From: Escherichia phage 241
Sequence record: OR924452
Strand: one strand, 5' to 3'
DNA length: 64,000 bases
The translations under genes and the position numbers were made by a program. The notes beneath the pieces were generated by a model. That model was not told where the DNA came from. It was given only the letters and a program-made list of their open reading frames with translations, and made no database searches. Below, one piece after another: positions 1-64,000 of this stretch. How positions within the stretch are numbered: the stretch's first letter is position 1; every line of letters begins with the position of its first letter.

Positions 1-285
1 TGTCTTGCGACTGCCGATGCCGACTTATTAAGTGCTAAGGGGGATATCTATATCCCCGATAACCAATACAGGAACAAACAAGTTTGTGACGGTATACAGA
101 AGATGATAGACAGCGGAGTCAAAGTCGTTCTGTTTCCACCGGAAATACCGTGGAAGGATATCAATGATATGGTTCGCCCCGACAAGGGAAATATCCCGAT
201 ACGTGATCTGCTTCAGATCATAGCCAAGAACGTATATCAGGGACTGTCGGCGTCCTTACGATTTTCTGACTTGAGGAAGATATGA
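1..285 (+). CDS. 3' end of a gene starting upstream of the window; C-terminal tail (VVLFPPEIPWKDINDM) loosely resembles the end of a TOPRIM-type primase
   Basis: Frame 1 is open from nt 1 to the stop at 283-285; motif resemblance only. Confidence 0.3.
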   Translation, partial: CLATADADLLSAKGDIYIPDNQYRNKQVCDGIQKMIDSGVKVVLFPPEIPWKDINDMVRPDKGNIPIRDLLQIIAKNVYQGLSASLRFSDLRKI

Positions 286-491
286 TGGATTTAAAAGAAC
301 TGAATAGTATGGACGATGAAGAGATTCTTCGCGGGTATATGCAAGCCCGTGAAGGATATGTCCTATCTGGTTTAGAATCTAAGAGTTTCATCCATGGTTG
401 GAGGAACGGAATGGTGGACTTCGGCGGTTGTCCTATCACTGAAGAACAAATGAATTTGGCTCGCCAGTATTTGAAAAAGAAGCCGACCTAA
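282..491 (+). CDS. hypothetical protein (69 aa)
   Basis: ORF with ATGA overlap to upstream gene; followed by a terminator hairpin. Confidence 0.45.
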   Translation: MMDLKELNSMDDEEILRGYMQAREGYVLSGLESKSFIHGWRNGMVDFGGCPITEEQMNLARQYLKKKPT

Positions 492-519
492 AACTTTTTA
501 ACTCAAAAACCTCCTCTCT

Positions 520-545
520 AGGCCTCATTCTACGAGGCCTTTTAA
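520..545 (+). terminator. rho-independent terminator
   Basis: Hairpin AGGCCTC-attctac-GAGGCCT followed by TTTT. Confidence 0.55.
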
Positions 546-690
546 AATACTTCAAAAATAATTTAAAAATTTATTGAAAAAGACTTTACTCTTCAATAAT
601 CATGCACTATTATAGTTCACATAGGGCGGTACACAACACCCCGCCGAATGAAAAGTGAAACGACCCAACTACATTATGAGGAATTACATC

Positions 691-1179
691 ATGGCTACTA
701 CCAAAACTCTGATCACCAACGGCACCATCTCTTTTGAACTGAACACCGAAGTTGCAAAAGTTGAAATGTTCCGCATCGCTCAGGCAGCTGGCTTCACTGG
801 TGGCAAAACTTCCTTCATGAATCTGCTGAACGGCAAAGTGAAAGCGACCAACGGCTTCACCCTGGTAGAGCAGGTTGTCGTAGACAAAGCCGTGGTTGCC
901 AAAACTGCTGACAAGGTTGGCATGCTGAAAGACCTGGGCCATGACATCCACGTTGTCGAAGCGAACACCGAAACTTACGGCACCATCGTAGTCGGAAAAG
1001 GGCGCATTCAGCTGAACCCGCTGAACAACGGAACCTTCTCCGTGATGGTATTCCCGAAAAAGGGTTATGACAACAGTGATATCGTGAAAGCCGCTGGCGG
1101 TGAAGCGAAATCCCAGTATGTCAAAATGGGTAAACTGAGCGCCGACGCAGTAGAAACTCTGGTGAGCAAACTGGCATAA
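691..1179 (+). CDS. abundant hypothetical protein (162 aa), strongly codon-optimised
   Basis: GAGGAA Shine-Dalgarno 8 nt before ATG at 691; codon usage dominated by CTG/GGC/ACC/AAC/CGC unlike neighbouring genes; terminator directly downstream. Confidence 0.6.
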   Translation: MATTKTLITNGTISFELNTEVAKVEMFRIAQAAGFTGGKTSFMNLLNGKVKATNGFTLVEQVVVDKAVVAKTADKVGMLKDLGHDIHVVEANTETYGTIVVGKGRIQLNPLNNGTFSVMVFPKKGYDNSDIVKAAGGEAKSQYVKMGKLSADAVETLVSKLA

Positions 1180-1184
1180 GACCC

Positions 1185-1212
1185 AAGGGGAGGCAACTCC
1201 CCTCCTTATTCA
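1185..1212 (+). terminator. rho-independent terminator
   Basis: Hairpin AAGGGGAGG-caac-TCCCCTCC then TTATT. Confidence 0.5.
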
Positions 1213-1233
1213 GATTTTTGGTAGGAGATTATC

Positions 1234-1422
1234 ATGGGACGTCCGATTATCCACGCTTCAGAAGGTGCTATCTGGGTTATGACCCGCATTCCTAACGTTC
1301 ATTTCCCTCAGTTTCAAGAAGAAATCGAGCAAGCAACGCTAACGATCCTGGAAAAATACGGGTACGACACTGAAGTCCGTGAATCCTTCAACGAAATTAT
1401 GCCTGTGGTGGTTGCGCGATGA
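1234..1422 (+). CDS. hypothetical protein (62 aa)
   Basis: ORF preceded by GGTAGGAGA RBS. Confidence 0.45.
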   Translation: MGRPIIHASEGAIWVMTRIPNVHFPQFQEEIEQATLTILEKYGYDTEVRESFNEIMPVVVAR

Positions 1423-1724
1423 AACTGTCCCTCGAACAAATCGGCGAAGCAACATGCCAACTCCTGAAGGAAAAGACAGGCAAGCAGTGGAAGCATCAGT
1501 TGTTCAAAGATCACCCTGATGGCGTAGGGGCGATCATGATTGATAGCGAAGAGTCAACAGCCGTCCTCTTCTACTGGCAAGATACTGGCCGCTGGTCGGC
1601 TCAGACTTATGGTGGGAATAAGCAATCTAACTTCGTGCCTTCACCAGTGGAGGCATATGAAAGTCTGAAGAGAGGCATTCAAATGCAGATCGTTAGTCTG
1701 AACACTCTTTTGTCAACTATCTAA
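1419..1724 (+). CDS. hypothetical protein (101 aa)
   Basis: ORF with ATGA overlap to upstream gene. Confidence 0.45.
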   Translation: MKLSLEQIGEATCQLLKEKTGKQWKHQLFKDHPDGVGAIMIDSEESTAVLFYWQDTGRWSAQTYGGNKQSNFVPSPVEAYESLKRGIQMQIVSLNTLLSTI

Positions 1725-1794
1725 CATAACAGTTCCTCAAGTCAGTTCACTTTCACTTTAAATACCTCTGCAATCACTGCGGAGGTATTTTCTT

Positions 1795-2589
1795 ATGGCC
1801 ATTCTAAAACTTGGCAACCGAGGTTCTGAAGTCAAATCACTTCAGCAAAGCCTCAATAAAATCGGGTTCTCTCTTGTAGCTGATGGCATATTTGGCAAAG
1901 CGACTGAGAATGCCGTCAAATCCGTTCAGGCAGGTGCCGGACTGGTGATTGATGGTATTGCAGGTCCAAAAACCTTCTATGCTATCCGTAATGCCGGAGA
2001 CGCTCATCAGGAACATCTTACCGAAGCCGACTTAGTTGACGCAGCGCGTGAACTTGGTATCGAACTGGCCAGCATGAAAGCTGTTAACCAGGTCGAATCT
2101 CGGGGAACGGGTTTCACCAAAACAGGTAAGATCAAAACTCTGTTCGAGCGCCACATCATGTATAAGAAAGTGGCGGCTAAATTCGGACAAGCAAGAGCCA
2201 ATGCTCTGTACCAACTCTACCCAACATTGGTTAACCCCAATTCTGGTGGCTATATCGGCGGAGACGCGGAGTTGGAACGCCTTCAGGGTGCAATCGCCCT
2301 TGATGAGGACTGCGCGTACGAGAGTGCGTCCTACGGCTTATTCCAGATCATGGGGTTCAATTGCCAGATATGTGGTTATCCGAACGCCAAAGAAATGTTC
2401 ACAGATTTTCTGACTGGTGAACGTGCACATCTTCTGGCATTTGTGAAATTCATCAAAGCTGACGCCAATATGTGGAAAGCATTGAAGAACAAAAATTGGG
2501 CCGAGTTCGCCCGTCGGTACAATGGTCCAGCATATGCCAAGAACCAGTATGACACCAAACTAGCGGCGGCATACAAGAGTTTCTGTTAA
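1795..2589 (+). CDS. endolysin: N-terminal peptidoglycan-binding domain plus C-terminal N-acetylmuramidase-type domain
   Basis: N-terminus GSEVKSLQQSLNKIGF...DGIFGKATENAV...DGIAGPKT is a PG_binding_1-type repeat; C-terminus contains YGLFQIMGFN typical of the phage muramidase family; GGAGG RBS. Confidence 0.8.
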   Translation: MAILKLGNRGSEVKSLQQSLNKIGFSLVADGIFGKATENAVKSVQAGAGLVIDGIAGPKTFYAIRNAGDAHQEHLTEADLVDAARELGIELASMKAVNQVESRGTGFTKTGKIKTLFERHIMYKKVAAKFGQARANALYQLYPTLVNPNSGGYIGGDAELERLQGAIALDEDCAYESASYGLFQIMGFNCQICGYPNAKEMFTDFLTGERAHLLAFVKFIKADANMWKALKNKNWAEFARRYNGPAYAKNQYDTKLAAAYKSFC

Positions 2590-2590
2590 C

Positions 2591-2617
2591 AAAAGGCCGG
2601 AAACGGCCTTTTTCTTT
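2591..2617 (+). terminator. rho-independent terminator
   Basis: AAAAGGCCGG-aaa-CGGCCTTTTTC. Confidence 0.6.
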
Positions 2618-2694
2618 ATCTAACATACAGGTATGCTGGGCGCGTCGCTTAATTAAAGGTGTCGACAACCCCTGTAGATATAGGAAGGTTCAAC

Positions 2695-3534
2695 ATGCAA
2701 TCTGCGTCTAAAGTTGTATCCATGAAGCCAGCGAAGACAAAATCTGCTCGTAAGAAAGACACCATCCAGAAGGAAGAAGACTGGATGAAGTTTTCCAAAG
2801 GCGATTTCAAAATTGCTCCGTTCAATGGCCTCTCAGAAAATCAGAACCTCGCATATCAATCCGCACTCAATGAACATCTCACCATCGCTATCGGTCCGGC
2901 AGGTACAGGCAAATCCTATTGTGGTGCGTCCGCTGCTGCCAAGCATCTGATTGACAAAACCATCAACAAGATTATCATCACGCGTTCTCCTTTACCGACT
3001 GGAACCACAGCGGGGTTCCGGCCTGGTGACACATATGAAAAGCTGATGCCTTATTTGATGCCGCTCATACAGACATTCAAAAAGGTTCTCAAAACAGATA
3101 CGGGTTCCGACGGTTTCTTCAACTATCTGTGGGAGAAACGCATCATAGAAATTCAAGACCTTGAAACTGTGAAGGGGATGACTTTCGATGATTGTTTCCT
3201 GATTATCGAAGAGGCGCAGGAATGCGATATGGAGCAACTGAAAAACTTATTGACTCGTGCTTCAGATTCTTCGTACATCTTCGTAAATGGAGATATCAAA
3301 CAGTCTAACAAGCGACTGCGTGATAGTGCGTTACAGACGTATGTGGATTCCTTTAAAGACTTCAACAACAAGCTGGAAACAGGTTCTTTGCAAATTGACG
3401 GTGTAGAAATCGGAGATGAATATCCTGAGTGGGTTCAGCCATTCAGCATCATCGAATTCGATAAGTCTGATCGTAATGGTCGCGGTAACTTCACCCGCCT
3501 GATGTTAGAAATTAACGACCTGTACAACATTTAA
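2695..3534 (+). CDS. phoH: PhoH-like ATPase
   Basis: Walker A AIGPAGTGKSY and overall PhoH-like architecture; start moved to ATG at 2695 with AGGAAGG RBS (the track start at 2659 is GTG). Confidence 0.8.
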   Translation: MQSASKVVSMKPAKTKSARKKDTIQKEEDWMKFSKGDFKIAPFNGLSENQNLAYQSALNEHLTIAIGPAGTGKSYCGASAAAKHLIDKTINKIIITRSPLPTGTTAGFRPGDTYEKLMPYLMPLIQTFKKVLKTDTGSDGFFNYLWEKRIIEIQDLETVKGMTFDDCFLIIEEAQECDMEQLKNLLTRASDSSYIFVNGDIKQSNKRLRDSALQTYVDSFKDFNNKLETGSLQIDGVEIGDEYPEWVQPFSIIEFDKSDRNGRGNFTRLMLEINDLYNI

Positions 3535-3618
3535 ATACCACACGAACTTCCCCGTCGCCTTCAATCCATGGAGGCGACGTATAATAACAGCCTGCATTAA
3601 CACAAACCGAGGATCGCT

Positions 3619-5901
3619 ATGATTAACATCATAAAGCGGGACGGATCTTCTGTCCCCTTTGACATTGAAAAACTCCACACTGTTCTTGAACGTGCCTGTG
3701 AAGGATTAGAAGGAGTTTCGGTGTCTGAGGTGGAAGCAGCATCGAAGATTCAGTTCACAGACAATATGAAAACCGAACGCATTCAGGATATTATCATCCA
3801 AGCGGCGGCTACATTGATTTCTGTAGAAAAACCCAACTACCAATATGTTGCTGCCCGCCTGAAATCGTATGACCTGCGCAAAGTCGTCTATGGGCGATAC
3901 AAGCCACCTCACTTGCTTGATATATTCGCTAAAAACATCAAGCAGGGCGTTTATGATCGTGAATTCCTCGAACTCTATACGAAAGAAGAATTTGAAGAAC
4001 TGAACACGGTCATCAATCACAAACGCGACAAGAATTTTACTTGGGCGGCTATGGGCCAGCTCACGCAAAAATATCTTTTGCGCGATCGCTCAGCAGACAG
4101 CAAAGTATATTACGAAACGCCTCAAGTCATGTATATGGCGATCGCGATGGCTCTGTTCTCTGCATGGGGCAAAGAAACTCGCCTGACGATGGTGAAGAAA
4201 TTTTATGAATACGCCAGCACAGGTAAATTCAGTCTTCCAACGCCCATCATGTCCGGCGTTCGTACCCCAACCCGCCAATTCAGTTCTTGTGTTCTTATCA
4301 AAACTGGTGACACTTTGGACTCAATCAATGCTACAGCCAAAAGTATTGTTGATTATGTATCCAAACGCGCTGGGATCGGATTTGATGTCGGAGCAATTCG
4401 CGGCATCGGTAGCCCTATCCGAAAAGGCGAAATGGTGCACACAGGCCTGGTTCCTTTCATCAAATATCTGACTGGGGCATTAAAGTCTTGCTCTCAAGGC
4501 GGTATTCGTGGCGGATCAGCAACTTGCTATATCCCTATCTGGCATTATCAATTTGATGATGTTGTGGTCCTGAAGAATAACCGTGGTCTTGAAGAGAACC
4601 GTGAACGCCGTATCGACTACGGTATTCAGATCAACCGTGTCATGTTCGAACGTCTGGTGAACAAACAACCCCTGTATTTGTTCGATCCGAAAGACAACCG
4701 CGATATGTACGAAGCGTTTTTCGCAGATGTCGATAAGTTCCGTACCCTGTACGACAACATGGTCAAAGCTGCTGATGCTGGTTTGGTTCGTGCCAAGAAG
4801 ATGAATGCGGAAGAAGTATTCCAGATGTTGTTGGATCAGCGTTCAGATACAGGCCGCATCTACATCGCGTTTGTCGACCACATGAACCAGTACAGCCCAT
4901 TCAATCTAGACACAATCTATAGTTCTAATCTGTGTCTGGAGATTGCGCTTCCTACTCGTGAATTCCAACAGTACGACGATGAAGAAGGTCGGATCGCTCT
5001 GTGTACTTTGGCCTCTTTTAACCTGACGGCGTTTGAAGACCCGACAGAAATGGAAGACGTTGCATATGTCTTGGTTTCGGCTTTGGATATGCTGCTGGAA
5101 TACCAAGATTATCCAGCACGTCAAGCCCGTCTGGCTGTGGAAGAATATCGTCCTCTGGGTATCGGTGTCGTCAACGTTGCACATTTCTTCGCCAAGAACT
5201 TCACGGGGTATGGATCTCCTGTTGGGTTAGAACTCCTGGACAAGTGGATGGCGCACCTGCATTTCTATCTGGTAAAGGCTTCGAATCGTCTGGCCATGAA
5301 GTTTGGGGCATGTAAGAAGGAAACCATTCATCGTTCTGGTAAGATAACAGCCGACCTTCAACCGTTGCCGCTGGATATCCTCCCCAATGGTAAAAAGCCG
5401 GAAGGTATGGCATACGGCCTTGACTGGGACGGTTTGAAAGACTCTCTGCGTTACCATGGTATCCGCAATGCTACTCTCTTGGCGATAGCACCAACTGAAA
5501 GCTCCTCTCAGGTGCTGAACGCCACGAATGGTATAGAGCCACCCAAAGGCCTCATCAGTATCAAAGGCAGCAAGGATGGCGTTTACAAGCAGATCGTTCC
5601 GGACGTTGAAACCCTTGGTCCTCTATATGACCTGAAATGGAATCTGTCTTGTATCGACTATTTGAAAACAGCGGCGGTCGCCCAGCGTTGGGTAGACCAA
5701 TCCATCAGCGTTAATACACATTATGATCCAGAGAAATTCCCAGACGGGAAGATCCCGCGCTCTCTCATGATGCAGGATATTCTGTCTTTCTACATGTGGG
5801 GTGGTAAAACTCTGTATTACAACACCAACAAAGACTCTAAGGAAGATGAAGAGTTGAAACAAATTGAAGATCCGAATCACTGTGACACCTGTGTTGTCTG
5901 A
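3619..5901 (+). CDS. nrdA: ribonucleoside-diphosphate reductase large subunit (class Ia, N-terminal ATP-cone)
   Basis: 760 aa; N-terminal INIIKRDGSSVPFDIEKL ATP-cone; global resemblance to T4/E. coli NrdA including the YQYVAAR region. Confidence 0.9.
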   Translation: MINIIKRDGSSVPFDIEKLHTVLERACEGLEGVSVSEVEAASKIQFTDNMKTERIQDIIIQAAATLISVEKPNYQYVAARLKSYDLRKVVYGRYKPPHLLDIFAKNIKQGVYDREFLELYTKEEFEELNTVINHKRDKNFTWAAMGQLTQKYLLRDRSADSKVYYETPQVMYMAIAMALFSAWGKETRLTMVKKFYEYASTGKFSLPTPIMSGVRTPTRQFSSCVLIKTGDTLDSINATAKSIVDYVSKRAGIGFDVGAIRGIGSPIRKGEMVHTGLVPFIKYLTGALKSCSQGGIRGGSATCYIPIWHYQFDDVVVLKNNRGLEENRERRIDYGIQINRVMFERLVNKQPLYLFDPKDNRDMYEAFFADVDKFRTLYDNMVKAADAGLVRAKKMNAEEVFQMLLDQRSDTGRIYIAFVDHMNQYSPFNLDTIYSSNLCLEIALPTREFQQYDDEEGRIALCTLASFNLTAFEDPTEMEDVAYVLVSALDMLLEYQDYPARQARLAVEEYRPLGIGVVNVAHFFAKNFTGYGSPVGLELLDKWMAHLHFYLVKASNRLAMKFGACKKETIHRSGKITADLQPLPLDILPNGKKPEGMAYGLDWDGLKDSLRYHGIRNATLLAIAPTESSSQVLNATNGIEPPKGLISIKGSKDGVYKQIVPDVETLGPLYDLKWNLSCIDYLKTAAVAQRWVDQSISVNTHYDPEKFPDGKIPRSLMMQDILSFYMWGGKTLYYNTNKDSKEDEELKQIEDPNHCDTCVV

Positions 5902-5932
5902 TTAGGTCTATACCACACAATCGTTTAATATC

Positions 5933-5957
5933 AGGGGTGATTCGTCACCCCTTATTC
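5933..5957 (+). terminator. hairpin between nrdA and nrdB (possible attenuator)
   Basis: GGGGTGA-ttcg-TCACCCC followed by TTATTC; weak U-tract. Confidence 0.35.
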
Positions 5958-5971
5958 ATCAGGAAAGAAAC

Positions 5972-7075
5972 ATGAACGAACAAAAGCAATTCTCAGTATT
6001 CGATCCATCTTCAAATAATGCAGGACTGCCATTCTTTGGCGACCCTGTAAGTATCCAGCGTTATGACAAAGTGGCTTGGCCTTTTGTTCAAAAATGGTAT
6101 GAAAAAGGCCTCAGCCAATTCTGGCGTCCGGAAGAAGTGGATGTCACCAAAGACAAAGCGGACTTTGCCACTCTATCCGCTGCGGAACAACACATCTACT
6201 TCAGCAACCTGAAACGCCAAACCATGCTGGACTCTATTCAGGGCGCTGCTCCGTTCGAAGCGTTTGGCCCGTGGGCATCAACACCAGAAGCGCAATTTGC
6301 TATTCTGGAATGGACGCGCCAAGAAGCCATCCACTCACTATCTTACACGCATATCCTTCGTAACACAGTGAATGATCCTGGTATCGTTTTTGACCATGTT
6401 CTGGACGTTCAGGAGATCGTCGATTGCGCCGGACAGATCAGCGTATACTACGACGACATGGTGCGTTACAGCGGGATGCGTATGGCTGGACGCGCGTTCA
6501 CCCGTGAAGACATCATGAACGCCAAGCGTGCATTCTGGCGTGCTCTGTTTGCTGCTAACTCCCTCGAAGGCGTCCGTTTCTATGTTTCATTTGCGTGTTC
6601 TTGGGCATTCATGCAATTCCTCAACAAAATGGAAGGCAATGCCAAGATTATTCGCCAGATCGCTCGTGACGAGCAAGATCACCTCATTCTGACACAGACT
6701 TTCCTGAATCGTCTTCCGTTGTTAGACCCTGATTTTGGTATCATCCGTGAAGAACTGCGTGGCGAAATGACTCAGATGTATGTGGATGTGGTCAACCAAG
6801 AGAAAGAGTGGGCGAACTATCTGTTCAAAGACGGATCCATGCTGGGTCTGAACGCAAATATCTTACACCAAATGGTTGATTGGCTAGCAACACATCGTAT
6901 GGGCGCGATTGGCCACCCGTACCCTGGGCAAGCCCGTAAAGACAATCCGGTTCCATGGATAAATGAGTGGCTAGATAATAAAACAATGCAATACGCATTA
7001 CAGGAAGCGGAAGCCCCTGATTATCTGACTGGTGTCCTTACTGGATCAGTCTCCGACGGTCTGAAATTTGTTTAA
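5972..7075 (+). CDS. nrdB: ribonucleoside-diphosphate reductase small subunit
   Basis: 367 aa; FWRPEEV motif and di-iron ligand pattern typical of NrdB. Confidence 0.9.
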   Translation: MNEQKQFSVFDPSSNNAGLPFFGDPVSIQRYDKVAWPFVQKWYEKGLSQFWRPEEVDVTKDKADFATLSAAEQHIYFSNLKRQTMLDSIQGAAPFEAFGPWASTPEAQFAILEWTRQEAIHSLSYTHILRNTVNDPGIVFDHVLDVQEIVDCAGQISVYYDDMVRYSGMRMAGRAFTREDIMNAKRAFWRALFAANSLEGVRFYVSFACSWAFMQFLNKMEGNAKIIRQIARDEQDHLILTQTFLNRLPLLDPDFGIIREELRGEMTQMYVDVVNQEKEWANYLFKDGSMLGLNANILHQMVDWLATHRMGAIGHPYPGQARKDNPVPWINEWLDNKTMQYALQEAEAPDYLTGVLTGSVSDGLKFV

Positions 7076-7084
7076 AGGTGAGAA

Positions 7085-7309
7085 ATGATTACGATCTATT
7101 CCAAACAAGGTTGTGCGCAGTGTTTACAAGCCGAAAACATCTGCCGCATTCGCGGTATTGAACACAAGATTCTGAAACTTGATAAAGATTACAAGCTGGA
7201 AGAATTACAGAAAATCACTGGTAAACAGCGCATGTCTATGCCCGTGATTGTCCTGGCTGATCAAACCGTGACCGATGTTACTGGACTCGCCGCAAGTTTA
7301 AAACGTTGA
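7085..7309 (+). CDS. glutaredoxin-like redoxin (NrdH/NrdC-type electron donor for RNR)
   Basis: 74 aa, CAQC active-site motif near the N-terminus, immediately downstream of nrdAB. Confidence 0.7.
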   Translation: MITIYSKQGCAQCLQAENICRIRGIEHKILKLDKDYKLEELQKITGKQRMSMPVIVLADQTVTDVTGLAASLKR

Positions 7310-7315
7310 TATTTC

Positions 7316-7345
7316 AAAGCCCCTGATCTAGGGGCTTTACTTTTG
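7316..7345 (+). terminator. rho-independent terminator
   Basis: AAAGCCCCTGATCTAGGGGCTTT followed by a T-rich tract. Confidence 0.6.
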
Positions 7346-7415
7346 AAACCTTCCCGCCTATACTTCCCAGTAATTCATTGGCAAACGCCACAAATTGAAC
7401 AGCAGGTACTATATC

Positions 7416-7649
7416 ATGACCAATTCTGAAATATATCATGCTTCTATGCATTATCATGACCTACGCGCCCGTCCAGGACACGCCAAACAAAAAGCATTCT
7501 GGGTGGCAGAACTCAGATTACGCCGTGCCGTCGTTAACCACCAAATAATCATGAATCGGAAAAACGACAAATCACCGTTGTTGGCAGATTCTTATCTTGA
7601 ACTCCGCACGGCCTATGAACAAGCCAAACAGCACGTAATAGGAGCATAA
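7416..7649 (+). CDS. hypothetical protein (77 aa)
   Basis: ORF; track start at 7395 is TTG, first ATG is 7416; no strong RBS. Confidence 0.4.
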   Translation: MTNSEIYHASMHYHDLRARPGHAKQKAFWVAELRLRRAVVNHQIIMNRKNDKSPLLADSYLELRTAYEQAKQHVIGA

Positions 7650-7650
7650 T

Positions 7651-8112
7651 ATGTCCAACAAATTACTCACCAACCCCCGCCACAACTTTGGTTATATCCA
7701 ATTACCAGAAGTGATAGACACGTTGTTTGCTGAAGACAAGGAAGAAGTTTGTTGGGCACCAGCGACCCTTATTGAACGCGAAATTTTCAAATCTGAAGTA
7801 GACGTGATGTTCCGCATCGGTTCATCCGGAGACCTTCATTATTTGGGGAAAGTGACCGAGTTAAAGACCTGCCATGCTCAAAGATTTTTGCGCATTGACA
7901 CCACTCAATGTGAAGACATTTCATTCAGCATTCTGCGTGAATATGTTCAGGTCAACCGTCCTGTGTATCAACACCGTCCTTATTTGACGTCGATGCATAT
8001 AGACAATTATATTTCCGACATTCATTTACGTGCATCAACTATCCATGAAGAAGATTCTGGTATCGCGGTTGATACAGTACTCAATATGATCGTCATTACT
8101 TTGGTGCCGTGA
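7651..8112 (+). CDS. hypothetical protein (153 aa)
   Basis: ORF with GGAG RBS. Confidence 0.5.
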   Translation: MSNKLLTNPRHNFGYIQLPEVIDTLFAEDKEEVCWAPATLIEREIFKSEVDVMFRIGSSGDLHYLGKVTELKTCHAQRFLRIDTTQCEDISFSILREYVQVNRPVYQHRPYLTSMHIDNYISDIHLRASTIHEEDSGIAVDTVLNMIVITLVP

Positions 8113-8113
8113 T

Positions 8114-8452
8114 ATGTACAAATTCCCGATATTAGAAACAGTGTACTCTGTTCACAAAAAGGAAGGTCCATTATTTGAAAATTTGGATATTCTGTTAAAG
8201 GAAAATGTCCGTATCCCTCTGGTTCTAAAGGGAAAGCAAATAGGATATAGCCATGACTGCCAAATAATGCGTTCTGAAGGCACCGACGTCTTACGCATCC
8301 GTCTAACATTTGTGTTGACAGGTAATCTGGACGGTATGGTGGTTAATCTGAAACCAACCACCATAGTCCACAGAACGGGTGGGAAAATATTATATCGTTT
8401 ATTAACTCATTTTGAGTTGGTGACAAAATGCTCTGCCACGGACGTTCTTTAA
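8114..8452 (+). CDS. hypothetical protein (112 aa)
   Basis: ORF immediately after the upstream stop. Confidence 0.45.
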   Translation: MYKFPILETVYSVHKKEGPLFENLDILLKENVRIPLVLKGKQIGYSHDCQIMRSEGTDVLRIRLTFVLTGNLDGMVVNLKPTTIVHRTGGKILYRLLTHFELVTKCSATDVL

Positions 8453-8833
8453 TCAATTTGTCCGTTTCAACCATATGGTGTCTGTTATCGGCTCTGGGTT
8501 GTTGACCACATAAAACGTTATGGTTACACCCAGAGAATGATAATCTTCAGACAATGACACATCAACTGATTGTATCTCCGCTCTCGGTTCAAATAAAGCA
8601 ATCGCGTCTTCAACTTTGTTTTTAACATCAACCTGAATTGTGGGATTCGTATTTTCCCCCAGCATGGTATACAGCCCAGCCCCGATACTTGGGTATGTCG
8701 GCCAATCCCCAACTGTTGTCATCACGATATTTCGTACGGATTGCAACACGGCATAGACACCTGTTTTCTTTGTGACATCTTTGGTGACCGGATGCATGCC
8801 AAACTTCAGGTCAATGTCCTTGTACTCTTTCAT
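8453..8833 (-). CDS. 25: baseplate wedge protein, gp25/GPW family
   Basis: About 127 aa; pattern DIDL...IVMTTVGDWPTYPSIGAGLYTMLGEN parallels T4 gp25 (..IITTRKGSRPFDPEFGCDLSDQLFEN..); AAAGGGG RBS before ATG at 8833. Confidence 0.7.
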   Translation of the reverse strand: MKEYKDIDLKFGMHPVTKDVTKKTGVYAVLQSVRNIVMTTVGDWPTYPSIGAGLYTMLGENTNPTIQVDVKNKVEDAIALFEPRAEIQSVDVSLSEDYHSLGVTITFYVVNNPEPITDTIWLKRTN

Positions 8834-8897
8834 GTTAAACCCCTTTGGATATTGCCTCTCCGGCACGAGAGGGCATTATCTACCCTCGCCAGTGTAA

Positions 8898-10523
8898 TCA
8901 TGCGTCTTTACCACCAAAGTTGCCGCCATTATCCTCCAGTTCCGGTTTTATATCAATTGGACCAGGACCAGAAGTAGATACCGGAGTTGCCCCAGCGCGT
9001 GATGCAGCACGACCAGCACCTTCAGCATATTTGATGTTGCCTTCAATAGTCTGCGCCACCGACAACTTATCACAAACTATTTCACTAGCCAGTATTTTAG
9101 GCACTTTTAAAGTATTGGAAACTTCCAACATCTCACAGATGATACGCATCACGTTTTGCGCCTGAATTTCGGCCAGCTGTGAAAATTTCATCAACGCCGT
9201 GCCAGCAACCACATTGGAGTAGTTCGATGAATGTAGATGATAGACCTCACCTGTCTTGCGCTGAACTTCAGTCCCACCAATGGTCAGGTTGTGATCACGA
9301 CCAACATAGTAACGTTTGTCAAACATCGTCAGATCATAATGATCTTTGACTGATTTATTGACCACGTCCCCGTCAGGAAGCATCTGCTTATAAGACCCCG
9401 AGGAGTGCATCCAATGGAGACGTTCCCCGCCTGGTGTGTCATCAACCTCCATGATATGCCCTGACCGAGATGCCATGACATTGTTGTAAGGATAACGAGA
9501 CCCGCCAGCAGAAGGAACCGACACCTCTCCTGTGTTATCAATATCTTGAACACGCCCAGAAGGAGGCGGAGTTTCCTGAACTTTTGGTGTACGATCAGGG
9601 ATTGGCTCAGACCATTTACCATTTTGTTGTGTAGGAGCCGCCGATGCTGTCGTAGCAGGACCAGGCCAACGATAACCCAACACAGATGAGCGGCTGAAGC
9701 GACTCACCTTCACAGAATCTGATTGGTTGCCTCCAATACACCAAACATAATTGGCATCGAATTTCTGTACAAACGCAACGTGTCCAAATGTTGGGTTGTT
9801 GCCACGACGGAATACAACAACTGCGCCGTAACGGGGTTCTGACAAAGGGGAACCCCATTGCAAATATGAACGAGCCAAAGCCGAGCGCGTTGAAGTGTAT
9901 CCTGCTTGGATCAACACCCATCCCACAAATGAAGCGCACCAGCTGACTTCATCTTCCGAAGCGCCCAAAGATGTTGTCTTGTGATATTCCAAAATCCTTG
10001 GGTTATTATTGAATTTGCCAGAATATTCTTTGACACCTAATTCACCACGAGCCACTGTCATCCATTTCTCGGGATCATAACCGTCCACAGGCGGTTGAGG
10101 TTCTGGTTGTGGGTCGTCTTCAATCTTGACAGGAACATTTTCAACGGCGTTATATTTCTGTCTTTCTATAGATTGAACAACCTGGCCCAGCGCCAACGGG
10201 TTTGTGTCTGAACCATCCGTTGGTGTCGCCGCTGGCCAAACCCAGGCGATACGAATATTTTGGTATGCTTCATCCAAAGCAAATCCCATAACATCCGACC
10301 CGACTGTAATACCCGTTGGAGACCAGCCTAAACCTGCCGAGGAGGCGTTGGATGCTGGCATGAGCATTTTACCCCAAGGCAATAATTCGGTAGGTAAGAG
10401 AGTGGTATCTTCCGTGTGTACGCCATAGATGCGCACAGCGACGCGCCCGTTCTGGTCGGGATCATTCACGTCTTCAACGCGCCCGTAAAACCAACGCAAG
10501 TTGTCTAACATATTGAAACCCAT
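8898..10523 (-). CDS. 5: baseplate hub / tail-associated cell-wall hydrolase, gp5-like, with a CHAP/NlpC-P60-type domain in place of the T4 lysozyme domain
   Basis: N-terminus RWFYGRVEDVNDPDQNGRVAVRIYGVHTED resembles the gp5 N-terminal OB domain; central region has a Cys...His pattern (SWCASFVGW ... GHVAFV) typical of CHAP amidase/peptidase domains. Confidence 0.6.
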   Translation of the reverse strand: MGFNMLDNLRWFYGRVEDVNDPDQNGRVAVRIYGVHTEDTTLLPTELLPWGKMLMPASNASSAGLGWSPTGITVGSDVMGFALDEAYQNIRIAWVWPAATPTDGSDTNPLALGQVVQSIERQKYNAVENVPVKIEDDPQPEPQPPVDGYDPEKWMTVARGELGVKEYSGKFNNNPRILEYHKTTSLGASEDEVSWCASFVGWVLIQAGYTSTRSALARSYLQWGSPLSEPRYGAVVVFRRGNNPTFGHVAFVQKFDANYVWCIGGNQSDSVKVSRFSRSSVLGYRWPGPATTASAAPTQQNGKWSEPIPDRTPKVQETPPPSGRVQDIDNTGEVSVPSAGGSRYPYNNVMASRSGHIMEVDDTPGGERLHWMHSSGSYKQMLPDGDVVNKSVKDHYDLTMFDKRYYVGRDHNLTIGGTEVQRKTGEVYHLHSSNYSNVVAGTALMKFSQLAEIQAQNVMRIICEMLEVSNTLKVPKILASEIVCDKLSVAQTIEGNIKYAEGAGRAASRAGATPVSTSGPGPIDIKPELEDNGGNFGGKDA

Positions 10524-11030
10524 TAGTCAATTAGAATCATGGGTTATTTATGGCGGGGATTTGAAATCTGTCGAATAGTAATATTATAGGAAGCTCTGCT
10601 TCCGTTCAACTTTATTCTTTTCGTTTCTACTCGCTGAAGCTCGTAACACCGCCTTGACAGGCAGTCCCATTCCAATGCCATGGAGGCATAAAGGCGAGGA
10701 AAATACTGTACACCTCAGAACATGCGTAGAAAAGGATTATTTTTGCTTCAAAACAAATTCAAACCCCAATTTACACAACACTTACTTCAGCAACAACGGT
10801 GTTATAGCAATTTAAGGTTAAACGTTCCTGTCTTAACCTATAAAACAGGTAAGCAAAGAAAACCCCACATTACGTGGGGTTGGAAGATTTCTTGGACAAA
10901 CGTATCTTTAGTGTCTCTGTTAGCAAATCAAGATGCCAAGGCATCGACTCGCTTATTTCAAATATGCTATAGCCATGTGCCTTTAATTCGTCACACATCA
11001 CAAAGTAGGAGAGTAAATCAATTTCAAAAA

Positions 11031-11834
11031 TTAAATGAAAATTTCAGTGACACTGTTAAATTTGACTTCATGTTCTTTCCCACACGAAGGACATTTAATT
11101 TTCGTCGCGTAACGGATACGAGGAATCTTTTTAAAGAAATCGTCGGATATATCTTGAACAATCTCAGATTCAATATTTTCCCCCACCCATTTAACAAATT
11201 CATCTTTGACACGTTGACGTTCTTTAGCAACATCAGGTGCTATGCCAGGCTCTGCCGGATTCTCTACTTTCCAAACCTGACCATCATCGTCATACAAACA
11301 ATCAATAAATGTCGCGATCATTTGCTCCACAGATGATGCTTCGTTGAGCACTGAGGCGTCCGAGAAGGACGGTTGACGCATCTTGATGTGATAGCCACCA
11401 GGGAGGTCAAATGTTTCCCTGAAGCCTTCTGGGGACACGCATTTCACTTGGTTGAGGGGGATCGGTAAAACAAGTTCTTGACCACATTCTTTAAGGCCAG
11501 AAACTGGTTCTTCACCTTCATTTGTGTCGGATGGAACTTTGTTGTTACATTTGTATCGTATCTTCATGACCTCGCCGATAGATATACAGCGCATCTTTAA
11601 AAATACTTCTTCAGTAACACCGATTGGCAGTTTACTAAAGGGAACCCCAGCGTCAACACAACTATCAAACAGTTGCTCCAGCGTCGCTACACGTTCACTC
11701 ATAGGAGTGTTCGGATCAGCAACCTGAAGTAACATGGTCTGTTGCCCTGCTGTGAAAGCGCGGTATTTAATCACCGTCGGCCAGAAATCACTTTTGTGTG
11801 TTCTCTCAGTTTTGGGCAATGATGGTAAATTCAT
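11031..11834 (-). CDS. late structural protein, probably baseplate-associated; C-terminal CPSCGKEH zinc-ribbon-like motif
   Basis: GGAGA RBS before ATG at 11834; T4-type late promoter TATAAATA about 29 nt upstream; adjacent to gp5. Confidence 0.5.
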   Translation of the reverse strand: MNLPSLPKTERTHKSDFWPTVIKYRAFTAGQQTMLLQVADPNTPMSERVATLEQLFDSCVDAGVPFSKLPIGVTEEVFLKMRCISIGEVMKIRYKCNNKVPSDTNEGEEPVSGLKECGQELVLPIPLNQVKCVSPEGFRETFDLPGGYHIKMRQPSFSDASVLNEASSVEQMIATFIDCLYDDDGQVWKVENPAEPGIAPDVAKERQRVKDEFVKWVGENIESEIVQDISDDFFKKIPRIRYATKIKCPSCGKEHEVKFNSVTEIFI

Positions 11835-11862
11835 AATGTATCTCCACGGTATATTGTAACCA

Positions 11863-11870
11863 TATTTATA
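11863..11870 (-). promoter_or_regulatory. T4-type late promoter (TATAAATA)
   Basis: Exact TATAAATA on the minus strand about 29 nt upstream of the ATG at 11834. Confidence 0.5.
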
Positions 11871-11883
11871 ATGAGGACCGAAA

Positions 11884-12408
11884 ATGCACGCGTTCTGTTT
11901 CAGTAAAGTTGGAGAACAACTTACCATTAATTATCCGGATACAAATACGGATTTCTTTGTATTGCTAACGGATTTCGCAAATAAATTGGGGATCAAGAAT
12001 ATCGCCATGACTGTGGACGATATGAAATTTGGTCGTCTGGGTGTAAAAGATTTATTGAATTACGGATTCAACGTAATCATTGTCGATCAGACATACAGCC
12101 CAATTGACGAGGAAGATGTTATTCCAGTTTGGGTTCAACGAGACATAAACACTCTGGATAAGCATTATCCCGATTGTGTCATCATTGGCGAATTAATACC
12201 ATATTTTCATAAACGTCGTCGGCTTGAATCAATTAAAAGTTATTTTCAAGATAGCGATGACGGATATAAAATGGATGTCCTTACGAGCGGTTGGGTTGTG
12301 AAGAATACCACAGGCAATGCCGACCGAATTACTTCCCGTCTTTATGAATATGTTAAAGAACGGGATTATGAACTGGAGAACAATAATGCCAAACGTAGAA
12401 CGCGCTGA
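11884..12408 (+). CDS. hypothetical protein (174 aa)
   Basis: ORF diverging from the late gene; GAGGA RBS. Confidence 0.45.
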   Translation: MHAFCFSKVGEQLTINYPDTNTDFFVLLTDFANKLGIKNIAMTVDDMKFGRLGVKDLLNYGFNVIIVDQTYSPIDEEDVIPVWVQRDINTLDKHYPDCVIIGELIPYFHKRRRLESIKSYFQDSDDGYKMDVLTSGWVVKNTTGNADRITSRLYEYVKERDYELENNNAKRRTR

Positions 12409-12871
12409 TATTCAGCAGGTACAAGACGTCATCCTTCAACGCCTCCGCGCCGTGATCACAAATGAAAAGGGAGAAATTGCGCCAGGGTTTGAAGGCGCAT
12501 TCGACAGTTTCGTTGCCGATGACCAGGGGAACCCCGTTGTACAAACGATCGCTGGCATGATTATGCTGAATAGCGAATTTATGGCCGATGGTAAAATCCA
12601 TTATTCTCCCAATCTCAGTGTTGACGGAGAATCTTTGGCTTCCGAAGTGGTTGATTTAACGGTTGCCGTTGGTGAGTTGGGTTATGTTTTGATGGTTTGC
12701 ACCGCGCATTATGTGGACGCCAACGGCCATGTGTCATATGGTGATGAAGCGCGGGGAATCAAACGTCATGTGGATACTGCGGCAGTTCTGCAACAGATCC
12801 GCCAGATGCAAGACAATATGGATTCCAAACCCCGCCTGATTTTGCCAGATAGTAAAATCGTGACAAGATAA
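12386..12871 (+). CDS. hypothetical protein (161 aa)
   Basis: GGAGA RBS before internal ATG at 12386 (track ORF starts at 12317). Confidence 0.45.
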   Translation: MPNVERADIQQVQDVILQRLRAVITNEKGEIAPGFEGAFDSFVADDQGNPVVQTIAGMIMLNSEFMADGKIHYSPNLSVDGESLASEVVDLTVAVGELGYVLMVCTAHYVDANGHVSYGDEARGIKRHVDTAAVLQQIRQMQDNMDSKPRLILPDSKIVTR

Positions 12872-12908
12872 TCCGGTCTAAATACCCATAACACAATGAA
12901 ACTTCGTT

Positions 12909-13520
12909 ATGGGTATTTTTATGAAATTTTGCGGAATCGACTATTCTTATGGCTGTCCTGCCATGTGCTTCTGGGATGATAAAGATCCTTTGGATTTTGA
13001 CCATCTTCATTTCTATGCGCATCATACTGTAGAAAAACATTGTCGTCAGGTACGGCATAACATCCTCATTTTACGCCAGCCGAAATATGAATCCCCAGAA
13101 GAACGCTTCTACAATATCTCCAAATGGGCCGAAGCTGTTCTTCTAACCGAGAAGCCTGATTTCATCACCCTTGAGGGGTACGCAATGGGCAACTCGAAGA
13201 ATTCCAATAACATATGCCAGACTGCTGAAAATACATCTTTATTGAAGCAAGCAATGCGCCGGAATAATATGGAATTCCAGATCGTTACTCCTTCTTTCGT
13301 TAAAAAGCATTTCTGTGGTAAAGGAAACGCCGATAAATTGGTAATGATCGATCATTTCGAGAAGCTGTTCAACGTTAAGATGCGTGGTATAATGGACATG
13401 TTGGACGTGAAGGATCCAAAGCCTATCGATGATCTTGTAGACTCATTCGCAAACATGGTGTCTGGACCTTACTTCATAGAAAATTATCCCGATTTCAATA
13501 GAGGTGTAAGAAATGATTAA
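12909..13520 (+). CDS. possible RuvC-like Holliday-junction resolvase
   Basis: N-terminal MKFCGIDYSYG resembles the RuvC GID motif, with a later acidic TLEGYA and C-terminal IDDLVDSFA; weak; two in-frame ATGs (12909, 12921). Confidence 0.35.
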   Translation: MGIFMKFCGIDYSYGCPAMCFWDDKDPLDFDHLHFYAHHTVEKHCRQVRHNILILRQPKYESPEERFYNISKWAEAVLLTEKPDFITLEGYAMGNSKNSNNICQTAENTSLLKQAMRRNNMEFQIVTPSFVKKHFCGKGNADKLVMIDHFEKLFNVKMRGIMDMLDVKDPKPIDDLVDSFANMVSGPYFIENYPDFNRGVRND

Positions 13521-13809
13521 TTACTGGCTGTTGGCAGATATACTGCTTTTCGCCTTGCTGTTGATAACGGCATTTATTTGGGTTAAGGGATTTCTGACAT
13601 TCCTACACTCGTTGAGCGCCATGATATCTTTCTATGCTGTGTCCCCCCATAGTGACGTCAATGTACGAGCGGCAAATCAATCTGACATGTTGGCTGAATA
13701 CGTCATGATGCGTGATAAAGCAACCAGGATCGTCCTGTTTTCTACACTGGCGGGGGCGGTTATTATATTCATACAACACGTCTTGGAGGCAACTCATGCC
13801 GTTTTATGA
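13513..13809 (+). CDS. small membrane protein (98 aa, hydrophobic)
   Basis: ORF with GAGGTG RBS; predicted TM helices. Confidence 0.4.
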   Translation: MINYWLLADILLFALLLITAFIWVKGFLTFLHSLSAMISFYAVSPHSDVNVRAANQSDMLAEYVMMRDKATRIVLFSTLAGAVIIFIQHVLEATHAVL

Positions 13810-14041
13810 TTATGCCTGTACAGGTTGTGGTAATTCTTTCAGTACCAGAAGGTCTTGTGCTGAACGCCATACGCCTGAATTAGATCCATGCGCTGAATGT
13901 GGCGGTGAAATCAAAATGGTCATTGGAGCACCAAAGATCGTATCTGGTGTCCGTGGCCCACAATCCGCACCTGATGGCTTCAAAGACGTATTGCGTCATA
14001 TTAAGAAGCAGTCTGGGAAGGGGAATACAATCGATGTCTGA
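13796..14041 (+). CDS. zinc-ribbon protein (FmdB-like CxxC...CxxC)
   Basis: MPFYDYACTGCG...CAECGG; GGAGG RBS before ATG at 13796. Confidence 0.5.
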   Translation: MPFYDYACTGCGNSFSTRRSCAERHTPELDPCAECGGEIKMVIGAPKIVSGVRGPQSAPDGFKDVLRHIKKQSGKGNTIDV

Positions 14042-14276
14042 CCAACAAATAGCACAAGTCCTTACACCTGATTCATTCTCAGAATTGGTGTTGATGCGAG
14101 CGAGCCAACGCAAGGAGTCTATTCTTGAAACGATGGCCAGTGTTTGTGAAGAGTACGACATCGAAGAGGCGAAAGTTAAGAAACTGATTACACCACCTCT
14201 CCTGTCAAGGCTAACAGCTGAATGTTCTGATGCTCGGTTGTTGAAGGGTGAATTGAAATCTAAAAAACTCATTTAA
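14034..14276 (+). CDS. hypothetical protein (80 aa)
   Basis: GAAGGGG RBS, ATG at 14034, overlaps upstream stop. Confidence 0.45.
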   Translation: MSDQQIAQVLTPDSFSELVLMRASQRKESILETMASVCEEYDIEEAKVKKLITPPLLSRLTAECSDARLLKGELKSKKLI

Positions 14277-14285
14277 GGTTGTAAC

Positions 14286-14525
14286 ATGAGCAAAGAGCAA
14301 ATTTATAAATTGTTGAAGGCGCAAGAGTATCTGCCAGGTTCTATTCGCTGGCGTCATGGTAGCCTCAACGAACATGCTGATGATATGGATCGCGTTCGTT
14401 TCACAACGCCGGAAGGTAAATCCTATGTCATCGAGTACCATACATTCTTGGAAGGTCATAAAACCTTCTCGGATGTGTACGATATTATTGAGATAGACCC
14501 AGCAAAACAAATGATTGCGGGTTAA
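14286..14525 (+). CDS. hypothetical protein (79 aa)
   Basis: ORF. Confidence 0.45.
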   Translation: MSKEQIYKLLKAQEYLPGSIRWRHGSLNEHADDMDRVRFTTPEGKSYVIEYHTFLEGHKTFSDVYDIIEIDPAKQMIAG

Positions 14526-14549
14526 CTCAATAGCAAAAGGCAGTATAAT
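14526..14549 (+). promoter_or_regulatory. putative promoter upstream of gp32 (TCAATAG box, 10 nt spacer, TATAAT)
   Basis: CTCAATAG-caaaaggcag-TATAAT, about 70 nt upstream of the gp32 ATG. Confidence 0.35.
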
Positions 14550-14621
14550 TACATCGTCGGAATAATAGACAAATACATTTACAGAATAGCCCGAAGGGGC
14601 GGATTATAGAGGAATAATAAA

Positions 14622-15659
14622 ATGGGTAATTTATTTGATCGTCTTAAACAATCTCGTGGCCAACAAGCCGAAGCCATGCAACAGCGTCTCGCTCAGCAAG
14701 GTCAGCGTGTTGGTGGCGGTCGTGACCCGCGCATCTGGAAGTGGACTTGGAATGAAAAAGGCACTTCCGAAAACATTATTCGTTTCCTGCCTATCCCTTT
14801 AGTGGACATGAAGGCTCAAGAAGAAGGCACCATCCCTGAAGATGCTGTGTTAACTCCATGCGCCATGATCATGAAACACGCTTTCCAGGGTGCTGGCGGC
14901 TGGTATATCGAAAACTCACCTCAGACTTTCGGTAACGATGATCCGGTTCGTGACCATGATCGTCCTCTGTGGGCACAACAGAAAGAAACGAACGATGAAA
15001 AACTGAAGACGGTCCTGAAAAAACGTCTGCCGGACACCAAATACTACGCCAACATTCTAGTGATCAAAGATGGCAATAATCCGGAAAATAACGGCAAGGT
15101 CTTCTTGCTGGAATTCGGTAATGCCGTCAAGAAAATCCTGGATTCGGCTCAGAATCCTAAGTTCTCAACCGACCCGAAATTCGACCCGTTCGATATGTGG
15201 GAAGGTGCGAATCTGATTCTTAACCTGTTCGGCGAAGAGAAAGAGTTCGGAAACTGGAAAGGCCTGGTTGCCAACTTCACCAACGTGAAGTGGGATAGTC
15301 CGGCACCGCTGGGAACCGACGAATACATTGAAGAGATCTGGGAAAAAGAGCACAGCTTGTTTGAGTTCTTTAATCCGGCCAACTTCAAATCGTACGAAGA
15401 TCTGGAAAAACGTTTGCGCAAAGTTCTGGCCATCCCTGATAATCAGCCTCTGGTTGAAGGCGGTGCTTCTACTATGGCACATGCGCCTACCCAGTCTCAG
15501 GAACCCCAGCGCCCTACAGCGCAGGAAAGTCTGAACCAACAACAATCTCAGCCTTCTAATGCACAGCAATCTGTTCCAGCCAATAATGGTGGTGCGGGTG
15601 CCGATGCGAAACAGACGGCTTCCATTGATGAGTTCGAGCAGTTCCTGAAGCAAGACTAA
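14622..15659 (+). CDS. 32: single-stranded DNA-binding protein, gp32 family
   Basis: Shares IRFLP, WYIE, ANILV.KD...PEN.GKVF and WEGAN blocks with T4 gp32; acidic C-terminal tail; codon-optimised. Confidence 0.85.
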   Translation: MGNLFDRLKQSRGQQAEAMQQRLAQQGQRVGGGRDPRIWKWTWNEKGTSENIIRFLPIPLVDMKAQEEGTIPEDAVLTPCAMIMKHAFQGAGGWYIENSPQTFGNDDPVRDHDRPLWAQQKETNDEKLKTVLKKRLPDTKYYANILVIKDGNNPENNGKVFLLEFGNAVKKILDSAQNPKFSTDPKFDPFDMWEGANLILNLFGEEKEFGNWKGLVANFTNVKWDSPAPLGTDEYIEEIWEKEHSLFEFFNPANFKSYEDLEKRLRKVLAIPDNQPLVEGGASTMAHAPTQSQEPQRPTAQESLNQQQSQPSNAQQSVPANNGGAGADAKQTASIDEFEQFLKQD

Positions 15660-15667
15660 TTTCACTA

Positions 15668-15687
15668 AAGCCCCTTCGGGGGCTTTT
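15668..15687. terminator. bidirectional rho-independent terminator between convergent genes
   Basis: AAAGCCCCTTCGGGGGCTTTTT. Confidence 0.65.
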
Positions 15688-16631
15688 TAGTTTTTAACGA
15701 CGTCTTGTAACAAACCGAGTAAACTACTCTTCTCAGACGCCGTCAGGTTATCATTGCCTAATATATCCCTCTGGATGCCGATAGAGATCCTTTCGAAGTC
15801 TGCCAGGCTGATACCCGCCAAATTATTTACAAGCTGATCGAGTTGCTTGTAGGCCAGTAGGGCTTCACCTGTAAAGTTCCCTTCCTTAATCTTTTTATAC
15901 AGCTGTCCGGCTTTTGACGCTGCGGTTTCCCAATCTCCGGAAGCAAGAGCATCAGCAATGCCCAAAGGAAGAAAGTCGCTGGCGAGGCTGCGCGTTTCAT
16001 ATTCAGTCTCCGATAATACTTTATTGTAAGAGAACGATATATTGTACTGGTTAAATTGGTCGGCGGCACTTTTGTCGAGGTCGATGGAACTGAAGTTAAT
16101 AGGATGAGCCTCCGTCACATAAACACGGTGCACCACCTGGTCTTCTGTATCCATTTGCTCTATACAAATATCAGTCACGAAATCTTCGTAATAACCCATC
16201 TTGGTCGTATATGGGTCGAATATCAAATTCTTCCATTTATCCATGACCGACTTTTCATAATAGTCGTTGGCAAGGAGAAACGATAACTCCAGATCAACGT
16301 TTGTTTTGTTGTTCGGCATCTTAATGTGGTTGCCGTTATTTGTCATTGGCGTTGTATCAATCCCAGTACCAGGCAAAGAAGCAACCATACACATCATTTG
16401 TAAGGAACGAGACGTCTGGTTTGTCCCTCCAAAGAAAGCGTTTACAATACGGGCGCTTTGTTTGAACAGATCCCCAAATGATGAAGATGAAGGATATGCG
16501 TTGCCGTCATTGGATAGAGTCGCATTAGAATCGAAAATACCAGGCGGCAACGGGATTGTAACACGAAATCTGTTCTTGCGGGAAATCCCCCGCTGAAGCA
16601 GTTGCGTTAGAAAATTGCGATAGTCTTCCAC
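15687..16631 (-). CDS. late structural protein, possibly baseplate or tail-tube associated
   Basis: Long ORF; start set at in-frame GTG 16631 (GGAG 10 nt upstream) because the track start at 16826 would overlap the divergent gene and its RBS; TATAAATA late promoter upstream. Confidence 0.4.
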   Translation of the reverse strand: MEDYRNFLTQLLQRGISRKNRFRVTIPLPPGIFDSNATLSNDGNAYPSSSSFGDLFKQSARIVNAFFGGTNQTSRSLQMMCMVASLPGTGIDTTPMTNNGNHIKMPNNKTNVDLELSFLLANDYYEKSVMDKWKNLIFDPYTTKMGYYEDFVTDICIEQMDTEDQVVHRVYVTEAHPINFSSIDLDKSAADQFNQYNISFSYNKVLSETEYETRSLASDFLPLGIADALASGDWETAASKAGQLYKKIKEGNFTGEALLAYKQLDQLVNNLAGISLADFERISIGIQRDILGNDNLTASEKSSLLGLLQDVVKN

Positions 16632-16665
16632 GATGAGGACTCCATTTAAATAATATATCTGCTGA

Positions 16666-16673
16666 TATTTATA
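16666..16673 (-). promoter_or_regulatory. T4-type late promoter (TATAAATA)
   Basis: Exact TATAAATA on the minus strand about 35 nt upstream of the proposed start at 16631. Confidence 0.5.
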
Positions 16674-16685
16674 AGGAGTTGACAA

Positions 16686-17390
16686 ATGGCCAAGAACGCT
16701 ATGGGTGAAGAAGACCCGTTGTTGCTTCCTGCCGAGATGGACGCCCCAGAATTGGTCAAGCGTTACATCCGCAAATATCGTCAACATTTTGGACCAGAAG
16801 CGAAACGTAATATCCGTCGGTCTCACGTGTGGTTTATGGAACGCGTATCGAAAGATGCCAATTTATCCCCCAACCACATGATGAAGGCGTTTGCTGAAAA
16901 TAAACGTCCTGTTCAGGGTGTGCGCTATATTGTTGGTCGCATGTACTATTTCAAATATGATGCGCTGACCAAAGATGAACTCCCGTATTGGGATATGTAT
17001 CCTCTTGTATTCTTCTTCAATTTTGTGAAGGGTGACGGGGTAAAATTTGGGGAACGTGGTGTGACCTATCTTTATGGTCTCAACCTTCATTATTTGCCAC
17101 CAAAGCTCAGATTATTAGTGTTTGAAGATCTTATCAAGTTGAGGAACGAAAGAGCGTATCGTTCTAAAACTCGTTTGAGACTTACTTGGGATGCCCTGAA
17201 ACGGTTCGCCAATCACCCTCTATACAACCATTGTGTGAAACTGTACCGCGCTGATCAATTTCGTTCACAGCTTTATGAGATTGAGCCTCAATACTGGGAA
17301 GTTGTTTTGTTTATGCGCACTGCTCGATTCCAGAAACAGAGCCAGATGTCTGTTTGGAAAGACGCTCGTCGTAAACACAAAAATGGTTAG
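16686..17390 (+). CDS. hypothetical protein (234 aa), basic C-terminus
   Basis: AAGGAG RBS 7 nt before ATG; terminator downstream. Confidence 0.5.
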   Translation: MAKNAMGEEDPLLLPAEMDAPELVKRYIRKYRQHFGPEAKRNIRRSHVWFMERVSKDANLSPNHMMKAFAENKRPVQGVRYIVGRMYYFKYDALTKDELPYWDMYPLVFFFNFVKGDGVKFGERGVTYLYGLNLHYLPPKLRLLVFEDLIKLRNERAYRSKTRLRLTWDALKRFANHPLYNHCVKLYRADQFRSQLYEIEPQYWEVVLFMRTARFQKQSQMSVWKDARRKHKNG

Positions 17391-17396
17391 TTCTAA

Positions 17397-17430
17397 AAGC
17401 CGTTCTATGGGATAATTCGCGAACGGCTTT
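17397..17430 (+). terminator. rho-independent terminator
   Basis: AAAGCCGTTC...GAACGGCTTT hairpin with T-rich tail. Confidence 0.5.
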
Positions 17431-17452
17431 CTATAAACATGAGGTTCCATAT

Positions 17453-18184
17453 ATGTCATATCTACACAGAATTTTTGGTATTGAATTCAGTTCCAACAGC
17501 GTTCGTTATGACCGCACTCACAAAGACTCCGGCGGCAAGACTGGTTACGAACTTGGATCTCGTTTGGGGTATACTGAAGAGCGCCGCCTGAGCGAAAATT
17601 CTCTTCTCACAGCTATGGGTATTGAATTTGAATCCGAGGCTGCTTTAGATCTGGGGGATGAGGTTCGTTTTGGTAAGCCTGAAGTCTTAGAATTTGTTGA
17701 AGACTTCGTGACAGGTTATACCCATGCCGCTAACAATCGTCGCGCCGCCAATGATGCTGTTGGTAAATTTCATTTTGCTGTGAAATACCTTGCCGACAAG
17801 CGTATTCAAATGGAAGCCGAATTCAGTGAAGAAAACTTGAAAGCAGTTTTCGGAGAGACTGGCGATTTCCTGTTGACAGAAGAATCCGGCACTTCTTCCG
17901 CTCGTCATTTCTTTAGTCAACCGTTTATCGTGAAGGGATGTAAAATTCTGATTGATGAAGAACATGTTTTTGGTATTCATCCGGATGTTGTATACGATGA
18001 AGAGACGTGTCTGATCATTTCCAGATTGTTTAACAGCCTGGCGTACACTTCATATTCATTGATCGAACGCTGTATGGAAGAAGAGCATCGCCAAGTTGTT
18101 GTCAACAAAATTCGCTTACATGTTGAGCAGAATTTTAATGGATTCCATTGCGCGTCTGGTGAGATTCCAAACTTCTACATGTAA
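17453..18184 (+). CDS. hypothetical protein (243 aa)
   Basis: ORF with GAGG RBS. Confidence 0.45.
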   Translation: MSYLHRIFGIEFSSNSVRYDRTHKDSGGKTGYELGSRLGYTEERRLSENSLLTAMGIEFESEAALDLGDEVRFGKPEVLEFVEDFVTGYTHAANNRRAANDAVGKFHFAVKYLADKRIQMEAEFSEENLKAVFGETGDFLLTEESGTSSARHFFSQPFIVKGCKILIDEEHVFGIHPDVVYDEETCLIISRLFNSLAYTSYSLIERCMEEEHRQVVVNKIRLHVEQNFNGFHCASGEIPNFYM

Positions 18185-18201
18185 AGATATCAGGGGGCTG
18201 T

Positions 18202-18489
18202 ATGAAGAAATATGTTCGTCTGAACACTGTACTTGAATCAGTTATAGAATATTTCATAATGCAGCACCTCAGAGCAGAAAATGAACACGTGAGCGACGCT
18301 CTGACTTATGATCACCGGATAGTGGTTCATTCCGTCGAAATAGTGGATGACGAATTGTTGATTGCCAATGTTGAGCATGCTCTCTGGGATGAAGTGTTAG
18401 ATCAGTACGTTCAACCGAAGTTCACACAGATCGAGTTATCTGCCATGTGGCCACCTGAAACAGTTTTCAATATTGATATACAAAGTTAA
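18202..18489 (+). CDS. hypothetical protein (95 aa)
   Basis: ORF with GGGGG RBS. Confidence 0.45.
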   Translation: MKKYVRLNTVLESVIEYFIMQHLRAENEHVSDALTYDHRIVVHSVEIVDDELLIANVEHALWDEVLDQYVQPKFTQIELSAMWPPETVFNIDIQS

Positions 18490-18662
18490 TATTCACGTCA
18501 GTCCGCGCTATTCCAGCGTTCCGTTGTCTAACACAGAAGTGTTAACCAACTTTTCAATAAAAAGTGGTTTACATCTTCTAAAAAGGCAGTATATTAATGT
18601 TCCAGACGCACAGTTGAACATTAAACTGCCAAAGAAGGTTACTACACAAAAGGGTTTTTATT

Positions 18663-19622
18663 ATGTCCTATATTCTTCATATCGAGTCCGGCCTGAAATT
18701 TGAAATTGATGGTAAAACCGCTGCTGATCTTCAAGCAGAAATCAAAGGTGCAGACCTTATCATCGGCAACGTCACGTTACGCCGTATGATGGAAGGCGTC
18801 CTCCAGTCAGCCAACGGCTTTGAACTCATTGAAGGTCTGAGCCAGGAAGAGAAAGAAGAGACTCTCGAAGCTCTTGACCGCGCTGAAGCCGAAAAAGTTA
18901 AACCGACCGAAGATGCGGGGGTTAAACAGGGCGACGGTGAATCAAATCCGGTGATTGACGCCGAAGAAACGGTTGGGCAACCTGTCGGTGATCAAAATTC
19001 CCAGACCGTCGAAGACGGTTCTCTTGAAGTCAACAAAGACGGCTCCATTTCCCTGGTAGTTGAAGGCGAAGAAGTTCTTGACGAAGAAGCGCAAGTCCGT
19101 GCTGAAGAAGTTCGCCGTCGTATGCTGGGCACAACCGTTGCTGAAGCAATCGCCGACGTTGAAAATCCGAAGGATGATCAGGCTTTAGCGAACGCGAAGG
19201 CGGTTCTGGCCAAGAAATCTTCTGAAATGCGTCCTGCGTCTTCTACTGAAGAACGCAAGCGTCGTCATAACAAACGTGAAGAAATGGTTGAAGCCGCTCG
19301 TGCTTCTAACTATGGTCCAATCCTGGCGGCGGTTGAAGCAGGGGTTACTCCTGAAGTATATTTGAGTTATGTGAACCCTGATATGCGCTGGTTCCAGTTC
19401 CCTGTCACTGAATTGGCAGACGAAGCCAATCCGCATGCCCGCACTAACACCTATGTTGATCTGGCACCTATCGTTTCCGGCGGCTGGGGTTTCAGTCTGT
19501 ATGTGAATGGTAAGTCATTCACCAAGCGTCAGAAAATCAAAGAAACTGACGCTGAATCTCTGGTAAAGGCTATCAACGAATGGCTACCTCAGGCGTTGGC
19601 CGAAGCGAAAGCTGCTGCGTAA
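18663..19622 (+). CDS. acidic hypothetical protein (319 aa), codon-optimised
   Basis: ORF; E/D-rich middle region; high-expression codon usage. Confidence 0.5.
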   Translation: MSYILHIESGLKFEIDGKTAADLQAEIKGADLIIGNVTLRRMMEGVLQSANGFELIEGLSQEEKEETLEALDRAEAEKVKPTEDAGVKQGDGESNPVIDAEETVGQPVGDQNSQTVEDGSLEVNKDGSISLVVEGEEVLDEEAQVRAEEVRRRMLGTTVAEAIADVENPKDDQALANAKAVLAKKSSEMRPASSTEERKRRHNKREEMVEAARASNYGPILAAVEAGVTPEVYLSYVNPDMRWFQFPVTELADEANPHARTNTYVDLAPIVSGGWGFSLYVNGKSFTKRQKIKETDAESLVKAINEWLPQALAEAKAAA

Positions 19623-19694
19623 TTTAACTCAGAAGCATTCAATAGATGAAGGGGCTGCTATAATAGCAGCTCCTTTTGTTTATTGGAGCACACC

Positions 19695-20357
19695 ATGTCG
19701 TATTCGCTCAAAGGGTTGTTGAAGCGCCCCGTACATCTGTTTGTAAAACCACCTGCTGTCGAAGGGGAATATCCGGCACGAGGAGAGTTGTATTACGTTA
19801 AAGGCTCCAACGGTAGCGGCAAGTCCACTGTCCCTTCCTATCTGGCGGAGAATGATCCTCAGGCGTATGTCGTGACCTACAATGGCAAGATCATGCTCAC
19901 AGTTTGCCCTTCCTATAACATTATCTGTATTGGTAAATATGACAAGTCTAAGTCTAAAGGTGTTGATTCCCTGAAAGATACCGAGCAGATGTTGTTCGCC
20001 TTGTCCATTGCTGATCAGCCGGAATATCTGAAATATGACGTGTTGTTTGAAGGAATCATCCCTTCAACTTTGCTCAGCTCATGGATTCCCCGCCTGACGC
20101 GCCCACCGCGCGAATTAGTCGTGCTCTTCATGGACACCCCGCTTGAAACCTGTGTTTCCCGTGTGAAATCACGCAACGGCGGCGCAGACTTCAATGAAAG
20201 CCTGGTTGTCGAAAAGTGGGAGAGAGTTCATGACCACCGCCAACGGCATAAAGGCTTGTTCCCTACCGTTCCCGCAGGTATGATGAAGTCCAATGGCCTG
20301 ACTATAGAGCAGGCTGTTTTTGCGTTTCTCAATCGCGATTTTGGGAGTATTGATTGA
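19695..20357 (+). CDS. P-loop kinase-fold protein (candidate nucleotide or DNA-base kinase)
   Basis: Walker A GSNGSGKST; about 220 aa; TTGGAG RBS; directly upstream of the pyrimidine hydroxymethylase. Confidence 0.55.
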   Translation: MSYSLKGLLKRPVHLFVKPPAVEGEYPARGELYYVKGSNGSGKSTVPSYLAENDPQAYVVTYNGKIMLTVCPSYNIICIGKYDKSKSKGVDSLKDTEQMLFALSIADQPEYLKYDVLFEGIIPSTLLSSWIPRLTRPPRELVVLFMDTPLETCVSRVKSRNGGADFNESLVVEKWERVHDHRQRHKGLFPTVPAGMMKSNGLTIEQAVFAFLNRDFGSID

Positions 20358-21397
20358 TGGAAATTTTTGCTTTAAACAATAATGATATGCTGAAGAAGGC
20401 TGTGTTGGCCATCCGTGAACACGGCATTGAGTCAGATCCTGGCAACGCAGAGATTAACACGGACGGCACTCGTTTCATTGATGGTGTAACAATTACAGTA
20501 TCAGATCCACGTGATCGTTGGCTTTCCGTTGAAGGCCGTAACTCGTCGGCAATTGCTGCCATCGGTGAGACATTCTGGGTGTTGTCCGGACGTAATGATA
20601 TCCGTTTCCTTTCGAAAGTCTTACCCCGCGCCGCCAACTTCTCTGATGACGGTGTAACCTGGCGAGGCGCGTATGGCCCACGTCTGTACAATAATGGCCA
20701 GTTGGATAGTGTCATCAGCCGTCTGCGTAATAATCCCAACACCCGTCAGGCGTATCTCACCATCTATGATCCGGCGCTGGACTCAGATGAAGGTTTGGCC
20801 GCCCATAGTGAAACTGGAGAAGCCAAGACCAAGGACATGATCTGTAATCTTGCTCTATTGTTCAGTATAACAGAAGGGCGATTGAATATCACTGTCATTA
20901 ACCGCAGCCAAGATGTCTTGTGGGGTATGAGTTCAATCAATTTCATTGAATTCTCTATCCTGCAAGAAGTTCTGGCGAAAGTGCTGAATGTCGAAGTTGG
21001 GTATTACAAACTGTTTTCTAACAATCTTCATTATTACAACAATGAAGTTAGTCGGAAACAACTCGGGGGTATCACTAAGAAGACCAAAACTTCTTCTGGG
21101 ATGTATAATTCTTTGCTGGAATTCTCTTCAGAAAAAGTGAAGTCGCAAAAAGATATTTGTAATCTATTCCTCGGCGTGTTACATCACTGTGACATCGGCA
21201 GTGATTTTGGTAAAATCAGAGAACATCTGAAAGGATATCAAGCAGACACGGGATTGATGATGGATATGTCATATTGCCTGTGGTGTCGACTCAATGATAC
21301 CAAAATTGACAAACGCCGTATCGCTGATGACGGTCTTCGTACTGCATTACTGCATTCCTCTGTTGATCAGAAATTTATGTGGGGGTATGGCGAATGA
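20354..21397 (+). CDS. deoxypyrimidine-nucleotide hydroxymethylase (thymidylate-synthase superfamily, gp42-like) with C-terminal extension
   Basis: RQAYLTIYDP and DMICNLALLFSI...VINRSQDVLWG parallel T4 gp42 RRGIMIYTRP and DFMCTNTVQYLI...VNMRSNDVVFG, including the catalytic Cys; 347 aa vs 246 aa in T4. Confidence 0.7.
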   Translation: MMEIFALNNNDMLKKAVLAIREHGIESDPGNAEINTDGTRFIDGVTITVSDPRDRWLSVEGRNSSAIAAIGETFWVLSGRNDIRFLSKVLPRAANFSDDGVTWRGAYGPRLYNNGQLDSVISRLRNNPNTRQAYLTIYDPALDSDEGLAAHSETGEAKTKDMICNLALLFSITEGRLNITVINRSQDVLWGMSSINFIEFSILQEVLAKVLNVEVGYYKLFSNNLHYYNNEVSRKQLGGITKKTKTSSGMYNSLLEFSSEKVKSQKDICNLFLGVLHHCDIGSDFGKIREHLKGYQADTGLMMDMSYCLWCRLNDTKIDKRRIADDGLRTALLHSSVDQKFMWGYGE

Positions 21398-21963
21398 TGT
21401 ACCAGAACCTTGAATTCTTCACGGGGCGCAAGCGCTCCGGCAAGGACTTCTGTTTGGAGTCCCTGATCAGTTTTCATCATATTCAGGGTGATAAGGATAT
21501 TCGTCGTCTGTCTTTCTCAGATGAACTGCGACGTGTCGCCAATTTCATCTATCCATGGCTACCAGCGGAGGTGGAGGATGCTGTGAAGGACGTTCCATTC
21601 GTACACCCTGATAACCCCAAGGGCTTAACCCCACGGCAGATCTGGCTTCATCTGGGCAGCGATACGGGCTTGCGTTATGTACAACCAGACCTGTTCCTGT
21701 CATTCTTTAAACGATATCAACTTCCTTTGGTGGAGCAGAACCCACACGTTCATTATATCGTGAGTGATTTGCGTACCCCTCAGGAATATGAATGGGCGCT
21801 GAGCACTAAATGTCCCATCACCCGCATTTCAAAGGCGGATCGCGGTGGTATCATAGAGGATGACATTGAGGCTTTCATTGATAAGATGGAAGTTGATTAT
21901 GAATTTGTCAATCCGTTTGAAGGTTGGCAACCGTTCGTCAAATTTTATAGGGATCGGAAATGA
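21394..21963 (+). CDS. 1: deoxynucleoside monophosphate kinase (T4 gp1-like)
   Basis: P-loop FFTGRKRSGKDF matches T4 gp1 LSGVKRSGKDT; ATGA overlap with the hydroxymethylase. Confidence 0.7.
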   Translation: MMYQNLEFFTGRKRSGKDFCLESLISFHHIQGDKDIRRLSFSDELRRVANFIYPWLPAEVEDAVKDVPFVHPDNPKGLTPRQIWLHLGSDTGLRYVQPDLFLSFFKRYQLPLVEQNPHVHYIVSDLRTPQEYEWALSTKCPITRISKADRGGIIEDDIEAFIDKMEVDYEFVNPFEGWQPFVKFYRDRK

Positions 21964-22517
21964 TCACAGCAGAGCATATTAAAAGTCTGCTCGAACTTCA
22001 AAAGGCCACCAACGTGGCCTATTTTGGGGAAGAGTGGAAGAATGTATGGAGTCAGAACGCCGTCGTCAACTCCATATATCGTGAGTGGGCAGAGTTTCTT
22101 GACGAAACGACCGCCGACTGGAAGGTCTATGGTAACGATATCGGCTTCGACCGCACGAAGGCGGTCTATGAACTGGTGGACGTGGTTCACTTCATGCTGT
22201 GTTTCATCCTCGTCGATCGCACCAAAGGAGAGATCGAGGAAGAATTAGAGGAAATGTCTAAGGATAGTTATGCCATGTCTATCGTTAACGGCATAGTTGC
22301 CCACGGCGGGGTGACCTACCGCTTTGGACAGTTCATGGGCGATCCTTGCGTTCGTTCCCTGATGTATTTCCTGAGCGCGTCTTGCTCTTACGTGGGGCTG
22401 GGCGCCGAAACTTACATGCTGGCACACAAACGCAAAAATGATCGCAATCGGCTGCGTGCTGCTGGCGGTGCGAACTACGATAAGTCCGCAGAAACCCCTC
22501 TGACCCTGGAGTTCTAA
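21960..22517 (+). CDS. 56: dimeric dUTPase/dCTPase-family NTP pyrophosphatase (T4 gp56-like)
   Basis: ELVDVVHFMLCFIL aligns with T4 gp56 ELVDIFHFVLNMFV; N-terminal EW...W...E motifs; substrate cannot be assigned from sequence. Confidence 0.6.
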   Translation: MITAEHIKSLLELQKATNVAYFGEEWKNVWSQNAVVNSIYREWAEFLDETTADWKVYGNDIGFDRTKAVYELVDVVHFMLCFILVDRTKGEIEEELEEMSKDSYAMSIVNGIVAHGGVTYRFGQFMGDPCVRSLMYFLSASCSYVGLGAETYMLAHKRKNDRNRLRAAGGANYDKSAETPLTLEF

Positions 22518-23047
22518 TGTTTACAGTTGTCGTATCATATTATGCGGAACATGCCCCGCGCATGGCAGAGAACTTCGCTGAGTTTATTAAACCAGGCGGT
22601 CATGTCGTTATTGCGACCAATTTCAAGAAAGAGCCAGATGGTGCGGCTACTGTAACACAACATATTACAACCAAAGAGCCGGAAACACTTTTTAAACGCA
22701 TTGAAGATTTTGCTTTTGGCGGGGAAGAAATTCCAGAGTCATTACAGCATATCTATTTTGAAGATGCGATATATTATGTTCATGCTATACCAAAAGATGT
22801 TACAACCGAACAACTAATGTATGTTTTGAATATTGCGTTAAATTTGTCATGTGTCAACAGGGCACAGCATAATCGTTTGCGCAATATGTATTTAACAGAA
22901 CGCGGGGGTTCCGGAATCAGTGATGAAAAACTCCCGTCGGTAATGGCAATTCAAGAAGCAATTAACATATTGTCCAAGAAAGTCTTGGGCACCGATTTAT
23001 TAATCACGATCAACAAGCAAGAGGAAACGAAATGGCCGATTCATTGA
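22517..23047 (+). CDS. hypothetical protein (176 aa)
   Basis: ORF between the gp56-like gene and uvsX. Confidence 0.45.
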   Translation: MFTVVVSYYAEHAPRMAENFAEFIKPGGHVVIATNFKKEPDGAATVTQHITTKEPETLFKRIEDFAFGGEEIPESLQHIYFEDAIYYVHAIPKDVTTEQLMYVLNIALNLSCVNRAQHNRLRNMYLTERGGSGISDEKLPSVMAIQEAINILSKKVLGTDLLITINKQEETKWPIH

Positions 23048-24117
23048 TGGCTCGCATGCTCAAGACAGCAAAGAAATTGGATCCGAATGCCGAAGTGCTG
23101 TCTAAAACCGATGCGCTGAAGCCTGATATTATTTGTAGCACGGGTATTCCTATCCTGAATTTGGCCTGGTCTGGTCGTATTGATGGTGGGCTGATATCTG
23201 GTATTAAGCAGTTGGTGGGTGATTCTCGTACATTCAAAACCATGTTTGGTCTGGTAGATGTCAAGGCTTACATGGACAAGTTTCCCGACGCAATTTGTAT
23301 CTTCGCGGATTCGGAAGGCGGCGCGAATGAAAACTATTGGACGTCCATGGGTATCGACATGGATCGTGTTTTATATCTGCCGATCGAAAACGTTGAAAAG
23401 ACGAAGATCAAGCTGACTCAACTTCTGAATGATGCCCAAAAAGGCGATAAAATCATCGTCTTTATTGACTCAATCAGCCAGTTGCCGTCTACCAAAGAAG
23501 TGGATGACGCCATCGCGGGTAAAGATACACAAGATATGACCCGCGCTCGTGCTCTCAATAGTTTTTGGCGTGTCATCACTCCGTTGGTCACTGAAAAGAA
23601 ATTCGTTTTGGTGTGGATCAACTCTTATTATGATGAAATCGGGAACCAGTATGCCGAACCAAATATCAAAGGCGGTAAGCAAGGTTTCCTATCATCTAAC
23701 CAATTGTGGTTCATCACCCGTTCTCAAGTTAAGGAAGACAAAGATCTTCTGGGTTGGCAATTCACTGTTAACATCATGAAAGGCCGCTTTGTTCGTGAAA
23801 AAGCCAAGTTCCCTGTGACGGTATTGTATGAAGGCGGTATTGACCGTTGGTCTGGCATGTTGGAAATTGCACGCATGCTGGGATATGTTGATCTGGTGAG
23901 CGGTTCCTGGTATCAGCGTACAGCCAAAGGCGGGTTTGATCCAGAGAAAGAGAAGAAATATCGCAAGTCAGAGCTGGGGGATGACTTCTGGTATCCACTG
24001 CTGGAAAACCCAGATTTTGTTGACGATGTAAACAATATGTTCGGTATCTCTCAGAGTTCGGTTATGCCTGCAGATATGCTGGAGCGTCTCGATCATGTCA
24101 TCAAAACAACCGAGTAA
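23032..24117 (+). CDS. uvsX: RecA-like recombinase UvsX
   Basis: Extensive colinearity with T4 UvsX (PILNLAWSGRIDGG, VFIDSISQL, DMTRA, GYQFTVNIMKGRFVREK). Confidence 0.9.
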   Translation: MADSLMARMLKTAKKLDPNAEVLSKTDALKPDIICSTGIPILNLAWSGRIDGGLISGIKQLVGDSRTFKTMFGLVDVKAYMDKFPDAICIFADSEGGANENYWTSMGIDMDRVLYLPIENVEKTKIKLTQLLNDAQKGDKIIVFIDSISQLPSTKEVDDAIAGKDTQDMTRARALNSFWRVITPLVTEKKFVLVWINSYYDEIGNQYAEPNIKGGKQGFLSSNQLWFITRSQVKEDKDLLGWQFTVNIMKGRFVREKAKFPVTVLYEGGIDRWSGMLEIARMLGYVDLVSGSWYQRTAKGGFDPEKEKKYRKSELGDDFWYPLLENPDFVDDVNNMFGISQSSVMPADMLERLDHVIKTTE

Positions 24118-24424
24118 TATTGCAGGGGGAGGAGACTCCCCCGTTAATTACAAAATCATCGACCCTGGTTCTGATCAGTTAGCTATTATCGAAATAACGG
24201 AAGGCAAGTTCCGCGGTGTTCAATTTCGTGTAGGAAAAGTGGGTGTCCATGTAGACAATGGAGAACCTCGGTTATCCTTTACGACGGATATATTGAAGAA
24301 GCCATGGCGTTTGTTATTTGTTAATTTGAAAGAAAATGACTTGTTCACTGTGGTGTCTGGGGATATCTTAGTTGATCTGATACAGCAAAATGCTCAGGAT
24401 TACAACAAAATTTTGGTGGGGTAG
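24095..24424 (+). CDS. hypothetical protein (109 aa), in the position T4 gene 40 occupies between uvsX and 41
   Basis: ORF; positional analogy only. Confidence 0.4.
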   Translation: MSSKQPSNIAGGGDSPVNYKIIDPGSDQLAIIEITEGKFRGVQFRVGKVGVHVDNGEPRLSFTTDILKKPWRLLFVNLKENDLFTVVSGDILVDLIQQNAQDYNKILVG

Positions 24425-24430
24425 TTGCCA

Positions 24431-25855
24431 ATGTTACTCGAATCTGTCGTGCTTTCCCAATTAATCTACAATGAAGAATATCAAAGAAAGATCCAGCCGT
24501 ATTTGAAAGCCGATTATTTCGATAACGAAGGCGAGAAGATTATATTTGGTCTTATAGACCATTACACTTGCGAATATAATGCTCGTCCTTCGGTTGAAGC
24601 GCTGTCTATTATGCTGGAAAAGACTTCGCTCAACGAACACGTATTTGATCAGGCCATTTCTGCTCTTGAAAATATTAATGACAATACTTTTCATCAGGAC
24701 TGGTTAGTAAAAGAAACAGAAAGTTGGGCGCGCCAGAAAGCTGTTCATAACGCAATTAGACAAGCCGTTAACATATACGGCGATGAGAAACGCAAAGATG
24801 AGATGAACAACATCCCTACTTTGCTGCAAGAAGCCCTGGCGATTCAGTTTGATTCATATCTCGGTCACATCTATTGGGAAATGGCTGAGCAACAATACGA
24901 CCACATGAACTCTAATGAAGCGAAGATCCCTTTCGCCGTAGAGATATTCAACAAAGCAACTCGTGGTGGTGTTGGCAAGAAGACATTGAACATCGTTACA
25001 GGCGCAATCAACGCAGGTAAGACAACAACTCTGATTGATTTGGCTGCTGGTTATGCCGAGCAGGGGTTGAATGTGTTCGTATTCACCCTCGAAGTGGCCG
25101 AGAACGTCTGGCGCCACCGCCTTGATGCCCGTATGATGCGCAGGGACTTCGAGTCCTTAGAGAAGCTCTCACGGCACGAGTATATTGCCACCATACAAAA
25201 ACTGAGAACCCGTCAAGACGGTTCCATGAAGGGTGATATTGTTATCAAGGAATATCCTTCGGGCGCGGGGCATACAGGTTTGTATCGTCGCGATATTCTT
25301 GATTATGCGACTGCAACAGGAATTACGCCTGATGTTATCATCATTGACTACCTGGGGGAATCTGCGTCTTCTCGCCTTCCCGCTCACTTGATGCAAAACA
25401 CCAACGTGTATTATACATCCGTGGCGCGGGAATTCCGTGCTCTTGGGTTTGAGTTTGATTGCCCTGTTTGGACAGGCATGCAGTTTAACCGTGAAAAGCA
25501 ATCAGCAACTGATGGTGATATCAGTGACTTGGCAGACGCTATCGGTATCCCGAAGGTCGCTGACTTTATCATGGCATTTTATGCCCCAGACGAACTGGCG
25601 GCTGTTAAGAAAGCCAGAGCATCAATCTTGAAAAATCGTTATGCCAACAAGCAGAAACTCAAATCTTTCTTGTTCGGTATGGACCAAGATAAACAGATAT
25701 TGTTCGACTTGGACTGGAATGAAGTCAAACGAGACCTGACTGATGAAGAAGCCCGTTATGTTGAAAACGTGCATATCAAGCATGACTTGAATAAAACGGG
25801 GGACTCAAATGATGTTAAAAAAGCCGAGACCGTCAATAGTTGGAATTTCGGTTAA
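24431..25855 (+). CDS. 41: replicative DNA helicase (DnaB-like, gp41)
   Basis: Walker A GAINAGKTT and DnaB-like helicase blocks; ATG at 24431 (track start 24425 is TTG). Confidence 0.85.
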   Translation: MLLESVVLSQLIYNEEYQRKIQPYLKADYFDNEGEKIIFGLIDHYTCEYNARPSVEALSIMLEKTSLNEHVFDQAISALENINDNTFHQDWLVKETESWARQKAVHNAIRQAVNIYGDEKRKDEMNNIPTLLQEALAIQFDSYLGHIYWEMAEQQYDHMNSNEAKIPFAVEIFNKATRGGVGKKTLNIVTGAINAGKTTTLIDLAAGYAEQGLNVFVFTLEVAENVWRHRLDARMMRRDFESLEKLSRHEYIATIQKLRTRQDGSMKGDIVIKEYPSGAGHTGLYRRDILDYATATGITPDVIIIDYLGESASSRLPAHLMQNTNVYYTSVAREFRALGFEFDCPVWTGMQFNREKQSATDGDISDLADAIGIPKVADFIMAFYAPDELAAVKKARASILKNRYANKQKLKSFLFGMDQDKQILFDLDWNEVKRDLTDEEARYVENVHIKHDLNKTGDSNDVKKAETVNSWNFG

Positions 25856-25918
25856 CTTCAATAATGGTGGTCATAGGGTATAATCTCTATGATCTGAATA
25901 TTAACCCAGGAGCACATC

Positions 25919-26251
25919 ATGTCGGATGTTGCATTTATAGCTGACCTGATTCAGGCGGCACAACAGGTGTGCCAGTCTGGACAAACCAGTCTCAGTCTGT
26001 CTACAGAGCAGACATTGGAATTTTACAAGAATCGACGGCATTGGGGTAAGGCTGTTAAGATACATTGCGAACCAGGAGAATTGGTTCAGCTCGATCTTCC
26101 ATCTTTCCCGTTGCCAGTGCAGACCAATACTCAGGAATATTATAAAGTTGAAGGTGTCGACATTATTCCTAAGTTTGGTTTCCACAGTATCGTTTATTTC
26201 TTCCTGCGCCGTTTGGGGACCAGTATTGGCCCACTCGGTTCTCGTCATTAA
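25919..26251 (+). CDS. hypothetical protein (110 aa)
   Basis: ORF with CAGGAG RBS. Confidence 0.45.
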   Translation: MSDVAFIADLIQAAQQVCQSGQTSLSLSTEQTLEFYKNRRHWGKAVKIHCEPGELVQLDLPSFPLPVQTNTQEYYKVEGVDIIPKFGFHSIVYFFLRRLGTSIGPLGSRH

Positions 26252-26263
26252 TGAGGATATGTT

Positions 26264-26575
26264 ATGTCAGTTGAACAAATCGGGTTTTACCAACTTCCTT
26301 CTGATCCCAAGCTGCGTCAAAAGATGATGCAGACATTGGAAAATTGCCGCGCCGCCCAGATCCGTATCAAGTCTGAACAGACATTTGTTACCGAAGCTCT
26401 GGCCGAATTGGCAAAAGAAACAGGCATCAAAGCCGTTGATCTGCGCAAAGTCGTTACTGACCGCGCTGGCGGAACATACACCAAGACCATCGAGACCAGC
26501 GCCAAATACCAAGATCTCTATGAGTCTCTGTATCCTAATGCAGCGCCTGATCGCGCAGCCGATCCTCAGCCATAA
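26264..26575 (+). CDS. hypothetical protein (103 aa)
   Basis: ORF with GAGGA RBS. Confidence 0.45.
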   Translation: MSVEQIGFYQLPSDPKLRQKMMQTLENCRAAQIRIKSEQTFVTEALAELAKETGIKAVDLRKVVTDRAGGTYTKTIETSAKYQDLYESLYPNAAPDRAADPQP

Positions 26576-26586
26576 ATCCCCCAGAA

Positions 26587-26612
26587 AGCCCAACAAATTG
26601 TTGGGCTTTTTA
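26587..26612 (+). terminator. rho-independent terminator
   Basis: AGCCCAACAAATTGTTGGGCT followed by TTTTTATTT. Confidence 0.55.
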
Positions 26613-26693
26613 TTTGAAACCTTTACTTCAATAAAACATACGGCTATCATTTAACCTACTTTGAAAAGTTTCACTATATCATGAGAGGCAAAT

Positions 26694-27887
26694 ATGAAAG
26701 CCAAGACCTTCAGTATTCCTATCGACAACATTGGTCGTGTCAAGGAACGTCTGGCCAAACTTGAAAGAACGGCCAAGCGCCTGAATCTCGAGTTCCCTCT
26801 TGTCGAATACAGCGAATCATACAAAACCCAGCATCGCGATTCTATCACTGGTGAAAAATTCTATCGGTGGTGGCAGGATTGTACACTCACTGGTGAAGGC
26901 ATCGACCGCCCTGTTTCCTACGGCGGGTGGAGCATTATTGGACAATTCAATCACCAATATCCAAAAGTCATCTTGAATAAATTAGCAGATGACATCCACC
27001 CTAATTTCATTCAAAGATTCGAAGCCGAAAACGTGTCTTGGTGTGAGCATTGTAATAAATCTGTGCGTCGTCATAACACATATGTTGTTCGTAACGAACA
27101 ATCCGGCGCTCAAATGTTGGTCGGCAGTAGCTGTATGCACCATTACGTTCCTCATCAGAAATCGCTTGATGCCGTGATGTCTTATTATATGTCGATACAT
27201 GAAATGTTCTCACCTGATGAAGATGACCCTGAAGGCATCTATCGAGTGAACGAACCTGATTACGTTGACACTGAAGGTTATTTGCGGAATTGCTTTCAGG
27301 TTCTGCTATCTGGTATGAGTATGAAGAGCGATGATTTTGGTCGAGTTCTTGGTCATATTTCTAGCGGGACTCGTCCGGAGAAAGGTTCTGACATTGAGAT
27401 ATTCTATAACAAGGCAGTTAAAGCCCGTGAAGATGCTCAATCAGAGATGTACCATATGATGCTTTTCATCGCCGCGTTGTCTGAGAACAATGATTTCAAC
27501 GTTCGTCTGAAACGTATGTGTGAACCTGGATATCACCTCGTTAAGGACTCCACGACAGTTCGTTGGGGAGCAGCAAAGTATTATGATTATATCCACACCC
27601 CCCGCCAAATGCGTTCTGTATCAAATTGGGTGGGGGAAGTCGGTGAAATGTTAGAAGTGCAAGTCAAATTCGAAGCAAGGATTTTCCTGTATTCATCTGA
27701 TTATGGTGACACGTATCTGTATACTTTCAAAACCAAAGAAGGCAATACCATTACATGGAAGACTTCTTATATGGAAACCGAATTCCTGGAAGGTGATATG
27801 ATCATTCGTGGTCGCGTCAAAGAATTGACCGAATTCAAAGATGTTAAACAAACTCAGGTAACAAGGGCAAAACTGAGGAAATTATGA
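26694..27887 (+). CDS. hypothetical protein (397 aa) with internal Cys/His cluster
   Basis: ORF; WCEHCNKSVRRH...SSCMHHY suggests metal binding. Confidence 0.5.
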   Translation: MKAKTFSIPIDNIGRVKERLAKLERTAKRLNLEFPLVEYSESYKTQHRDSITGEKFYRWWQDCTLTGEGIDRPVSYGGWSIIGQFNHQYPKVILNKLADDIHPNFIQRFEAENVSWCEHCNKSVRRHNTYVVRNEQSGAQMLVGSSCMHHYVPHQKSLDAVMSYYMSIHEMFSPDEDDPEGIYRVNEPDYVDTEGYLRNCFQVLLSGMSMKSDDFGRVLGHISSGTRPEKGSDIEIFYNKAVKAREDAQSEMYHMMLFIAALSENNDFNVRLKRMCEPGYHLVKDSTTVRWGAAKYYDYIHTPRQMRSVSNWVGEVGEMLEVQVKFEARIFLYSSDYGDTYLYTFKTKEGNTITWKTSYMETEFLEGDMIIRGRVKELTEFKDVKQTQVTRAKLRKL

Positions 27888-28000
27888 TTCTTTTACAATT
27901 TGTTTTGAAAGCATTTGCATTCGGTCTTATCGCATGCGGAGTGATCACAGCTATGCTGTTAATCATAGCCCTGATCATCCCCTTTAAGAGGAAGAAATGA
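27884..28000 (+). CDS. small hydrophobic peptide (38 aa), below the ORF-track length cutoff
   Basis: ATGA overlap with upstream stop, GAGGAAA RBS, single TM-like segment, ends one nt before the next ATG. Confidence 0.35.
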   Translation: MILLQFVLKAFAFGLIACGVITAMLLIIALIIPFKRKK

Positions 28001-28201
28001 ATGAAGCGCGAAATTAAGGATGTGTATGATCCTGGATCTTGTTGCCCAGGACACGACAAATATCCTTCAGAAAAATATAAAAATCGTCGTTCTGTAGCTA
28101 AACGTTCCGAGGGGATAAAGAAAGAACATCGTCACGCTCGCCGTGTTAAGCGCCTTGCGTTGAAAATCGATATATTCTATTCACCTCAGGAGGATTTTTA
28201 A
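28001..28201 (+). CDS. small basic protein (66 aa)
   Basis: ORF with GAGGAAGAAA RBS. Confidence 0.35.
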   Translation: MKREIKDVYDPGSCCPGHDKYPSEKYKNRRSVAKRSEGIKKEHRHARRVKRLALKIDIFYSPQEDF

Positions 28202-28413
28202 TGGAATGTTCATGCGGAGGGCAAGGCACAAGTGCATACTTGCCATTTAACACCGTCAAGGAAGCCGAAGACGCCGGATATGCCGTTGACAAGGCTCCCT
28301 GTGTAATTGCCATTAAGGATTGTCCGTGCTGTAAGAGGCACTCTCAGGACTTGCATTACTCACCTGACGCTCGTTCAGACAAAGTTAACCTTCTTTCACT
28401 GATGAGGAAGTAA
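28201..28413 (+). CDS. small Cys-rich protein (70 aa)
   Basis: CSCGG...CPCCKRH motifs. Confidence 0.4.
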   Translation: MECSCGGQGTSAYLPFNTVKEAEDAGYAVDKAPCVIAIKDCPCCKRHSQDLHYSPDARSDKVNLLSLMRK

Positions 28414-28414
28414 A

Positions 28415-28762
28415 ATGCGCAAGTATTTGAATTGGCTATTGGGTAAGCCCCTGAGCCACGAGGTTCGTTGTTTGATAGACGCAATCGACTCGGATGAAGT
28501 GAAATGGAACGGGGTGCAGTTTATCGGGATCGATGTGATCGTTTATAACGGCGTCAGAGTGGCTGCTTATACGGTCAACAGCTGTTCAGGATACACCGTT
28601 GATATTGGGTTCTGCTCTAACTGTTTACCCCACCATGAGGCCAAAGCTGTGTACAAAGCTCTCGTGCGCCACAACAAGAGACGCCGCAAGCGGGTTGAGG
28701 CTCAGGTTGAGGTACACAACCGCGAGGAAGTTCACAAGGCTCTTGGCTTCCATAACAAATAA
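28415..28762 (+). CDS. hypothetical protein (115 aa)
   Basis: ORF. Confidence 0.4.
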   Translation: MRKYLNWLLGKPLSHEVRCLIDAIDSDEVKWNGVQFIGIDVIVYNGVRVAAYTVNSCSGYTVDIGFCSNCLPHHEAKAVYKALVRHNKRRRKRVEAQVEVHNREEVHKALGFHNK

Positions 28763-28817
28763 TTCAATAACTGTTTCACCCATATAATACATGGGAATTT
28801 ACAGAAGGAACACAACT

Positions 28818-29159
28818 ATGACCACACTCGTAGAAACATTATTCCCAGGATGCACCCTTGGGCGCGGCGGTAGCGAAGCCAACGGGCTGGCAATTGACGC
28901 CGAACCACAGAACTGCGTTGTTATCGACAAATTCCATGACAATCACTATCCTCTGAGCCATCGCCGTGATCATTATCTGGTTTCTGTGGGTGAAACATTG
29001 GTCTCTCTTCGTATTTGTGAAGCAATGCCTGGTTATGGTTATGACGCATTTGCATATATCCATAGCGTTTCCAATGGGGAAATGGGGAAAGAAACCCTGA
29101 CTGAACAATTCAAAGGATGGAAAGAATCTTTTACGTCCGTCAAACCGCCGAAGAAATAA
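28818..29159 (+). CDS. hypothetical protein (113 aa)
   Basis: AGAAGGAAC RBS before internal ATG at 28818. Confidence 0.45.
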   Translation: MTTLVETLFPGCTLGRGGSEANGLAIDAEPQNCVVIDKFHDNHYPLSHRRDHYLVSVGETLVSLRICEAMPGYGYDAFAYIHSVSNGEMGKETLTEQFKGWKESFTSVKPPKK

Positions 29160-29174
29160 TTGAGGATTATATTA

Positions 29175-29783
29175 ATGTCACTGAAAAATTTACTGAAACG
29201 CATCTTCACTACCGTTGAAGCGAACGTCACTGCAGGTTTAGATAAACTGACTGATACTGAAAAGCGTCTGAATTTGGCTGCACGGAAACTATCTGATCAC
29301 ATCCGACGTTTAGAAGAAACTCGTGTAACTAATGTCCGTCAAGGCGTTAAGATGAAGAAAACAGCTGATGAAAATCTAGCAGAAGCCATTAAGCGGGAAA
29401 CAATTTTGAAAGACGCTATTGCCCGTGGTGTAACGCCTACTCGTGCCGATGCGTTAATCATTCTTCATCGCCGTCGTATGGGCGAAGCCTTATTGGACAA
29501 AGTCAAAGAGATTGAATCTGGTAGCGTAAAATTAAATTCGGCAATTGTTCAACTGGGCGACAAATTGGATGTGGTTAAGTCTAATCTAGAATTAGTTCGC
29601 ATTCAGAAAGAATCCAATGATCTCGGATTAACTCTACCAGAAGATATCGATTATGCTGCTGATATGGTCAGCATTGACGTTGATTCTATTCTGCGTGAAG
29701 CCGAAATTGCCGACTCCAATTATTCATCCAATAATCCGTCAACGATTGAAGCGGACAACTATCTGGCAAGTTTATCAAAATAA
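29175..29783 (+). CDS. coiled-coil protein (PspA/IM30-like?)
   Basis: TGAGGA RBS before ATG at 29175; heptad-rich sequence. Confidence 0.4.
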   Translation: MSLKNLLKRIFTTVEANVTAGLDKLTDTEKRLNLAARKLSDHIRRLEETRVTNVRQGVKMKKTADENLAEAIKRETILKDAIARGVTPTRADALIILHRRRMGEALLDKVKEIESGSVKLNSAIVQLGDKLDVVKSNLELVRIQKESNDLGLTLPEDIDYAADMVSIDVDSILREAEIADSNYSSNNPSTIEADNYLASLSK

Positions 29784-29819
29784 TTTGGGAGGGGCTTTGC
29801 CCCTTCATTCGGGGGATTT

Positions 29820-30407
29820 ATGGTAATTATCGACTCAACAGATATTTTGATTGCGGGTTTTAGTATTATTGGTGTCTTCACCCTCGTGCGTAGTATCAAA
29901 AAATCAATTCGAAAAAGGGTTGTTGATGTTGTTGCCCCAGATTTACAATTAGAAGATACCAAAGAAAATTCTAAAGATATAAAACAAATTCTGGCCAGCC
30001 GTGTATCCAAACGATTGTCACAGAAAATAGAAGATTTCAGTTTGGAGCAAAAAGACCTTAATACTACTCCTGAAGAATATTTCCAATATTTCATGGAAGG
30101 TTTGGGTTGGCCATCCATAGAATATTGTATCTTAAGAACGGATTATTTCTATGTGACCATAGTATGTAAAAGTGATCAACAGGTTGCCGAGCCTAATCAA
30201 AGGGTATGGTTTTATAATTATTCAGATTTAGATAATCACTTTTTAGTGTCTCTTCATAGATTGTTTAAGGAGTATATGGACAACGGAAGCACACAAACCC
30301 CCACTGTGGAAACAGTAGAATCTATTGTGGAACGTGCCCGCGCCCGTAATGAATCGAAATCGGATTACCTTTCGAAGTATGGATTTATTTGGAAGGAAGA
30401 CATATGA
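29820..30407 (+). CDS. membrane-anchored hypothetical protein (195 aa)
   Basis: GGGGGA RBS; N-terminal TM helix. Confidence 0.45.
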   Translation: MVIIDSTDILIAGFSIIGVFTLVRSIKKSIRKRVVDVVAPDLQLEDTKENSKDIKQILASRVSKRLSQKIEDFSLEQKDLNTTPEEYFQYFMEGLGWPSIEYCILRTDYFYVTIVCKSDQQVAEPNQRVWFYNYSDLDNHFLVSLHRLFKEYMDNGSTQTPTVETVESIVERARARNESKSDYLSKYGFIWKEDI

Positions 30408-30580
30408 AAGACATCTTATTTTATATTTGGTCTACAATATCTACAATATTAATCCTTGGGATCTTGATTATTCTTTTTCAACCATTTTGGGCCGAATGGA
30501 TCAATAATAGAAGAATGCGCAAATATGGGGTAGATGTTTTACAGATTGTTGACAAGGCCAGAGAAAGACACGGAAAATAA
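30404..30580 (+). CDS. small membrane protein (58 aa)
   Basis: GGAAGGAAG RBS; overlapping start/stop; hydrophobic. Confidence 0.4.
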   Translation: MKDILFYIWSTISTILILGILIILFQPFWAEWINNRRMRKYGVDVLQIVDKARERHGK

Positions 30581-30582
30581 AT

Positions 30583-30607
30583 CTATTGAAGTCTCTGGGG
30601 TTATAAT
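30583..30607 (+). promoter_or_regulatory. putative promoter (CTATTGAAG box, 10 nt spacer, TATAAT) upstream of DNA ligase
   Basis: CTATTGAAG-tctctggggt-TATAAT, 27 nt before the ligase ATG. Confidence 0.45.
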
Positions 30608-30633
30608 AACAGGACGAATAACCCTGGAGACAC

Positions 30634-32061
30634 ATGATGCTTCCTCTCTTAGAAATAATCCAAAATCTTCGTGATACCAAAGGCACTAATGCTAAGAAAG
30701 CCGTGTTGACCGAAGCGTTCAGAACCAATCCGGAACTTGTTGATTTCCTTCAATACGTTTATGATCCAATGCGTTCTTATTATCGCACCCAATTCAATCT
30801 GAATGCATTCCCTCGCATGCTTTCGCGCGGCGTTGTCGGTAGCTGGGATCAGGTTTATGACGTTCTTGATATGATGTCAGAACGTCGTATTGGCGGGATG
30901 AAGGCCGACCAAGAACTGGCAAAAGCGGCAACAAATATTCATCCTGATTACCACACCCTCATTCAGATCATTCTCGACCGAGACATTAAAGCGGGGATTG
31001 CGGAGAAAGGTATCAACGCAGCATTCAACGCAGCCGGAGGCACAGGTCGCCTGATTAACATCCTCCCATATCATCGTTATGACAACATGACGATTGATTT
31101 GTTGAAGACGATGGACTTCAAGCGCGGCGTATTCAGTCAGCTGAAGTCTGACGGGATGTTCGCCAACATCATTTGTCGCTATGGAAAAGATCCAGAGATT
31201 CGTTCTCGCTCTGGTTCTTTGATTGCGGGTGGTTCCGTTGATAACCTATCATTGGTTTTCAAAGATATCATCTATGACGCTGGGATTGGGGAAAGCGTTT
31301 TTCATGGTGAACTCCTTGTTATCGATCTGAAGACGAATACAGTCCTTCCCAGAGCTATCGGTAACGGTAAACTTAACAGCGTCATCCAGACTGGTGAACC
31401 TCTGGAAGATCGTTATCGAGTGATTTATCGTGTATGGGATGTTGTTCCATACGACAAATGGTTCAACGCAGAGCGGGTTGACACCCCGTATGAACGACGC
31501 TTCGATATCATCCAGCAGTTGTTCGATGAAGACGACGGGTTGGTTCAGGTTCAAGAGACCCGTGTCGTTCATTCGTTTGAAGAGGCGGTTGATCATTTCA
31601 AGGACGCACTGGCCCGTGGTGAAGAAGGAACGATCTGCAAAGCGGCTGATATGCCATGGGAAGACGGCACGTCCTCTGAAGGTCTGAAGCTGAAGATGGA
31701 AGTGGAATGCGACCTTGAAATTGTGGGATTTAACGAAGGGGATAAGAAAGGCAAACATGCCAGGACTTTTGGCTCTCTGTTATGTAAGACTTCCGACGGC
31801 CTATTAGTTGTTGGTGTCTCTGGGATCTCAGATGAGCTGAGACTCCGGATGTGGGAAAACCAGGGCGACTACATTGGCATGATAGCTGCGGTGCTCTCTA
31901 ATGGCGTACAGGATAAAACAGATGACGCCATGAAGTCCTTGTTCCTCCCGCGACTTGTCGAAGTGCGCACAGACAAGAAAGTTGCCAACACGCTGGCTGA
32001 AGTCTATGCTATCCAGAAAGCGTACATTGAAAACATTCTGGTGTTGTTAGAGGCAGCATAA
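30634..32061 (+). CDS. 30: ATP-dependent DNA ligase
   Basis: Adenylation motif LKSDGMF (KxDG); size and architecture as T4 gp30. Confidence 0.85.
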   Translation: MMLPLLEIIQNLRDTKGTNAKKAVLTEAFRTNPELVDFLQYVYDPMRSYYRTQFNLNAFPRMLSRGVVGSWDQVYDVLDMMSERRIGGMKADQELAKAATNIHPDYHTLIQIILDRDIKAGIAEKGINAAFNAAGGTGRLINILPYHRYDNMTIDLLKTMDFKRGVFSQLKSDGMFANIICRYGKDPEIRSRSGSLIAGGSVDNLSLVFKDIIYDAGIGESVFHGELLVIDLKTNTVLPRAIGNGKLNSVIQTGEPLEDRYRVIYRVWDVVPYDKWFNAERVDTPYERRFDIIQQLFDEDDGLVQVQETRVVHSFEEAVDHFKDALARGEEGTICKAADMPWEDGTSSEGLKLKMEVECDLEIVGFNEGDKKGKHARTFGSLLCKTSDGLLVVGVSGISDELRLRMWENQGDYIGMIAAVLSNGVQDKTDDAMKSLFLPRLVEVRTDKKVANTLAEVYAIQKAYIENILVLLEAA

Positions 32062-32074
32062 TCTCGATTGAATT

Positions 32075-32096
32075 AAGGGGGTGTAACCCCCTTTCA
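32075..32096 (+). terminator. rho-independent terminator
   Basis: AAGGGGGTGTAACCCCCTTT. Confidence 0.6.
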
Positions 32097-32117
32097 ATAA
32101 ATCTATGGCAGTATAAT
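32094..32117 (+). promoter_or_regulatory. putative promoter (TCAATAAA box, 10 nt spacer, TATAAT)
   Basis: TCAATAAA-tctatggcag-TATAAT, 29 nt upstream of ATG 32146. Confidence 0.35.
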
Positions 32118-32145
32118 TCCAACAAATCATCACAACGGTATTGTT

Positions 32146-32409
32146 ATGAAACTTGTTGACAAACAACCAAGAAAGAATAATGACTCATTACATCTCTTAA
32201 CCATTATGCGGGAGTTGGGAGTTTCTGAATTGCAAATGATGAAGTTGATGAATTGTTCTGACGTTGTCTATAATTGGACAAACGGTTATCGTCTTATCCC
32301 AAAATCATTCCGTCGTTTTATTTTGGCATTGGTGTTTATTCATCGCCAAGGAAAAACAGAAGAGTTTCAACGTTTCGTTAAATCAGAGGAGAGATCACGT
32401 GGTTGGTAA
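32146..32409 (+). CDS. hypothetical small protein (87 aa), possibly DNA-binding
   Basis: ORF. Confidence 0.45.
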   Translation: MKLVDKQPRKNNDSLHLLTIMRELGVSELQMMKLMNCSDVVYNWTNGYRLIPKSFRRFILALVFIHRQGKTEEFQRFVKSEERSRGW

Positions 32410-32563
32410 AAATCCGCCGTCATATGTCAAAATCGGGATCGCTTTCCGGAACGCCATGCTTTTCATTAAAGAGAAAGGCTTGATGTCGGAGTTCAATCAG
32501 TTCTGTTCTGAACGCCACAGATTACAGAAACAGAAAAGCAGGGAGAAACGCCATGATAACTGA
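32399..32563 (+). CDS. possible small basic protein (54 aa) starting at GTG
   Basis: GAGGAGAG RBS 6 nt before GTG 32399; stop overlaps the gp59 start; tentative. Confidence 0.25.
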   Translation: MVGKNPPSYVKIGIAFRNAMLFIKEKGLMSEFNQFCSERHRLQKQKSREKRHDN

Positions 32564-33215
32564 GTGGGAGAAAATGCAATATGAACGTGCATTTAACGTT
32601 TATTGCATATATATGGCGATCAAGTTGCATTTCACCACCAAAGATTTTGATTATGGTCTATATGGGCCGATGAACAATTACAAGTTTGAAACATTCTATT
32701 CTAAACAGGGCGTGGCCAAACAATTTGCTAAACTTGCTCGTCGGTTTGAATCTTCCCAGGGTGAAGTGGTGGAAAATTATATCATCGCCAACTTTGTTAA
32801 ATCACCAAAAACATGGGTGACAACATTACTCACCCGTCAGGCTCAAGAAAATTATAATGAATATCGCCGCCTGTACGATAACTTTTCATATAATTTTCTT
32901 GACCATTTTGAACGTTATATGATTCCGGAAATAAAAGAAAGAGGTGTGAACTTTATCCAGTACATCAAAGGAAATGGGAATGGTCACCCACCGTTGCTGA
33001 CAGACATTATCATCAAACGTTATCCGATTTGGTTTTTGGTTGGATTGAATAAAGTGGTGGGATTTATTCATTTATATGATACAATACTCAAGGAAGATAT
33101 TTATTGGAATTCTGAGTCGTTCTTATTGAAAAAGACTAATTCTGTGGTTCCGGATGAAAATACAGAATACACGAAAGGAAAACTCCGTGAGCTAATCCTT
33201 GCCCACGGAATTTGA
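32553..33215 (+). CDS. 59: helicase-loading protein, gp59-like
   Basis: 220 aa; N-terminal AFNVYCIYMAIKLHF and ENYIIANFVKSPKTWV resemble T4 gp59 (SVYKLYLMIKQHM, ALIFISNLVANQDAWIG). Confidence 0.5.
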   Translation: MITEWEKMQYERAFNVYCIYMAIKLHFTTKDFDYGLYGPMNNYKFETFYSKQGVAKQFAKLARRFESSQGEVVENYIIANFVKSPKTWVTTLLTRQAQENYNEYRRLYDNFSYNFLDHFERYMIPEIKERGVNFIQYIKGNGNGHPPLLTDIIIKRYPIWFLVGLNKVVGFIHLYDTILKEDIYWNSESFLLKKTNSVVPDENTEYTKGKLRELILAHGI

Positions 33216-35156
33216 TTACCAATCCCAAAGAATACGACCTGCGTCAGTACGGTTGGACGGCTCCAGTTGTGAACTGTTGAAGTTGTTTGTCGTACTGACT
33301 TTCTTCGAGTTATCAACATTTTGTTGTACAGGCATTACCACACTGGCTGGTGGGTTGGCGTAGGAAGATTTAACTTCTTCAATGTTGTTAGCCGCTCTCC
33401 CCTGAACCGGATATGCCCCACCCAGAGTACCTCCCCCGATCCCAGCATATGCATCTTTCAATTGAGAAGTGCGATCTGTTACGTTCACAGCATCCGAAGA
33501 AACCCCAGAAGGCATTGGAGTCAGCGTGCTGATATCTGCATTAGGTTGTGCTGGCGATTGACTGTTCGGTGGTACAGAGGCATTCTCAGGAGCCTTATCG
33601 TCTTGGCTTATCAGCATAGACTGTCTTGCTTCCGCCATCTTATTCCTGGCCGCTTCACCACCCAACGCATCGGGGATAATGCTGACAAACTTATCCACGA
33701 TATCAAACATCGCATTGGTGATAGCATTCAACATGTTGAAGAAAGGTTTCTTCACGTTTTCTGCAAATCCTTTCTTCATGTCTTCAACGACTTTGTTTGC
33801 AGCCGCCATGCCGTCATCTATCAGGCCAGTTATTCCACCCGTTACCCAATCAACCAATTTTATCAATTGGCCTTGCAAGTTATCTGCAAGTTTACCAGGT
33901 ATTTCGGTCAGTGATGTACTCTTCCCAATACCCGCAAACAAATCGTTGGTGACCCAATCAACAATCGAGTTCAACCAACGCACGGGCGCTTCGGTCATTT
34001 TCAGCACTTGTTCACGGAACGCCTTTCCAAACCCAGCATTGTTCCATCCGAATATTTCAGCAACCCAATCAGCGAGATCCCCGAAACTACCGACCAGCTC
34101 TGTTATCCCTGCCTGAACCCGATCAACGATCGATACTTGCGCTTTACCAAGGATTTCTTTAGCATTAAAGAACCCTTTACCGAATTCAAATACAGATGTT
34201 ATTAATGCCAGAGGTCCAACTCGAAGCATCTTGGTTGCTGCTTTCAGGGGCGCAAGCAACCCGCCGATCCCAGCACCAAACCCCATGAATAATTTAATGA
34301 AGCCACCAACAAGTTTTAATGGGGACATCAGGAGTTTTAACGCGCCCAGTCCAAGGAGTGCCCCCAGCGCCGCGCCTAACCCAGAAGATTGACCATCTTG
34401 TTTAGGCTCAGACGGAGGGATAGAACCAGCCTCTGGATTGTTCTTGTTTTCTTTACCTTCTTCACCACGACGGAATTTCTCTTCTTCTCTATATTTTTGA
34501 TCACTTTCATAGATACGTGTCAGAGTATCATTAAGATCTTCGTTCATGTATCCCAATTTGTCATCAATGCTGTCGAGGCGGGTAACAGTTTCGTTACTGG
34601 CATCTTTATTGAAATCCAGCGTGTCCTTATGCGTTTGAAGCATTATGTCAGTCAGGTTTACGATCTCCCCTCCGACCAACGCCAGCTTATCCTTTAATCC
34701 ATCAAGGCGTTCAAGACTATCTTCGTTGGCCGCGCCCAATTGATCTGATATCATGTCAAGATATTCAACTGACATGTCGTCAACCGGACCATTCGCTGCT
34801 TCACCAAATTTTTCGATCTTGGTGGCGATACGCATCAGTTCTTCATTGCCGTCCTTTGTTAGACTGACGGTGTCTTTCATCCAAGTGCTGTAATCCCTTG
34901 TGAAAATGGGACTGACACGGACGAACCCACCAACAATATCATTCACCGATGGGAATTTAATTGGCGGTACTTTCTGCTCCTGATTAGACGCCTGTCGTGT
35001 CTTCAGAGATTGCAGTTGTTTGTTGACATCGGCGAGCTGTTTATTCGTCTCGGATTGGGCGCGCAATTGCTTGCGCTCCATCATTTCTTTTTTGATTTTA
35101 TCCAAAACCTTGACGATGTCTTGCTGCCCTGGTGTCGGTTGATTGTTATCTGCCAT
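33216..35156 (-). CDS. tail/baseplate protein with coiled-coil N-terminus and Gly-rich hydrophobic core (tape-measure or hub-like)
   Basis: 646 aa; LGAALGALLGLGALKLL...GFGAGIGGLLAPL segment; in a structural block. Confidence 0.4.
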   Translation of the reverse strand: MADNNQPTPGQQDIVKVLDKIKKEMMERKQLRAQSETNKQLADVNKQLQSLKTRQASNQEQKVPPIKFPSVNDIVGGFVRVSPIFTRDYSTWMKDTVSLTKDGNEELMRIATKIEKFGEAANGPVDDMSVEYLDMISDQLGAANEDSLERLDGLKDKLALVGGEIVNLTDIMLQTHKDTLDFNKDASNETVTRLDSIDDKLGYMNEDLNDTLTRIYESDQKYREEEKFRRGEEGKENKNNPEAGSIPPSEPKQDGQSSGLGAALGALLGLGALKLLMSPLKLVGGFIKLFMGFGAGIGGLLAPLKAATKMLRVGPLALITSVFEFGKGFFNAKEILGKAQVSIVDRVQAGITELVGSFGDLADWVAEIFGWNNAGFGKAFREQVLKMTEAPVRWLNSIVDWVTNDLFAGIGKSTSLTEIPGKLADNLQGQLIKLVDWVTGGITGLIDDGMAAANKVVEDMKKGFAENVKKPFFNMLNAITNAMFDIVDKFVSIIPDALGGEAARNKMAEARQSMLISQDDKAPENASVPPNSQSPAQPNADISTLTPMPSGVSSDAVNVTDRTSQLKDAYAGIGGGTLGGAYPVQGRAANNIEEVKSSYANPPASVVMPVQQNVDNSKKVSTTNNFNSSQLEPSNRTDAGRILWDW

Positions 35157-35166
35157 TTGTCACCTC

Positions 35167-36555
35167 TCAGACCTTCTGGGCTTGTCCTTTCTCTATTGGC
35201 GTCGGGGTTGGTGTAGAAGCCACAGTTTGACCAGTCTGAGGTGGTAAGACCTTCTGGATCATACTATCTTTGGCAATCTCAGCGACGCATTGATAATCAT
35301 TTGTCAGGCGTGAAATCTTGTGGCGTATCTTTGTGACGATATAATGGCCTGTTGATAACTTACTTAACTCGGCAATGTTTTCATTAGATTTCGGGCGGTT
35401 CGACAAATCTTCAATATAATAAACCTGCCCAACATTTAGACGGTTATCCCCCACGACCAGCAAACGCATAACCGTTGATGCGAGGCTGAATTCTATAACG
35501 CGTCGTGCGTAATCTATTTGTTCGGCACCATCCGGTTGCGCTTCAATGTACCTAACGTTCTCGCGGTCGAATTGATCAGAGAACAAAGGGAACGGATCAA
35601 GGTGAGCAGTGCTGTCAAACCATTCTGAATAAATGCGTTGGGTCGCTGTCGTGGATTTTGTACTAAAGTCATACACGCGCTCGTTCACTGCCAAGATATC
35701 CCGATAATTCGCCATGTACTGATCACGCGCCAGTTTCTTTTCAGCCTTGATGATCGTCCGCATAAAACGTTCGGAGTTGAAGTTGTTGTCTTGCATCAAC
35801 GGGGCATCTTGAGGATCACGGAAGAATTTCTTTTCCGCGCTTGCCTCTTGTTTCTCTTCAGCAGTCATGGACTGATTGCCCTGGTTGAACAATGTCGTCA
35901 TGCTCTTGAAGTGATAGCCTGTGAAGTCTTCATAGAAAACAAATGGCATAAACAATTCGTCGTATGCGCGGCTGGCCATATAATCGATGGAACGGAGTAC
36001 AGGCCAAAGAGGAGTTGCGAATCGTTCTTGCACACCATACGACGGATCTATGTCTTCAAATTTGGTTCGAGAATTTAACTGCTCAAAAATCTTGGCCGCC
36101 ATTTCTGAATAAGAACCGCTCAGACCGATAGACTTACGCAGCATGCTGTCACGGTACGCATCTGTTGTCACCAAGTGCAGCCAAAATGCTTTTTTAGATG
36201 ATGAATTGGATTCATCCGCAACTCTGCCCACCCGACTCACGCGCAATGAGAGAGTAGTGTAATCAGAAGCCGCTGGTGATTTGAATGACACCACTACTTC
36301 TTCACCGCCAAGTATCGGCATTGTGTCCAATATATCCCAACCTTCTTTTATCAAGATATTGGCTGTCAGTGAAGGAGAAGCATTACCTTCCAAACCAAGA
36401 TCTTGGTAGACGTTGAATTCTTGAAATAAAGAAGACAGGTCATATGGTCTTGGCGTACCACCTTCTGGAGTATGTGGTAGGATCGCCATATACTTCAAAT
36501 CAAATGTGGTGGACGGTGTTAAAATACCGTCTTGAGATTCTTTATTTTCGATCAT
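35167..36555 (-). CDS. baseplate/tail structural protein (462 aa)
   Basis: Large ORF co-directional with neighbouring structural genes. Confidence 0.35.
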   Translation of the reverse strand: MIENKESQDGILTPSTTFDLKYMAILPHTPEGGTPRPYDLSSLFQEFNVYQDLGLEGNASPSLTANILIKEGWDILDTMPILGGEEVVVSFKSPAASDYTTLSLRVSRVGRVADESNSSSKKAFWLHLVTTDAYRDSMLRKSIGLSGSYSEMAAKIFEQLNSRTKFEDIDPSYGVQERFATPLWPVLRSIDYMASRAYDELFMPFVFYEDFTGYHFKSMTTLFNQGNQSMTAEEKQEASAEKKFFRDPQDAPLMQDNNFNSERFMRTIIKAEKKLARDQYMANYRDILAVNERVYDFSTKSTTATQRIYSEWFDSTAHLDPFPLFSDQFDRENVRYIEAQPDGAEQIDYARRVIEFSLASTVMRLLVVGDNRLNVGQVYYIEDLSNRPKSNENIAELSKLSTGHYIVTKIRHKISRLTNDYQCVAEIAKDSMIQKVLPPQTGQTVASTPTPTPIEKGQAQKV

Positions 36556-37109
36556 TTGGTCAGCTCCTGTTCCAGCTGATTAACAAAGGAAGAAACATAA
36601 TCTGGATCGAGCACTTGGATGTTACGTTTGGCTTCGTTTTTGTTTATTGCATCATCGTGATATGTAATGCCAGTCAGCCCGTAATTCGCGATGATTGTCG
36701 CGTCGTCCATAGCGCCAAGGCCATATGCCAAACGGATAGCGCGGGGATCTGTTTCATTCCCAAATTCGTCAACGTAGTATTTTACGTCCCACATCCCATC
36801 GAGACCATAACGAGCAGTTAGCTCTTCAATGATTCTGCGTTCTGGTTTTGGCCAGTCTTCTGTGATATCCATGATACCATTGATAAGACATGGTATCCAG
36901 AACAACTCGAAGGAACCATAGACCCGTTCCGCAAAAGACCTTGGGGTTTCCCCATCGAAAACAGTATAAGGCAGGAGAAGCCCTTCTATGTCCCGAATTT
37001 TCTTAACAACCATAACCCGTCGTGTCAAGTTTTGCAACAGGACTTGGTCATTTTCTTTGACACCAATTAGTTGATGCCATACGAGTGGAAATTTCTCAAA
37101 ATATTTCAT
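36552..37109 (-). CDS. baseplate/tail structural protein (185 aa)
   Basis: ORF with ATGA overlap to the downstream gene. Confidence 0.35.
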   Translation of the reverse strand: MKYFEKFPLVWHQLIGVKENDQVLLQNLTRRVMVVKKIRDIEGLLLPYTVFDGETPRSFAERVYGSFELFWIPCLINGIMDITEDWPKPERRIIEELTARYGLDGMWDVKYYVDEFGNETDPRAIRLAYGLGAMDDATIIANYGLTGITYHDDAINKNEAKRNIQVLDPDYVSSFVNQLEQELTK

Positions 37110-37121
37110 GGCATCTTCCCC

Positions 37122-38090
37122 TTAGAAGCTGTCGCCTTCGGTATCAAAGCGGCCTTTGTGCAACGGTTCCAGTTCAATAAATGTCATGTCAATCTGGGTT
37201 GACACGATGCTATCATCTTTGTGGACAGCATATGAAGAATCCGGCGTCTCGTTGACAAACATGTTTGACAAAACACAAGTCGATATTCGATGTAACCATT
37301 TATTGCGTTCCCCCTGCACCATGAACGTGATGTCAAATGTGGAAGGGTGTAGGTAGAATGCACTGGAATTCTTGTTGTATTTGTATTCGGGGTACATATG
37401 CATCTTGAACAGACGAATGATTTCCCTCACCATTTTCGCCTCTTTTTGAGATCGAGGAGTGAATTTAAAGGTGAATGGAATTTCGCGATTGCGCACCCCT
37501 TGGAATATCATTTCTACATATGGGTTTGTCATTGTGCCCGTGAACAACTCTAATGTATCGTGAGCATTAATTGTTGGTAAGAATGGAATTGCTTCCGAAG
37601 CAGATTGAATCGCCTTTGTGGCAGCAAATCGCCCCATTTCTTTTCCCACGTTTAATGCATCGCCAAGTTTGAATTGGCTCATATCTTGGGCAGCGCGGGA
37701 TAAGAATTGGGCACCCATACCAGCTAATCCTAGCTCAGAGCCGTTCCAACCAACGCCATAGTTGGTTGTAATAGATTCAGGCATGCATAACACTATGGAC
37801 TCGTTAGAGCGGACATGACGCGCCCAAGCATATTTGCTGATAGAACCTGATTTAGAACCATAAACCACAGGAGTTTTTCCCAGTGGGTTTTGAATAGGGT
37901 TCTCAACGGTTTGAGTCGTTGTGTCGCCGTATGACGATCCTGATATGCGGTTAATATTGAATAAAACATAATGACCGAGGGTTTTACCCCCCGTTATATC
38001 CAACGGATAGACCAATTGCTTCTGAGACTTGGCCAAGCCTTTTGTGTTCAGAACTTTGATCTTATCGATGGTCGACTTGAAATTCGCCAT
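37122..38090 (-). CDS. baseplate tail-tube junction protein (gp48/gp54-like)
   Basis: 322 aa; AAGGG RBS; PYVEMIFQGV...PFTFKFTPRS reminiscent of T4 tube-initiator proteins (from memory, not aligned). Confidence 0.4.
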   Translation of the reverse strand: MANFKSTIDKIKVLNTKGLAKSQKQLVYPLDITGGKTLGHYVLFNINRISGSSYGDTTTQTVENPIQNPLGKTPVVYGSKSGSISKYAWARHVRSNESIVLCMPESITTNYGVGWNGSELGLAGMGAQFLSRAAQDMSQFKLGDALNVGKEMGRFAATKAIQSASEAIPFLPTINAHDTLELFTGTMTNPYVEMIFQGVRNREIPFTFKFTPRSQKEAKMVREIIRLFKMHMYPEYKYNKNSSAFYLHPSTFDITFMVQGERNKWLHRISTCVLSNMFVNETPDSSYAVHKDDSIVSTQIDMTFIELEPLHKGRFDTEGDSF

Positions 38091-38142
38091 GGTCTGAAGC
38101 CCTTAATTAGAATAGAGTAATGACACTATTTAGGACTAGAAT

Positions 38143-38763
38143 ATGGCTATGTATTTGCAGGGGAAGTATGTTCCCGTAAATCCCAAGAAATATAAAGGCG
38201 ATGTGAACAAAATAGTTTTTCGTTCATCACTAGAACTTGTCGCCTTCAAATTCTGTGATATGAATCCTGCTATTGTTTATTGGTCATCCGAAGAAACCGT
38301 AATCCCATATATCTCTCCAGTTGATGGTCGCGCCCACCGCTATTTTATGGATTTGAAAGTATGGACTCGTCGACAAGACTCTGAAGAGTTACAGATAACC
38401 CTTATTGAAATAAAACCCAAAGACCAAATTAAAGAACCCCGAAAAACAAAAACAATGAAGGAATCAACGTTCAATAATTCGATGCGTACATGGCTGGTGA
38501 ACCAAGCGAAGTGGACCGCCACCAAAGAGCATTGTGCTAAAGTTGGTTGGAAATTCATTATTTGGACGGAAGAGCATTTGGTACCAGGAGAAGATCCTGA
38601 AGTTAAAAAACAATTTGCGCTACGTTCTAAGAAAAAGCGCGAGGTCGAAATGGAAGATCGACGCCGCGCTCAAAGAATTAATGCGTTGAAAGAGCAGATG
38701 AAAAAGGAAACTTCCAACAAACAAACGACAAACCCTGAAGATGACGGTTTGTTGTTACCCTGA
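38143..38763 (+). CDS. PD-(D/E)xK nuclease-fold protein, possibly head-completion (gp4-like)
   Basis: D...E.K arrangement (MDLKVW...ITLIEIKPK); basic C-terminal tail. Confidence 0.35.
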   Translation: MAMYLQGKYVPVNPKKYKGDVNKIVFRSSLELVAFKFCDMNPAIVYWSSEETVIPYISPVDGRAHRYFMDLKVWTRRQDSEELQITLIEIKPKDQIKEPRKTKTMKESTFNNSMRTWLVNQAKWTATKEHCAKVGWKFIIWTEEHLVPGEDPEVKKQFALRSKKKREVEMEDRRRAQRINALKEQMKKETSNKQTTNPEDDGLLLP

Positions 38764-38973
38764 TTTCCTTGGATGTCCAGGGGCAAAACAAGTTTGTTTG
38801 TCCCTGCATATCACCCATCCTTCCGAACGGGCTTGTCTAGCACAATCAGCCCAAGTTTCACCAGCATAAGACTTCATACCGCATCTTGGGTGGTGCTCTT
38901 GCCAAGCCCAATCACAAGATTTGCATTCCACGCATTCACAATACAAATCTAATGTGTATCCTGCGGTAATCAT
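38755..38973 (-). CDS. small Cys-rich protein (72 aa)
   Basis: CECVECKSCDW...C...C pattern. Confidence 0.4.
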   Translation of the reverse strand: MITAGYTLDLYCECVECKSCDWAWQEHHPRCGMKSYAGETWADCARQARSEGWVICRDKQTCFAPGHPRKSG

Positions 38974-39381
38974 TTAATCCACCAGGCGTTCGTAAATTTT
39001 TTGACGGAACTCATTCCCTTTTGCACAACCTGTGGCCAGCAAACGAGTACCGCCTGTCCCGATGACACTGATCGTTGAAAATCTTAAAATACGGCCTGTG
39101 ATGGACTGATCCACTTTGATGGTCTCAACTTTACCCAGGCGAAGTTCATCAGCATCACGGTGGATAAACCCTCGTTTTACGATAACCCGTTTGTTGGTGA
39201 CTGCGAATTCTGTGGTCATCACATTCAAGATAGTTGGGATCAGGAATAACAAACTGAAACCAAATGTTGGAATAATCGTTAAAGCGACGAGAACATAAAT
39301 CCAGAATCCACTCCACCAAGTCGGACGAGTGAATGCAACCACATATTCATTTTCGCTCAGCATACGGTCGACGTAACGCAT
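38974..39381 (-). CDS. membrane protein with bacterial PH-like (YdbS/YdbT-type) domain
   Basis: Two N-terminal TM helices then a segment resembling the bPH_2 family. Confidence 0.35.
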   Translation of the reverse strand: MRYVDRMLSENEYVVAFTRPTWWSGFWIYVLVALTIIPTFGFSLLFLIPTILNVMTTEFAVTNKRVIVKRGFIHRDADELRLGKVETIKVDQSITGRILRFSTISVIGTGGTRLLATGCAKGNEFRQKIYERLVD

Positions 39382-39382
39382 T

Positions 39383-39904
39383 TTAATTCCTTACTTTGTC
39401 AGGATTAGATAAGATTTGTTCGTATCCGACTTCTCCTTGATAGTCGAAAACATGCTGAAGAATCGCCATATCGTCTACCATCCGATAAACTTCAATTCCA
39501 GCGTTCATCAATTTTTTGATTCCATCCATAATACGATATGGCTCACGATAATATACTTTATCGATTTTACCGCTATCTATTATCTTTTGAGTGCAATTAG
39601 GGCAAGGACTATGTGTCACAAACATAACCAACCCTGTGAAATCATCTACATTTTCGGGGATACGCATTAGAGCATTTTCCTCCGCATGAACGACACACGG
39701 GTTTGTAACAATTTGCCCGTGTTGTTCCATCTCACAAACATTCGGCATGCCAGGAGGCGTTCCGTTCCATCCTATAGCCACAGGCTGATCAGTTTCAGGG
39801 TTTACAATAACACAACCGACTTGCAGACGCCGAGCATAACTGGTTACACCATATGCTGCAGCTGATCGCATATGAGCAAACATCATACGTGGTTTGATAG
39901 CCAT
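39383..39904 (-). CDS. cd: dCMP deaminase
   Basis: Zinc-binding motifs HAEENAL and PCPNC. Confidence 0.85.
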   Translation of the reverse strand: MAIKPRMMFAHMRSAAAYGVTSYARRLQVGCVIVNPETDQPVAIGWNGTPPGMPNVCEMEQHGQIVTNPCVVHAEENALMRIPENVDDFTGLVMFVTHSPCPNCTQKIIDSGKIDKVYYREPYRIMDGIKKLMNAGIEVYRMVDDMAILQHVFDYQGEVGYEQILSNPDKVRN

Positions 39905-40308
39905 TATTCACCTCTCAGAAGACGAGCGAAGCGTTCAACAATGCGATTGCGCGGCTTCTCGGGAACGATGTCTTCTACCGTAATGGTCAGTGTGTAGTTT
40001 GTAGAAAAATCGCAATCGGACTTTGTGATGATTTTCCGTTCACCAGGCAGCGGATACATCGTTAAAGCCCTATCGACGGAATCTAGAGAAGAACCGACCA
40101 AGTCCACCACCCTTTGGTGCCCGAACGATAATGGACCCACGACATCCTTTTCAAAAATTTCAATCACGTCGGTGACTAACACACCCAATGCAAGTCTTAG
40201 TCCAAGGTTCTGATTTTTATCCCCTAGTGTGTACACAAACTGCCGACGCCACAACTCTTTCCGGTCTTCAGAACGGACGAGAGAATAATTCAAATGGTAT
40301 TGTTTCAT
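39904..40308 (-). CDS. hypothetical protein (134 aa)
   Basis: ORF. Confidence 0.45.
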   Translation of the reverse strand: MKQYHLNYSLVRSEDRKELWRRQFVYTLGDKNQNLGLRLALGVLVTDVIEIFEKDVVGPLSFGHQRVVDLVGSSLDSVDRALTMYPLPGERKIITKSDCDFSTNYTLTITVEDIVPEKPRNRIVERFARLLRGE

Positions 40309-40622
40309 TTCACCAACACCTTTTCCAGGAAGAAGATCATGTCATCCTGGTCGGCACGGCCAAAGATCTGACCGAGGGACACCATGGAATGAACCTCTTT
40401 GACAATCAGGTCTTTGCCTGTTGCACCGCTGTTGTCCAATTCGAGAATTGTAGACATGCGCTCAACCATATGAGGTGGATGATTGATATAACGTTGAAGA
40501 TACTTTTCACGCAACGCAATTTTTTCGATAAGATCTGACATTTCTGCATTCTCTTCTGAATACAGACGTTCTTTAGATTTCAGTTCTTCGAGGCGTTCGT
40601 ACATTTCTTTTAATGAAATCAT
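40305..40622 (-). CDS. hypothetical protein (105 aa)
   Basis: GGGAGAG RBS before ATG at 40622 (track start 40637 is TTG). Confidence 0.45.
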   Translation of the reverse strand: MISLKEMYERLEELKSKERLYSEENAEMSDLIEKIALREKYLQRYINHPPHMVERMSTILELDNSGATGKDLIVKEVHSMVSLGQIFGRADQDDMIFFLEKVLVK

Positions 40623-40650
40623 GTTTGTCTCTCCCAATAAATTAAGGGGA

Positions 40651-40675
40651 AGTATACCTTCCCCTTCTTCAATAA
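40651..40675 (-). promoter_or_regulatory. putative promoter (TTATTGAAG box, 10 nt spacer, TATACT) embedded in a terminator hairpin
   Basis: Minus strand TTATTGAAG-aaggggaagg-TATACT, 28 nt upstream of ATG 40622; hairpin GGGGAAGG-tatac-CTTCCCC. Confidence 0.45.
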
Positions 40676-40684
40676 AATAAATTA

Positions 40685-41035
40685 TTATTCAGTACAAGCT
40701 CGACCAAGTTCAGTCAGGCGGTAGAATGTTACTTCTGATTTCGGCCAATGCTTATACTCTTCAGAGTCATCATGAACCATAGTGAACGCAGGTTCGATCA
40801 GACCTTTAGATAATAATGATTGCCCTGAACGTGTATCCCACGGATCACCTTTTACAGAACGAAACCCACCAGCAATCGGAGGGGCATGGAATGTCCATAC
40901 TGTCTTGCCCTTTTCATTCGTCCAAGACTTCGGATTGAAATACCAATGACAAAGGCGTCGATCATCATGGGTTTCAAAATTCAGCATTCCCAGAAGGACA
41001 CAGAGTTGATGTCCTGTGATTCTTGGCTTTTTCAT
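40685..41035 (-). CDS. hypothetical protein (116 aa)
   Basis: ORF. Confidence 0.45.
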   Translation of the reverse strand: MKKPRITGHQLCVLLGMLNFETHDDRRLCHWYFNPKSWTNEKGKTVWTFHAPPIAGGFRSVKGDPWDTRSGQSLLSKGLIEPAFTMVHDDSEEYKHWPKSEVTFYRLTELGRACTE

Positions 41036-41364
41036 AAGATCCCCAAGTCAGTAAGGTAACGATAAGACAGGACTACAGATAGAAATCCAATTAACATCCA
41101 AGACGACAGGATAGGCTTGCAATTTAGCGTAGTCTTTCCATTGGGTATGTTGGGACTTCCAGTAATAACAACCGAATCCGTTTTAGCTCTCAACGTCATG
41201 ACAGAACCCATGAGAATGATTGGGCGCACATAATGTCCGTCGCGATTGCGCTTTACAATACATGGTGAAGAAAATCGCAGGAACGGATCACCGCTTTTAT
41301 AACCGAACAACTCGACCTTTTCTATTTCTTCGGGAACCTTTTGTCCAGGAAAGAATATTCTCAT
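41032..41364 (-). CDS. hypothetical protein (110 aa)
   Basis: ORF. Confidence 0.4.
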
Positions 41365-41921
41365 AATATGATTCCTAAATTTGTGTATAACAATTCAGCT
41401 AGAGTAACAGGTCGTTTGAATTGTTCCCAGCTGCAGTTCAGATATTCACGTTCTTCGCGGATCTTTTCGTGAAGATGTCCATGGATATTATACGCCCAAC
41501 GATCTAATTGATACGGAACGTGTGTAGTCAGAATCCGACCGACAGAAGTATCCCGCTCATACATGGCACCAAAGGATGTAATCCAGCCCTCCAGATACAA
41601 CCGCATTAACATTTTGAAACTGTCGTGGTTGCCCTGTGCCACCCTGATGATAAAGTTCGGACGCCATTCATCGGGAACGGGGCGGCGCTTGAACTCATCA
41701 ATGTTCCGCTTGGCTCCTTCGCGCATCAGGCGTATGAACCCCTCAGCGCCGATAAAGCAGATGTCCCCCGCCAGTTCAAGGACATCCCGAGATTTCAGCC
41801 CTTGGAATATGCTGTCTATAACCGCAGCATCATGGGATTCTTGAGTATCGAATCCACGAGGTTTAAAGACTTTTTTATGCCCGAGGTGAGTGTCACCAAG
41901 GTACTTGACAATTCCTGCCAT
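41361..41921 (-). CDS. calcineurin-like metallophosphoesterase
   Basis: GDTHLGH ... GNHD ... HGHLHE motifs. Confidence 0.6.
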
Positions 41922-42388
41922 CAGATTCTTTCCTTCTCGGAGATACGGTCATGTGCGTTCTTTAACATTGCGTCCGACCAGTTAGACCAATCGAATACAT
42001 TAATAGAACTCACACCGTTATACAAATCCAATATAGTGGGAGAGAGCTGAATATTTAGAGCGCAAGGATCATCACTTTCAACGACCTTCAACCAAAATAA
42101 TTTTTTGTCTAGTAATTCGCGGGAGATACGTCTATACTTGGTAGCAGCTTCTTCACACCACCTTTCTAAGATCATCATCAATTCCCTTTCGATCCCAAAC
42201 CGAAACTCTGGTGTATTGGGTAAGCCGTGATAAGCAGACTTGAATCGATATTCCGTGACTTCATTTAATCGTGATATTAAGGGAACGACGAAACACGTTT
42301 GGAACTCATATTTCCAAGCTCTTTCGAGAACACTAATAATCTCATCACGTTCACATTGACTTAATTTCATTATGGCCTCCTCATCCAT
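41921..42388 (-). CDS. hypothetical protein (155 aa)
   Basis: ORF. Confidence 0.45.
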
Positions 42389-42711
42389 TCTAATATTGGG
42401 ATGCTTACAAACCCTTTATGCCAGCGGTGAGGTTTATGGCCTCTGTTGTGCTCCAACAAACAAGTATCTGGAGGAACACTGAAATGGATACCATCGATAT
42501 CGTAATAATTCCCGTCGATAAGAGTGTACACATGCCCTTCAATCTGGCTGTAATGAATCTCCGCTTGCGGATAAACGTGTTTGAGAACCAGGGCGACTTG
42601 ATAGCACTTCCCGTTCTTTCCCACATACTCAACATCCACCTGTTGTGGGAAAATGTCCTTGATCAGATTTATCAATATGGTGATATCATTCACCACGACA
42701 GATGGTTTCAT
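42370..42711 (-). CDS. hypothetical protein (113 aa)
   Basis: ORF. Confidence 0.45.
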   Translation of the reverse strand: MKPSVVVNDITILINLIKDIFPQQVDVEYVGKNGKCYQVALVLKHVYPQAEIHYSQIEGHVYTLIDGNYYDIDGIHFSVPPDTCLLEHNRGHKPHRWHKGFVSIPILEWMRRP

Positions 42712-42724
42712 CTTCTCATCTCAC

Positions 42725-43387
42725 CTATGATAACTCATAGCGATGGCGGGTACATGCAGGGCAATTACAGTCTTTTCTCAAAATTGGCATTTCACACCAC
42801 GTCATCAAACCATGTATTGGAGACATGTGGTGATAAAACCATGATTTTTTGAGACTAATCAAAGGATATAAAATTTCAATTGGCCTTTCCCCGTCTCTTG
42901 TCATCATATTGTATCCTTCGATGACCTTATTGAAAGCTGGGATCCAGTGGATCGCGTCGTCCCCGTTGACATATGCCAATATGTATGTGGGAGGCAAACT
43001 CCGGCCTTTAAATTGTGTGTTTAATAACCATATCGGGGCTTGTGCTAAACACGCACGAAACCCGCCGTCCGGCACGTGAATGCTACTAATCGGTTCTTGG
43101 TGATGAGTCCAACGATGCATAAGAAGCGGAGCATTCTTGTTGATCCAATTATAAATTTTATTTCGCGCCCAATTCTCACGTTTGGATTTGAAATTATTAT
43201 TTTCAAGATGGCAATACACAGTATGAACCGAATAACCTTTCGATAATAACCAAACCAACATGTATGTGCTATCCACGCCGCCTGACCAAAACAATGTCAC
43301 TTCTTGATTATTTTCCGGCAAAGGTGCATCCCCTTGAAGGACACGGTACACAAATTCACAATCAGATACAGAGACAACGATTTCCAT
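42725..43387 (-). CDS. PP-loop ATP pyrophosphatase, QueC-like
   Basis: SGGVDST PP-loop near the N-terminus; C-terminal Cys cluster WCEMPILRKDCNCPACTRHR resembling the QueC zinc site; about 220 aa. Confidence 0.5.
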   Translation of the reverse strand: MEIVVSVSDCEFVYRVLQGDAPLPENNQEVTLFWSGGVDSTYMLVWLLSKGYSVHTVYCHLENNNFKSKRENWARNKIYNWINKNAPLLMHRWTHHQEPISSIHVPDGGFRACLAQAPIWLLNTQFKGRSLPPTYILAYVNGDDAIHWIPAFNKVIEGYNMMTRDGERPIEILYPLISLKKSWFYHHMSPIHGLMTWCEMPILRKDCNCPACTRHRYELS

Positions 43388-43710
43388 TAAATTATTCCCC
43401 TCAAAGAGTCATTGATTCTACGCAATTCGTTTTCCACCTTTATCTTCATATTTTTGTCGTCGTTCACGAAAATCATTTTATCTAAATCTTCGCCATTAAT
43501 CTTTGTATAAAAATAAATGTCATGCTCAAAGAAAATCGTTTTTCCAACAGAACGCATGGCAAAGAATGTCGCAATAGTTCTCGATAATGGCTTGAACTTA
43601 ATAGCATTAAAACGCAAAGCCTGATATAGGGGTTTTAATGTTCCCAGTCTGATACAGTGCTGAATGATTTCTTGTTCTTTCATCCCATTGTCCGAGTGAC
43701 GGGGTTTCAT
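43387..43710 (-). CDS. hypothetical protein (107 aa)
   Basis: ORF. Confidence 0.4.
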   Translation of the reverse strand: MKPRHSDNGMKEQEIIQHCIRLGTLKPLYQALRFNAIKFKPLSRTIATFFAMRSVGKTIFFEHDIYFYTKINGEDLDKMIFVNDDKNMKIKVENELRRINDSLRGII

Positions 43711-43781
43711 CGGAAACCCCCTATGTTTGTTGGTTAAACAATGATACTTTAGTCAAGATATAGAAAAGCCCCTTTCGGGGC

Positions 43782-44072
43782 TTATTCTTCATCAGATTTG
43801 AAAAGGTTCCATCGGCCTATTCCATACCATTCTCCAATATTGTTGGAGTAGCGGGTTGTCCTAACTCCACCGATTTCGTACCCCCATTTGAAGAAACTCC
43901 ATCTTTCCTTTAGGGTGGGTGGTTTATTTCCGGTTGCCAAGGAGCAAGCTGTAAGCCAACGTGCGATACTAATGGCTTGAAAAATTGGATGAATAAACGA
44001 ATAATACACAACACTCAGAGTTATAATGACGAAGACGCATGTTGTAATCACCCCGACAATTTCAAAGAACAT
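43782..44072 (-). CDS. small membrane protein (96 aa)
   Basis: GGGGG RBS; hydrophobic helices. Confidence 0.4.
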   Translation of the reverse strand: MFFEIVGVITTCVFVIITLSVVYYSFIHPIFQAISIARWLTACSLATGNKPPTLKERWSFFKWGYEIGGVRTTRYSNNIGEWYGIGRWNLFKSDEE

Positions 44073-44146
44073 TTATAACCCCCAATATTGAACACACACT
44101 ATGATGAACGTTGTGATCGTGAATACCCAGGAGAAGATAGAAAGTT

Positions 44147-44779
44147 TCATTCTTCTACCTTTAGCCCCATCAGGTCTTCCATGGTCTTCTGAATACGAAG
44201 CCAATCAAGAGCAGCGTCATAACGAGGATCATGATAGACCATGCCTTCCAGTTCCCAAGCCTTGATACCAGCATAACGATCCTGTTGCCCAACGCCTTTC
44301 AGCCAGCTCACGATGTCGAAGGTGTGATGGTAATCCCAAGGCTCGTTGGAGTCCTGCTTACATGTCACCTCAATGATATGTTGGGCCTTGCGGAGATCAA
44401 ACAAGTTTCGGTCACACCAGTCAACCGAGCGCGGGTCTATCCCAAGACGATGACAACCCTTGCGGATTTCATCGGCCAGCTGGAAGATAGAGGTGTCCTG
44501 ATCGGTCGGGTACAGGCTGACAGCGCGAGCAGCATCACACGGGTTTCGCTTACCCGTACCCAACCACCATTCAACAGTCCCCTGATCCTTGACGCGGCCA
44601 AGTTTAGTCTGCTCTTTGACATCCAACTTTATGAACGTCGTTCGCTCTTCAACGAGTTGCTGAAGAGTGTAGCGTTTGGTCAGGTCGGCGATAGTATGCG
44701 CCCAGGATAACATAATAGCATCGTCCCAGCGCCCCAGAGTCTCGCTATCGGCGACAGCCAAGAAATTAGATTTATACAT
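44147..44779 (-). CDS. dexA: DEDD-type 3'-5' exonuclease, DexA-like
   Basis: AVADSETLG, TVEWWLG and YHDPRYDA parallel T4 DexA FDFETMG, TIEWWKN and AHDSIHDCA. Confidence 0.65.
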   Translation of the reverse strand: MYKSNFLAVADSETLGRWDDAIMLSWAHTIADLTKRYTLQQLVEERTTFIKLDVKEQTKLGRVKDQGTVEWWLGTGKRNPCDAARAVSLYPTDQDTSIFQLADEIRKGCHRLGIDPRSVDWCDRNLFDLRKAQHIIEVTCKQDSNEPWDYHHTFDIVSWLKGVGQQDRYAGIKAWELEGMVYHDPRYDAALDWLRIQKTMEDLMGLKVEE

Positions 44780-45116
44780 CGGTTTCCCCCGCTTTCTCTA
44801 AAAGAAGTTTCAAAGGATATGTCCCACAAGCGGTGGCATATTCAACTCTGAAATATGAATTATCGTTCATGGCGAAATTGCGATGAGGAAAATATTCACC
44901 ATCATCAAAACCACCCATCCCTCCACCGACGCGATATTGTTTCAATTCTACTTCGCCACCGTAACGCAGTTGGGCGTAGAGACCGATAGGAGCGCGAACA
45001 TAATGCTCCAGCCACACCCAATTACCGTCATGTAGACGAGTGGGCAAAAATGCAAACCGTACCTTGGGATGAAGAACGGCTTTAGCCAACATTTCTTCCG
45101 TCACTTCAGATTTCAT
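44772..45116 (-). CDS. hypothetical protein (114 aa)
   Basis: ORF. Confidence 0.4.
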   Translation of the reverse strand: MKSEVTEEMLAKAVLHPKVRFAFLPTRLHDGNWVWLEHYVRAPIGLYAQLRYGGEVELKQYRVGGGMGGFDDGEYFPHRNFAMNDNSYFRVEYATACGTYPLKLLLEKAGETDV

Positions 45117-45718
45117 CCGATGCTTTCCTCTTCGATGACGTCTTCTTCATTAGGAACAACAGAGATCCCAAAGTCGATCATTTGAGAGAGTTCTTGTAAA
45201 TCCTTTTCGAATCCATCCCCTTCCCGAATATAGAATACTGGGACCACGCGGCGGCGAGTATCTTCAAAGATGGTTTCGGCGATTTTGTTAATCTGGCCTA
45301 CCACATGTGTGAGATTCAAGCCACCAATACCACAACCGATGGCGGGCAAACCGACATAGACAGTTTCATCAGCTTTGGCTTCAACGATATCATGAATTTG
45401 TTCAAACATGATCTGGACTGAGCTAATGATAGATGGCATGCGAGCATTGGGACCTGGGTAAAATTGAGTATACAAATTGAATCCCCAGACACCAGTGTCA
45501 TGATCAAACGCATAGGACATGTTCCCCAAGCGCTGTTCCGGACCACGTTCATCTAATTGGTCGGCGCGGTAAATCTCTGGGAAATTCAATCGAACGTGAT
45601 TGGCGATACCCGCGCCCATTACAGACCAACAATTTGCGCCGTGAGCAAAGGCATTGATAAGATTGAAACTCGTGGCGGCTTTTAATAAATCGCCATTTGT
45701 GATAATATAAGTGGTCAT
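45113..45718 (-). CDS. macro-domain protein (ADP-ribose binding/processing)
   Basis: ITNGDLL...INAFAHGANCWSVMGAGIANH typical of macro domains; start set at ATG 45718 (ATGA coupling). Confidence 0.6.
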   Translation of the reverse strand: MTTYIITNGDLLKAATSFNLINAFAHGANCWSVMGAGIANHVRLNFPEIYRADQLDERGPEQRLGNMSYAFDHDTGVWGFNLYTQFYPGPNARMPSIISSVQIMFEQIHDIVEAKADETVYVGLPAIGCGIGGLNLTHVVGQINKIAETIFEDTRRRVVPVFYIREGDGFEKDLQELSQMIDFGISVVPNEEDVIEEESIG

Positions 45719-45951
45719 GCGTAACGTCTCCATTGTATAATTTCGTTGTCGACACAACTGACCTGAATGATACACATATTCTGGCGATGGTCGGTGAGTG
45801 TAATAATAAAACTGTCTGGTTGTGACATGACACGATTAACAGATATCCCGCGCGACATCAAACGAAAGCAAATTTCTTGATACAAACGTTGCATATATCC
45901 TGAAACAGAAGCCGATTCATATGCGCGTTCAAATTCGTATAATTCGTTCAT
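45715..45951 (-). CDS. hypothetical protein (78 aa)
   Basis: ORF. Confidence 0.4.
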   Translation of the reverse strand: MNELYEFERAYESASVSGYMQRLYQEICFRLMSRGISVNRVMSQPDSFIITLTDHRQNMCIIQVSCVDNEIIQWRRYA

Positions 45952-46172
45952 TTATTCAGACCATTAATAGCATTTTCAGAGATGTATTCGACGAATTGAT
46001 TGTCAGCCGCCATTTTTAAAAGTTCAAACAATTCAGTTCCAACTGTACTCCCAAACATTCCTTCCAATACTCCTTGGACATCTTCATCTATTTCTTCGAT
46101 GATGAGTCCATAAGATTTCAGGCGTCGCGAAATAGCACGGAACTGGGCAATATCTCCAATTTCATTTGCCAT
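45948..46172 (-). CDS. hypothetical protein (74 aa)
   Basis: ORF downstream of a promoter-in-hairpin element. Confidence 0.4.
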   Translation of the reverse strand: MANEIGDIAQFRAISRRLKSYGLIIEEIDEDVQGVLEGMFGSTVGTELFELLKMAADNQFVEYISENAINGLNK

Positions 46173-46202
46173 GGTATTATCTCAATATGGGGTTAGGCGG
46201 CA

Positions 46203-46227
46203 ATTATACCGCCATTTTCTTCAATAG
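46203..46227 (-). promoter_or_regulatory. putative promoter (CTATTGAAG box, 10 nt spacer, TATAAT) with the -10 in a hairpin loop
   Basis: Minus strand CTATTGAAG-aaaatggcgg-TATAAT; hairpin GGCGG-tataattg-CCGCC; about 30 nt upstream of ATG 46172. Confidence 0.45.
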
Positions 46228-46634
46228 AGGTCTTCGGAAAAGAGTTCACGGAAAGGAGTGTTCTTCAAACGAACTTGATTGGTTTGTCCAGCTTCACGGG
46301 CTACAATAGCCGCCTCTTCCCTAGACATCCATTGCCCATAGTTATCGATAAACCCTTGTTCACGCGTGCGGGTGTTTTCGATAACACCTGCTTCCTTCAA
46401 TCGTTTCAGTTGCGCATTCATTAATTTGTCGTGGTGACGGGCGCTTACAACGATGACATCACCATATCTGTTGGCAGCGGCCACTACGCGGCGGTCAAAT
46501 TTAGTTGGGTCTGGTATATCCCGAGCATATAGGGCGATATGGGTGTCGTCAACATCCCCTTTGACTTCAGAATATAACTGGCCACCATTAGGAGATCCAG
46601 TGGGTAAAGAACGAAAATAACCGAGTAATTTCAT
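46221..46634 (-). CDS. hypothetical protein (137 aa)
   Basis: ORF. Confidence 0.45.
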   Translation of the reverse strand: MKLLGYFRSLPTGSPNGGQLYSEVKGDVDDTHIALYARDIPDPTKFDRRVVAAANRYGDVIVVSARHHDKLMNAQLKRLKEAGVIENTRTREQGFIDNYGQWMSREEAAIVAREAGQTNQVRLKNTPFRELFSEDLY

Positions 46635-46689
46635 AATCTAGTCTATCCATATTTCAGGTTCGGGGATATCAACCATCTCCATTGACATA

Positions 46690-47001
46690 TTACGCCTCCA
46701 CTTCTTCATCAGGAAAATAAGGGCGTAAATCCCCAATTAATTTAGGGAAGAGGGCAAACCCGAACAGATTAAAAGAACGCATGGTCCCAACCATACCAAC
46801 ATCATCCAATTCGGTAACGTCAGAAAGGGCACACAACGGTATCCACACGTCTTCTTGTCCTTCGTAATTTACGAAGGCAACTTCCTCTTTGATGAATCGA
46901 GGACAAAGAATATCAAACAGCCAATAGGCGTATGCCAGTAATGAGAGACTGCGGAAATATACAAACATGGTGAACCCCTCACAGGTTTGGAGGGAATTCA
47001 C
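46690..47001 (-). CDS. hypothetical protein (103 aa)
   Basis: ORF. Confidence 0.4.
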   Translation of the reverse strand: MNSLQTCEGFTMFVYFRSLSLLAYAYWLFDILCPRFIKEEVAFVNYEGQEDVWIPLCALSDVTELDDVGMVGTMRSFNLFGFALFPKLIGDLRPYFPDEEVEA

Positions 47002-47010
47002 CCTCCAGAT

Positions 47011-48342
47011 TTATAGGCTTAATGCCTTTTCAAGATCATCTAAATCATCATTGTAGAGATCAATGTCTTGTTTGTTATTTAATTCTTCTCTTTGTTCTTC
47101 CAGATTCTTTATCTGATTCAACAATCGTTCACGTGCGTCTAACGTGATTGATGATAAAGACATCTTGAATAATTCATCAAGATCACCATCAAAATCTGGA
47201 TAATCCGTTTGAAACAACGCTTTCAGTTCTGTAATGCTGCGACGCATATCCGTAACCACGGCCCAACTGATGAATAATGCACGGTTGTTCAGGCGATGAA
47301 TTTTATCAGTCATCTCCTTTAACAGGTATTGACGACGGTCTTCATAACGGATCAAACGATAGTTGAAGAAGGAAAGCAGCATCTCCTTCCACCCAGAATA
47401 ACGTCGGATGACACCATCTTCATCCCATGCCGTCCAGACGGGTTTGTTCGCAGAGTACAGTTTGAACATCTGCTCGATTTGTGCATCATCCAGCTTAGAC
47501 AATTCACCACGTTTGAACACGACAGTAATGTCCCAGCCGTCTTCGGTCGTGTCATTGGCGTATTCAGTGAGCAAACCCGCCTTATACAACGGCAACAGAA
47601 CTTTGGTCTCATACGATTTAGCGAACCAACCAATTGGGACCTCGGTGATGTGAAGGGTTGTAGCATTGATGCGTTTGAAGATGCCGCGACTGTATGCTCT
47701 TCCTTCCTCAGTATAGCCTGTCTCTCCTTTATATCCATTCCAGTACGGTTTTAAGTCCGTAGGGTCTTCGCCACGGAGAAGTGCTCTCAGAGCGCCGAGG
47801 ACTGATTTAACGCAATGGCATGGGGTGTCCGTTGAGTACCCAGATCCGATACCATTAATTCCGTTCACCAAGAACATGGGAATAACAGGCAAAAAGAACT
47901 TTGGTTCCAATTGTTCTTCACCCAAGTAGTTGTAATCCAAAATCCCCTCATCTTCCTTACGGAATATTTTACGGATAACATCGGATACAGAAACAGAGAT
48001 GTAACGAGCAGACGATGCGTCACGTCCCATGATAGAACCAAATTGACCATCACGGTCAAAGTATGGAATATTGTTCGTACCAGGAAACGCCTGAGCCATG
48101 TTCACAATCGTATTGCCCATGTTCTCACCACCGGACTTGTAGTTGGTACGAGCGGCGGCGAACATACCCAGGCGATCAACAATCTCTTCCTTGCCATATT
48201 CCAATGCAGTGAAAAGAATTTTGCGCTGACTTGGTTTCAAACTGTCAATCAACTGAGGTATTTGACGGATGCTGTTGAACACAGAAAATGCCTTGTGATC
48301 ATTATTGACATAATCCGTGACATTGATACTTTGAGCGACCAT
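47011..48342 (-). CDS. 52: DNA topoisomerase II medium subunit (gp52, GyrA-like)
   Basis: PSQRKILF and NNIPYFDRDGQFGS...ARYIS parallel T4 gp52 PVQRFVIA and NNFPLLDGQGNFGS...SRYIF; start set at 48342 so it does not overlap gp39. Confidence 0.8.
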   Translation of the reverse strand: MVAQSINVTDYVNNDHKAFSVFNSIRQIPQLIDSLKPSQRKILFTALEYGKEEIVDRLGMFAAARTNYKSGGENMGNTIVNMAQAFPGTNNIPYFDRDGQFGSIMGRDASSARYISVSVSDVIRKIFRKEDEGILDYNYLGEEQLEPKFFLPVIPMFLVNGINGIGSGYSTDTPCHCVKSVLGALRALLRGEDPTDLKPYWNGYKGETGYTEEGRAYSRGIFKRINATTLHITEVPIGWFAKSYETKVLLPLYKAGLLTEYANDTTEDGWDITVVFKRGELSKLDDAQIEQMFKLYSANKPVWTAWDEDGVIRRYSGWKEMLLSFFNYRLIRYEDRRQYLLKEMTDKIHRLNNRALFISWAVVTDMRRSITELKALFQTDYPDFDGDLDELFKMSLSSITLDARERLLNQIKNLEEQREELNNKQDIDLYNDDLDDLEKALSL

Positions 48343-48343
48343 C

Positions 48344-50254
48344 TTATTCTCCCTCTGTTTCAAACAAACAAACATCACTAAACCAGGTTTTGCGGTAATC
48401 GGCGGTCTCATCACCGAAGCCGTTCTTCAGTGATTCTTTGTAGTTGTCATCCAACGTGACCGTCGTAGTATACGCATCCAGATTGTTTAGAATACGTTTG
48501 AAGTCTTCAGTGCTGTTACCACCAAGACCTTTCAGATATTTCTTCTTCGTAATCTTCTTGGCGTCAGGGGTTTTTAAAAATTCTTCATATTCCGTATTGC
48601 TCATAAACTCATACATCGTTTTACCACACCAAATACGCATGTATGGTGTGCGCAGGAGTTTCAGCCTACCCTGACGGACGTACTCCGGCCAATATGTGCA
48701 ATACAGAGTAATCAACAAACCACGGATGTGAATGCCATCATCGTCCGCATCGGTGGCTACAACAGTCTGTGGGTAGCGGGTGATATCAATCGGCTGACCT
48801 GGGACTGCGCCTCCATGAATCGTGCAAAGATTCTTGAACTCCTCATTATTCATTACCTTTGATCGCGGATTGTTTAAACAATTGATGAATTTACCACGCA
48901 AAGGGAATAATCCGATCTTTTTAGTATCACGGGCGTTCAGGATAGGATTGGACGCGCTGTCACCTTCAGTCAATAACAGAGAGCACCCACTGCGATCACC
49001 ACGGGCGGTCGCCGGATAATACTTCTCTATCTCACGATAATCCCGTTTGCTAATATCCTTCTTGGCCTTTTCAAATTCAGCATCATCTTGGTCGTTACGC
49101 AAGGCGGCCAATTCTTTGCTCAGGCCAGCTGTGACAAACTCCAGAGCCTTCCGGATTAGTTTATCGCTGGGCTTATAGGTCGTACCAAACTGGCTAACAG
49201 GAGTCGTCATACGCTCCTTGGTTTGGCTATCAAAACGAGGGTTGTTGATATCAGCCGAGATGAAAAGCATCATATGGTTTTTAATCATAGAAGGCTTCAG
49301 ATCAGTCTTAAACTTTTTCACCAATTGTGGGCGAATCGCATTCACGATCTGGTCAGCAACGTAATCCACATGAGGACCACCGATATGGGTGGCAATGCTG
49401 TTCACATATGATGCATGAATAAACGTCCCTTGTGAAGGAGCAACAGCAACAGACCACTCCTCTGTTTCATCAACAGAAGAACCTTGGCAAAAGTAATCCA
49501 CAAAATGGCCAAATCGGTCGATACGGATTTGTTTCCCGTTCAGAATGACTTTCAGGCGCGGGTTACAAGCAGCCACTTCAAATGCTCGGCGATAGATCAT
49601 CAACAAGTTATTTTGATCAAGACCTTTGACACCCAGACGCGCATAATCAGGTATCCATGCGATAGACGTCCCAGGGGCATTCAAATTACTGATCACCGGA
49701 TTAGAACGTTTGCTCAAATTGTCTTCAAATGTTTGAGTGTAAGACTTCTTCCCGTCATTTGTCGTGACACGGAACCATTTTGAAAATACGTTGACCAGTG
49801 AAGCCCCTTCACCGTTCTGCCCACCTGATTTTTTGTTATTGTATTCTTCATCGTCGTCGTTGAAGTTGCTACCCGCATAGAGGGAGCCAAATAACATCTC
49901 AGGGAGCCATTCCTTTGTCTCCCCGTGTTTAACAACCGGAATACCCCCATTGTCAGCCACGATGATCTGACCATTCATAGGAGAAACGGTAATGGTGATT
50001 TCTGTGAGGCTTTTACCTTCTGGCGTTTTGCTATGATCTACAGAGTTGGTGATAATTTCATCAAACTGTTTAATCAATGCAGGAGAATATTCAAAATTAT
50101 CCTTGAATATAACTTGATCTTTTATTGGATCATATATCCAAGTCGTTCCAACGGCTGAACGGATACTGCCCAGATGACGCTCTGGGCGAAGAAGGATATG
50201 CTCTATGTGAGTGAGCTTTTTGTATTTTCGTTCAATATCAATCATATTAGACAT
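48344..50254 (-). CDS. 39: DNA topoisomerase II large subunit (gp39, GyrB-like ATPase plus Toprim; appears to include the gp60-equivalent region)
   Basis: 636 aa; GHKL ATPase and Toprim pattern; longer than T4 gp39. Confidence 0.85.
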   Translation of the reverse strand: MSNMIDIERKYKKLTHIEHILLRPERHLGSIRSAVGTTWIYDPIKDQVIFKDNFEYSPALIKQFDEIITNSVDHSKTPEGKSLTEITITVSPMNGQIIVADNGGIPVVKHGETKEWLPEMLFGSLYAGSNFNDDDEEYNNKKSGGQNGEGASLVNVFSKWFRVTTNDGKKSYTQTFEDNLSKRSNPVISNLNAPGTSIAWIPDYARLGVKGLDQNNLLMIYRRAFEVAACNPRLKVILNGKQIRIDRFGHFVDYFCQGSSVDETEEWSVAVAPSQGTFIHASYVNSIATHIGGPHVDYVADQIVNAIRPQLVKKFKTDLKPSMIKNHMMLFISADINNPRFDSQTKERMTTPVSQFGTTYKPSDKLIRKALEFVTAGLSKELAALRNDQDDAEFEKAKKDISKRDYREIEKYYPATARGDRSGCSLLLTEGDSASNPILNARDTKKIGLFPLRGKFINCLNNPRSKVMNNEEFKNLCTIHGGAVPGQPIDITRYPQTVVATDADDDGIHIRGLLITLYCTYWPEYVRQGRLKLLRTPYMRIWCGKTMYEFMSNTEYEEFLKTPDAKKITKKKYLKGLGGNSTEDFKRILNNLDAYTTTVTLDDNYKESLKNGFGDETADYRKTWFSDVCLFETEGE

Positions 50255-50301
50255 CGGCCTATCCCGTCAATGGTAAACACAAGATTATGTATGGGGTCGG
50301 C

Positions 50302-50880
50302 TTATAGACCAAATTTACCGCGCCATTTCTGTACTTTGTGTTCAATGGCATGCTCAACTTTGACTATGGTGCTTTTTAGGTTATGGTTGTGATCACAAGC
50401 CAGTTTGGCAGTGTGTCGGATGACACCATTTACCAAATCGGCCAGATTATCATCTGTTCTTTGTGGTTGGTTGAGTAATCTGGTAATGCGACCTTTGTAG
50501 TGGTTGATCATCGCTAGTTGCTCGTCCAAACTATCAACCCCACCACAGAACCAATAATCTTCTAATGTGTGTTGTGTGAGGTCACTTGTACCGTTGGCCC
50601 GAGACAGAGAGAACACGATCGAATCAAATATCTCGTCTTTGTTCATAGAGCCATATTGTTGAATATGCTGATATTCACAAACATACAACAAGTCCAGTGC
50701 TGAAATAATAACGTCTGCCACTTCACCATTCAGAGGTTCTGAAGCAGAAATTTCATATAACACGTCAGACAATTCGCAAGTTTCTTCAACAAGTTTACAG
50801 AACACAAATACAGATGGGCGATTCGGTTCTTTCTGGCTGAGTTCATAAGATGTTTCTAAGATGCGACGAATAAATTTCAT
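50302..50880 (-). CDS. MazG-like nucleotide pyrophosphohydrolase (tentative)
   Basis: LVEETCELSDV...GEVADVIISALDLL fits the MazG EExxE...E/D pattern. Confidence 0.4.
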   Translation of the reverse strand: MKFIRRILETSYELSQKEPNRPSVFVFCKLVEETCELSDVLYEISASEPLNGEVADVIISALDLLYVCEYQHIQQYGSMNKDEIFDSIVFSLSRANGTSDLTQHTLEDYWFCGGVDSLDEQLAMINHYKGRITRLLNQPQRTDDNLADLVNGVIRHTAKLACDHNHNLKSTIVKVEHAIEHKVQKWRGKFGL

Positions 50881-51377
50881 TTCAAATATCCTTCTAAGCG
50901 AAAGCGGTTGATATGTTGTATGATAAAGTCCATAGAGTTTTGAAAACTATATTTCCCCTGATGCTCATATGCATGAATAAGGGGAAGTCGGCTGTGAGCC
51001 AATTGGAATCGCAGTCTTGGTGGCATAGACAACAACTTGGCTGATGTCGCCGCGATAATACGAGAACGCAATATGGGGGAATCTGAATCAACGAGAGGGA
51101 TTTGCGTTTTACCCAAATCCAATCCATACATCTTGGCTTCATAACCACTCAGATGCCGAAGAGCATCATCGCGATATTTTATCCAGTACCAATAACCCTC
51201 GATAGAATCGAAGTGTCCGTCCAGGGTTTCAATCGGATGATGGGTAAAATGCGATAGGAATTTTCCCAGATCAGTCCGGCTTTGGCTGTATATGTTATAA
51301 TGATTGACACCCTCAGTTATAGGCGTCATCGCTTTCTTTGAAACATTCAGTAATATAAGCATGATATAGAGTCTCAA
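50877..51377 (-). CDS. hypothetical protein (possible NADAR-like domain)
   Basis: FTHHPIETLDGHFDSIEGYWYWIKY weakly resembles the NADAR signature; speculative. Confidence 0.35.
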   Translation of the reverse strand: MRLYIMLILLNVSKKAMTPITEGVNHYNIYSQSRTDLGKFLSHFTHHPIETLDGHFDSIEGYWYWIKYRDDALRHLSGYEAKMYGLDLGKTQIPLVDSDSPILRSRIIAATSAKLLSMPPRLRFQLAHSRLPLIHAYEHQGKYSFQNSMDFIIQHINRFRLEGYLK

Positions 51378-51402
51378 ATCAAAATTGCTGTGTGTAATCA
51401 GG

Positions 51403-51594
51403 TCAAATCTTTTTATATGCTTTCAGGGTACAGATAATAGAGACGCCGCCAAATAGAACGAGCAATATGAATCGTTCCATCCTAAAATCAGGAAGGGAAA
51501 GCAGTCCCACAAGGCTGTCTAAAGCAATCATGAACGTTACTCCAGTCAGCATGCCCAACTTAAAGGAGTTGGAACCTCTTTTGCAACGTAGCAT
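51403..51594 (-). CDS. small membrane protein (63 aa)
   Basis: ORF, hydrophobic. Confidence 0.35.
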   Translation of the reverse strand: MLRCKRGSNSFKLGMLTGVTFMIALDSLVGLLSLPDFRMERFILLVLFGGVSIICTLKAYKKI

Positions 51595-51641
51595 AAATCA
51601 CCTCCGATTCAAATGGGGAGTTTCCTCCCCATACAAATTAT

Positions 51642-52145
51642 CTAGCCCAGAAACACTACTAAAGTCAAATTTGTAAAGCAGCTGCGATTATCTTTTAACA
51701 TTTGATGGGCAGCGGAAAGGCGCTTAGCATCATGCAGAGTATCTGAAAACACGATGATATTGGCCTTGTCGATTTTGGTTCCCATAAAATTGGCCATGGT
51801 CGACGTTTTCTCTTTTCGATCAAATTTTTCATACTGCTCCCCTGTGGTTACATTTTTCGATTGAGTGAAAAACGTATCACGTTCACGAGCAGTGTGAAAT
51901 ACACCGAATACGTCGATTTCATTTTCAATTTGGAATTTTTCAGAAAGGAGTTTCTTTAACGCCGCAGTGTGACCAGTCTGGCGAAGCATTCGATAGTAGA
52001 GCATGCTCCCACTGTCTGCGGGATCAAGGTCGTGACGAATCCGGCGATCTTTTTGAATTTCATACGCATCTAGAACCAATTGTTGGATCATTTCAATATG
52101 CGCATTAAGAGATACTTCTACTTTTCGTTTAACTAGAGATTTCAT
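51642..52145 (-). CDS. hypothetical protein (167 aa)
   Basis: ORF. Confidence 0.45.
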   Translation of the reverse strand: MKSLVKRKVEVSLNAHIEMIQQLVLDAYEIQKDRRIRHDLDPADSGSMLYYRMLRQTGHTAALKKLLSEKFQIENEIDVFGVFHTARERDTFFTQSKNVTTGEQYEKFDRKEKTSTMANFMGTKIDKANIIVFSDTLHDAKRLSAAHQMLKDNRSCFTNLTLVVFLG

Positions 52146-52233
52146 TGTTGGAGCCTCGAATTTACGTTCCGCTCATGGGGAACATAAAAATTATACCCTT
52201 AGACACAACAATGAAAAAGAGGCCGAAGCCTCT

Positions 52234-52455
52234 TTAATCGTCATATTTGCCTGTCCTGAAATTCCATTTCCTGGCCTTGGATAGGTCAAGATCTTTGAAT
52301 ATATTACCGAAGATCTTTTTAAACCCTGACTCTTCTTCAAGATCTTTCGGTCTCTTGACAGGTTCTTGAACCATACCGCCTTCGGGTTTCCCCACATCAG
52401 CGGTAGTGGTGGCCGGAGCCGAAGAGTCTTCTAGGTAATCCTGGAAGCTCTTCAT
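52234..52455 (-). CDS. hypothetical protein (73 aa)
   Basis: ORF. Confidence 0.35.
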   Translation of the reverse strand: MKSFQDYLEDSSAPATTTADVGKPEGGMVQEPVKRPKDLEEESGFKKIFGNIFKDLDLSKARKWNFRTGKYDD

Positions 52456-52458
52456 AGA

Positions 52459-53268
52459 TTACACCACAGCCAGTTCACAACGGGCGGAAGTTACAGAATG
52501 GCCGTCCGCGTCTTCTACAACACACCAGTACTCACCCTCAGAAGCAGCGGTGACAGCGTGGTTGACCAGAGACGCAGTCGCTGCTGTTGGGTTAACACCA
52601 GCATCAATCACCACACCTTCGCCGCCAGGGGTGTCAGAGTAATACCACACATAAGAGTACGGCGCGGTGCCGCCAGCAGCAACGATAGTGAATGTCGCAT
52701 CAGCGCCGTCGGCCACGTCCTGAGAAGCAGCCAGATCGGTTGTCAACGACAACAACCCTGCGACGGTAATGACGGTGGAATCGGTGTGATTTCCTTCTAC
52801 AGTAACACCATAAACTGTAACAGAACCAGACTGAAGCAGTTTGAATTTACCACCGCCGATATGAATCGCCTTCGTCAGGTCGCCAGAATACCAGTTAACC
52901 CCTTGATATGTTGCGTTCGCAGGGGCAACAGTGGCCAGCAATTCAACGATTTGGCCTATTTCCCCGCTGGCAGTAGCCGGAGTAATGGCCAGACCCGTGG
53001 TCAGAACAGCAGTCGGATCATGGATTTCATAAGAAACCTGGAAACCTACTGGCTTGGTCGGATCAACTTTGGTGACACCGTCCGCTTGCAGATTGCTTTT
53101 GGTCAGCAATGCATCAAGACCTTTACATTCGGTCAAGATTTCATCAGGATCTTGATTTAGGCTGGTTTTTTGCCAACCCTTTGCAACACCCGTCACGACA
53201 TGATTGCGTTCGGTTTCCGGTTTGTTGCGGACAACTTCCGGCGCGACTAATACTGTGATTGTTGGCAT
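52459..53268 (-). CDS. Ig-like domain protein, possibly capsid decoration (Hoc-like)
   Basis: Repeated beta-sandwich modules; C-terminal EGEYWCVVEDADGHSVTSARCELAV is a classic Ig-like signature. Confidence 0.5.
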   Translation of the reverse strand: MPTITVLVAPEVVRNKPETERNHVVTGVAKGWQKTSLNQDPDEILTECKGLDALLTKSNLQADGVTKVDPTKPVGFQVSYEIHDPTAVLTTGLAITPATASGEIGQIVELLATVAPANATYQGVNWYSGDLTKAIHIGGGKFKLLQSGSVTVYGVTVEGNHTDSTVITVAGLLSLTTDLAASQDVADGADATFTIVAAGGTAPYSYVWYYSDTPGGEGVVIDAGVNPTAATASLVNHAVTAASEGEYWCVVEDADGHSVTSARCELAVV

Positions 53269-53639
53269 GGTTTCCTCCACTCATCCAAATCGTTGTTCAG
53301 AGCCATCATCAGCTCGTTATCTGGTTCGTATGAACCGGAACATAAATCATCTCTCCAAACTCCTAACGTCAACAGCGCTGCCTTTAGACGAGGATGTTGG
53401 TTCTTATCCGTTTTCAACACCAGCATTCGACACACAGCTTCAGTTTCGAAAGTATTGAAAAGAATAATCAATTGATTGATAAGCACACGAGGACTTTTCC
53501 CTGGCACAAATCTCTTCAATGATTGATTAATTAGCGAAATTCGCTGAATGTCTACCATCAAATCATCCCGTGAGACACCAGCAGTGATATAGTGTCTCAG
53601 GGCATATTCCATCAAATTGCTTTCGTCAACGATAGCCAT
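53247..53639 (-). CDS. hypothetical protein (130 aa)
   Basis: ORF. Confidence 0.4.
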   Translation of the reverse strand: MAIVDESNLMEYALRHYITAGVSRDDLMVDIQRISLINQSLKRFVPGKSPRVLINQLIILFNTFETEAVCRMLVLKTDKNQHPRLKAALLTLGVWRDDLCSGSYEPDNELMMALNNDLDEWRKPCQQSQY

Positions 53640-53671
53640 ATTGAATTATAATCAGCAGTTATACACTGGGA

Positions 53672-54085
53672 TTATTTAATCTGGAGTTTTTCAGTCAATT
53701 GAGCAATAATTTCATTCCGGTCGGTAGAAACAATTCCCAAAGGTTCGGCCAATGTTTTAAGATCATTGATGTCAAGCAAGAGAAGGACTTCAACCGTAAT
53801 ATCGGTGGATACCACAGTGCCTGGTTTCATAGGCTTACCGAACTTGTCTAGCCCATATCGACGTAAAGTACCCGCCAGCCCCGTAAGTTCCGCGAGAAGC
53901 TCCTTCGTGCCGTCTTTGTATTCACAGACCCAACCGTAGTCACCAGCATAAACGACGCCACCGTCGCCCCCCTGAGGGATGTTATCCACCACACGCTGGA
54001 GATAACTTGGGAGTTTGTTTTCTTCCTGGGCGGTGATTTCCTGGGAAGTTTGGGTATTTTCAATTTTCTTTGGTGTCTTCGCCAT
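53672..54085 (-). CDS. hypothetical protein (137 aa)
   Basis: AGGAGA RBS before internal ATG at 54085. Confidence 0.4.
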   Translation of the reverse strand: MAKTPKKIENTQTSQEITAQEENKLPSYLQRVVDNIPQGGDGGVVYAGDYGWVCEYKDGTKELLAELTGLAGTLRRYGLDKFGKPMKPGTVVSTDITVEVLLLLDINDLKTLAEPLGIVSTDRNEIIAQLTEKLQIK

Positions 54086-54359
54086 GATCAGTTCTCCTAT
54101 AGACTGTAATGTATTTACCACAGCAATTGCAGCAATAAACGTGCATGGAATATCCGTCGTCATTGAAATCACACCCACCACAACGACAGAACAATTTCAC
54201 AAACTGGTCACCACTGACTTCTCTTGGAGGAAAATTCTTAAACGAGTATTCTCTGAGTTCACCCTCAAATTGGAATGAATCAACAAGGAACTTTGTTTTT
54301 CGGCGCAGTGATCCAAATGCCTGTTGCTCATACACGAAGTAAACATCTCTGGTTTCCAT
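54060..54359 (-). CDS. small Cys-rich protein (99 aa)
   Basis: CRCGGCDF...CCNCCGKY. Confidence 0.4.
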   Translation of the reverse strand: METRDVYFVYEQQAFGSLRRKTKFLVDSFQFEGELREYSFKNFPPREVSGDQFVKLFCRCGGCDFNDDGYSMHVYCCNCCGKYITVYRRTDHGEDTKEN

Positions 54360-54412
54360 ATCAACCTCAAAGAAAAGGAGGCCGAAGCCCCCTCTTTTAT
54401 GTCAGTTCGCGG

Positions 54413-55996
54413 TTACTTGTACAGACCGTCAACGTCAATAGATTTATGTTGGCGGTTGTATTCCGTGGTGTAGTCATCCAACACGAGGTATTCACAGCAG
54501 CGGATTTTACTAGAACCGTAATCATCAGTGATAGACACGATGTCTTTCGGGTTCAGCTTACAACGCACAACCCGCTGGCCCAGGCTACCGAAACATTGTT
54601 TCAGATACGCCAGAGAACAAACGTGAAGACCATAGGAGCACAGGTCTTTGTTGTTATCGTTCACGAATGAGCGAGCCATCCGGACGATAGTGCCAGGTGC
54701 GTTGCTGACTTTACCTGTGCGCTTATCCATATAATTTCCGCGAACGGATTTGTATAGAATAATGTCGCCGTCTTCATGAATCTCAATGTCTGAGTATGCC
54801 ATGAATTCATAGATCCGACCAGACTGAACCAGCGCGGCGCTCGGGTTTTGGAACATCTTGTCAAGGAAACGGCCCAAGCGTTCCAAGTTCGGATAATCGC
54901 CTTTTAATGCCAAAGCCAAAATGCGTTTGGCAACGGAAGTTCCGGTGATATCATAGCCACCCCAGCGAACACGGTTGTCTGAAAGATCAACCATGCCTGT
55001 AGTGAATTGTTTGATGGCTTCACGCGGTTTCATCAGAGTGTAAGCTGTTTTGACGTCACGATTTTTAATCGCTTCAACAATACGGTCATACGCCTGGTGG
55101 CTCGTTGTGATCGTTTCCGGTTTACCATCGACCACAATCACGATACTTTCCGGCAAAATCATGATCTGGTGTTCGTTCAGGAACACAGACAGTTCTTTTT
55201 CATTAAATGAATTCTGAGTTTGCTTGTCGCCTGTTTCTTCAACAACTGCAACCGTCTTGACCACGAATAATACGGATGACAATGCCAGACGAAGTGTACG
55301 GCCTAAAATTGCATCAAAGTAACCCACGCGCCGACGGGCATCAAGGGAACCGCGCATCGGATATGTTTCACCGTCATGCTGTACGCTGATTTTCACACCA
55401 TCATTGACTTTAACCACGCCATCAACCAATGCAGTAGCCAGTTCTGCTAACGGCGAAATATTTTCTTCATTGAAGCGGCTTGACCGAGTTTCTAACGGTT
55501 TCAGTTCTTCGCTTCTGAAAAGTTTGGCCTGAATAGCAGCAGAGCTATCATAACGCATACAGATAAACACTGTTTGGTTTTCCAGGAAACGGCCAACATA
55601 CCATTCTTCGCCTTCAGAATCGACAGACACCGAACCTTCCAGAACTTCATAGGTGTCGGGGATTTTGCCTTCTTCAGTCAATTCTTTAATTGGCGAAATC
55701 ACGACCACGTTATTAGATTCTTTGATGATACGAACCATCAGGGCGCGGGCAATTGTTTTGGCACTGACACCATAAACTGATGCCAGAGAAGAATTGCTTT
55801 CACCTTTGCTGCTCTTGGTTTGTATTTCTTGAATCTGTTCGGTGGTCAGAGACTTAATCGAAGCCGGATCCACTCCCAGTTCTTTATCCGACACGCGTTG
55901 TATCATTGAGCGCGGTACGCCCAATTCACTGGCTATTGAACTTTGACTTCTGTTCTCATTCAACAGCTTGAGAATACGTTTTTCTATAGCATTCAT
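54413..55996 (-). CDS. rIIB: rIIB-like protein with extended N-terminal region
   Basis: C-terminus CSYGLHVCSLAYLKQCFGSLGQRVVRCKLNPKDIVSI parallels T4 rIIB CSRGLHVCSKSYIRHFGSSTDRVVKVKVHPRDVVSI; N-terminal HTH-like segment; 527 aa vs 312 in T4. Confidence 0.8.
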   Translation of the reverse strand: MNAIEKRILKLLNENRSQSSIASELGVPRSMIQRVSDKELGVDPASIKSLTTEQIQEIQTKSSKGESNSSLASVYGVSAKTIARALMVRIIKESNNVVVISPIKELTEEGKIPDTYEVLEGSVSVDSEGEEWYVGRFLENQTVFICMRYDSSAAIQAKLFRSEELKPLETRSSRFNEENISPLAELATALVDGVVKVNDGVKISVQHDGETYPMRGSLDARRRVGYFDAILGRTLRLALSSVLFVVKTVAVVEETGDKQTQNSFNEKELSVFLNEHQIMILPESIVIVVDGKPETITTSHQAYDRIVEAIKNRDVKTAYTLMKPREAIKQFTTGMVDLSDNRVRWGGYDITGTSVAKRILALALKGDYPNLERLGRFLDKMFQNPSAALVQSGRIYEFMAYSDIEIHEDGDIILYKSVRGNYMDKRTGKVSNAPGTIVRMARSFVNDNNKDLCSYGLHVCSLAYLKQCFGSLGQRVVRCKLNPKDIVSITDDYGSSKIRCCEYLVLDDYTTEYNRQHKSIDVDGLYK

Positions 55997-56028
55997 CTTG
56001 TAGTTCTCACTGTGGGGTAATGGGGCTA

Positions 56029-58770
56029 TTATGCCCCGAGAATACGTTTTGAAATAGCCTTCACAAATCTAGTGGCATCTTCAATCGCATTATGCGCCGT
56101 TGGCTGATATTTTGACATCATGAATTTCACCAAACGATGACATTCAACTCGGTATCGGTTTTTGGCCTTTTGCTTTTGAGATATAGTGCTAGTGACCTTT
56201 ATCTCATCAAATCCTTCAGCAGTTAATTTTTCATTCAATAAATCAACAACTTGAGTTAACTGGTTACAGGCGCGGAAAAATCTCGTAGTTGAGAAAGGCA
56301 TTTCTATACGATAATGTAATTCCTCAACAGCCTTGCGGAAATAACCATACCCCGATCCAGACGGGTTTCGTTTGGCCAGCATACGAACAACCTTCCATTC
56401 TTCTTCAGTGATTTGTTGTTTCGCATAACCGATGATTGCTTTTGCCCTGTGTTGATGATGAGCATAGCCATCCGTAACTTCTCCATGGGAATCAATCAAC
56501 AGCTTGGCACCATAATCAATGCGATGAGACATGATGTTTATGCCCTTGCGAAGTTTCAGGAGTTTCTTAGATTCAAGCGCCTGAAATTCATCTTTATAAT
56601 GCTCAAGCAACATATCAAACACTGCGTCAATGGGGATGAATACTTCTGGGAATTTCTTCATCATCGGAACAGATTTACGACGCGCAAGAACGATTGTTGG
56701 ATGCGCTCCCAGCAAATCAAACATGTTTTCGTTTCCATTCTCGCCGAACTTCGTTCTTTCCATCGCTTCACGCAAATGTCCAGCCGTGGATTGTCGTAAG
56801 GTATTACCATGAATTTTATGGATACCTTCTCGGCCAGATACTTCGATATATACGATCTTTTTGCCTGAATCAATAATATCTGAAACGGTTTTTCCATCTA
56901 ATTCATAAACGCTGTCGAAGTTAAATGAATTGTAATAGAAACTAAACATCCCAGGATCTTTTTCAACGGTCGGACGAACATATTCCATTTCGTGCATGAA
57001 ATAGACTTCATCCGGATTGAATAAATCGCCAAAAACCTCGATCAGTTTATCGGCAAAGACCAGGTAGTCCGGCGTTGTTTCTTGTACACCGATCCATGAT
57101 TCAAAATAAGACTTCAATTCCTCATGGTTGGTAAATGATTCTTTATGTGCCGCCAGCTGATTCCGATTACTGAAATAATTTTCATTTGGTTTGACGACGA
57201 TAACGACATTGAAGTTATTGCGTGCTGTTTGTATCTTCAGGTTTCGAGCACGATTCGAGTTATCAATAATAACAGCAATTTTTGATTTAGATTTCAACCA
57301 ATTTCCGACAGAGTTCACATAAATGCTGTCGTGTACTACACCGTCGTCGTGTACTTCAATTTCGTAAGGACTACCAATAGACCGGAAAGGTGCATCCACA
57401 GAGTAATCGCGCACGACGTCCGGCGCTCCGATATAACGGAACGTGCCTTTGTAGAAACGGTTATCTGCAGGAAATTCTCGCTCCACTAATTTACGGAAAC
57501 CACTACCGAACATATCGGTCAATTGAGCCTTCTTCATATAAAGCATAAGAGGACCCATAGATTCGGCCTGGCGAAGTTCATACATCTTCGCCTGCATAAT
57601 ATTGTCAGCCACATATTTGAACACTCGGTTCAGGCTTTCACGGGTGAACTCGTCATATGACAAGTCTTCACGCGATGGAGGAACATTCAATTCTCCAAGT
57701 TCAAAGAATGTATAAGAACTCGGGAATTTCTCCAGCACCGAACGTATTTCAGAATCCAATTGCTCAAGATCTATCGGATAAGAAACCCCGCCCATAACAG
57801 CATAGTGGGTATTATCAGAATCAGACTTCGGCTGAATATACGTGTTGCCCACACGGTTTTCAAAATTGATGTCCTGCCAGCGGAAAGAATAACTGGCATT
57901 TTCAACCTTCGGGCGCATTGATGGGCGCATAACTCGACCCAGACGGACCAGTTCTTGTTCAAATGCGGTAAATCGCTGATTCTTTACAGGCACTTTAACA
58001 GTCAGACCATTGAACTCATCAGTGTCTTCTGGTTTCGGATCACGGGTATCCAAATCCTTGGTGATCAGGTCCACAGTAGGAATCCTGTCCGCATTCAGAT
58101 ACATAAGAAAGCGATACAGTTTACCTTCATAACGACTTTCTACAGTAAATGAGTCCGACACTGCAAACGGGGATTTGGAACCCAGACCAAACGCGCCGAT
58201 CTGTCCGTCGTCGTCCTCTTTGGTGCTATGGAAGAGTGTGGTGTACAAACCAGGTCCACGGATGATCTCGCCATCCTCAGCGCGGAATACCAACACCCCA
58301 TTGTAATAACCAGGCGTCCCAATAACAGCAGTGCTGTCAGGGATTTCATCTTCCTTCACAACAATGTTGCCTTCGACAAGCACTTCATCTTCCCGCGCTG
58401 CGATAGGTTCCCCGATAATCATTTCTAACGGAAGGCCAATCCCATAATCCTTGATTTCCAACCATGGTTCCATAACATCAGGTAAATGGACCACAACGGG
58501 CGTCCCTTTGGGAGCAAGATGCTTGCTGTATCTTTGGGGCATAGGGGTAAGAGGGGCATAATGGGACGGCAACCAACGCTGTTGGCGATCACGCATATTA
58601 TGCGAGTCTATACCGTTACATAACGTCTCACGCAAAGATGCGGCCTCTTTATATTTGTAGAGACTTGAGAACAATGTTTCAAATAATTTATCCGTCATCT
58701 TGACATTAAATGTCTGTCCGACGATAGTGGAAGAAGAGCGCACGAAATGCTCGGACTTGCGCATTTTCAT
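56029..58770 (-). CDS. rIIA: rIIA-like protein (GHKL-type ATPase N-terminus)
   Basis: [29 protein letters not shown] and [26 protein letters not shown] parallel T4 rIIA [29 protein letters not shown] and [26 protein letters not shown]; 913 aa vs 725 in T4. Confidence 0.85.
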   Translation of the reverse strand: [913 protein letters not shown]

Positions 58771-58823
58771 AGTATAGAATTCCTATTCAGTTTCAAAGGG
58801 AAACACATTATTGGGTAATGGGT

Positions 58824-58848
58824 ATGATACTGGTGGGAGACTCAATAG
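58824..58848 (-). promoter_or_regulatory. putative promoter (CTATTGAG box, 11 nt spacer, TATCAT) upstream of rIIA
   Basis: Minus strand CTATTGAG-tctcccaccag-TATCAT immediately after a terminator hairpin. Confidence 0.4.
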
Positions 58849-58852
58849 AAAA

Positions 58853-58870
58853 AGCCTCCAAAAGGAGGCT
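58853..58870. terminator. rho-independent terminator
   Basis: AGCCTCCAAAAGGAGGCT hairpin flanked by A/T tracts. Confidence 0.55.
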
Positions 58871-58880
58871 TTAATCAGGT

Positions 58881-59234
58881 TTAATTCTGGATGACATTTA
58901 CAACAGCGGCGTTAAAGTTGAATATCGGATGTGTAGCGCCTGGTTCTAACGTTTCTTCCAGATAACCCGCGATATTCCGCACCACAGTTTTAGGCTCAGA
59001 ACGTGAAGGCTTCGTTGCGCCAAGTTCAATGATACTGGAAGTAACCTGTTCGACTTGGGTGTGAGTCACAACAAAATGGTAACGGCTACCAAATGCCGCA
59101 ACTTCAACTTCTGTAATTTCCAAATCACTCAATTCAGAGCTGTTCAACTGCTTCACATTCAATTGTGAACGAAGGTGTTCCACAATGTTGCTATAAACAT
59201 ATTGTGGTGTGATCAGCTGTTCAATAGAACTCAT
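58881..59234 (-). CDS. hypothetical protein (117 aa)
   Basis: ORF. Confidence 0.45.
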   Translation of the reverse strand: MSSIEQLITPQYVYSNIVEHLRSQLNVKQLNSSELSDLEITEVEVAAFGSRYHFVVTHTQVEQVTSSIIELGATKPSRSEPKTVVRNIAGYLEETLEPGATHPIFNFNAAVVNVIQN

Positions 59235-59521
59235 GACATATCCTCATTTCTTTGGGGGTTATTGTTACTTAACCGGACGACCTCTGCTCGAAGGAAAATG
59301 ATTTCATCGGCCATTATCTTTCCCTCTTCAAACATCACATGGCAACGTGATAATCTGGGTTCGCCTTCAGATAATGCGTGAAGACGATATTCAGGGATGA
59401 CATCATTTACGGCGTTTCTTTTTGTTCTTTCCATGCGTCTTGGCCTTTTTAGGACGGCTAACGGAAGGACGGGCATGCCCAGGCTCCCCAGGGGTACAAC
59501 CTTGGGCGTAACGTTGGTCAT
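59231..59521 (-). CDS. hypothetical ORF, uncertain (overlaps 59403..59609 in another frame)
   Basis: ATGA coupling at its 3' end, but the 5' part overlaps a better-supported gene; true start probably internal. Confidence 0.25.
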   Translation of the reverse strand: MTNVTPKVVPLGSLGMPVLPLAVLKRPRRMERTKRNAVNDVIPEYRLHALSEGEPRLSRCHVMFEEGKIMADEIIFLRAEVVRLSNNNPQRNEDMS

Positions 59522-59609
59522 CCCAGAGGCGTCCTTTGTGAGACATATCTTCAGCCATCGCGGACAAGGCGAGGGTTGCTACAGCTGCAGCAGATAATGG
59601 TTTAGACAT
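59403..59609 (-). CDS. small secreted/lipoprotein-like basic protein (68 aa)
   Basis: AAGGAG RBS 7 nt before ATG; N-terminal signal-like MSKPLSAAAVATLALSAMA; Lys/Arg-rich C-terminus. Confidence 0.4.
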   Translation of the reverse strand: MSKPLSAAAVATLALSAMAEDMSHKGRLWDDQRYAQGCTPGEPGHARPSVSRPKKAKTHGKNKKKRRK

Positions 59610-60048
59610 CTGTTTCTCCTTTTGCTGCATATGCCAGTGCTTTTACGATCATCACGGCCAGTCCGATTGGATCGTACATGTTATCGAATTCTTGTTCTAC
59701 AATCTGACGTATTTCATCAGAAGATTGTACTTCGGAGCAGTTCTTGCTCTGTCTACGTTGTTCTTGCTCAACGAGGTCTTTGAACAGAAGGTCTTTGAAA
59801 GAATACTCATCGAAGTTTTCCAGATACTGCTGGATACTTGGTTGTTTCGCATCCATCGTTCTACGCAGATTGCTGATAGTTGAACTCGCCTGTTCGCGGT
59901 GTTTGTTCATAACGGAAAAGTTCACGGGTTGTCCCCAAGCGTTCGTCACTGTGTTGGAACACACTTGTCCGAAGAGATCTTGGAAGGCGTCATCCAGATG
60001 AATCAGCGCGGCGGCCAGTTCATCATAAGTTGGTTTTTGAGCAGTCAT
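59602..60048 (-). CDS. hypothetical protein (148 aa)
   Basis: ORF. Confidence 0.45.
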   Translation of the reverse strand: MTAQKPTYDELAAALIHLDDAFQDLFGQVCSNTVTNAWGQPVNFSVMNKHREQASSTISNLRRTMDAKQPSIQQYLENFDEYSFKDLLFKDLVEQEQRRQSKNCSEVQSSDEIRQIVEQEFDNMYDPIGLAVMIVKALAYAAKGETDV

Positions 60049-60428
60049 TTTCGTTTATTCCTATTTTTAGATTTCTTGGCTTGACGTTTATGCTGGGCGG
60101 CTCCATACAAGCGCGGAGGCTTTTGATAACGCTGTGAGGCAATTATATCCCTGTAGTCGGCTTCGGCTTCACAGCAAGAAACATCCGTTCTTCGTAATTG
60201 TGCGACCGCTTGTGACACCAGCATTTTACGTTCGCTTTCTACCAGGTCATCACAAATTATCATGCGCTCGCCTGGTTCACAACGACGTTTGGGAATGTCG
60301 TCAACACTGATGCATTCCACCTCAACGCCTTTCAATTTTTCTTGAAGGATGATGGCCATAGTACGAGCGCCCACCCCTCCTCCAATAATTGCAATCTTTC
60401 TTGGCTTGTCAGACATAATACATTCCAT
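60045..60428 (-). CDS. hypothetical protein with Gly-rich dinucleotide-binding-like N-terminus
   Basis: KIAIIGGGVGA motif; basic C-terminal tail. Confidence 0.45.
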   Translation of the reverse strand: MECIMSDKPRKIAIIGGGVGARTMAIILQEKLKGVEVECISVDDIPKRRCEPGERMIICDDLVESERKMLVSQAVAQLRRTDVSCCEAEADYRDIIASQRYQKPPRLYGAAQHKRQAKKSKNRNKRK

Positions 60429-60434
60429 AAAAAA

Positions 60435-60468
60435 GAGGATAGAGCAATAATACCCTATCCCCCTTTAT
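60435..60468 (-). terminator. terminator hairpin with AATAAT loop; one of two near-identical intergenic elements
   Basis: GAGGATAG-agcaataatacc-CTATCC with flanking T-tract on the minus strand; followed by the shared TTTATTGAAGAACG. Confidence 0.5.
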
Positions 60469-60478
60469 TGAAGAACGA

Positions 60479-60904
60479 TTAGTCTTTGGATTCTACTTTA
60501 TCACCGCGCAGATCCTGGACGGGTTTGCCATCCGGCGACATGATGTATATGGTGTTAATTGTCTCAAACCAAGACAATTCATCAACTCCTTCAGTGTATG
60601 GAGTTACCGGAACTGAAGTTTTGATATGATCACCATCGTTATTTGGGGCACCATCAGACTTCAGCACTGGCTCCAGGAAGGCGAAACGGCCATTTGGATA
60701 AATCACCCCGCCTTTGAACATGCGAATCTTCTTACGAGGATTATTCGCCTCGCCAAGGCACACCACCAGATGATGGATCATCTCAGGACGGGTAAGCAAC
60801 GTGTCGTCACGGATGATCCCCTGTTTGATAGCAGAGATCACCACTTCATCCAACAAAGCCTGTTGCTGTTCCAGAGTCAAAGATTCAGTAAGTTTCACGC
60901 TCAT
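60479..60904 (-). CDS. hypothetical protein (141 aa)
   Basis: ORF. Confidence 0.45.
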   Translation of the reverse strand: MSVKLTESLTLEQQQALLDEVVISAIKQGIIRDDTLLTRPEMIHHLVVCLGEANNPRKKIRMFKGGVIYPNGRFAFLEPVLKSDGAPNNDGDHIKTSVPVTPYTEGVDELSWFETINTIYIMSPDGKPVQDLRGDKVESKD

Positions 60905-60907
60905 GGT

Positions 60908-61477
60908 CTAACCTTTGAAATTAATTGGGTTCTGAACCCCAGAGTCAAACGCGGCCTGGGTACGGGTATCGCTCACCACCTGACAGGTCTTGTCAAGATC
61001 GATGCGAGGGTATCCAAAGATGCCAGCAATGACAGATCCAGGGAACTGGCCGAGTTTGGTTTCATAGATAGCACACGCGTCCAATTTCTTTGTCTGGCTG
61101 ATACGGAATTCATCACGTCCTGAACTGATGACCACCTGAATTTCTTTGTACAGGCTTGAATCAAACTGGATGTTCTGTTCCTGGATCCATTGCATAACCG
61201 CCTTTGAACCATCAGCACCATAACGACCCTGGAAAGTATCTTTGATCACTTCTTTCAGACCGTCTTTGTACAGGCCAGGTATCTGAGCCGTCTCTTGTAC
61301 TTTGTTTGTATAGTTGCTCAGATGGTTTTCAGAATCTTTATTGAACTTTTTGACTTGCTGTTCAATACGATTGAAATCATTGAAATAACTGACGAAACTA
61401 CCAACACCGATTACAACAAAAGCCAGAATCGCCAAACCGATGATCCAACCAATTGAAATACCTTTACGCTGCGACAT
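60908..61477 (-). CDS. lemA: LemA-family membrane protein
   Basis: N-terminal TM helix followed by a region resembling LemA; C-terminal FPGSVIAGIFGYP motif. Confidence 0.5.
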   Translation of the reverse strand: MSQRKGISIGWIIGLAILAFVVIGVGSFVSYFNDFNRIEQQVKKFNKDSENHLSNYTNKVQETAQIPGLYKDGLKEVIKDTFQGRYGADGSKAVMQWIQEQNIQFDSSLYKEIQVVISSGRDEFRISQTKKLDACAIYETKLGQFPGSVIAGIFGYPRIDLDKTCQVVSDTRTQAAFDSGVQNPINFKG

Positions 61478-61492
61478 CTTTACTTCCTCTTG

Positions 61493-62602
61493 TTAAAACA
61501 AACGTTTGTAAGTGCGACCATTGTACTGCATATGGCCTAATATGAAAATTGCGGTAAACGGAACACAACCTAATAAAACGACGATAATCACTTCCCATGT
61601 CTTGAGGTCACGCCATTTCAGATACTCCATTTCCTTCATTTCAACGCGGTTATATCCTTTGCTGATATTGACTGCAACTTCTTGGAATACTGATATCCCC
61701 ATGGGTTTGCCAGTCAATGAAAGACCGTTTCGGGAATGAAGTTCCATGTTATTCATCCCATCAGCAAATGACGTGGATTTACCCCAATTGATTTTCATAT
61801 CCTTCGATATGTCAGTAACCACAATGACATCGTTCTTTTTACCACCAGACCATGCATATAGCAGCCCCTGAAAATATTCCACAGGCTGGCCAGAAGTCAC
61901 TACCCACACGATATTGACCTGACGTGATGCCCCCAATGTTTTCAAAGTGTTGTTCAGATAATCATTCCAATAATCAACGGGAATATCCATCCCTGACATA
62001 TTCAGAACACGAGTCACCCGATAATAATCATACACCCTTGGATATGACGGGATATGGTCTTTGAACTTCTCAGCGAATTGTTGGTCAGATTTGGAGAATA
62101 ATGAATCTCTGTTCCCTAGCACATAGTTCATATATGCATGTTCGCGCGCTGCAGGTTCTCCGATTTTAACTTGTGTCCAACGTGGAGGCTCTGCAGTACC
62201 CTGGCGATTAATACGGTCAATGCTCAGATCACCGACGGTTGTTAATACGTCCCAATCAACGTCATAAGAGTGCTCATAGCACGTGCTGCAATGACGCGTT
62301 TGTGTACAAGATCGGTTATTTCCTGAACCAGAGCAAGAAGTTGTGTAATAGCACATACATTCATAAGAATGACTACAGCTTACCTTGTTTCGTTGCTTGT
62401 CAGTAACGTATCCATTCAAAATTTCAACATCTCCCGAACTACCCAGGGAAAATGCAGCGTATGCTCCCGCCTGGATAAGACAGGATAATACAACCACTAT
62501 CGCAGTAGCAATTAGCGTTTCTTTTGGTTCATGGGTTTTGCGATGGTAAACCACGAACAATATGGCTAAAATAATAGGGACCACAAACAGAAGGTAAATC
62601 AT
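61493..62602 (-). CDS. membrane protein with Cys-rich extracytoplasmic region (possible LemA partner)
   Basis: N- and C-terminal TM segments; Cys cluster SCSHSYECMCYYTTSCSGSGNNRSCTQTRHCSTCYEH. Confidence 0.45.
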   Translation of the reverse strand: MIYLLFVVPIILAILFVVYHRKTHEPKETLIATAIVVVLSCLIQAGAYAAFSLGSSGDVEILNGYVTDKQRNKVSCSHSYECMCYYTTSCSGSGNNRSCTQTRHCSTCYEHSYDVDWDVLTTVGDLSIDRINRQGTAEPPRWTQVKIGEPAAREHAYMNYVLGNRDSLFSKSDQQFAEKFKDHIPSYPRVYDYYRVTRVLNMSGMDIPVDYWNDYLNNTLKTLGASRQVNIVWVVTSGQPVEYFQGLLYAWSGGKKNDVIVVTDISKDMKINWGKSTSFADGMNNMELHSRNGLSLTGKPMGISVFQEVAVNISKGYNRVEMKEMEYLKWRDLKTWEVIIVVLLGCVPFTAIFILGHMQYNGRTYKRLF

Positions 62603-62985
62603 AACACACCATCCACGAGTTGTTCCTTCGTCATACCAAGAAGTTGATTTTTATGACCTGATTCAGCTCCATTTTTCAACAACAGATCCCAACGTTCTTC
62701 ATGATACCGTGGAGTCATTGCATCGTCAAAAGAAACATGGTGGCGATGCATAATTGTTGCAACGGTATGAAGAACGATTGCTGTCGCTCTTTTTAAAGCA
62801 CGTGTATCAGTGATATGGTCTTCATATTCGATACCCATCAAATCGAGTTCTTTCCGAATATATGCAATAGACAAATCACCTTCAGAATGCAATTTAACAA
62901 TAGTCGCTTTCTTAGGATGTAACACGCCGTCTGTTTCTTTCATGAACAGATCGTACAAATATTGTTTGTATTCGGGGCGCATCAT
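62599..62985 (-). CDS. hypothetical protein (128 aa)
   Basis: ORF with ATGA coupling. Confidence 0.45.
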   Translation of the reverse strand: MMRPEYKQYLYDLFMKETDGVLHPKKATIVKLHSEGDLSIAYIRKELDLMGIEYEDHITDTRALKRATAIVLHTVATIMHRHHVSFDDAMTPRYHEERWDLLLKNGAESGHKNQLLGMTKEQLVDGVL

Positions 62986-63221
62986 CTCGTAATCCCTCCG
63001 GCACAGATAATATTCAGTTCACCGCGACGGAAACCGCCTTGCCCATCGTCCAACTTAGTCAGAAGTGTATGTGCATCTCGAACTTTCTGAGCGAACTCTT
63101 CCGACACCACCAGATGACCCATCAGAGGAGTCTTTTCTTGTTTTGGGGTGGATTCAAAATAGTCACCAAACGTCGCTTCCATATCCAGCACAGACATATC
63201 TTCAATTCGTTGCATTGCCAT
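62982..63221 (-). CDS. hypothetical protein (79 aa)
   Basis: AAGGAAA RBS. Confidence 0.4.
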   Translation of the reverse strand: MAMQRIEDMSVLDMEATFGDYFESTPKQEKTPLMGHLVVSEEFAQKVRDAHTLLTKLDDGQGGFRRGELNIICAGGITR

Positions 63222-63244
63222 GATGTATTTCCTTGTAAAAGAAA

Positions 63245-63274
63245 GGGGAACGGGCTAATAATAACCCATTCCCC
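63245..63274 (-). terminator. terminator hairpin with TAATAATAA loop; second copy of the repeated intergenic element
   Basis: GGGGAACGGG-ctaataataa-CCCATTCCCC, T-rich flank on the minus strand. Confidence 0.5.
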
Positions 63275-63302
63275 TTTATTGAAGAACGCAATCGCAGTCA
63301 GA

Positions 63303-63470
63303 TTACTTTTTCTTCAGCTCTTCCAGCTTGGCTTCAATTTGGTCCAGGATTTCTTTACCTTTCTGGACGATGGCTTCACCGTCTTGCGCGTGTTTACGAA
63401 AAACCAGAGCGCCAGCAATGAAACCAACAACCACGCCTGGGAGCGCATACACCAACAGATCTTGTAACAT
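63303..63470 (-). CDS. small membrane-anchored protein (55 aa), below the ORF-track cutoff
   Basis: GAGGA RBS; translation MLQDLLVYALPGVVVGFIAGALVFRKHAQDGEAIVQKGKEILDQIEAKLEELKKK. Confidence 0.3.
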   Translation of the reverse strand: MLQDLLVYALPGVVVGFIAGALVFRKHAQDGEAIVQKGKEILDQIEAKLEELKKK

Positions 63471-63508
63471 GATTTATATCCTCACTTTTATAAGCAAGGA
63501 TATTTATA

Positions 63509-64000
63509 TCATCGTTTCAACAAAGACATGAGGTTTACACTGGTCGACTTCGGATTGTCCTCTATCTTCCGGACGGGCATTTTCAGATTAGTGTAAACCT
63601 CAGATGGTTCCCAACGCGTACCCTGCTGCAGGTGCCATATATGTAGAGGAACACCCGTCTCAAAGAACACAGGCATCTTCCACTTCTGGACGCCAGGAAC
63701 GTGCCCTGCAGGAGCTTTTTCGCATAACAGGGTATCTGGTAGCCAGAGGGAACGGGCTTCCCATAATGCCTTACAGGAGTACTCAGGCCAGATGCGTTCC
63801 ATGTAGTCGATCTCATCCCAAGTACGCTCGGCATCCCACCCGATGTAACGAGTGTTTTTCAGACGGAAGAATTTCTTAAGCCAACAAGCGCCGGAAGTCT
63901 CAAAGTTCAAACGATTGATGAACGTGATGTGACCAAACTCGGCGACACAATCTTTGAATGCCTGTTCAAGATCAGCCTCAAGGATGTCGCATTCTTCATC
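63509..64000 (-). CDS. 3' portion of a gene whose start lies beyond the window end
   Basis: Minus-strand frame open from nt 64000 down to the stop at 63509; function unknown. Confidence 0.45.
   Translation of the reverse strand, partial: DEECDILEADLEQAFKDCVAEFGHITFINRLNFETSGACWLKKFFRLKNTRYIGWDAERTWDEIDYMERIWPEYSCKALWEARSLWLPDTLLCEKAPAGHVPGVQKWKMPVFFETGVPLHIWHLQQGTRWEPSEVYTNLKMPVRKIEDNPKSTSVNLMSLLKR

Follow-up and report, generated by a model that had tools for sequence, protein, structure and literature searches.

Spike gene and genomic neighborhood

The stretch of DNA analyzed here (the window) comprises 64,000 nucleotides of Escherichia phage 241, which belongs to the Vi01-like genus Kuttervirus in the family Ackermannviridae. 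An open reading frame of 541 amino acids, running from an ATG to a stop codon, occupies positions 8898..10523 on the minus strand. This gene is the orthologue of Vi01_076 of Salmonella phage Vi01 (99.3% nucleotide identity) and encodes a gp5-type baseplate central spike, or tail-associated peptidoglycan hydrolase. The protein is 100% identical to that of Salmonella phage vB_Hercules_SET, where the gene shows 99.9% nucleotide identity, and P0001, which represents its 90%-identity cluster, carries the name of Vi01. A match to the DNA of the gene is present in 254 phage records, and a match to 80% or more of the protein in 278.

As listed, the open reading frame begins with MGFNMLDN... from the ATG at 10523, four codons upstream of the usual start of its homologues. 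The start lies at the fifth codon (Met5, MLDN...; ATG at 10511) in 10 of the 12 other aligned spike homologues, and the 537-aa gp5 of phage CBA120 and the homologue P0002 likewise begin there. No obvious Shine-Dalgarno sequence was found upstream of either ATG (10523 or 10511). In view of this common start, the ATG at 10511 may be the true start of the spike gene, which would give a protein of 537 aa.

The spike gene lies between two baseplate genes on the same strand, in the same order as in Vi01. Its upstream neighbor (11031..11927, minus) encodes a gp26-like baseplate hub subunit (Pfam T4_baseplate, 1.9e-51; phrog_150) and its downstream neighbor (8453..8866, minus) a gp25-like baseplate wedge protein or sheath initiator (Pfam GPW_gp25, 37 bits; phrog_261, 3.4e-35). 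The gp26-like reading frame is listed with 298 aa, and Vi01_075 is annotated with 267 aa (804 nt). Because the Pfam match starts only at residue 45, the gp26-like gene probably begins downstream of the ATG listed for it.

A gap of 507 bp (10524-11030), unannotated in Vi01, separates the gp26-like gene from the spike gene. It contains a 43-aa open reading frame at 10870-11001 that matches phrog_9633 (E 4e-29) and is followed by a strong, terminator-like hairpin at 10861-10881 with a 9-bp stem and a T-rich tail. The ~340 bp upstream of the spike gene hold no open reading frame or Rfam match, and an Rfam scan of the whole 507-bp gap returned nothing at threshold. The T4-type late promoter sequence TATAAATA occurs three times in the window against about two expected occurrences. 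It is thus not enriched, and we therefore did not count CATAAATA upstream of the spike gene as evidence of a late promoter.

Further baseplate genes were found at a distance from the spike gene. A gp53-like gene (36552-37109) and a gp48-like gene (37122-38090) lie beside a gene for a 462-aa "tail protein" (35167-36555, minus; phrog_350), whose position makes it a likely candidate for the gp27-equivalent hub. Searches of Pfam and of PDB sequences found no match for this candidate hub. Next to it, a 646-aa open reading frame (33216-35156) matches phrog_3799, a family of unknown function, and may be the tape measure. Near the start of the window, beside a PhoH-like gene, a 264-aa protein with PG_binding_1 and N-acetylmuramidase domains (PF11860/DUF3380) is encoded at 1795-2589 on the plus strand. 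This muramidase is the probable endolysin of the phage and is unrelated to the spike enzyme.

The literature places the spike protein in the virion. A "tail associated lysozyme" is among the virion proteins identified by mass spectrometry in six Vi01-like phages (PMC10892097), including Sajous1, whose spike gene is 99.4% identical to the one described here; the same virion observation for Vi01 is cited by Kutter et al. (PMC3184105).

Domain layout of the spike

In a phmmer search of the PDB, T4 gp5 matched the spike with an E-value of about 4e-29. The match is confined to aa 4-87 and aa 338-436 of the spike, and the T4 lysozyme that lies between the corresponding parts of gp5 has no counterpart in this alignment. 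The N-terminal region (aa 1 to ~110; 10194..10523, minus) is a gp5 OB-fold domain. Pfam Gp5_OB matches aa 39-98 with 40.2 bits, above the cutoff of 25, and phmmer aligns aa 7-87 with residues 6-91 of the T4 gp5 chains 1k28/1pdl/5iv5 (i-Evalue 1.4e-11). An earlier note on this DNA, made without database searches, had described the N-terminus as gp5 OB-like, and both searches bear this out. In T4 gp5, the OB domain docks the spike on the gp27 hub trimer.

The OB domain is followed by a Pro/Gln/Glu-rich linker (DDPQPEPQPPVDG; aa 111-153; 10065..10193, minus), recognized by its composition and by low pLDDT in both of the structural models described below. Next comes the predicted catalytic domain (aa 154-286; 9666..10064, minus), which belongs to the TIGR02594 family of the CHAP / NlpC-P60 superfamily. 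A second linker, rich in Pro and Thr (aa 287-337; 9513..9665, minus), was delimited by composition and by a profile alignment in which it faces approximately residues 353-383 of T4 gp5. The linker of T4 gp5 holds the maturation cleavage site, and judging from this alignment the second linker would correspond to it in position.

Beyond the second linker, aa 338-436 (9216..9512, minus) form the start of a gp5C-like beta-helix, the membrane-puncturing needle. In the phmmer search this region, with aa 341-436 as the matched stretch, aligns with T4 gp5 residues 384-477 (i-Evalue 7.4e-15), and it also matches PDB entry 9f4a, described as "baseplate central spike protein". The needle is recognizable as gp5C in its first half only, and in the remaining C-terminal region (aa 437-541; 8901..9215, minus) no resemblance to T4 gp5 could be detected. 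This region closes with a Gly/Ala/Pro-rich tail bearing an L-x-D-N-G-G-N-F motif at aa 529-536. Across 13 aligned spike homologues, F536 of this motif never varies, and D531, G533, G534 and N535 are conserved to 90% or more. Homologues that are longer (605-617 aa), among them the proteins of Serratia phage 3M and Erwinia phage phiEa2809, carry a further extension of ~70-80 residues ending in G-x-x-W-E. The C-terminal region could be the tip of the spike or act as an adaptor to a tip protein.

An AlphaFold model of the full-length spike monomer, built from a 13-sequence alignment, reached a mean pLDDT of 47.6 and only about 30 for aa 437-541, so that neither the needle nor the C-terminal tail could be read from it. 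We attribute this low confidence to the spike being expected to be an obligate trimer.

A papain-like domain in place of the T4 lysozyme

The central domain matches the NCBIfam family TIGR02594 over profile positions 2-132 of 132 (aa 154-286), scoring 133 bits where the cutoff is 70.55. Pfam places a CHAP domain (PF05257) at aa 191-266, its score of 40.7 bits exceeding the cutoff of 26. None of the Pfam lysozyme families, including the GH24 family PF00959, matches the spike. When the central domain alone was compared with the PDB by sequence, nothing significant was found (best E 0.13-0.17), and a profile of the domain gave weak matches to NlpC/P60 proteins (E 0.006-0.4). To place the domain, a comparison of folds was needed.

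Residues 140-305 were modelled with AlphaFold from a 26-sequence alignment. The model has a mean pLDDT of 88.2, with values above 90 in the core, and shows a papain-like alpha+beta fold. Foldseek searches of the PDB and of BFVD were concordant. The viral matches were CHAP, TIGR02594, PlyB-like and NlpC/P60 proteins, and none of the PDB fold-search matches listed is described as a lysozyme. We rejected a lysozyme-like fold for the central domain on the grounds of the missing PF00959 match and the absence of lysozymes among the PDB fold matches listed; the PDB sequence alignments to T4 gp5 leave out its lysozyme as well. These results support the conclusion that an NlpC/P60-CHAP-type cysteine peptidase replaces the lysozyme of T4 gp5 in the same position. 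The earlier note had anticipated such a domain from the letters alone, and it is now backed by CHAP and TIGR02594 matches above their cutoffs together with the papain-like model.

The replacement of the lysozyme by a CHAP/NlpC-P60 domain is already known, having been published in 2011 for the CBA120 orthologue, which is about 99% identical. Kutter et al. (2011, Virol J 8:430, PMC3184105, section "Baseplate Lysozyme") reported that the 537-aa CBA120 gp5 has no recognizable lysozyme and resembles T4 gp5 at aa 3-109 and 334-437. They assigned a putative CHAP domain of the TIGR02594 family and NLPC_P60 superfamily to aa 150-282. Database labels for the protein are nevertheless mostly "tail lysozyme", which is misleading about its chemistry; some records use "hydrolase", "cell wall-associated hydrolase" or "TIGR02594 family protein".

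Predicted catalytic residues and their conservation

The Cys...His arrangement on which the earlier note based its proposal of a CHAP/NlpC-P60-type domain is present, with the Cys in SWCASFVGW (aa 194-202) and the His in GHVAFV (aa 247-252). Cys196 (SWCASF; codon at 9936..9938, minus) is the predicted catalytic nucleophile and His248 (GHVAFV; codon at 9780..9782, minus) the predicted catalytic base. A GGNQ motif follows at aa 264-267 (9723..9734, minus).

Conservation of these residues was assessed in two alignments. The first covers the central domain in 26 homologues whose identity to the query domain lies between 28% and 88%, and draws on spikes of phages as well as on bacterial TIGR02594 proteins and proteins with several enzyme domains. 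Here His248 and GGNQ never vary (26/26), and Cys196 is kept in all homologues except one (25/26), P0041, which has Ala. The second alignment comprises 13 full-length spike homologues from several Ackermannviridae genera. Cys196, His248, Asn266, Gln267 and the GGNQ motif as a whole are invariant across it, including in the outlier P0026, which is only 35% identical. The third polar residue of the catalytic triad may be Asn266 or Gln267, because these residues come 18-19 positions after His248 and lie on the next strand of the model.

The exceptional P0041 is a 336-aa TIGR02594-type protein in which the catalytic Cys is replaced by Ala (W-A-S-A-F) and which carries a TIR domain (PF13676). It may represent a catalytically dead, peptidoglycan-binding version of the domain in a defence or signalling context.

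Proposed role of the spike enzyme

Taken as a whole, we consider it highly probable that this protein is a Kuttervirus spike built on a gp5 scaffold, with a TIGR02594-type peptidase that opens murein by peptide or amide cleavage. Its architecture, the fold class of the central domain, the conservation of the catalytic residues and the baseplate gene context are direct observations of this study. That it is catalytically active and trimeric, which bond it cuts and how it is delivered, we infer from the analogy with T4 gp5.

By this analogy, the N-terminal OB domain would seat the spike trimer on the hub, and the C-terminal beta-helix would serve as the needle. The peptidase would be inserted between the two proline-rich linkers, with Cys196 and His248 as the predicted catalytic pair and GGNQ (Asn266/Gln267) as the likely third element. 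Upon contraction of the sheath, the needle would be driven through the outer membrane and three copies of the peptidase carried into the periplasm. There they would open the murein sacculus locally, giving the tail tube access to the inner membrane. Cleavage would be of peptide or amide bonds and not of the glycan backbone, which agrees with the earlier note's inference that a different peptidoglycan bond is cut than in T4.

The bond cut would most probably be the gamma-D-Glu-mDAP linkage of the stem peptide. Within the literature library covered, a search for the enzymology of this spike domain or the bond that it cleaves found no published assay. Some CHAP domains are N-acetylmuramoyl-L-alanine amidases, and MepS and Tae3 are DD-endopeptidase / LD-carboxypeptidase enzymes. 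It is thus possible, at a clearly lower probability, that the same spike carries an N-acetylmuramoyl-L-alanine amidase, or a DD-endopeptidase / LD-carboxypeptidase, instead of a gamma-D-Glu-mDAP endopeptidase.

We regard as improbable a more novel reading of the spike, in which the TIGR02594 module has a bond specificity or an activation step undocumented for virion-associated lysins of Gram-negative myoviruses and the conserved aa 437-541 form a self-contained tip replacing a separate PAAR/gp5.4-type tip protein. If true, either the bond or activation step or the self-contained tip would be a modest enzymological or structural novelty within a known protein.

The need for the lysozyme activity of T4 gp5 varies with conditions, and the distant homologue P0041 has lost its Cys. 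By these parallels the central domain of the spike might be mainly structural or dispensable for infection, kept as a spacer or as an accessory of use only with certain hosts or in certain growth states. Nothing in the query sequence itself favors this reading, and the invariance of Cys196, His248 and GGNQ in all 13 full-length spike homologues indicates selection for catalysis, so that we consider it very unlikely. That the open reading frame is instead a mis-annotated endolysin or free secreted hydrolase, as the annotation of lone TIGR02594 domains as putative endolysins in some small Pseudomonas phages might suggest, can practically be dismissed, given OB and beta-helix flanks homologous to T4 gp5, baseplate genes as neighbors, the reported presence of the protein in virion proteomics and the separate muramidase endolysin at 1795-2589, on which ground we rejected the spike gene as the phage endolysin.

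Comparison with known systems

The closest described proteins, CBA120 gp5 and Vi01_076, are essentially the same protein with the same gp26 and gp25 neighbors; apart from a few substitutions and the listed start, there is no material difference. More widely, OB and TIGR02594 domains occur together outside the Ackermannviridae as well, for example in Rhizobium phage P9VFCI and Acinetobacter phage nACB2, and an ICP1 protein annotated as a putative hub has the TIGR02594 domain alone. In our homologue search, the fusion partners of the OB domain included M15 peptidases, SLT transglycosylases, GH24 lysozymes and CHAP domains. The variety of modules on gp5-OB proteins therefore indicates that swapping of the enzyme module on the spike is common. 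Among metagenomic gp5-OB proteins (P0029, P0046, P0052, P0053 and P0051), Peptidase_M15_4 (PF13539), Peptidase_M15_3 (PF08291), Phage_lysozyme (PF00959) and other domains were found instead of CHAP. Two proteins of about 630-646 aa, P0024 and P0025, combine NlpC/P60, Phage_lysozyme and LysM domains with CHAP/TIGR02594, the last at 45-51% identity to the query over the stretch aligned; such multi-enzyme cell wall hydrolases may be the bacterial source of the module.

These comparisons present the gp5 spike as a modular carrier and suggest that a Gram-negative myovirus can breach murein by a peptidase and not a glycosidase. Kuttervirus phages serve as biocontrol agents against Salmonella and E. 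coli O157, and enzybiotics are sought among virion-associated lysins, which lends the spike enzyme some practical interest.

With T4 gp5 (1k28, 5iv5) the spike shares the OB domain, an enzyme between two linkers, the C-terminal beta-helix and a baseplate gene neighborhood. It differs in the enzyme, an NlpC/P60-CHAP cysteine peptidase where T4 has a GH24 lysozyme, and in its last ~105 residues, a Gly/Pro-rich tail with a conserved DNGGNF that is unlike the T4 needle. The spike lysozyme of T4 is related to T4's own lysis lysozyme (Kutter et al., PMC3184105), whereas the endolysin of phage 241 is a PF11860 muramidase unrelated to its spike enzyme.

The NlpC/P60 endopeptidases Acd24020 of C. difficile, LytE and CwlO of B. 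subtilis and MepS of E. coli are only 15-24% identical to the query domain. The latter falls into TIGR02594/CHAP and not into Pfam NLPC_P60, its third catalytic residue apparently lies in GGNQ, and it is carried by a phage spike, while theirs is part of a secreted autolysin. The diffocin Hub-Hydrolase CD1368 (8v3w) and the hub of Staphylococcus phage 812 (9euf/9eum) also carry an NlpC/P60-CHAP domain. They belong to Gram-positive contractile systems, act on Gram-positive targets and have the domain as a fusion to a gp27-like hub. The carrier in phage 241 is instead a gp5 OB/beta-helix protein, and similarity to these hubs is undetectable in sequence beyond the shared fold. Finally, the T6SS amidase effectors (Tae1/Tse1, Tae3 and Tae4) and the T6SS effectors with TIGR02594 domains are separate cargo with immunity partners and act in killing of target cells, whereas the domain described here is fused into the spike itself and would serve phage entry.

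Follow-up and report, generated by a model that had tools for sequence, protein, structure and literature searches.

Translational control by dual promoters is known from the late genes e (lysozyme), soc and 49 of phage T4, where transcripts from upstream mask the start and the late transcript cannot. In these genes the late promoter lies within one arm of a hairpin, or a few nucleotides before it, and the ribosome-binding region is in the opposite arm; a similar arrangement is predicted at gp5 of Vi01-like phages, which like gene e encodes a cell-wall hydrolase (domains Gp5_OB and CHAP). Unlike in the gene e system, the pairing at gp5 is seen in only three of five lineages and the upstream transcript is hypothetical; moreover, the gene e logic leaves a pseudoknot/hairpin domain 90 nt further upstream unexplained. 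This domain is reminiscent of the leader of T4 gene 32, an autogenous translational operator in which a compact H-type pseudoknot upstream of the gene is followed by an unstructured A-rich stretch, but its candidate pseudoknot is located upstream of the main late promoter, is joined to two more hairpins and stands ahead of baseplate genes. It has no Rfam match, no binding protein is known for it, and its sequence is unlike that of the gene 32 pseudoknot. The cis-acting antitermination RNAs putL/putR of HK022 and nutL/nutR of lambda occur in two copies per phage genome; the block resembles them in that its two or three paralogous copies per genome are co-oriented with, and upstream of, genes that they would control and are followed by terminator-like hairpins. 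For T4 relatives that are only distantly related, antitermination was suggested as a means of delayed-early control (PMC3184105). However, the block described here has neither sequence nor structural similarity to put or nut nor an Rfam match, and its terminal hairpins are not present in all copies. Like the PeSL/PmSL cassettes of T4-like phages (PMC4122927), the locus has an intergenic stem-loop terminator closely followed by promoter-like boxes. PeSLs are short and numerous, are found in hyperplastic regions and are associated with gene shuffling (PMC4122927), whereas the block is ~160 nt long, highly structured and conserved across genera at two or three fixed positions; since the window contains a single copy and the 150 kb of Vi01 only two full ones, it was not assigned to the PeSL cassettes.

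Vi01-like phages (Kuttervirus and relatives) are widely used, with biocontrol of Salmonella, E. coli O157, Klebsiella and Dickeya as applications. The authors of the CBA120 genome paper were unable to identify early/middle promoters and regulators (PMC3184105). A constrained, covarying RNA-like element ahead of gp5, gp6 and gp45 offers a testable handle on this missing regulation.

Results

The window, i.e. the whole 64-kb stretch of DNA that was analysed, belongs to a Kuttervirus genome (Vi01-like Ackermannviridae) and is 99.9% identical to Kuttervirus genomes. A gap of ~500 bp upstream of gp5 had been noticed in a sequence-only reading, and it is indeed present: 507 nt (10524-11030) separate the gp5 ORF from a gp26-like hub gene. 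The gap can be aligned across 4-5 genera at ~74% identity and is without annotation in Vi01, CBA120 and most of the ~280 related GenBank genomes; those annotators who called tiny ORFs in it called different ones. On the minus (gene-sense) strand it contains a small gene, a predicted intrinsic terminator, a spacer followed by a conserved block, and a late promoter, arranged as follows:

11031-11834, minus strand: gp26-like hub gene
10870-11031, minus strand: small conserved protein gene of 53 codons, protein (M/I)FEIDLLSYFVMCDELKAHGYSIFEISESMPWHLDLLTETLKIRLSKKSSNPT followed by the stop
10851-10881, minus strand: predicted intrinsic terminator T1, stem-loop AACCCCAC-GUAA-UGUGGGGUU (10881-10861), then UUCUUUGCUU
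10745-10850, minus strand: fast-evolving spacer of ~108 nt, holding a GGTTAA...TTAACC hairpin (10816-10838)
10801-10809, minus strand: candidate extended -10-like box TGnTATAAC inside the spacer
10583-10744, minus strand: conserved block of ~160 nt
10545-10552, minus strand: predicted T4-type late promoter CATAAATA for gp5
10509-10544, minus strand: short late leader and gp5 start region
8898-10523, minus strand: gp5 ORF (tail lysozyme)

The gap had been described as lacking a convincing ORF, which is contradicted by a minus-strand ORF directly after gp26 that is found family-wide and has a clear coding signature. The accompanying guess of a gene below the ORF cutoff is supported: the third of the gap next to gp26 is occupied by a conserved gene for 43-53 aa (PHROG 9633), the sole gap ORF conserved in all lineages. 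In the ORF list it has 43 aa (10870-11001); read from 11031 it has 53 codons, with AUU (11031-11029) as first codon that overlaps the gp26 stop UAA (11033-11031), and GTG 11001 and ATG 10998 as first canonical starts. In the homologues of Vibrio Ackermannviridae, the start overlaps the gp26 stop as UAAUG. Coupling of the small gene to the gp26 stop codon is strongly supported, and its start is probably AUU; the N-terminal peptide predicted from this start is FEIDLLSYFVMCDELK. The 43-aa form of the window matched PHROG 9633 with E = 4e-29 (profile positions 11-49), the 49-aa form of Dickeya phage with E = 3e-39 over the full length and the Vibrio K361 homologue with E = 7.5e-6. Variability by codon phase was 13, 8 and 34 in the core and 3, 2 and 8 in the N-terminal extension, and within Kuttervirus third codon positions made up 16 of the 17 variable sites of the small gene. 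We consider a small conserved gene at 10870-11031 to be very likely. In some relatives it is annotated as a hypothetical protein of 42-49 aa, but it is missing from the Vi01 and CBA120 reference annotations, which, like its apparent start at AUU by stop-start coupling, is relevant for annotation pipelines. RNA-seq-derived contigs were sought via the small protein, and the matches were all genome assemblies. A frameshift fusion with gp26 is unlikely because the zero frame lacks a slippery heptamer and the -1 frame has a TGA five codons upstream. The plus-strand ORF of 204 aa (10722-11336) that had been singled out as compositionally odd does exist but is an artefact: it is truncated in CBA120, although the gap is 96% identical there, absent in other genera and antisense to gp26, and is therefore spurious as a gene.

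The hairpin CCCCACATTACGTGGGG, to which no role had been assigned, was found at 10863-10879, or at 10861-10881 if flanking A/T pairs are counted. By its sequence, this CCCCAC...GTGGGG hairpin is the terminator (T1) of the gp26/small-gene operon: it lies behind a gene of the same orientation and has a G+C-rich stem-loop (9 pairs in the terminator scan, 5 of them G-C) with a U-rich tract right after it, and the loop contains the stop codon of the small gene. T1 is annotated as terminator in phages Maynard, Mooltan and Magnus, has a single variable site within Kuttervirus and occurs in compensatory stem variants in three clades (CCCCAC/GUGGGG, UCCCGC/GCGGGA and CCCCGC/GCGGGG).

The element CATAAATAA that had been seen shortly upstream of gp5 is located on the minus strand at 10552-10544, i.e. 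21 nt before ATG 10523 and 33 nt before the conserved ATG 10511. The putative late promoter CATAAATA found here agrees with the late-promoter sequence TATAAATA at 7 of 8 positions, and its ATAAATA does not vary among 11 aligned genomes that represent 6 lineages. Elsewhere in the window, gp26 (box at 11870-11863) and further late genes have a perfect TATAAATA box in front of them. In Vi01, a late sigma factor (gp55 homologue, Vi01_103c), Gp33 (Vi01_069c) and gp45 (Vi01_135c) are annotated, in agreement with the gp55, gp33 and gp45 homologues of PMC3184105. Taken from sequence, the terminator assignment of T1 together with a late promoter of gp5 is highly probable. Since the late promoter is only ~25-40 nt before the start codon, the long 5' UTR that had been proposed is not supported for the late gp5 mRNA; a long leader could be present only on pre-late or read-through transcripts. 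The block, being upstream of the late promoter, is thus not part of the main gp5 mRNA.

The gp5 ATG conserved across genera is at 10511-10509, ATG 10523 being present only in Kuttervirus. A possible pairing partner of AUGGGUU (10523-10517) is AACCCAU (10545-10539), which overlaps the late promoter at positions -6 to +1. A leader that begins upstream of the late promoter is predicted to fold and to occlude GGG and AUG, while RNA from ~10539 on is predicted to be unstructured. Analogous pairings can be drawn in CRW-SP2 (UACCCU/AGGGUA) and phiMAM1 (ACCCUGA/UCAGGGU), but none in Aglimvirinae or Taipeivirus; with a z-score of -0.8, the masking of the ribosome-binding site is statistically not unusual.

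The spacer between T1 and the block has 0.27 variable sites per nt within Kuttervirus, like third codon positions, and its identity between genera is 0.50-0.59. The hairpin GGTTAAACG...CTTAACC described earlier is present here (10816-10838), where the gap evolves fastest, and is not retained in other genera. In the candidate -10-like box of the spacer, TATA(A/T)N is found in 11 of 11 genomes and three box positions vary within Kuttervirus; as an extended -10-like sequence, TGCTATAAC shows conservation from genus to genus but varies within Kuttervirus. A sigma-70 consensus scan of the minus strand of the gap gave no promoter.

At 10744 the variability falls sharply, with 2 variable sites in 55 nt. 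Over its ~160 nt, the block has 0.03 variable sites per nt within Kuttervirus, ~8-fold less than the adjacent spacer, and the identity of its non-coding core between genera is 0.73-0.88, versus 0.24-0.49 at four-fold degenerate sites of gp26 (Kuttervirus versus other genera). It is a G+C island (0.49 versus 0.34-0.40 in the flanks). Indels of 1-2 nt and the loss of an ATG show that the core is not protein-coding: on these grounds a minus-strand ORF of 45 aa (10544-10681), plus-strand ORFs of 53 aa (10654-10815) and 204 aa and the tiny ORFs annotated in SilasIsHot and Klebsiella phages were rejected, and none of them is conserved. That the block is under strong purifying selection and encodes no protein is strongly supported by these sequence comparisons. 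The covariance-model search for non-coding RNAs that had been suggested was done with Rfam 15, and no family matched the window at gathering thresholds; the gap, the copies at gp6 and gp45 and the homologous loci of five other genera gave only chance-level matches (E at least 0.3, far below gathering scores). A tRNA/tmRNA search found nothing, pattern scans of bacterial genomes and metagenomes yielded only chance matches among the matches listed, and a literature search found no transcriptome or non-coding RNA report for Ackermannviridae.

Within the block, the following elements were distinguished:

10690-10744, minus strand: 5' part with an A-tract/T-tract motif AAAAATAATCCTTTTCTAC (10744-10726), H0 and CCUCGCC (10699-10693)
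10706-10718, minus strand: hairpin H0, CUG...CAG
10666-10689, minus strand: candidate H-type pseudoknot made of S1, S2 and the connecting loop UGGA
10685-10689 with 10675-10679, minus strand: pseudoknot stem S1, AUGCC with GGCAU
10680-10683 with 10667-10670, minus strand: pseudoknot stem S2, 4 bp, CCAU with AUGG
10648-10665, minus strand: hairpin H2, ACUGCCU-GUCA-AGGCGGU, with a conserved U.G pair
10629-10644, minus strand: hairpin H3, ACGAGC-UUCA-GCGAGU, with tandem G.A/A.G mismatches (10642-10641 opposite 10632-10631)
10604-10628, minus strand: variable A-rich linker
10589-10603, minus strand: hairpin H4, GGAAGC-AGA-GCUUCC, then TATAAT (10588-10583)
10583-10609, minus strand: possible sigma-70-like promoter TTGAAC-N15-TATAAT that overlaps H4

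In the gp5 copies, the 29 pairs of the whole fold were paired in 290 of 290 cells and 6 pairs were compensated, compared with 32-49% paired and 0-1 compensated pairs in register-shifted controls; the compensatory changes come from ~5 clades and thus from few independent lineages. After addition of the gp6-type copies 97% were paired, again with 6 compensated pairs (shifted controls, 29-51%). The pairs of H0 vary solely via wobble (U-A/U.G and G-C/G.U). The pseudoknot stretch is the most invariant part of the whole gap. In S1, two compensatory pairs set the gp5-type copy (AU...AU) apart from the gp6-type (CA...UG), and in S2, paired in 100% of cells, A-U is changed to C-G in Taipeivirus and CRW-SP2; because the geometry is tight, with no more than 1 nt separating the 5' strand of S1 from that of S2, the two stems may be alternative folds. 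H2 has seven pairs, all of them 100% paired and two compensatory (C-G/U-A and U-A/C-G), and its U.G pair, present in 14 of 15 sequences, means that the fold exists only on a minus-strand transcript or on a displaced DNA strand of that sense. In H3, the pair adjoining the tandem G.A covaries from C-G to U-A (ACGAGC/GCGAGU versus AUGAGC/GCGAAU). H4 has two compensatory pairs (GGAAGC/GCUUCC, GGAUGC/GCAUCC and GGCUGC/GCAGCC) and, together with TATAAT, not a single variable site in 16 distinct Kuttervirus sequences. The pattern TTGAnn-N15-18-TAnAnT has only three matches in the window, TTGAAC-N15-TATAAT being one of them; if this is a real promoter, H4 is spacer DNA. No convincing canonical sigma-70 or MotA-box promoter was found for a putative block RNA.

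The compensatory and wobble changes, the strand specificity and the excess over shifted controls are those generally expected of a conserved RNA structure, and a functional, strand-specific structure in the block is probable on these grounds. Of the small RNA that had been considered for the gap, a conserved, strand-specific and covarying secondary structure was found, but without an Rfam match. In thermodynamic folding, the sense strand has a z-score of only -1.4, and the fold of the antisense strand is not better than that of shuffled sequence (z = -0.4). Two helices, CUCGC/GCGAG (long-range, from RNAalifold) and UUUCUAC/GUAGAAA (closing, from the minimum free energy fold), were left out of the model since they do not covary and are not conserved in Aglimvirinae. 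Anti-Shine-Dalgarno pairing of a CCUCC core with the ribosome-binding sites of gp5 or gp6 was rejected, as it does not covary across genera. The H3 region of Aglimvirinae, CUGAUGAGC-GAA-GCGAAU, resembles the hammerhead core CUGAUGA...GAAA with its tandem G.A and short stem II, but the positions of CUGA and GAAA are not conserved (Kuttervirus has UUACGAGC...GCGAGU) and the Aglimvirinae loci had no Rfam hammerhead match even at E <= 1, so that a hammerhead ribozyme was rejected.

Further copies of the block are located upstream of gp6 (a full one) and upstream of gp45 (a partial one, with the G.A hairpins only). The positions are fixed across genera, and the gp5, gp6 and gp45 copies are all co-oriented with the downstream gene. 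The A/T motif AAAAATAATCCTTTTCTAC is common to the copies at gp5 and gp6 and was found nowhere else in the 214 kb searched; confined to these two loci, it was rejected as a general promoter motif. The H3 module recurs upstream of gp45, where it is present twice, and is found once ahead of gp5 in Vibrio phages; its loop in the gp6 copy carries an insertion that extends the hairpin. Wherever the 5' side has the variant UGAG, the 3' side has CGAA, as seen in four contexts. CGAG is over-represented on one strand, with 6 copies in 55 nt upstream of gp45. In Kuttervirus, the gp6 and gp45 copies have terminal hairpins, AACGC...GCGUU-UUUGAUU and AAAUGCC...GGCAUUU-AUUUAU, respectively. Agtrevirus and Taipeivirus do not conserve the terminal hairpin in their gp6 copies, and in the gp45 copy of Taipeivirus it is deleted, so that a block RNA would have to run into gp45 there. 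Within Kuttervirus, and likewise within one Aglimvirinae genome, the gp5 and gp6 copies have the same H2 loop, whereas the two loops are different in Agtrevirus and Taipeivirus; part of the similarity of these copies is due to gene conversion and is thus not independent evidence. The equal distance from core to ATG at gp5 and gp6 (116-165 nt) is a coincidence, since its two components differ and other genera are without a 15-nt insertion.

Discussion

The gap may quite possibly be, as a whole, a packed regulatory and coding junction that is read on the minus strand. It is strongly supported that gp26 and a translationally coupled small gene form a late operon, closed by T1. For the block, we tentatively propose a role as cis-acting leader RNA. 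It would be part of pre-late or read-through RNAs whose starts lie upstream of the late promoter, and pseudoknot, H2 and H3 would be a binding platform for a factor common to the gp5, gp6 and gp45 loci. The platform, H4 and the AACCCAU/AUGGGUU masking would keep gp5 silent until the late promoter acts, which would then yield a short, unstructured leader from which gp5 is expressed. Pointers to a cis role are the co-orientation of the copies, the expected read-through into gp45 in Taipeivirus, the poor U-tract of H4 and the predicted masking of the gp5 start in a long leader; the lack of a convincing promoter upstream of the block, the position of the block upstream of the late promoter and the modest z-score of the sense strand count against it. 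Somewhat more doubtful is a wider reading, again built on sequence comparison, in which the copies would represent a previously undescribed structured-RNA family of enterobacterial Ackermannviridae, defined by pseudoknot, U.G hairpin and tandem-G.A hairpins, and would be a shared sensor or binding platform that coordinates gp5, gp6 and gp45 before late transcription, by a riboswitch-like mechanism or by protein-dependent attenuation or antitermination.

Enterobacterial sRNAs have a 3' architecture of an A-rich linker and a terminal hairpin. The A-rich linker and H4 resemble such an end, and the unit is bracketed by T1 upstream and by the conserved H4 downstream, before the late promoter of gp5; the block could thus be a free-standing gene for a trans-acting sRNA, one of a family of two or three, that ends at H4 and has its own promoter just downstream of T1 or within the A/T motif. 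Its targets would be RNAs or proteins of phage or host, reached, for example, via the exposed CCUCC-containing region or by titration of an RNA-binding protein. The better terminator-like hairpins of the Kuttervirus gp6 and gp45 copies fit this explanation, as does the location of these copies in divergent intergenic regions, because of which they need promoters of their own. We nevertheless regard it as rather unlikely: the H4 tail of the gp5 copy, UAUAAUAUU, is a poor terminator tail, the terminal hairpins are not kept in other genera, promoter scans of the gap found none, the CCUCC motif is buried in the S1/S2 pairing and the shared orientation with the downstream gene is not required of an sRNA gene. 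That the element works as DNA is improbable. Here, hairpins on the displaced non-template strand (GCGAAGC-type mini-hairpins and Py-GA-Pu tandem mismatches) would stabilise an R-loop and mark either a replication origin or a site at which replication or late-transcription proteins are loaded, or (A/G)CGAG repeats would be iterons for a DNA-binding protein. GCGAAGC reportedly forms an exceptionally stable DNA mini-hairpin (Hirao and colleagues) and is contained in the conserved GAGC-GAA-GCGA core, CGAG is in excess on one strand as noted upstream of gp45, and an invariant TTGAAC-N15-TATAAT lies inside the block. T4 origins are promoter-plus-R-loop elements, oriE being near gene 5 and oriF, by annotation, directly adjoining genes 25 and 26. 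Early/middle promoters and origins of Vi01-like phages are unidentified (PMC3184105). On the other hand, exchanges between C-G, U-A and U.G, free loop variation, helix-extending insertions and a pseudoknot are typical of RNA, iterons do not predict the constant matching of UGAG and CGAA, and the block has no AT-rich unwinding element or skew change of its own.

Most annotators left the gap blank and the others disagreed on its ORFs, the thermodynamic z-score is unremarkable and Rfam matches are lacking, all of which would suit ordinary intergenic DNA conserved by recent ancestry or a mis-annotated or frameshifted coding region. This explanation is largely refuted, and we regard it as highly improbable, since the synonymous sites of gp26 are saturated between the same genera in which the block is conserved, the adjacent spacer is ~8-fold more variable than the block within Kuttervirus, the small gene is the only conserved ORF of the two strands and the block itself contains indels of 1-2 nt; compensatory pairs and ancient paralogues at fixed positions are not expected from drift. 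The block is a candidate new RNA family for Rfam, and such a family, if true, would be the first regulatory signal for the undefined pre-late programme of Vi01-like phages. If the locus is merely a junction of terminator and promoter with one or more conserved hairpins, its description still corrects the annotation of ~280 public genomes, in which it is blank or inconsistent.

The small gene adjoins gp26 as gene 51 adjoins gene 26 in T4, but it is located downstream of gp26, whereas gene 51 is divergent from gene 26, and its product has only 48-60 aa compared with the 249 aa of T4 gp51. PHROG 9633 is a family without known function, and an hhalign profile comparison of the small protein with T4 gp51 gave an insignificant probability of 1.4% (E = 0.035). 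Three diverged homologues had weak matches to PHROG 634 ("baseplate hub assembly catalyst"; E = 4.4e-4, 0.033 and 0.1), all of which cover one profile region, and this weak gp51-like similarity makes the small gene relevant for studies of baseplate assembly.

Gene content of the gap between gp26 and gp5

Over 10300-11300, identity is 99.9% to the Salmonella phages Marshall, Maynard and Mooltan and 99.6% to Vi01 (Kuttervirus, Ackermannviridae). Three genes lie on the minus strand here:

Genes around the gap
11031-11834, minus strand: gp26-like baseplate hub gene (Pfam T4_baseplate)
8898-10523, minus strand: gp5 (Gp5_OB and CHAP)
after gp5, minus strand: gp25

These coordinates show that the gap 10524-11030 (507 nt) is real. 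The sequence-only reading had described about 500 bp without a convincing ORF; the length was right, but the gap is not empty and contains a small gene, a terminator, a constrained block and a late promoter. It is without annotation in Vi01, CBA120 and most other records; in a few, at least one tiny hypothetical ORF is called, and in some a terminator is annotated. About 90% of its length could be aligned, with ~74% identity, to Taipeivirus (Klebsiella/Serratia), Limestonevirus (Dickeya), Agtrevirus (Shigella) and related phages, a conservation across genera equal to that of the flanking genes. A 204-aa plus-strand ORF proposed earlier for this region is truncated already in CBA120, and no ORF is conserved on either strand of the block. 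The earlier suggestions of a small gene and of a small or structured RNA were both borne out, to differing degrees.

It is established that a small gene had been missed by annotation. In an 11-genome alignment of the gene-sense (minus) strand, the ~160 nt that follow the stop codon of gp26 behave like a coding region: the frame reads (M/I)FEIDLLSYFVMCDELKAHGYSIFEISESMPWHLDLLTETLK... in every lineage and variability per codon phase amounts to 13, 8 and 34. The window differs from CBA120 by 7-8 synonymous and no non-synonymous changes, and 16 of the 17 variable sites among 16 distinct Kuttervirus sequences are third codon positions. The protein matched PHROG 9633 (annotated function: unknown; E = 4e-29) and no Pfam family, and its homologues in a collection of 5.8 billion proteins are exclusively hypothetical proteins of Ackermannviridae. 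The Vibrio Ackermannviridae K361 and Kuja have the gene in the equivalent position with an invariant PWH motif. In Aglimvirinae and K361 its ATG overlaps the gp26 stop codon (UAAUG); the matching codon is AUU in Kuttervirus and Taipeivirus and AUC in phiMAM1 (window 11029-11033, minus strand). The ten codons from AUU to the first AUG evolve like coding sequence (phase variability 3, 2 and 8; 2-3 synonymous and no non-synonymous changes between Kuttervirus and Taipeivirus) and neither the internal AUG nor the GUG has a Shine-Dalgarno sequence upstream, which argues for termination-reinitiation at AUU (11031) and a frame of 53 codons ending at 10870. The gene may instead start at 11001 or 10998, giving 42-43 aa. 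If the start is indeed AUU, the gene would offer a naturally occurring example of stop-start coupling that uses a non-canonical start codon. A gp51-like role is hinted at by the position adjoining gene 26 and by weak similarity to PHROG 634 'baseplate hub assembly catalyst' (best E = 4e-4); a direct profile comparison with T4 gp51 was insignificant.

The small gene has its stop codon in the loop of a hairpin noticed before, which on the minus strand reads AACCCCAC-GUAA-UGUGGGGUU followed by UUCUUUGCUU (10881-10851). On sequence grounds this is established as a terminator: it was scored as such in a scan, is annotated in the Maynard record and retains its pairing via compensatory changes in three clades of the 11-genome alignment. 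As gp26 has a perfect late promoter TATAAATA at 11870-11863, it and the small gene would make up a late operon with this terminator at its end.

At the other end of the gap, the gp5 late promoter CATAAATA (10552-10545) is likewise established; it is invariant in 11 of 11 genomes, fits the T4 late consensus as used elsewhere in the window and, by its position, makes the gp5 late leader short. There is nothing unusual about the terminator, this promoter or the small gene. Public records start gp5 at either of two ATGs, 10523 (541 aa) or 10511 (537 aa); the former is found in Kuttervirus only, the latter is conserved across genera and has a conserved GG(A/G) 8-10 nt upstream. The sequence AACCCAU, covering late-promoter positions -6 to +1, can pair with AUGGGUU at the gp5 ribosome-binding region. 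Folding predicts this pairing in RNA started upstream, and an unstructured RNA from ~10539. Analogous pairings are found in CRW-SP2 and phiMAM1, not in Aglimvirinae or Taipeivirus; the likeness to the known mechanism of T4 gene e is suggestive only.

A constrained non-coding block upstream of gp5

Variability was determined within Kuttervirus (16 distinct sequences).

Variable sites per nt
10745-10852, spacer: 0.27
10690-10744, 5' part of block: 0.036
10629-10689, core: 0.033
A-rich linker: 0.16
10583-10603, H4 and TATAAT: 0
gp5 late promoter: 0

In the small gene, 16 of 54 third codon positions vary (0.30), for comparison. Between genera, four-fold degenerate sites of gp26 are 0.24-0.49 identical, and the core 0.73-0.88. 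A GGTTAA/TTAACC hairpin pointed out earlier lies inside the unconstrained spacer. The block (10583-10744), a local G+C island, was rejected as protein-coding: its sole internal ATG is absent from Taipeivirus and CRW-SP2, close relatives differ by indels of 1 and 2 nt, and neither strand has a conserved ORF.

By inspection, RNAalifold and explicit pair counting, six helices were supported on the minus strand.

Helices of the block (minus strand)
H0: 10718-10716 with 10708-10706
S1: AUGCC with GGCAU
S2: CCAU with AUGG, pairing with the loop of S1 to give a candidate H-type pseudoknot
H2: ACUGCCU with AGGCGGU
H3: ACGAGC with GCGAGU, with tandem G.A mismatches inside
H4: GGAAGC with GCUUCC

In ten sequences of the gp5-upstream type (A), 290 of 290 pair cells were paired with compensatory changes in six pairs, while register-shifted controls gave 32-49% paired cells and 0-1 compensated pairs. 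With gp6-upstream copies (B) included, 97% of cells were paired, again with six compensated pairs (slid controls, 29-51% paired); the compensatory events were drawn from ~5 clades. In H2, 14 of 15 sequences have a U.G pair and the base of the helix alternates between G.U and A-U, which shows that the fold exists on the gene-sense strand only. The single-sequence folding z-score of the block was only -1.4. Since at most one nucleotide separates the 5' strands of S1 and S2, these could be alternative structures and not a pseudoknot. The covariance-model ncRNA search that the sequence-only reading had called for matched no Rfam family to any copy in any genus. A hammerhead reading of an Aglimvirinae string was discarded; the string is not conserved and not detected by the hammerhead model.

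Paralogous copies

BLAST revealed that the 49-nt core occurs twice in each Kuttervirus genome; the additional Vi01 copy (133810-133858) is located upstream of gp6 and oriented relative to it as A is to gp5. The whole gp6-upstream paralogue (Vi01 133755-133945, minus strand) lies outside the window and shares the pseudoknot/H2/H3 core. In B a long tandem-G.A hairpin forms the 5' domain, and in Vi01 a 15-nt insertion extends H3 and a CTAAATA late promoter follows the element. The Vi01 RefSeq record has 4.1 kb without annotated feature (134831-138942) just past it. A covariance model of the core found one copy in the window, A and B in Vi01 and only weak matches at the gp45 locus. In IMG/VR, a pattern scan found both types, A and B, in Kuttervirus, Aglimvirinae and Taipeivirus, besides five chance matches.

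Two compensatory pairs in S1 consistently set A apart from B (AUGCC/GGCAU vs CAGCC/GGCUG), which places the duplication before the divergence of the genera. In some lineages the copies are homogenised (identical H2 loops in Kuttervirus and one Aglimvirinae genome), which points to occasional gene conversion. Taipeivirus carries an A-U to C-G change in S2 of A and B alike.

A third locus, upstream of gp45 (Vi01 92265-92600, minus strand), has tandem-G.A hairpins only, ACGAGUUGUGAGCUUUGCGAGCAACGAGU and ACGAGCGAAGCGAGU. Both are related to H3 and show, as H3 does, C-G to U-A covariation beside the G.A pairs. This entire divergent intergenic region of 335 nt is 74-81% identical across four genera; in a Klebsiella phage, a terminator-like hairpin past the G.A hairpins has been deleted. 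In phiMAM1 the gp5 copy comprises two G.A hairpins and lacks the pseudoknot. Vibrio phage K361 has GGGGUGAGCGAAGCGAACCCC ~30 nt ahead of the gp5 ATG, with the GAGC-GAA-GCGA module of the enterobacterial phages; here it is probably located at the extreme 5' end of the gp5 mRNA. This hairpin (locus 3581-3601) lies between a TATAATTA box and the start codon.

Taken together, the block is established as a strongly constrained, strand-specific, covarying non-coding element with ancient paralogues, and it is a credible candidate for a new RNA motif.

Possible role of the block

Every copy is oriented like the gene downstream of it, the gp45 copy of Taipeivirus is devoid of the terminal hairpin and H4 is a poor terminator. 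For these reasons we favour a candidate leader RNA that would act in cis, carried on pre-late or read-through transcripts, over a free sRNA family, of which the block may nevertheless be a member. H4 and its flanks also read TTGAAC-N15-TATAAT, one of just three such matches in 64 kb, so that H4 may sit in a promoter spacer. According to the CBA120 genome paper, early and middle promoters and regulators of Vi01-like phages are unidentified (PMC3184105); our literature search found no transcriptome or ncRNA report for Ackermannviridae.

With low probability the block may act at the DNA level, through CGAG iterons or as an R-loop or origin. By T4 annotation, oriF (uvsY promoter region, T4 115321) lies directly downstream of genes 26 and 25. 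This neighbourhood is syntenic to the gap, an observation that bears solely on the origin or R-loop version.

Other features of the window

The CBA120 genome paper mentions a tRNA cluster in Vi01-like phages (PMC3184105); a tRNA search of the 64-kb window found none. Each of two copies of a 32-nt direct repeat (91% identical, 2.8 kb apart; 60446-60477 and 63257-63288, plus strand) contributes to a hairpin (GGATAG...CTATCC and GGGGAA...TTCCCC) with TTTATTGAAGAACG after it; the two appear to be related intergenic cassettes, either terminators or regulatory elements. The plus-strand ORFs 11884-12408 and 12317-12871 share 92 nt, and the start of the second varies by record (locus 3545 in SilasIsHot, 3587 in Maynard and Vi01).

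Follow-up and report, generated by a model that had tools for sequence, protein, structure and literature searches.

Two divergent gene junctions of the DNA analysed here carry on the minus strand the octamer TATAAATA, the late-promoter box of phage T4, close to the translation signals of the gene on the other strand. This arrangement raises the questions of whether the two boxes direct late transcription and whether their crowding against the opposite gene has a regulatory meaning. The window, by which we mean the whole 64 000-nucleotide stretch, comes from a Vi01-like Kuttervirus (Ackermannviridae) and is 99.5–100% identical to sequenced phages (in the tested segments, 99.7% to Sa157lw and Mooltan, 99.5% to Vi01 and 100% to PS5). 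The phage type is well known, and in all likelihood the two boxes are promoters of its late genes; we assign a probability of about 0.85 to the whole explanation, in which both are −10-type late promoters read by a gp55-like polymerase. The finding of late boxes at divergent junctions is correct yet ordinary, being already known, and represents no new kind of system. The features of the two junctions are as follows.

11830–11855, plus strand: candidate early-type promoter TTCATA-N14-TATATT, with three mismatches to the family motif TTCAAT-N14-TATAAT
11031–11834, minus strand: gp26 baseplate hub gene, RBS GGAG at 11842–11845 (Pfam PF12322, E = 1.5e-51; Mooltan and Vi01 annotation)
11863–11870, minus strand: gp26 late box TATAAATA, exact octamer; predicted start site near 11857, leader of about 23 nt
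11873–12408, plus strand: RBS GAGG (11873–11876) and gene for a hypothetical protein of 174 residues (11884–12408; phrog_3957)
15687–16631, minus strand: gp54 baseplate tail-tube initiator gene, GTG start at 16631 (not 16826), RBS GGAG at 16640–16643
16645–16652, plus strand: late box TTTAAATA of gp2 (DNA end protector); predicted start site near 16658
16666–16673, minus strand: gp54 late box TATAAATA, exact octamer; predicted start site near 16660
16673–17390, plus strand: gp2 RBS AAGGAG (16673–16678) and gp2 gene (16686–17390)

The exact minus-strand octamers that an earlier note had placed at these positions are both present (the plus strand reads TATTTATA), and their spacing upstream of minus-strand structural genes is borne out, with 28 nt between the 3′ end of the gp26 box (11863) and the gp26 ATG (11834) and 34 nt between the gp54 box (16666) and the gp54 GTG (16631). 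That note had also, rightly, argued against a start at 16826 for the open reading frame at 15687: both the GTG and its GGAG RBS are conserved, and in three genera the frame is closed by stop codons 4–11 codons upstream of the GTG. The gp54 annotation should begin at this conserved GTG; the Sa157lw annotation truncates the gene and the longest open reading frame over-extends it. On the plus strand, the 174-residue gene (ATG at 11884) opens a string of genes leading to RuvC, gp33 and gp32. At the second junction the gp54 box crosses a gp2 box, absent from the earlier note, with a variable 13-nt spacer between the two; the TTAAATA of the gp2 box is invariant in five genera, and the gp2 RBS, which serves the ATG at 16686, shares 1 nt with the gp54 box.

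The candidate plus-strand partner at the first junction would be of another kind. The family early motif TTCAAT-N14-TATAAT has no match with two or fewer mismatches at any of the junctions, and the first junction matches it only at three mismatches, a level reached by 145 sites in the window. The −10 part of this candidate ends 28 nt short of the ATG (11884) and reads TATAnT in all five genera compared (five of its six columns are invariant); conservation of the −35-like part is uninformative because it overlaps codons 1–2 of gp26. The site is thus a weak candidate for an early-type promoter, retained solely for its conservation. The plus-strand TATAAT at 11867–11872 was rejected as a promoter, being replaced by TATAGT, TATAAC or TATACA in relatives and lying only 11 nt from the ATG.

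The number of octamers is in itself uninformative: the window holds three exact copies, not above the 2.08 ± 1.49 of shuffled sequences, and the case therefore rests on placement. A search for the octamer upstream of structural genes, as proposed earlier, showed all three copies to be intergenic, co-oriented with the next gene and 28–34 nt upstream of its start codon. Positions 10–60 nt upstream of a co-oriented start make up only about 4% of strand positions, from which we derive P ≃ 6e-5 for three out of three. The four exact octamers of Vi01 are placed alike, so that both genomes have them 26–34 nt upstream of co-oriented starts. In an unbiased scan of 6-mers in the zone from −10 to −60, TAAATA ranked first of about 4060 words: of its 18 occurrences in the window, 10 fall in this zone (P = 3.3e-10), as do 29 of the 58 in Vi01 (P = 2e-27), at 21–49 nt from the start codon (median 30). 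The word is depleted about twofold overall (18 versus 36.4 ± 5.4 in shuffles) and about fourfold outside promoter positions, whereas permutations of the same composition occur 36–89 times each and show no comparable upstream enrichment. Divided by the preceding base, upstream placement was found for CTAAATA (16/23, P = 5e-19), ATAAATA (8/17, P = 3e-8) and TTAAATA (4/9, P = 1e-4), and was not significant for GTAAATA (1/9). The T4 octamer proposed earlier as the signal is hence only partly the right description: both boxes are real, but the family core is TAAATA, and TATAAATA is a minority variant of the ATAAATA class (four copies per 157 kb), the main structural operons using CTAAATA. We place both boxes in a family-wide regulon with the core TAAATA and a preceding base in the order C > A > T, in which the octamer belongs to the ATAAATA sub-class, and the baseplate-hub genes gp5, gp26 and gp54 use this sub-class. 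As a working consensus we suggest [C>A>T]TAA[A>T/G]TA, in place of the T4 octamer or CTAAATA alone. The genes behind late boxes are virion or morphogenesis genes (gp5, gp26, gp54, gp2, gp48, gp22, gp18, gp14, gp6 and TSP2–4). Further boxes in the window, including the third exact octamer and those of a third divergent junction (gp48/gp4), are the following.

1757–1764, plus strand: late box TTTAAATA in the leader hairpin of a gene for a peptidoglycan-binding (endolysin-like) virion protein
10545–10552, minus strand: gp5 late box CATAAATA (gp25 follows gp5); ATAAATA is kept in four other genera while the flanks diverge
12877–12884, plus strand: late box TCTAAATA in the leader hairpin of the RuvC-like resolvase gene
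38102–38109, plus strand: variant late box CTTAATTA of the head-completion gene gp4, with the ATG (38143) 33 nt downstream
38127–38134, minus strand: gp48 late box CCTAAATA (gp53 and two tail genes follow gp48), 7/7 positions invariant in six phages
63501–63508, minus strand: third exact TATAAATA, inside an RBS-sequestering hairpin; a 55-residue open reading frame (63303–63470) follows 30 nt downstream

Conservation was followed across Kuttervirus, Limestonevirus-like phages, Taipeivirus, Agtrevirus and Miltonvirus. Over these five genera the box cores are near-invariant while the spacers vary: at the gp54/gp2 junction 13 of 14 core positions are invariant as against four of 13 spacer positions (Fisher P = 0.0013), and the gp26 and gp48/gp4 junctions follow the same pattern. 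The footprint argument is weakened because the junctions are well conserved overall (72–88% column identity). The gp26 core is kept in four of the five genera, SKML-39 reading TATAATTA, and the gp54 core is substituted in one genus (TATAAGTA). Which base precedes the core depends on the gene and is kept across genera: gp5, gp26 and gp54 have A, gp2 has T and the abundant structural operons have C. The distance between crossing boxes is likewise kept, at 13–14 nt for gp54/gp2 and 16–18 nt for gp48/gp4, although the sequence between them varies. At the position of the variant gp4 box, Agtrevirus and Erwinia relatives have a canonical TTAAATA.

A check for homologues suggested earlier revealed factors that would read such boxes, gp33 in the window and gp55 in near-identical genomes, where a putative gp45 is annotated as well. 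The single member of the gp55/gp33/gp45 apparatus within the window is

14034–14276, plus strand: gp33 late-transcription co-activator (Pfam PF16805, E = 4.6e-19; phrog_254, E = 4e-23)

The gp55 homologue is Vi01_103c, which adjoins gp46/gp47, matches the 'late sigma transcription factor' family phrog_234 (E = 1.1e-53) and has copies of at least 99% identity in 27 records. Sequence searches of Pfam and the PDB with Vi01 gp55 gave no usable match, and T4 gp55, which is too diverged, was not recovered by tblastn with the family gp55; the nearest relatives outside the family found by tblastn were cyanophage gp55s (24–32% identity). Vi01_135c, which lies outside the window, is annotated as gp45, its match to PF09116 (21.2 bits, E = 3e-4) falling below the 25-bit cut-off. 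The earlier attribution of the boxes to gp55-type late transcription is thus supported by where the boxes lie and which way they point, by their enrichment over the genome and conservation between genera, and by the genes for gp33, gp55 and the putative gp45.

In T4 the late-promoter box occupies −13 to −6 relative to the start site (PMC1524935), and our predicted start sites, about 6 nt past each box, were derived from this rule, with which the 28 and 34 nt between box and start codon are compatible. By analogy with T4, the host core RNA polymerase carrying the phage gp55-like sigma factor, aided by gp33 and the gp45 clamp, would read the boxes late in infection. The gp26 and gp54 mRNAs would start about 6 nt downstream of their boxes, near 11857 and 16660, with leaders of 23–29 nt carrying the GGAG RBS, and the RNAs of a divergent pair would share no more than a few nucleotides, at their 5′ ends. 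The likeness to T4 late promoters extends to an identical octamer at two sites, the lack of a −35 element, short predicted leaders and virion-gene targets. It extends to the layout as well. All three divergent junctions of the window (gp26/hypothetical gene, gp54/gp2 and gp48/gp4) have two crossing −10-type elements 7–17 nt apart, each bordering on the RBS of the gene on the other strand; at gp48/gp4, the CC pair of the gp48 box is the GG of the gp4 RBS AGGA (38132–38135). The T4 gene 4/53 junction (47 nt) has TATAAATA on the plus strand and TATAAATA on the minus strand 7 nt apart, and these likewise cross and abut the GGAG-type RBS of the opposite gene; the gp48/gp4 junction, with gp4 beside the gp48–gp53 unit, is its syntenic counterpart. 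The phages differ in the base before TAAATA, preferentially C here and A in T4, and in the gap between boxes, 13–17 nt here as against 7 nt at T4 4/53. Moreover, the sigma factor here is only a distant relative of T4 gp55.

Two other readings of the boxes themselves have little probability. That they serve as −10 elements for host sigma-70, either ahead of gp55 or with no need of it, might be argued from TATAAA, which matches TATAAT at five of six positions, from the perfect plus-strand TATAAT at 11867–11872 and from the enrichment of TATAAT upstream of the genes of this phage (20/97, P = 7e-11). However, a consensus scan of 8300–17600 revealed no −35 partner at a spacing of 16–18 nt on the minus strand at either octamer junction, the family motif TTCAAT-N14-TATAAT is distinct and precedes non-structural genes, and the plus-strand TATAAT has the defects described above; the word enriched at the late boxes is TAAATA and the genes downstream are virion genes. 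We regard a sigma-70 origin as very improbable. Still less credible is the notion that the boxes are A/T-rich strings that arose by chance, or that they owe their conservation to some other role, such as that of an A/U-rich translational enhancer just 5′ of the opposite Shine–Dalgarno sequence. The chance-level octamer count and the location of each box 0–3 nt upstream of the RBS of the opposite gene would fit it, but neither the absence of comparable enrichment among 6-mers of equal composition nor the depletion of TAAATA away from promoter positions does, and the core stays the same from genus to genus amid variable flanks. The orientation-specific enrichment, furthermore, holds at the 24 of 29 Vi01 sites that lack a divergent partner because their upstream neighbour is co-oriented.

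A third proposal accepts the boxes as late promoters and makes their crossing regulatory, such that exclusive occupancy or polymerase collision would set the relative divergent output, or would shut off the candidate early promoter of the gp26 junction after gp55 polymerase has taken over. At each of the three junctions the predicted start sites on the two strands are 2–6 nt apart, the box spacing is kept despite a varying spacer sequence, and at the gp26 junction a late promoter faces a candidate early-type one. Two polymerases could hardly occupy one junction simultaneously if the predicted starts are right, but nothing marks this exclusion as regulatory. T4 shares the layout, the compaction of two leaders of about 25–35 nt into about 50 nt would produce the same arrangement, and the conserved spacing may reflect only conserved leader lengths. 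The overlap with the opposite gene's translation signals, from which the earlier note suggested interference, does exist, but is limited to the degenerate −13 and −12 positions of the boxes; it arises because two leaders are packed into junctions of 49–54 nt. A regulatory role for the crossing therefore seems unlikely to us, and we prefer to see the junctions as ordinary, closely packed late promoters.

Late motifs have been described in this family before. The motif CTAAATAcCcc of the Viunalikevirus/Ackermannviridae (Adriaenssens et al., 2012, as cited in PMC9965104 and PMC7283392) shares, in the form quoted there, the regulon and the TAAATA core with the boxes studied here; compared with that quoted form, both octamers have A rather than C at −12 and are followed by TATAAATAtggt and TATAAATAtcag rather than by a C-rich tract. 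Record OP991882.2 annotates a 'Kuttervirus late gene promoter' (CTAAATA) at the gp48 box and for RuvC, the latter feature being plotted 6 nt downstream of the RuvC CTAAATA; it holds no annotation of the gp26, gp54, gp2 and gp5 boxes. For phage AG3, prediction had placed late promoters in front of gp2 and gp5 (PMC3121705), and the CBA120 paper states that a late motif was not identified for this phage family. The late promoters of Aeromonas phage Aeh1 are CTAAATA (Nolan et al., 2006; PMC1524935), with the same dominant C at −12 and a diverged gp55; Aeh1 belongs to another phage family, and the present phages make significant use of A and T variants as well, in a gene-specific manner across genera. 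A search of the accessible literature yielded no transcriptome, start-site map or timing study for Kuttervirus or Ackermannviridae.

The leaders at the junctions show no RBS-sequestering hairpin (z = −0.86 for gp26, +0.40 for gp54, +0.66 for gp2 and +1.0 for gp48), and no Rfam family was matched in a scan of the whole window. Many other late boxes do lie within such hairpins, as in T4 e, soc and 49; examples are the genes for the peptidoglycan-binding protein (z = −5.3) and RuvC (z = −3.6) and Vi01 TSP2–4 (z ≃ −7). This suggests that the cCcc of the published motif serves as the 5′ arm of such a hairpin and not as part of the promoter. The downstream C-tract probably forms part of a translational lock, a point to bear in mind for constructs that borrow the promoter. 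A two-layer late control in Ackermannviridae, combining a graded promoter code with a genome-wide translational lock and not known to have been described for the family, is conceivable, but we put it forward tentatively, at somewhat less than even odds. In the promoter code, the base before TAAATA may set promoter strength, and crossing boxes at divergent junctions may enforce mutually exclusive firing. In the lock, cCcc may act as an anti-Shine–Dalgarno arm that silences read-through RNA, so that only RNA started at the late promoter is translated; if true, a device known for four T4 genes would be extended to at least 12 genes. For the leader of the third octamer, the hairpin evidence is that of Vi01 h200, with a free energy of −13.2 kcal/mol (z = −6.0). 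A rule by which hairpins accompany only boxes with a co-oriented upstream neighbour proved not to be strict, since Vi01 gp14 and gp6 have hairpins with a divergent or distant neighbour.

Megablast of positions 10500–18500 returned 176 phage records with at least 80% query coverage, the closest being Escherichia phage Sa157lw and Salmonella phage Mooltan (99.7%) and Vi01 (99.5%); Salmonella phage PS5 is 100% identical across two test segments of the window. These identities place the source, on sequence grounds, in Kuttervirus (Ackermannviridae; formerly 'ViI-like' or Viunalikevirus). Gene annotation was transferred from the curated Mooltan, Vi01 and Sa157lw records, and 3,894 of 64,000 bases (6.1%) are non-coding. 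Genome-wide tests used the assembled Vi01 genome (157,061 bp, 208 CDS), and conservation was assessed in Dickeya phage phiDP23.1, Klebsiella phage Menlow, Salmonella phage SKML-39 (Agtrevirus) and Serratia phage 3M (Miltonvirus), which are 67–80% identical. In the Sa157lw record MH427377, gp54 is truncated (start equivalent to 16394, an annotation error) and the RuvC-like gene (window 12909–13520) is mislabelled 'base plate hub subunit'; the Sa157lw HNH gene, between the 24095–24424 ORF and the helicase gene, is absent from the window.

The earlier note had reported two T4-type late-promoter octamers at divergent junctions, and this observation is confirmed: TATAAATA is accurately located on the minus strand at 11863–11870 and 16666–16673, and a third copy lies at 63501–63508 (minus). 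The octamer exceeds chance through its placement, not its number (3 in the window vs 2.08 ± 1.49 in shuffles). All three copies are intergenic, oriented as the next gene and 28–34 nt before its start; the zone 10–60 nt upstream of co-oriented starts comprises about 4% of strand positions, and by our own arithmetic the probability of three out of three is about 6e-5. Vi01 has only four exact copies, all in promoter position.

An unbiased 6-mer scan scored the enrichment of every word (about 4,060) in this upstream zone. TAAATA ranked first in the window: of its 18 copies, 10 lie in the zone (P = 3.3e-10), and 14 other 6-mers of the same composition displayed no comparable upstream concentration in the window. 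Its total is about two-fold below expectation (18 vs 36.4 ± 5.4 shuffled), and away from promoter positions about four-fold below, a scarcity expected if spurious late promoters are selected against. In Vi01, 29 of 58 copies fall in the zone (P = 2e-27), 21–49 nt (median 30) from the start codon, their targets including gp48, gp54, gp2, gp26, gp5, gp22, gp18 (sheath), gp14, gp6, TSP2-4, a 4.8-kb structural ORF and the ORF 3' of the portal gene. The preceding base at these sites is C (16), A (8), T (4) or G (1), and within the core only fourth-position substitutions are enriched.

Table. Late-box variants in the Vi01 upstream zone (in zone/total)
CTAAATA, 16/23, P = 5e-19
ATAAATA, 8/17, P = 3e-8
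TTAAATA, 4/9, P = 1e-4
GTAAATA, 1/9, not significant
TAATTA, 7/32, P = 8e-5
TAAGTA, 4/14, P = 1e-3

CTAATTA precedes gp19 and gp20 in Vi01, and CTAAGTA precedes gp23 (major capsid); these genes and gp4 (CTAATTA/TTAATTA at gp4, gp19 and gp20) are major structural genes without a canonical box. The genome-wide search proposed in the earlier note thus shows a real signal, but the late-box rule of the family is broader, [C>A>T]TAA[A>T/G]TA, and includes the T4 octamer only as a minority variant.

The TAAATA core before gp5, gp26, RuvC, gp2 and gp54 is in the same place in nearly all four comparison phages, with diverged flanks; the exceptions, in phiDP23.1 at gp54 (TATAAGTA) and in SKML-39 at gp26 (TATAATTA), carry the same substitutions tolerated in the Vi01 enrichment test. 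Invariant columns comprise 13/14 in the box cores vs 4/13 in the intervening spacer at gp54|gp2 (Fisher P = 0.0013), 6/7 in the box vs 2/7 in the spacer at the gp26 junction and, among six phages including Erwinia phage Bue1, 7/7 in the minus box, 6/7 in the plus box and 4/17 in the spacer at gp48|gp4. The base preceding TAAATA is kept per gene across genera (A at gp5, box 10545–10552, gp26 and gp54; T at gp2) and changes at RuvC (C, G or A); such per-gene fixation may reflect promoter strength tuned gene by gene.

At gp54|gp2 a second box, unnoticed in the earlier note, faces the first. The plus-strand order is as follows.

16631: GTG start of gp54 (15687–16631, minus)
16640–16643: CTCC, the gp54 RBS (GGAG on the minus strand)
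16645–16652, plus: second box, TTTAAATA, 33 nt before gp2
13-nt variable spacer
16666–16673, minus: TATAAATA, with gp54 starting 34 nt downstream
16673–16678, plus: gp2 RBS AAGGAG, sharing one base with the minus box
16686, plus: ATG of gp2

The TTAAATA of the gp2 box is invariant in five genera. Under the T4 rule (box at −13 to −6; PMC1524935), transcription would start at about 16658 (plus) and 16660 (minus). The longest gp54 ORF reaches 16826, within gp2 on the opposite strand. That start, already doubted from the promoter position, is ruled out by the GTG at 16631 and its RBS, both conserved in five genera, and by in-frame stops 4–11 codons upstream of the GTG in phiDP23.1, SKML-39 and 3M; this inference is independent of the promoter argument.

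At the other focal junction, gp26 starts 28 nt downstream of its box (RBS GGAG, 11842–11845), and the divergent hypothetical gene has its RBS GAGG at 11873–11876 and ATG at 11884. The plus-strand partner of the gp26 box is not a late box.

11031–11834, minus: gp26 baseplate hub gene (Pfam PF12322, E = 1.5e-51)
11830–11855, plus: candidate early-type promoter TTCATA-N14-TATATT, three mismatches from the family motif
3560–3585 and 28763–28788, plus; 52190–52215, 60447–60472 and 63258–63283, minus: early motif TTCAAT-N14-TATAAT, exact or with one mismatch

In each of the five genera the −10 element of the candidate reads TATAnT; it ends 28 nt short of the ATG, a distance similar to that in the family TTCAAT-N14-TATAAT promoters. 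The sequence may be an early-type promoter, though at three mismatches it is no more than a candidate, and may be the promoter of the plus-strand string hyp-hyp-RuvC...gp33-gp32. In Vi01, all five exact copies of the motif lie 28–37 nt before co-oriented starts. The gp26–gp5 gap (10524–11030) is 507 nt of non-coding sequence with a terminator-like hairpin (10861–10881, minus) and no Rfam match; Dickeya and Agtrevirus relatives have a 49-aa ORF annotated there.

The gp48|gp4 junction repeats the gp54|gp2 design: the CC of CCTAAATA (38127–38134, minus) is the GG of the gp4 RBS, and the plus-strand variant box CTTAATTA (38102–38109) is TTAAATA in Agtrevirus and Erwinia relatives. A homing-endonuclease ORF lies exactly at this junction in SPTD1 (545–1285), barely, SenALZ1 and Dickeya JA15, directly downstream of the gp48 late box on the other strand; no such insertion is present in the window, at 38091–38142. 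The syntenic counterpart of gp4|gp48-gp53 in T4, the 47-nt gene 4 | gene 53 junction, reads CAT-…CTCC-TATAAATA-7 nt-TATTTATA-…AGGAGGG-…ATG, with crossing boxes likewise each set against the opposite gene's RBS. Since the layout is the same, the architecture is a known T4-type design. The overlap of boxes with translation signals, emphasized previously, is present but confined to the degenerate −13/−12 positions, and is a requirement of packing two 23–29 nt leaders into about 50 nt. The suggested interference is physically plausible as polymerase competition, because the predicted start sites are 2–6 nt apart and two polymerases cannot co-occupy them.

Of the T4 late factors, sought as the earlier note proposed, gp33 has a homologue in the window and gp55 one in Vi01, outside it; a gp45 is annotated in Vi01, also outside the window, with a sub-threshold Pfam score.

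14034–14276: gp33 (PF16805, E = 4.6e-19)

The Vi01 gp55 homologue, Vi01_103c, adjoins gp46/gp47 and matches phrog_234, 'late sigma transcription factor' (E = 1e-53); by tblastn its nearest relatives beyond the family are cyanophage gp55s (24–32% identity), not T4. The first description of a CTAAATA-type preference came from Aeh1, whose gp55 is likewise diverged (PMC1524935), and the diverged Vi01 protein would fit such a preference. The late-promoter reading of the boxes, which we infer, is well supported.

Neither the architecture nor the motif is new, both having been described for T4 and Ackermannviridae. Seventeen late promoters, including those before gp2 and gp5, were predicted in AG3 from TATAAATA with one mismatch (PMC3121705), 33 were listed for LIMEstone, and one such family promoter has driven a reporter gene. 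In GenBank OP991882.2, CTAAATA carries the label 'Kuttervirus late gene promoter' upstream of gp48 and RuvC, with no such feature before gp26, gp54, gp2 or gp5; its promoter(8) feature is drawn 6 nt downstream of its CTAAATA (annotation error). The literature searched yielded no experimental start-site map for Kuttervirus or Ackermannviridae.

Many late boxes belong to strong hairpins, with the box in the 5' arm and the RBS in the 3' arm.

1757–1800, plus: leader of the PG-binding (endolysin-like) gene, −18 kcal/mol, z −5.3
12877–12914, plus: leader (listed to 12923) of the RuvC-like resolvase, −10.8 kcal/mol, z −3.6
10518–10552, minus: gp5 leader, z −2.9
63468–63508, minus: leader of the 63303–63470 ORF (Vi01 h200), z −6.0
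Vi01 TSP2-4 leaders: z about −7

Hairpin-embedded boxes also occur in the Vi01 h142, h183, gp14 and gp6 leaders; the four junction leaders (gp26, gp54, gp2 and gp48) form no such hairpin (z −0.9 to +1.0). In these hairpins (z −2.9 to −7), box-proximal ACCCC/ACCUC base-pairs with the RBS or the start codon, and the structure is lost if the RNA starts 6–7 nt past the box, the predicted late start. Five genera retain the RuvC hairpin, in which one compensatory pair occurs. This RBS-sequestering device, documented for T4 e, soc, 49 and I-TevI (PMC3014915), is present in at least a dozen genes here. The pairing points to the C-tract downstream of CTAAATA ('cCcc' in the published consensus) as an anti-Shine-Dalgarno arm. 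Annotations of the RuvC-like gene differ in the choice between two in-frame ATGs, at 12909 (Vi01) and 12921 (Mooltan); the 3' arm of the leader hairpin contains the first. The pair is reminiscent of T4 gene 49, which yields nested products.
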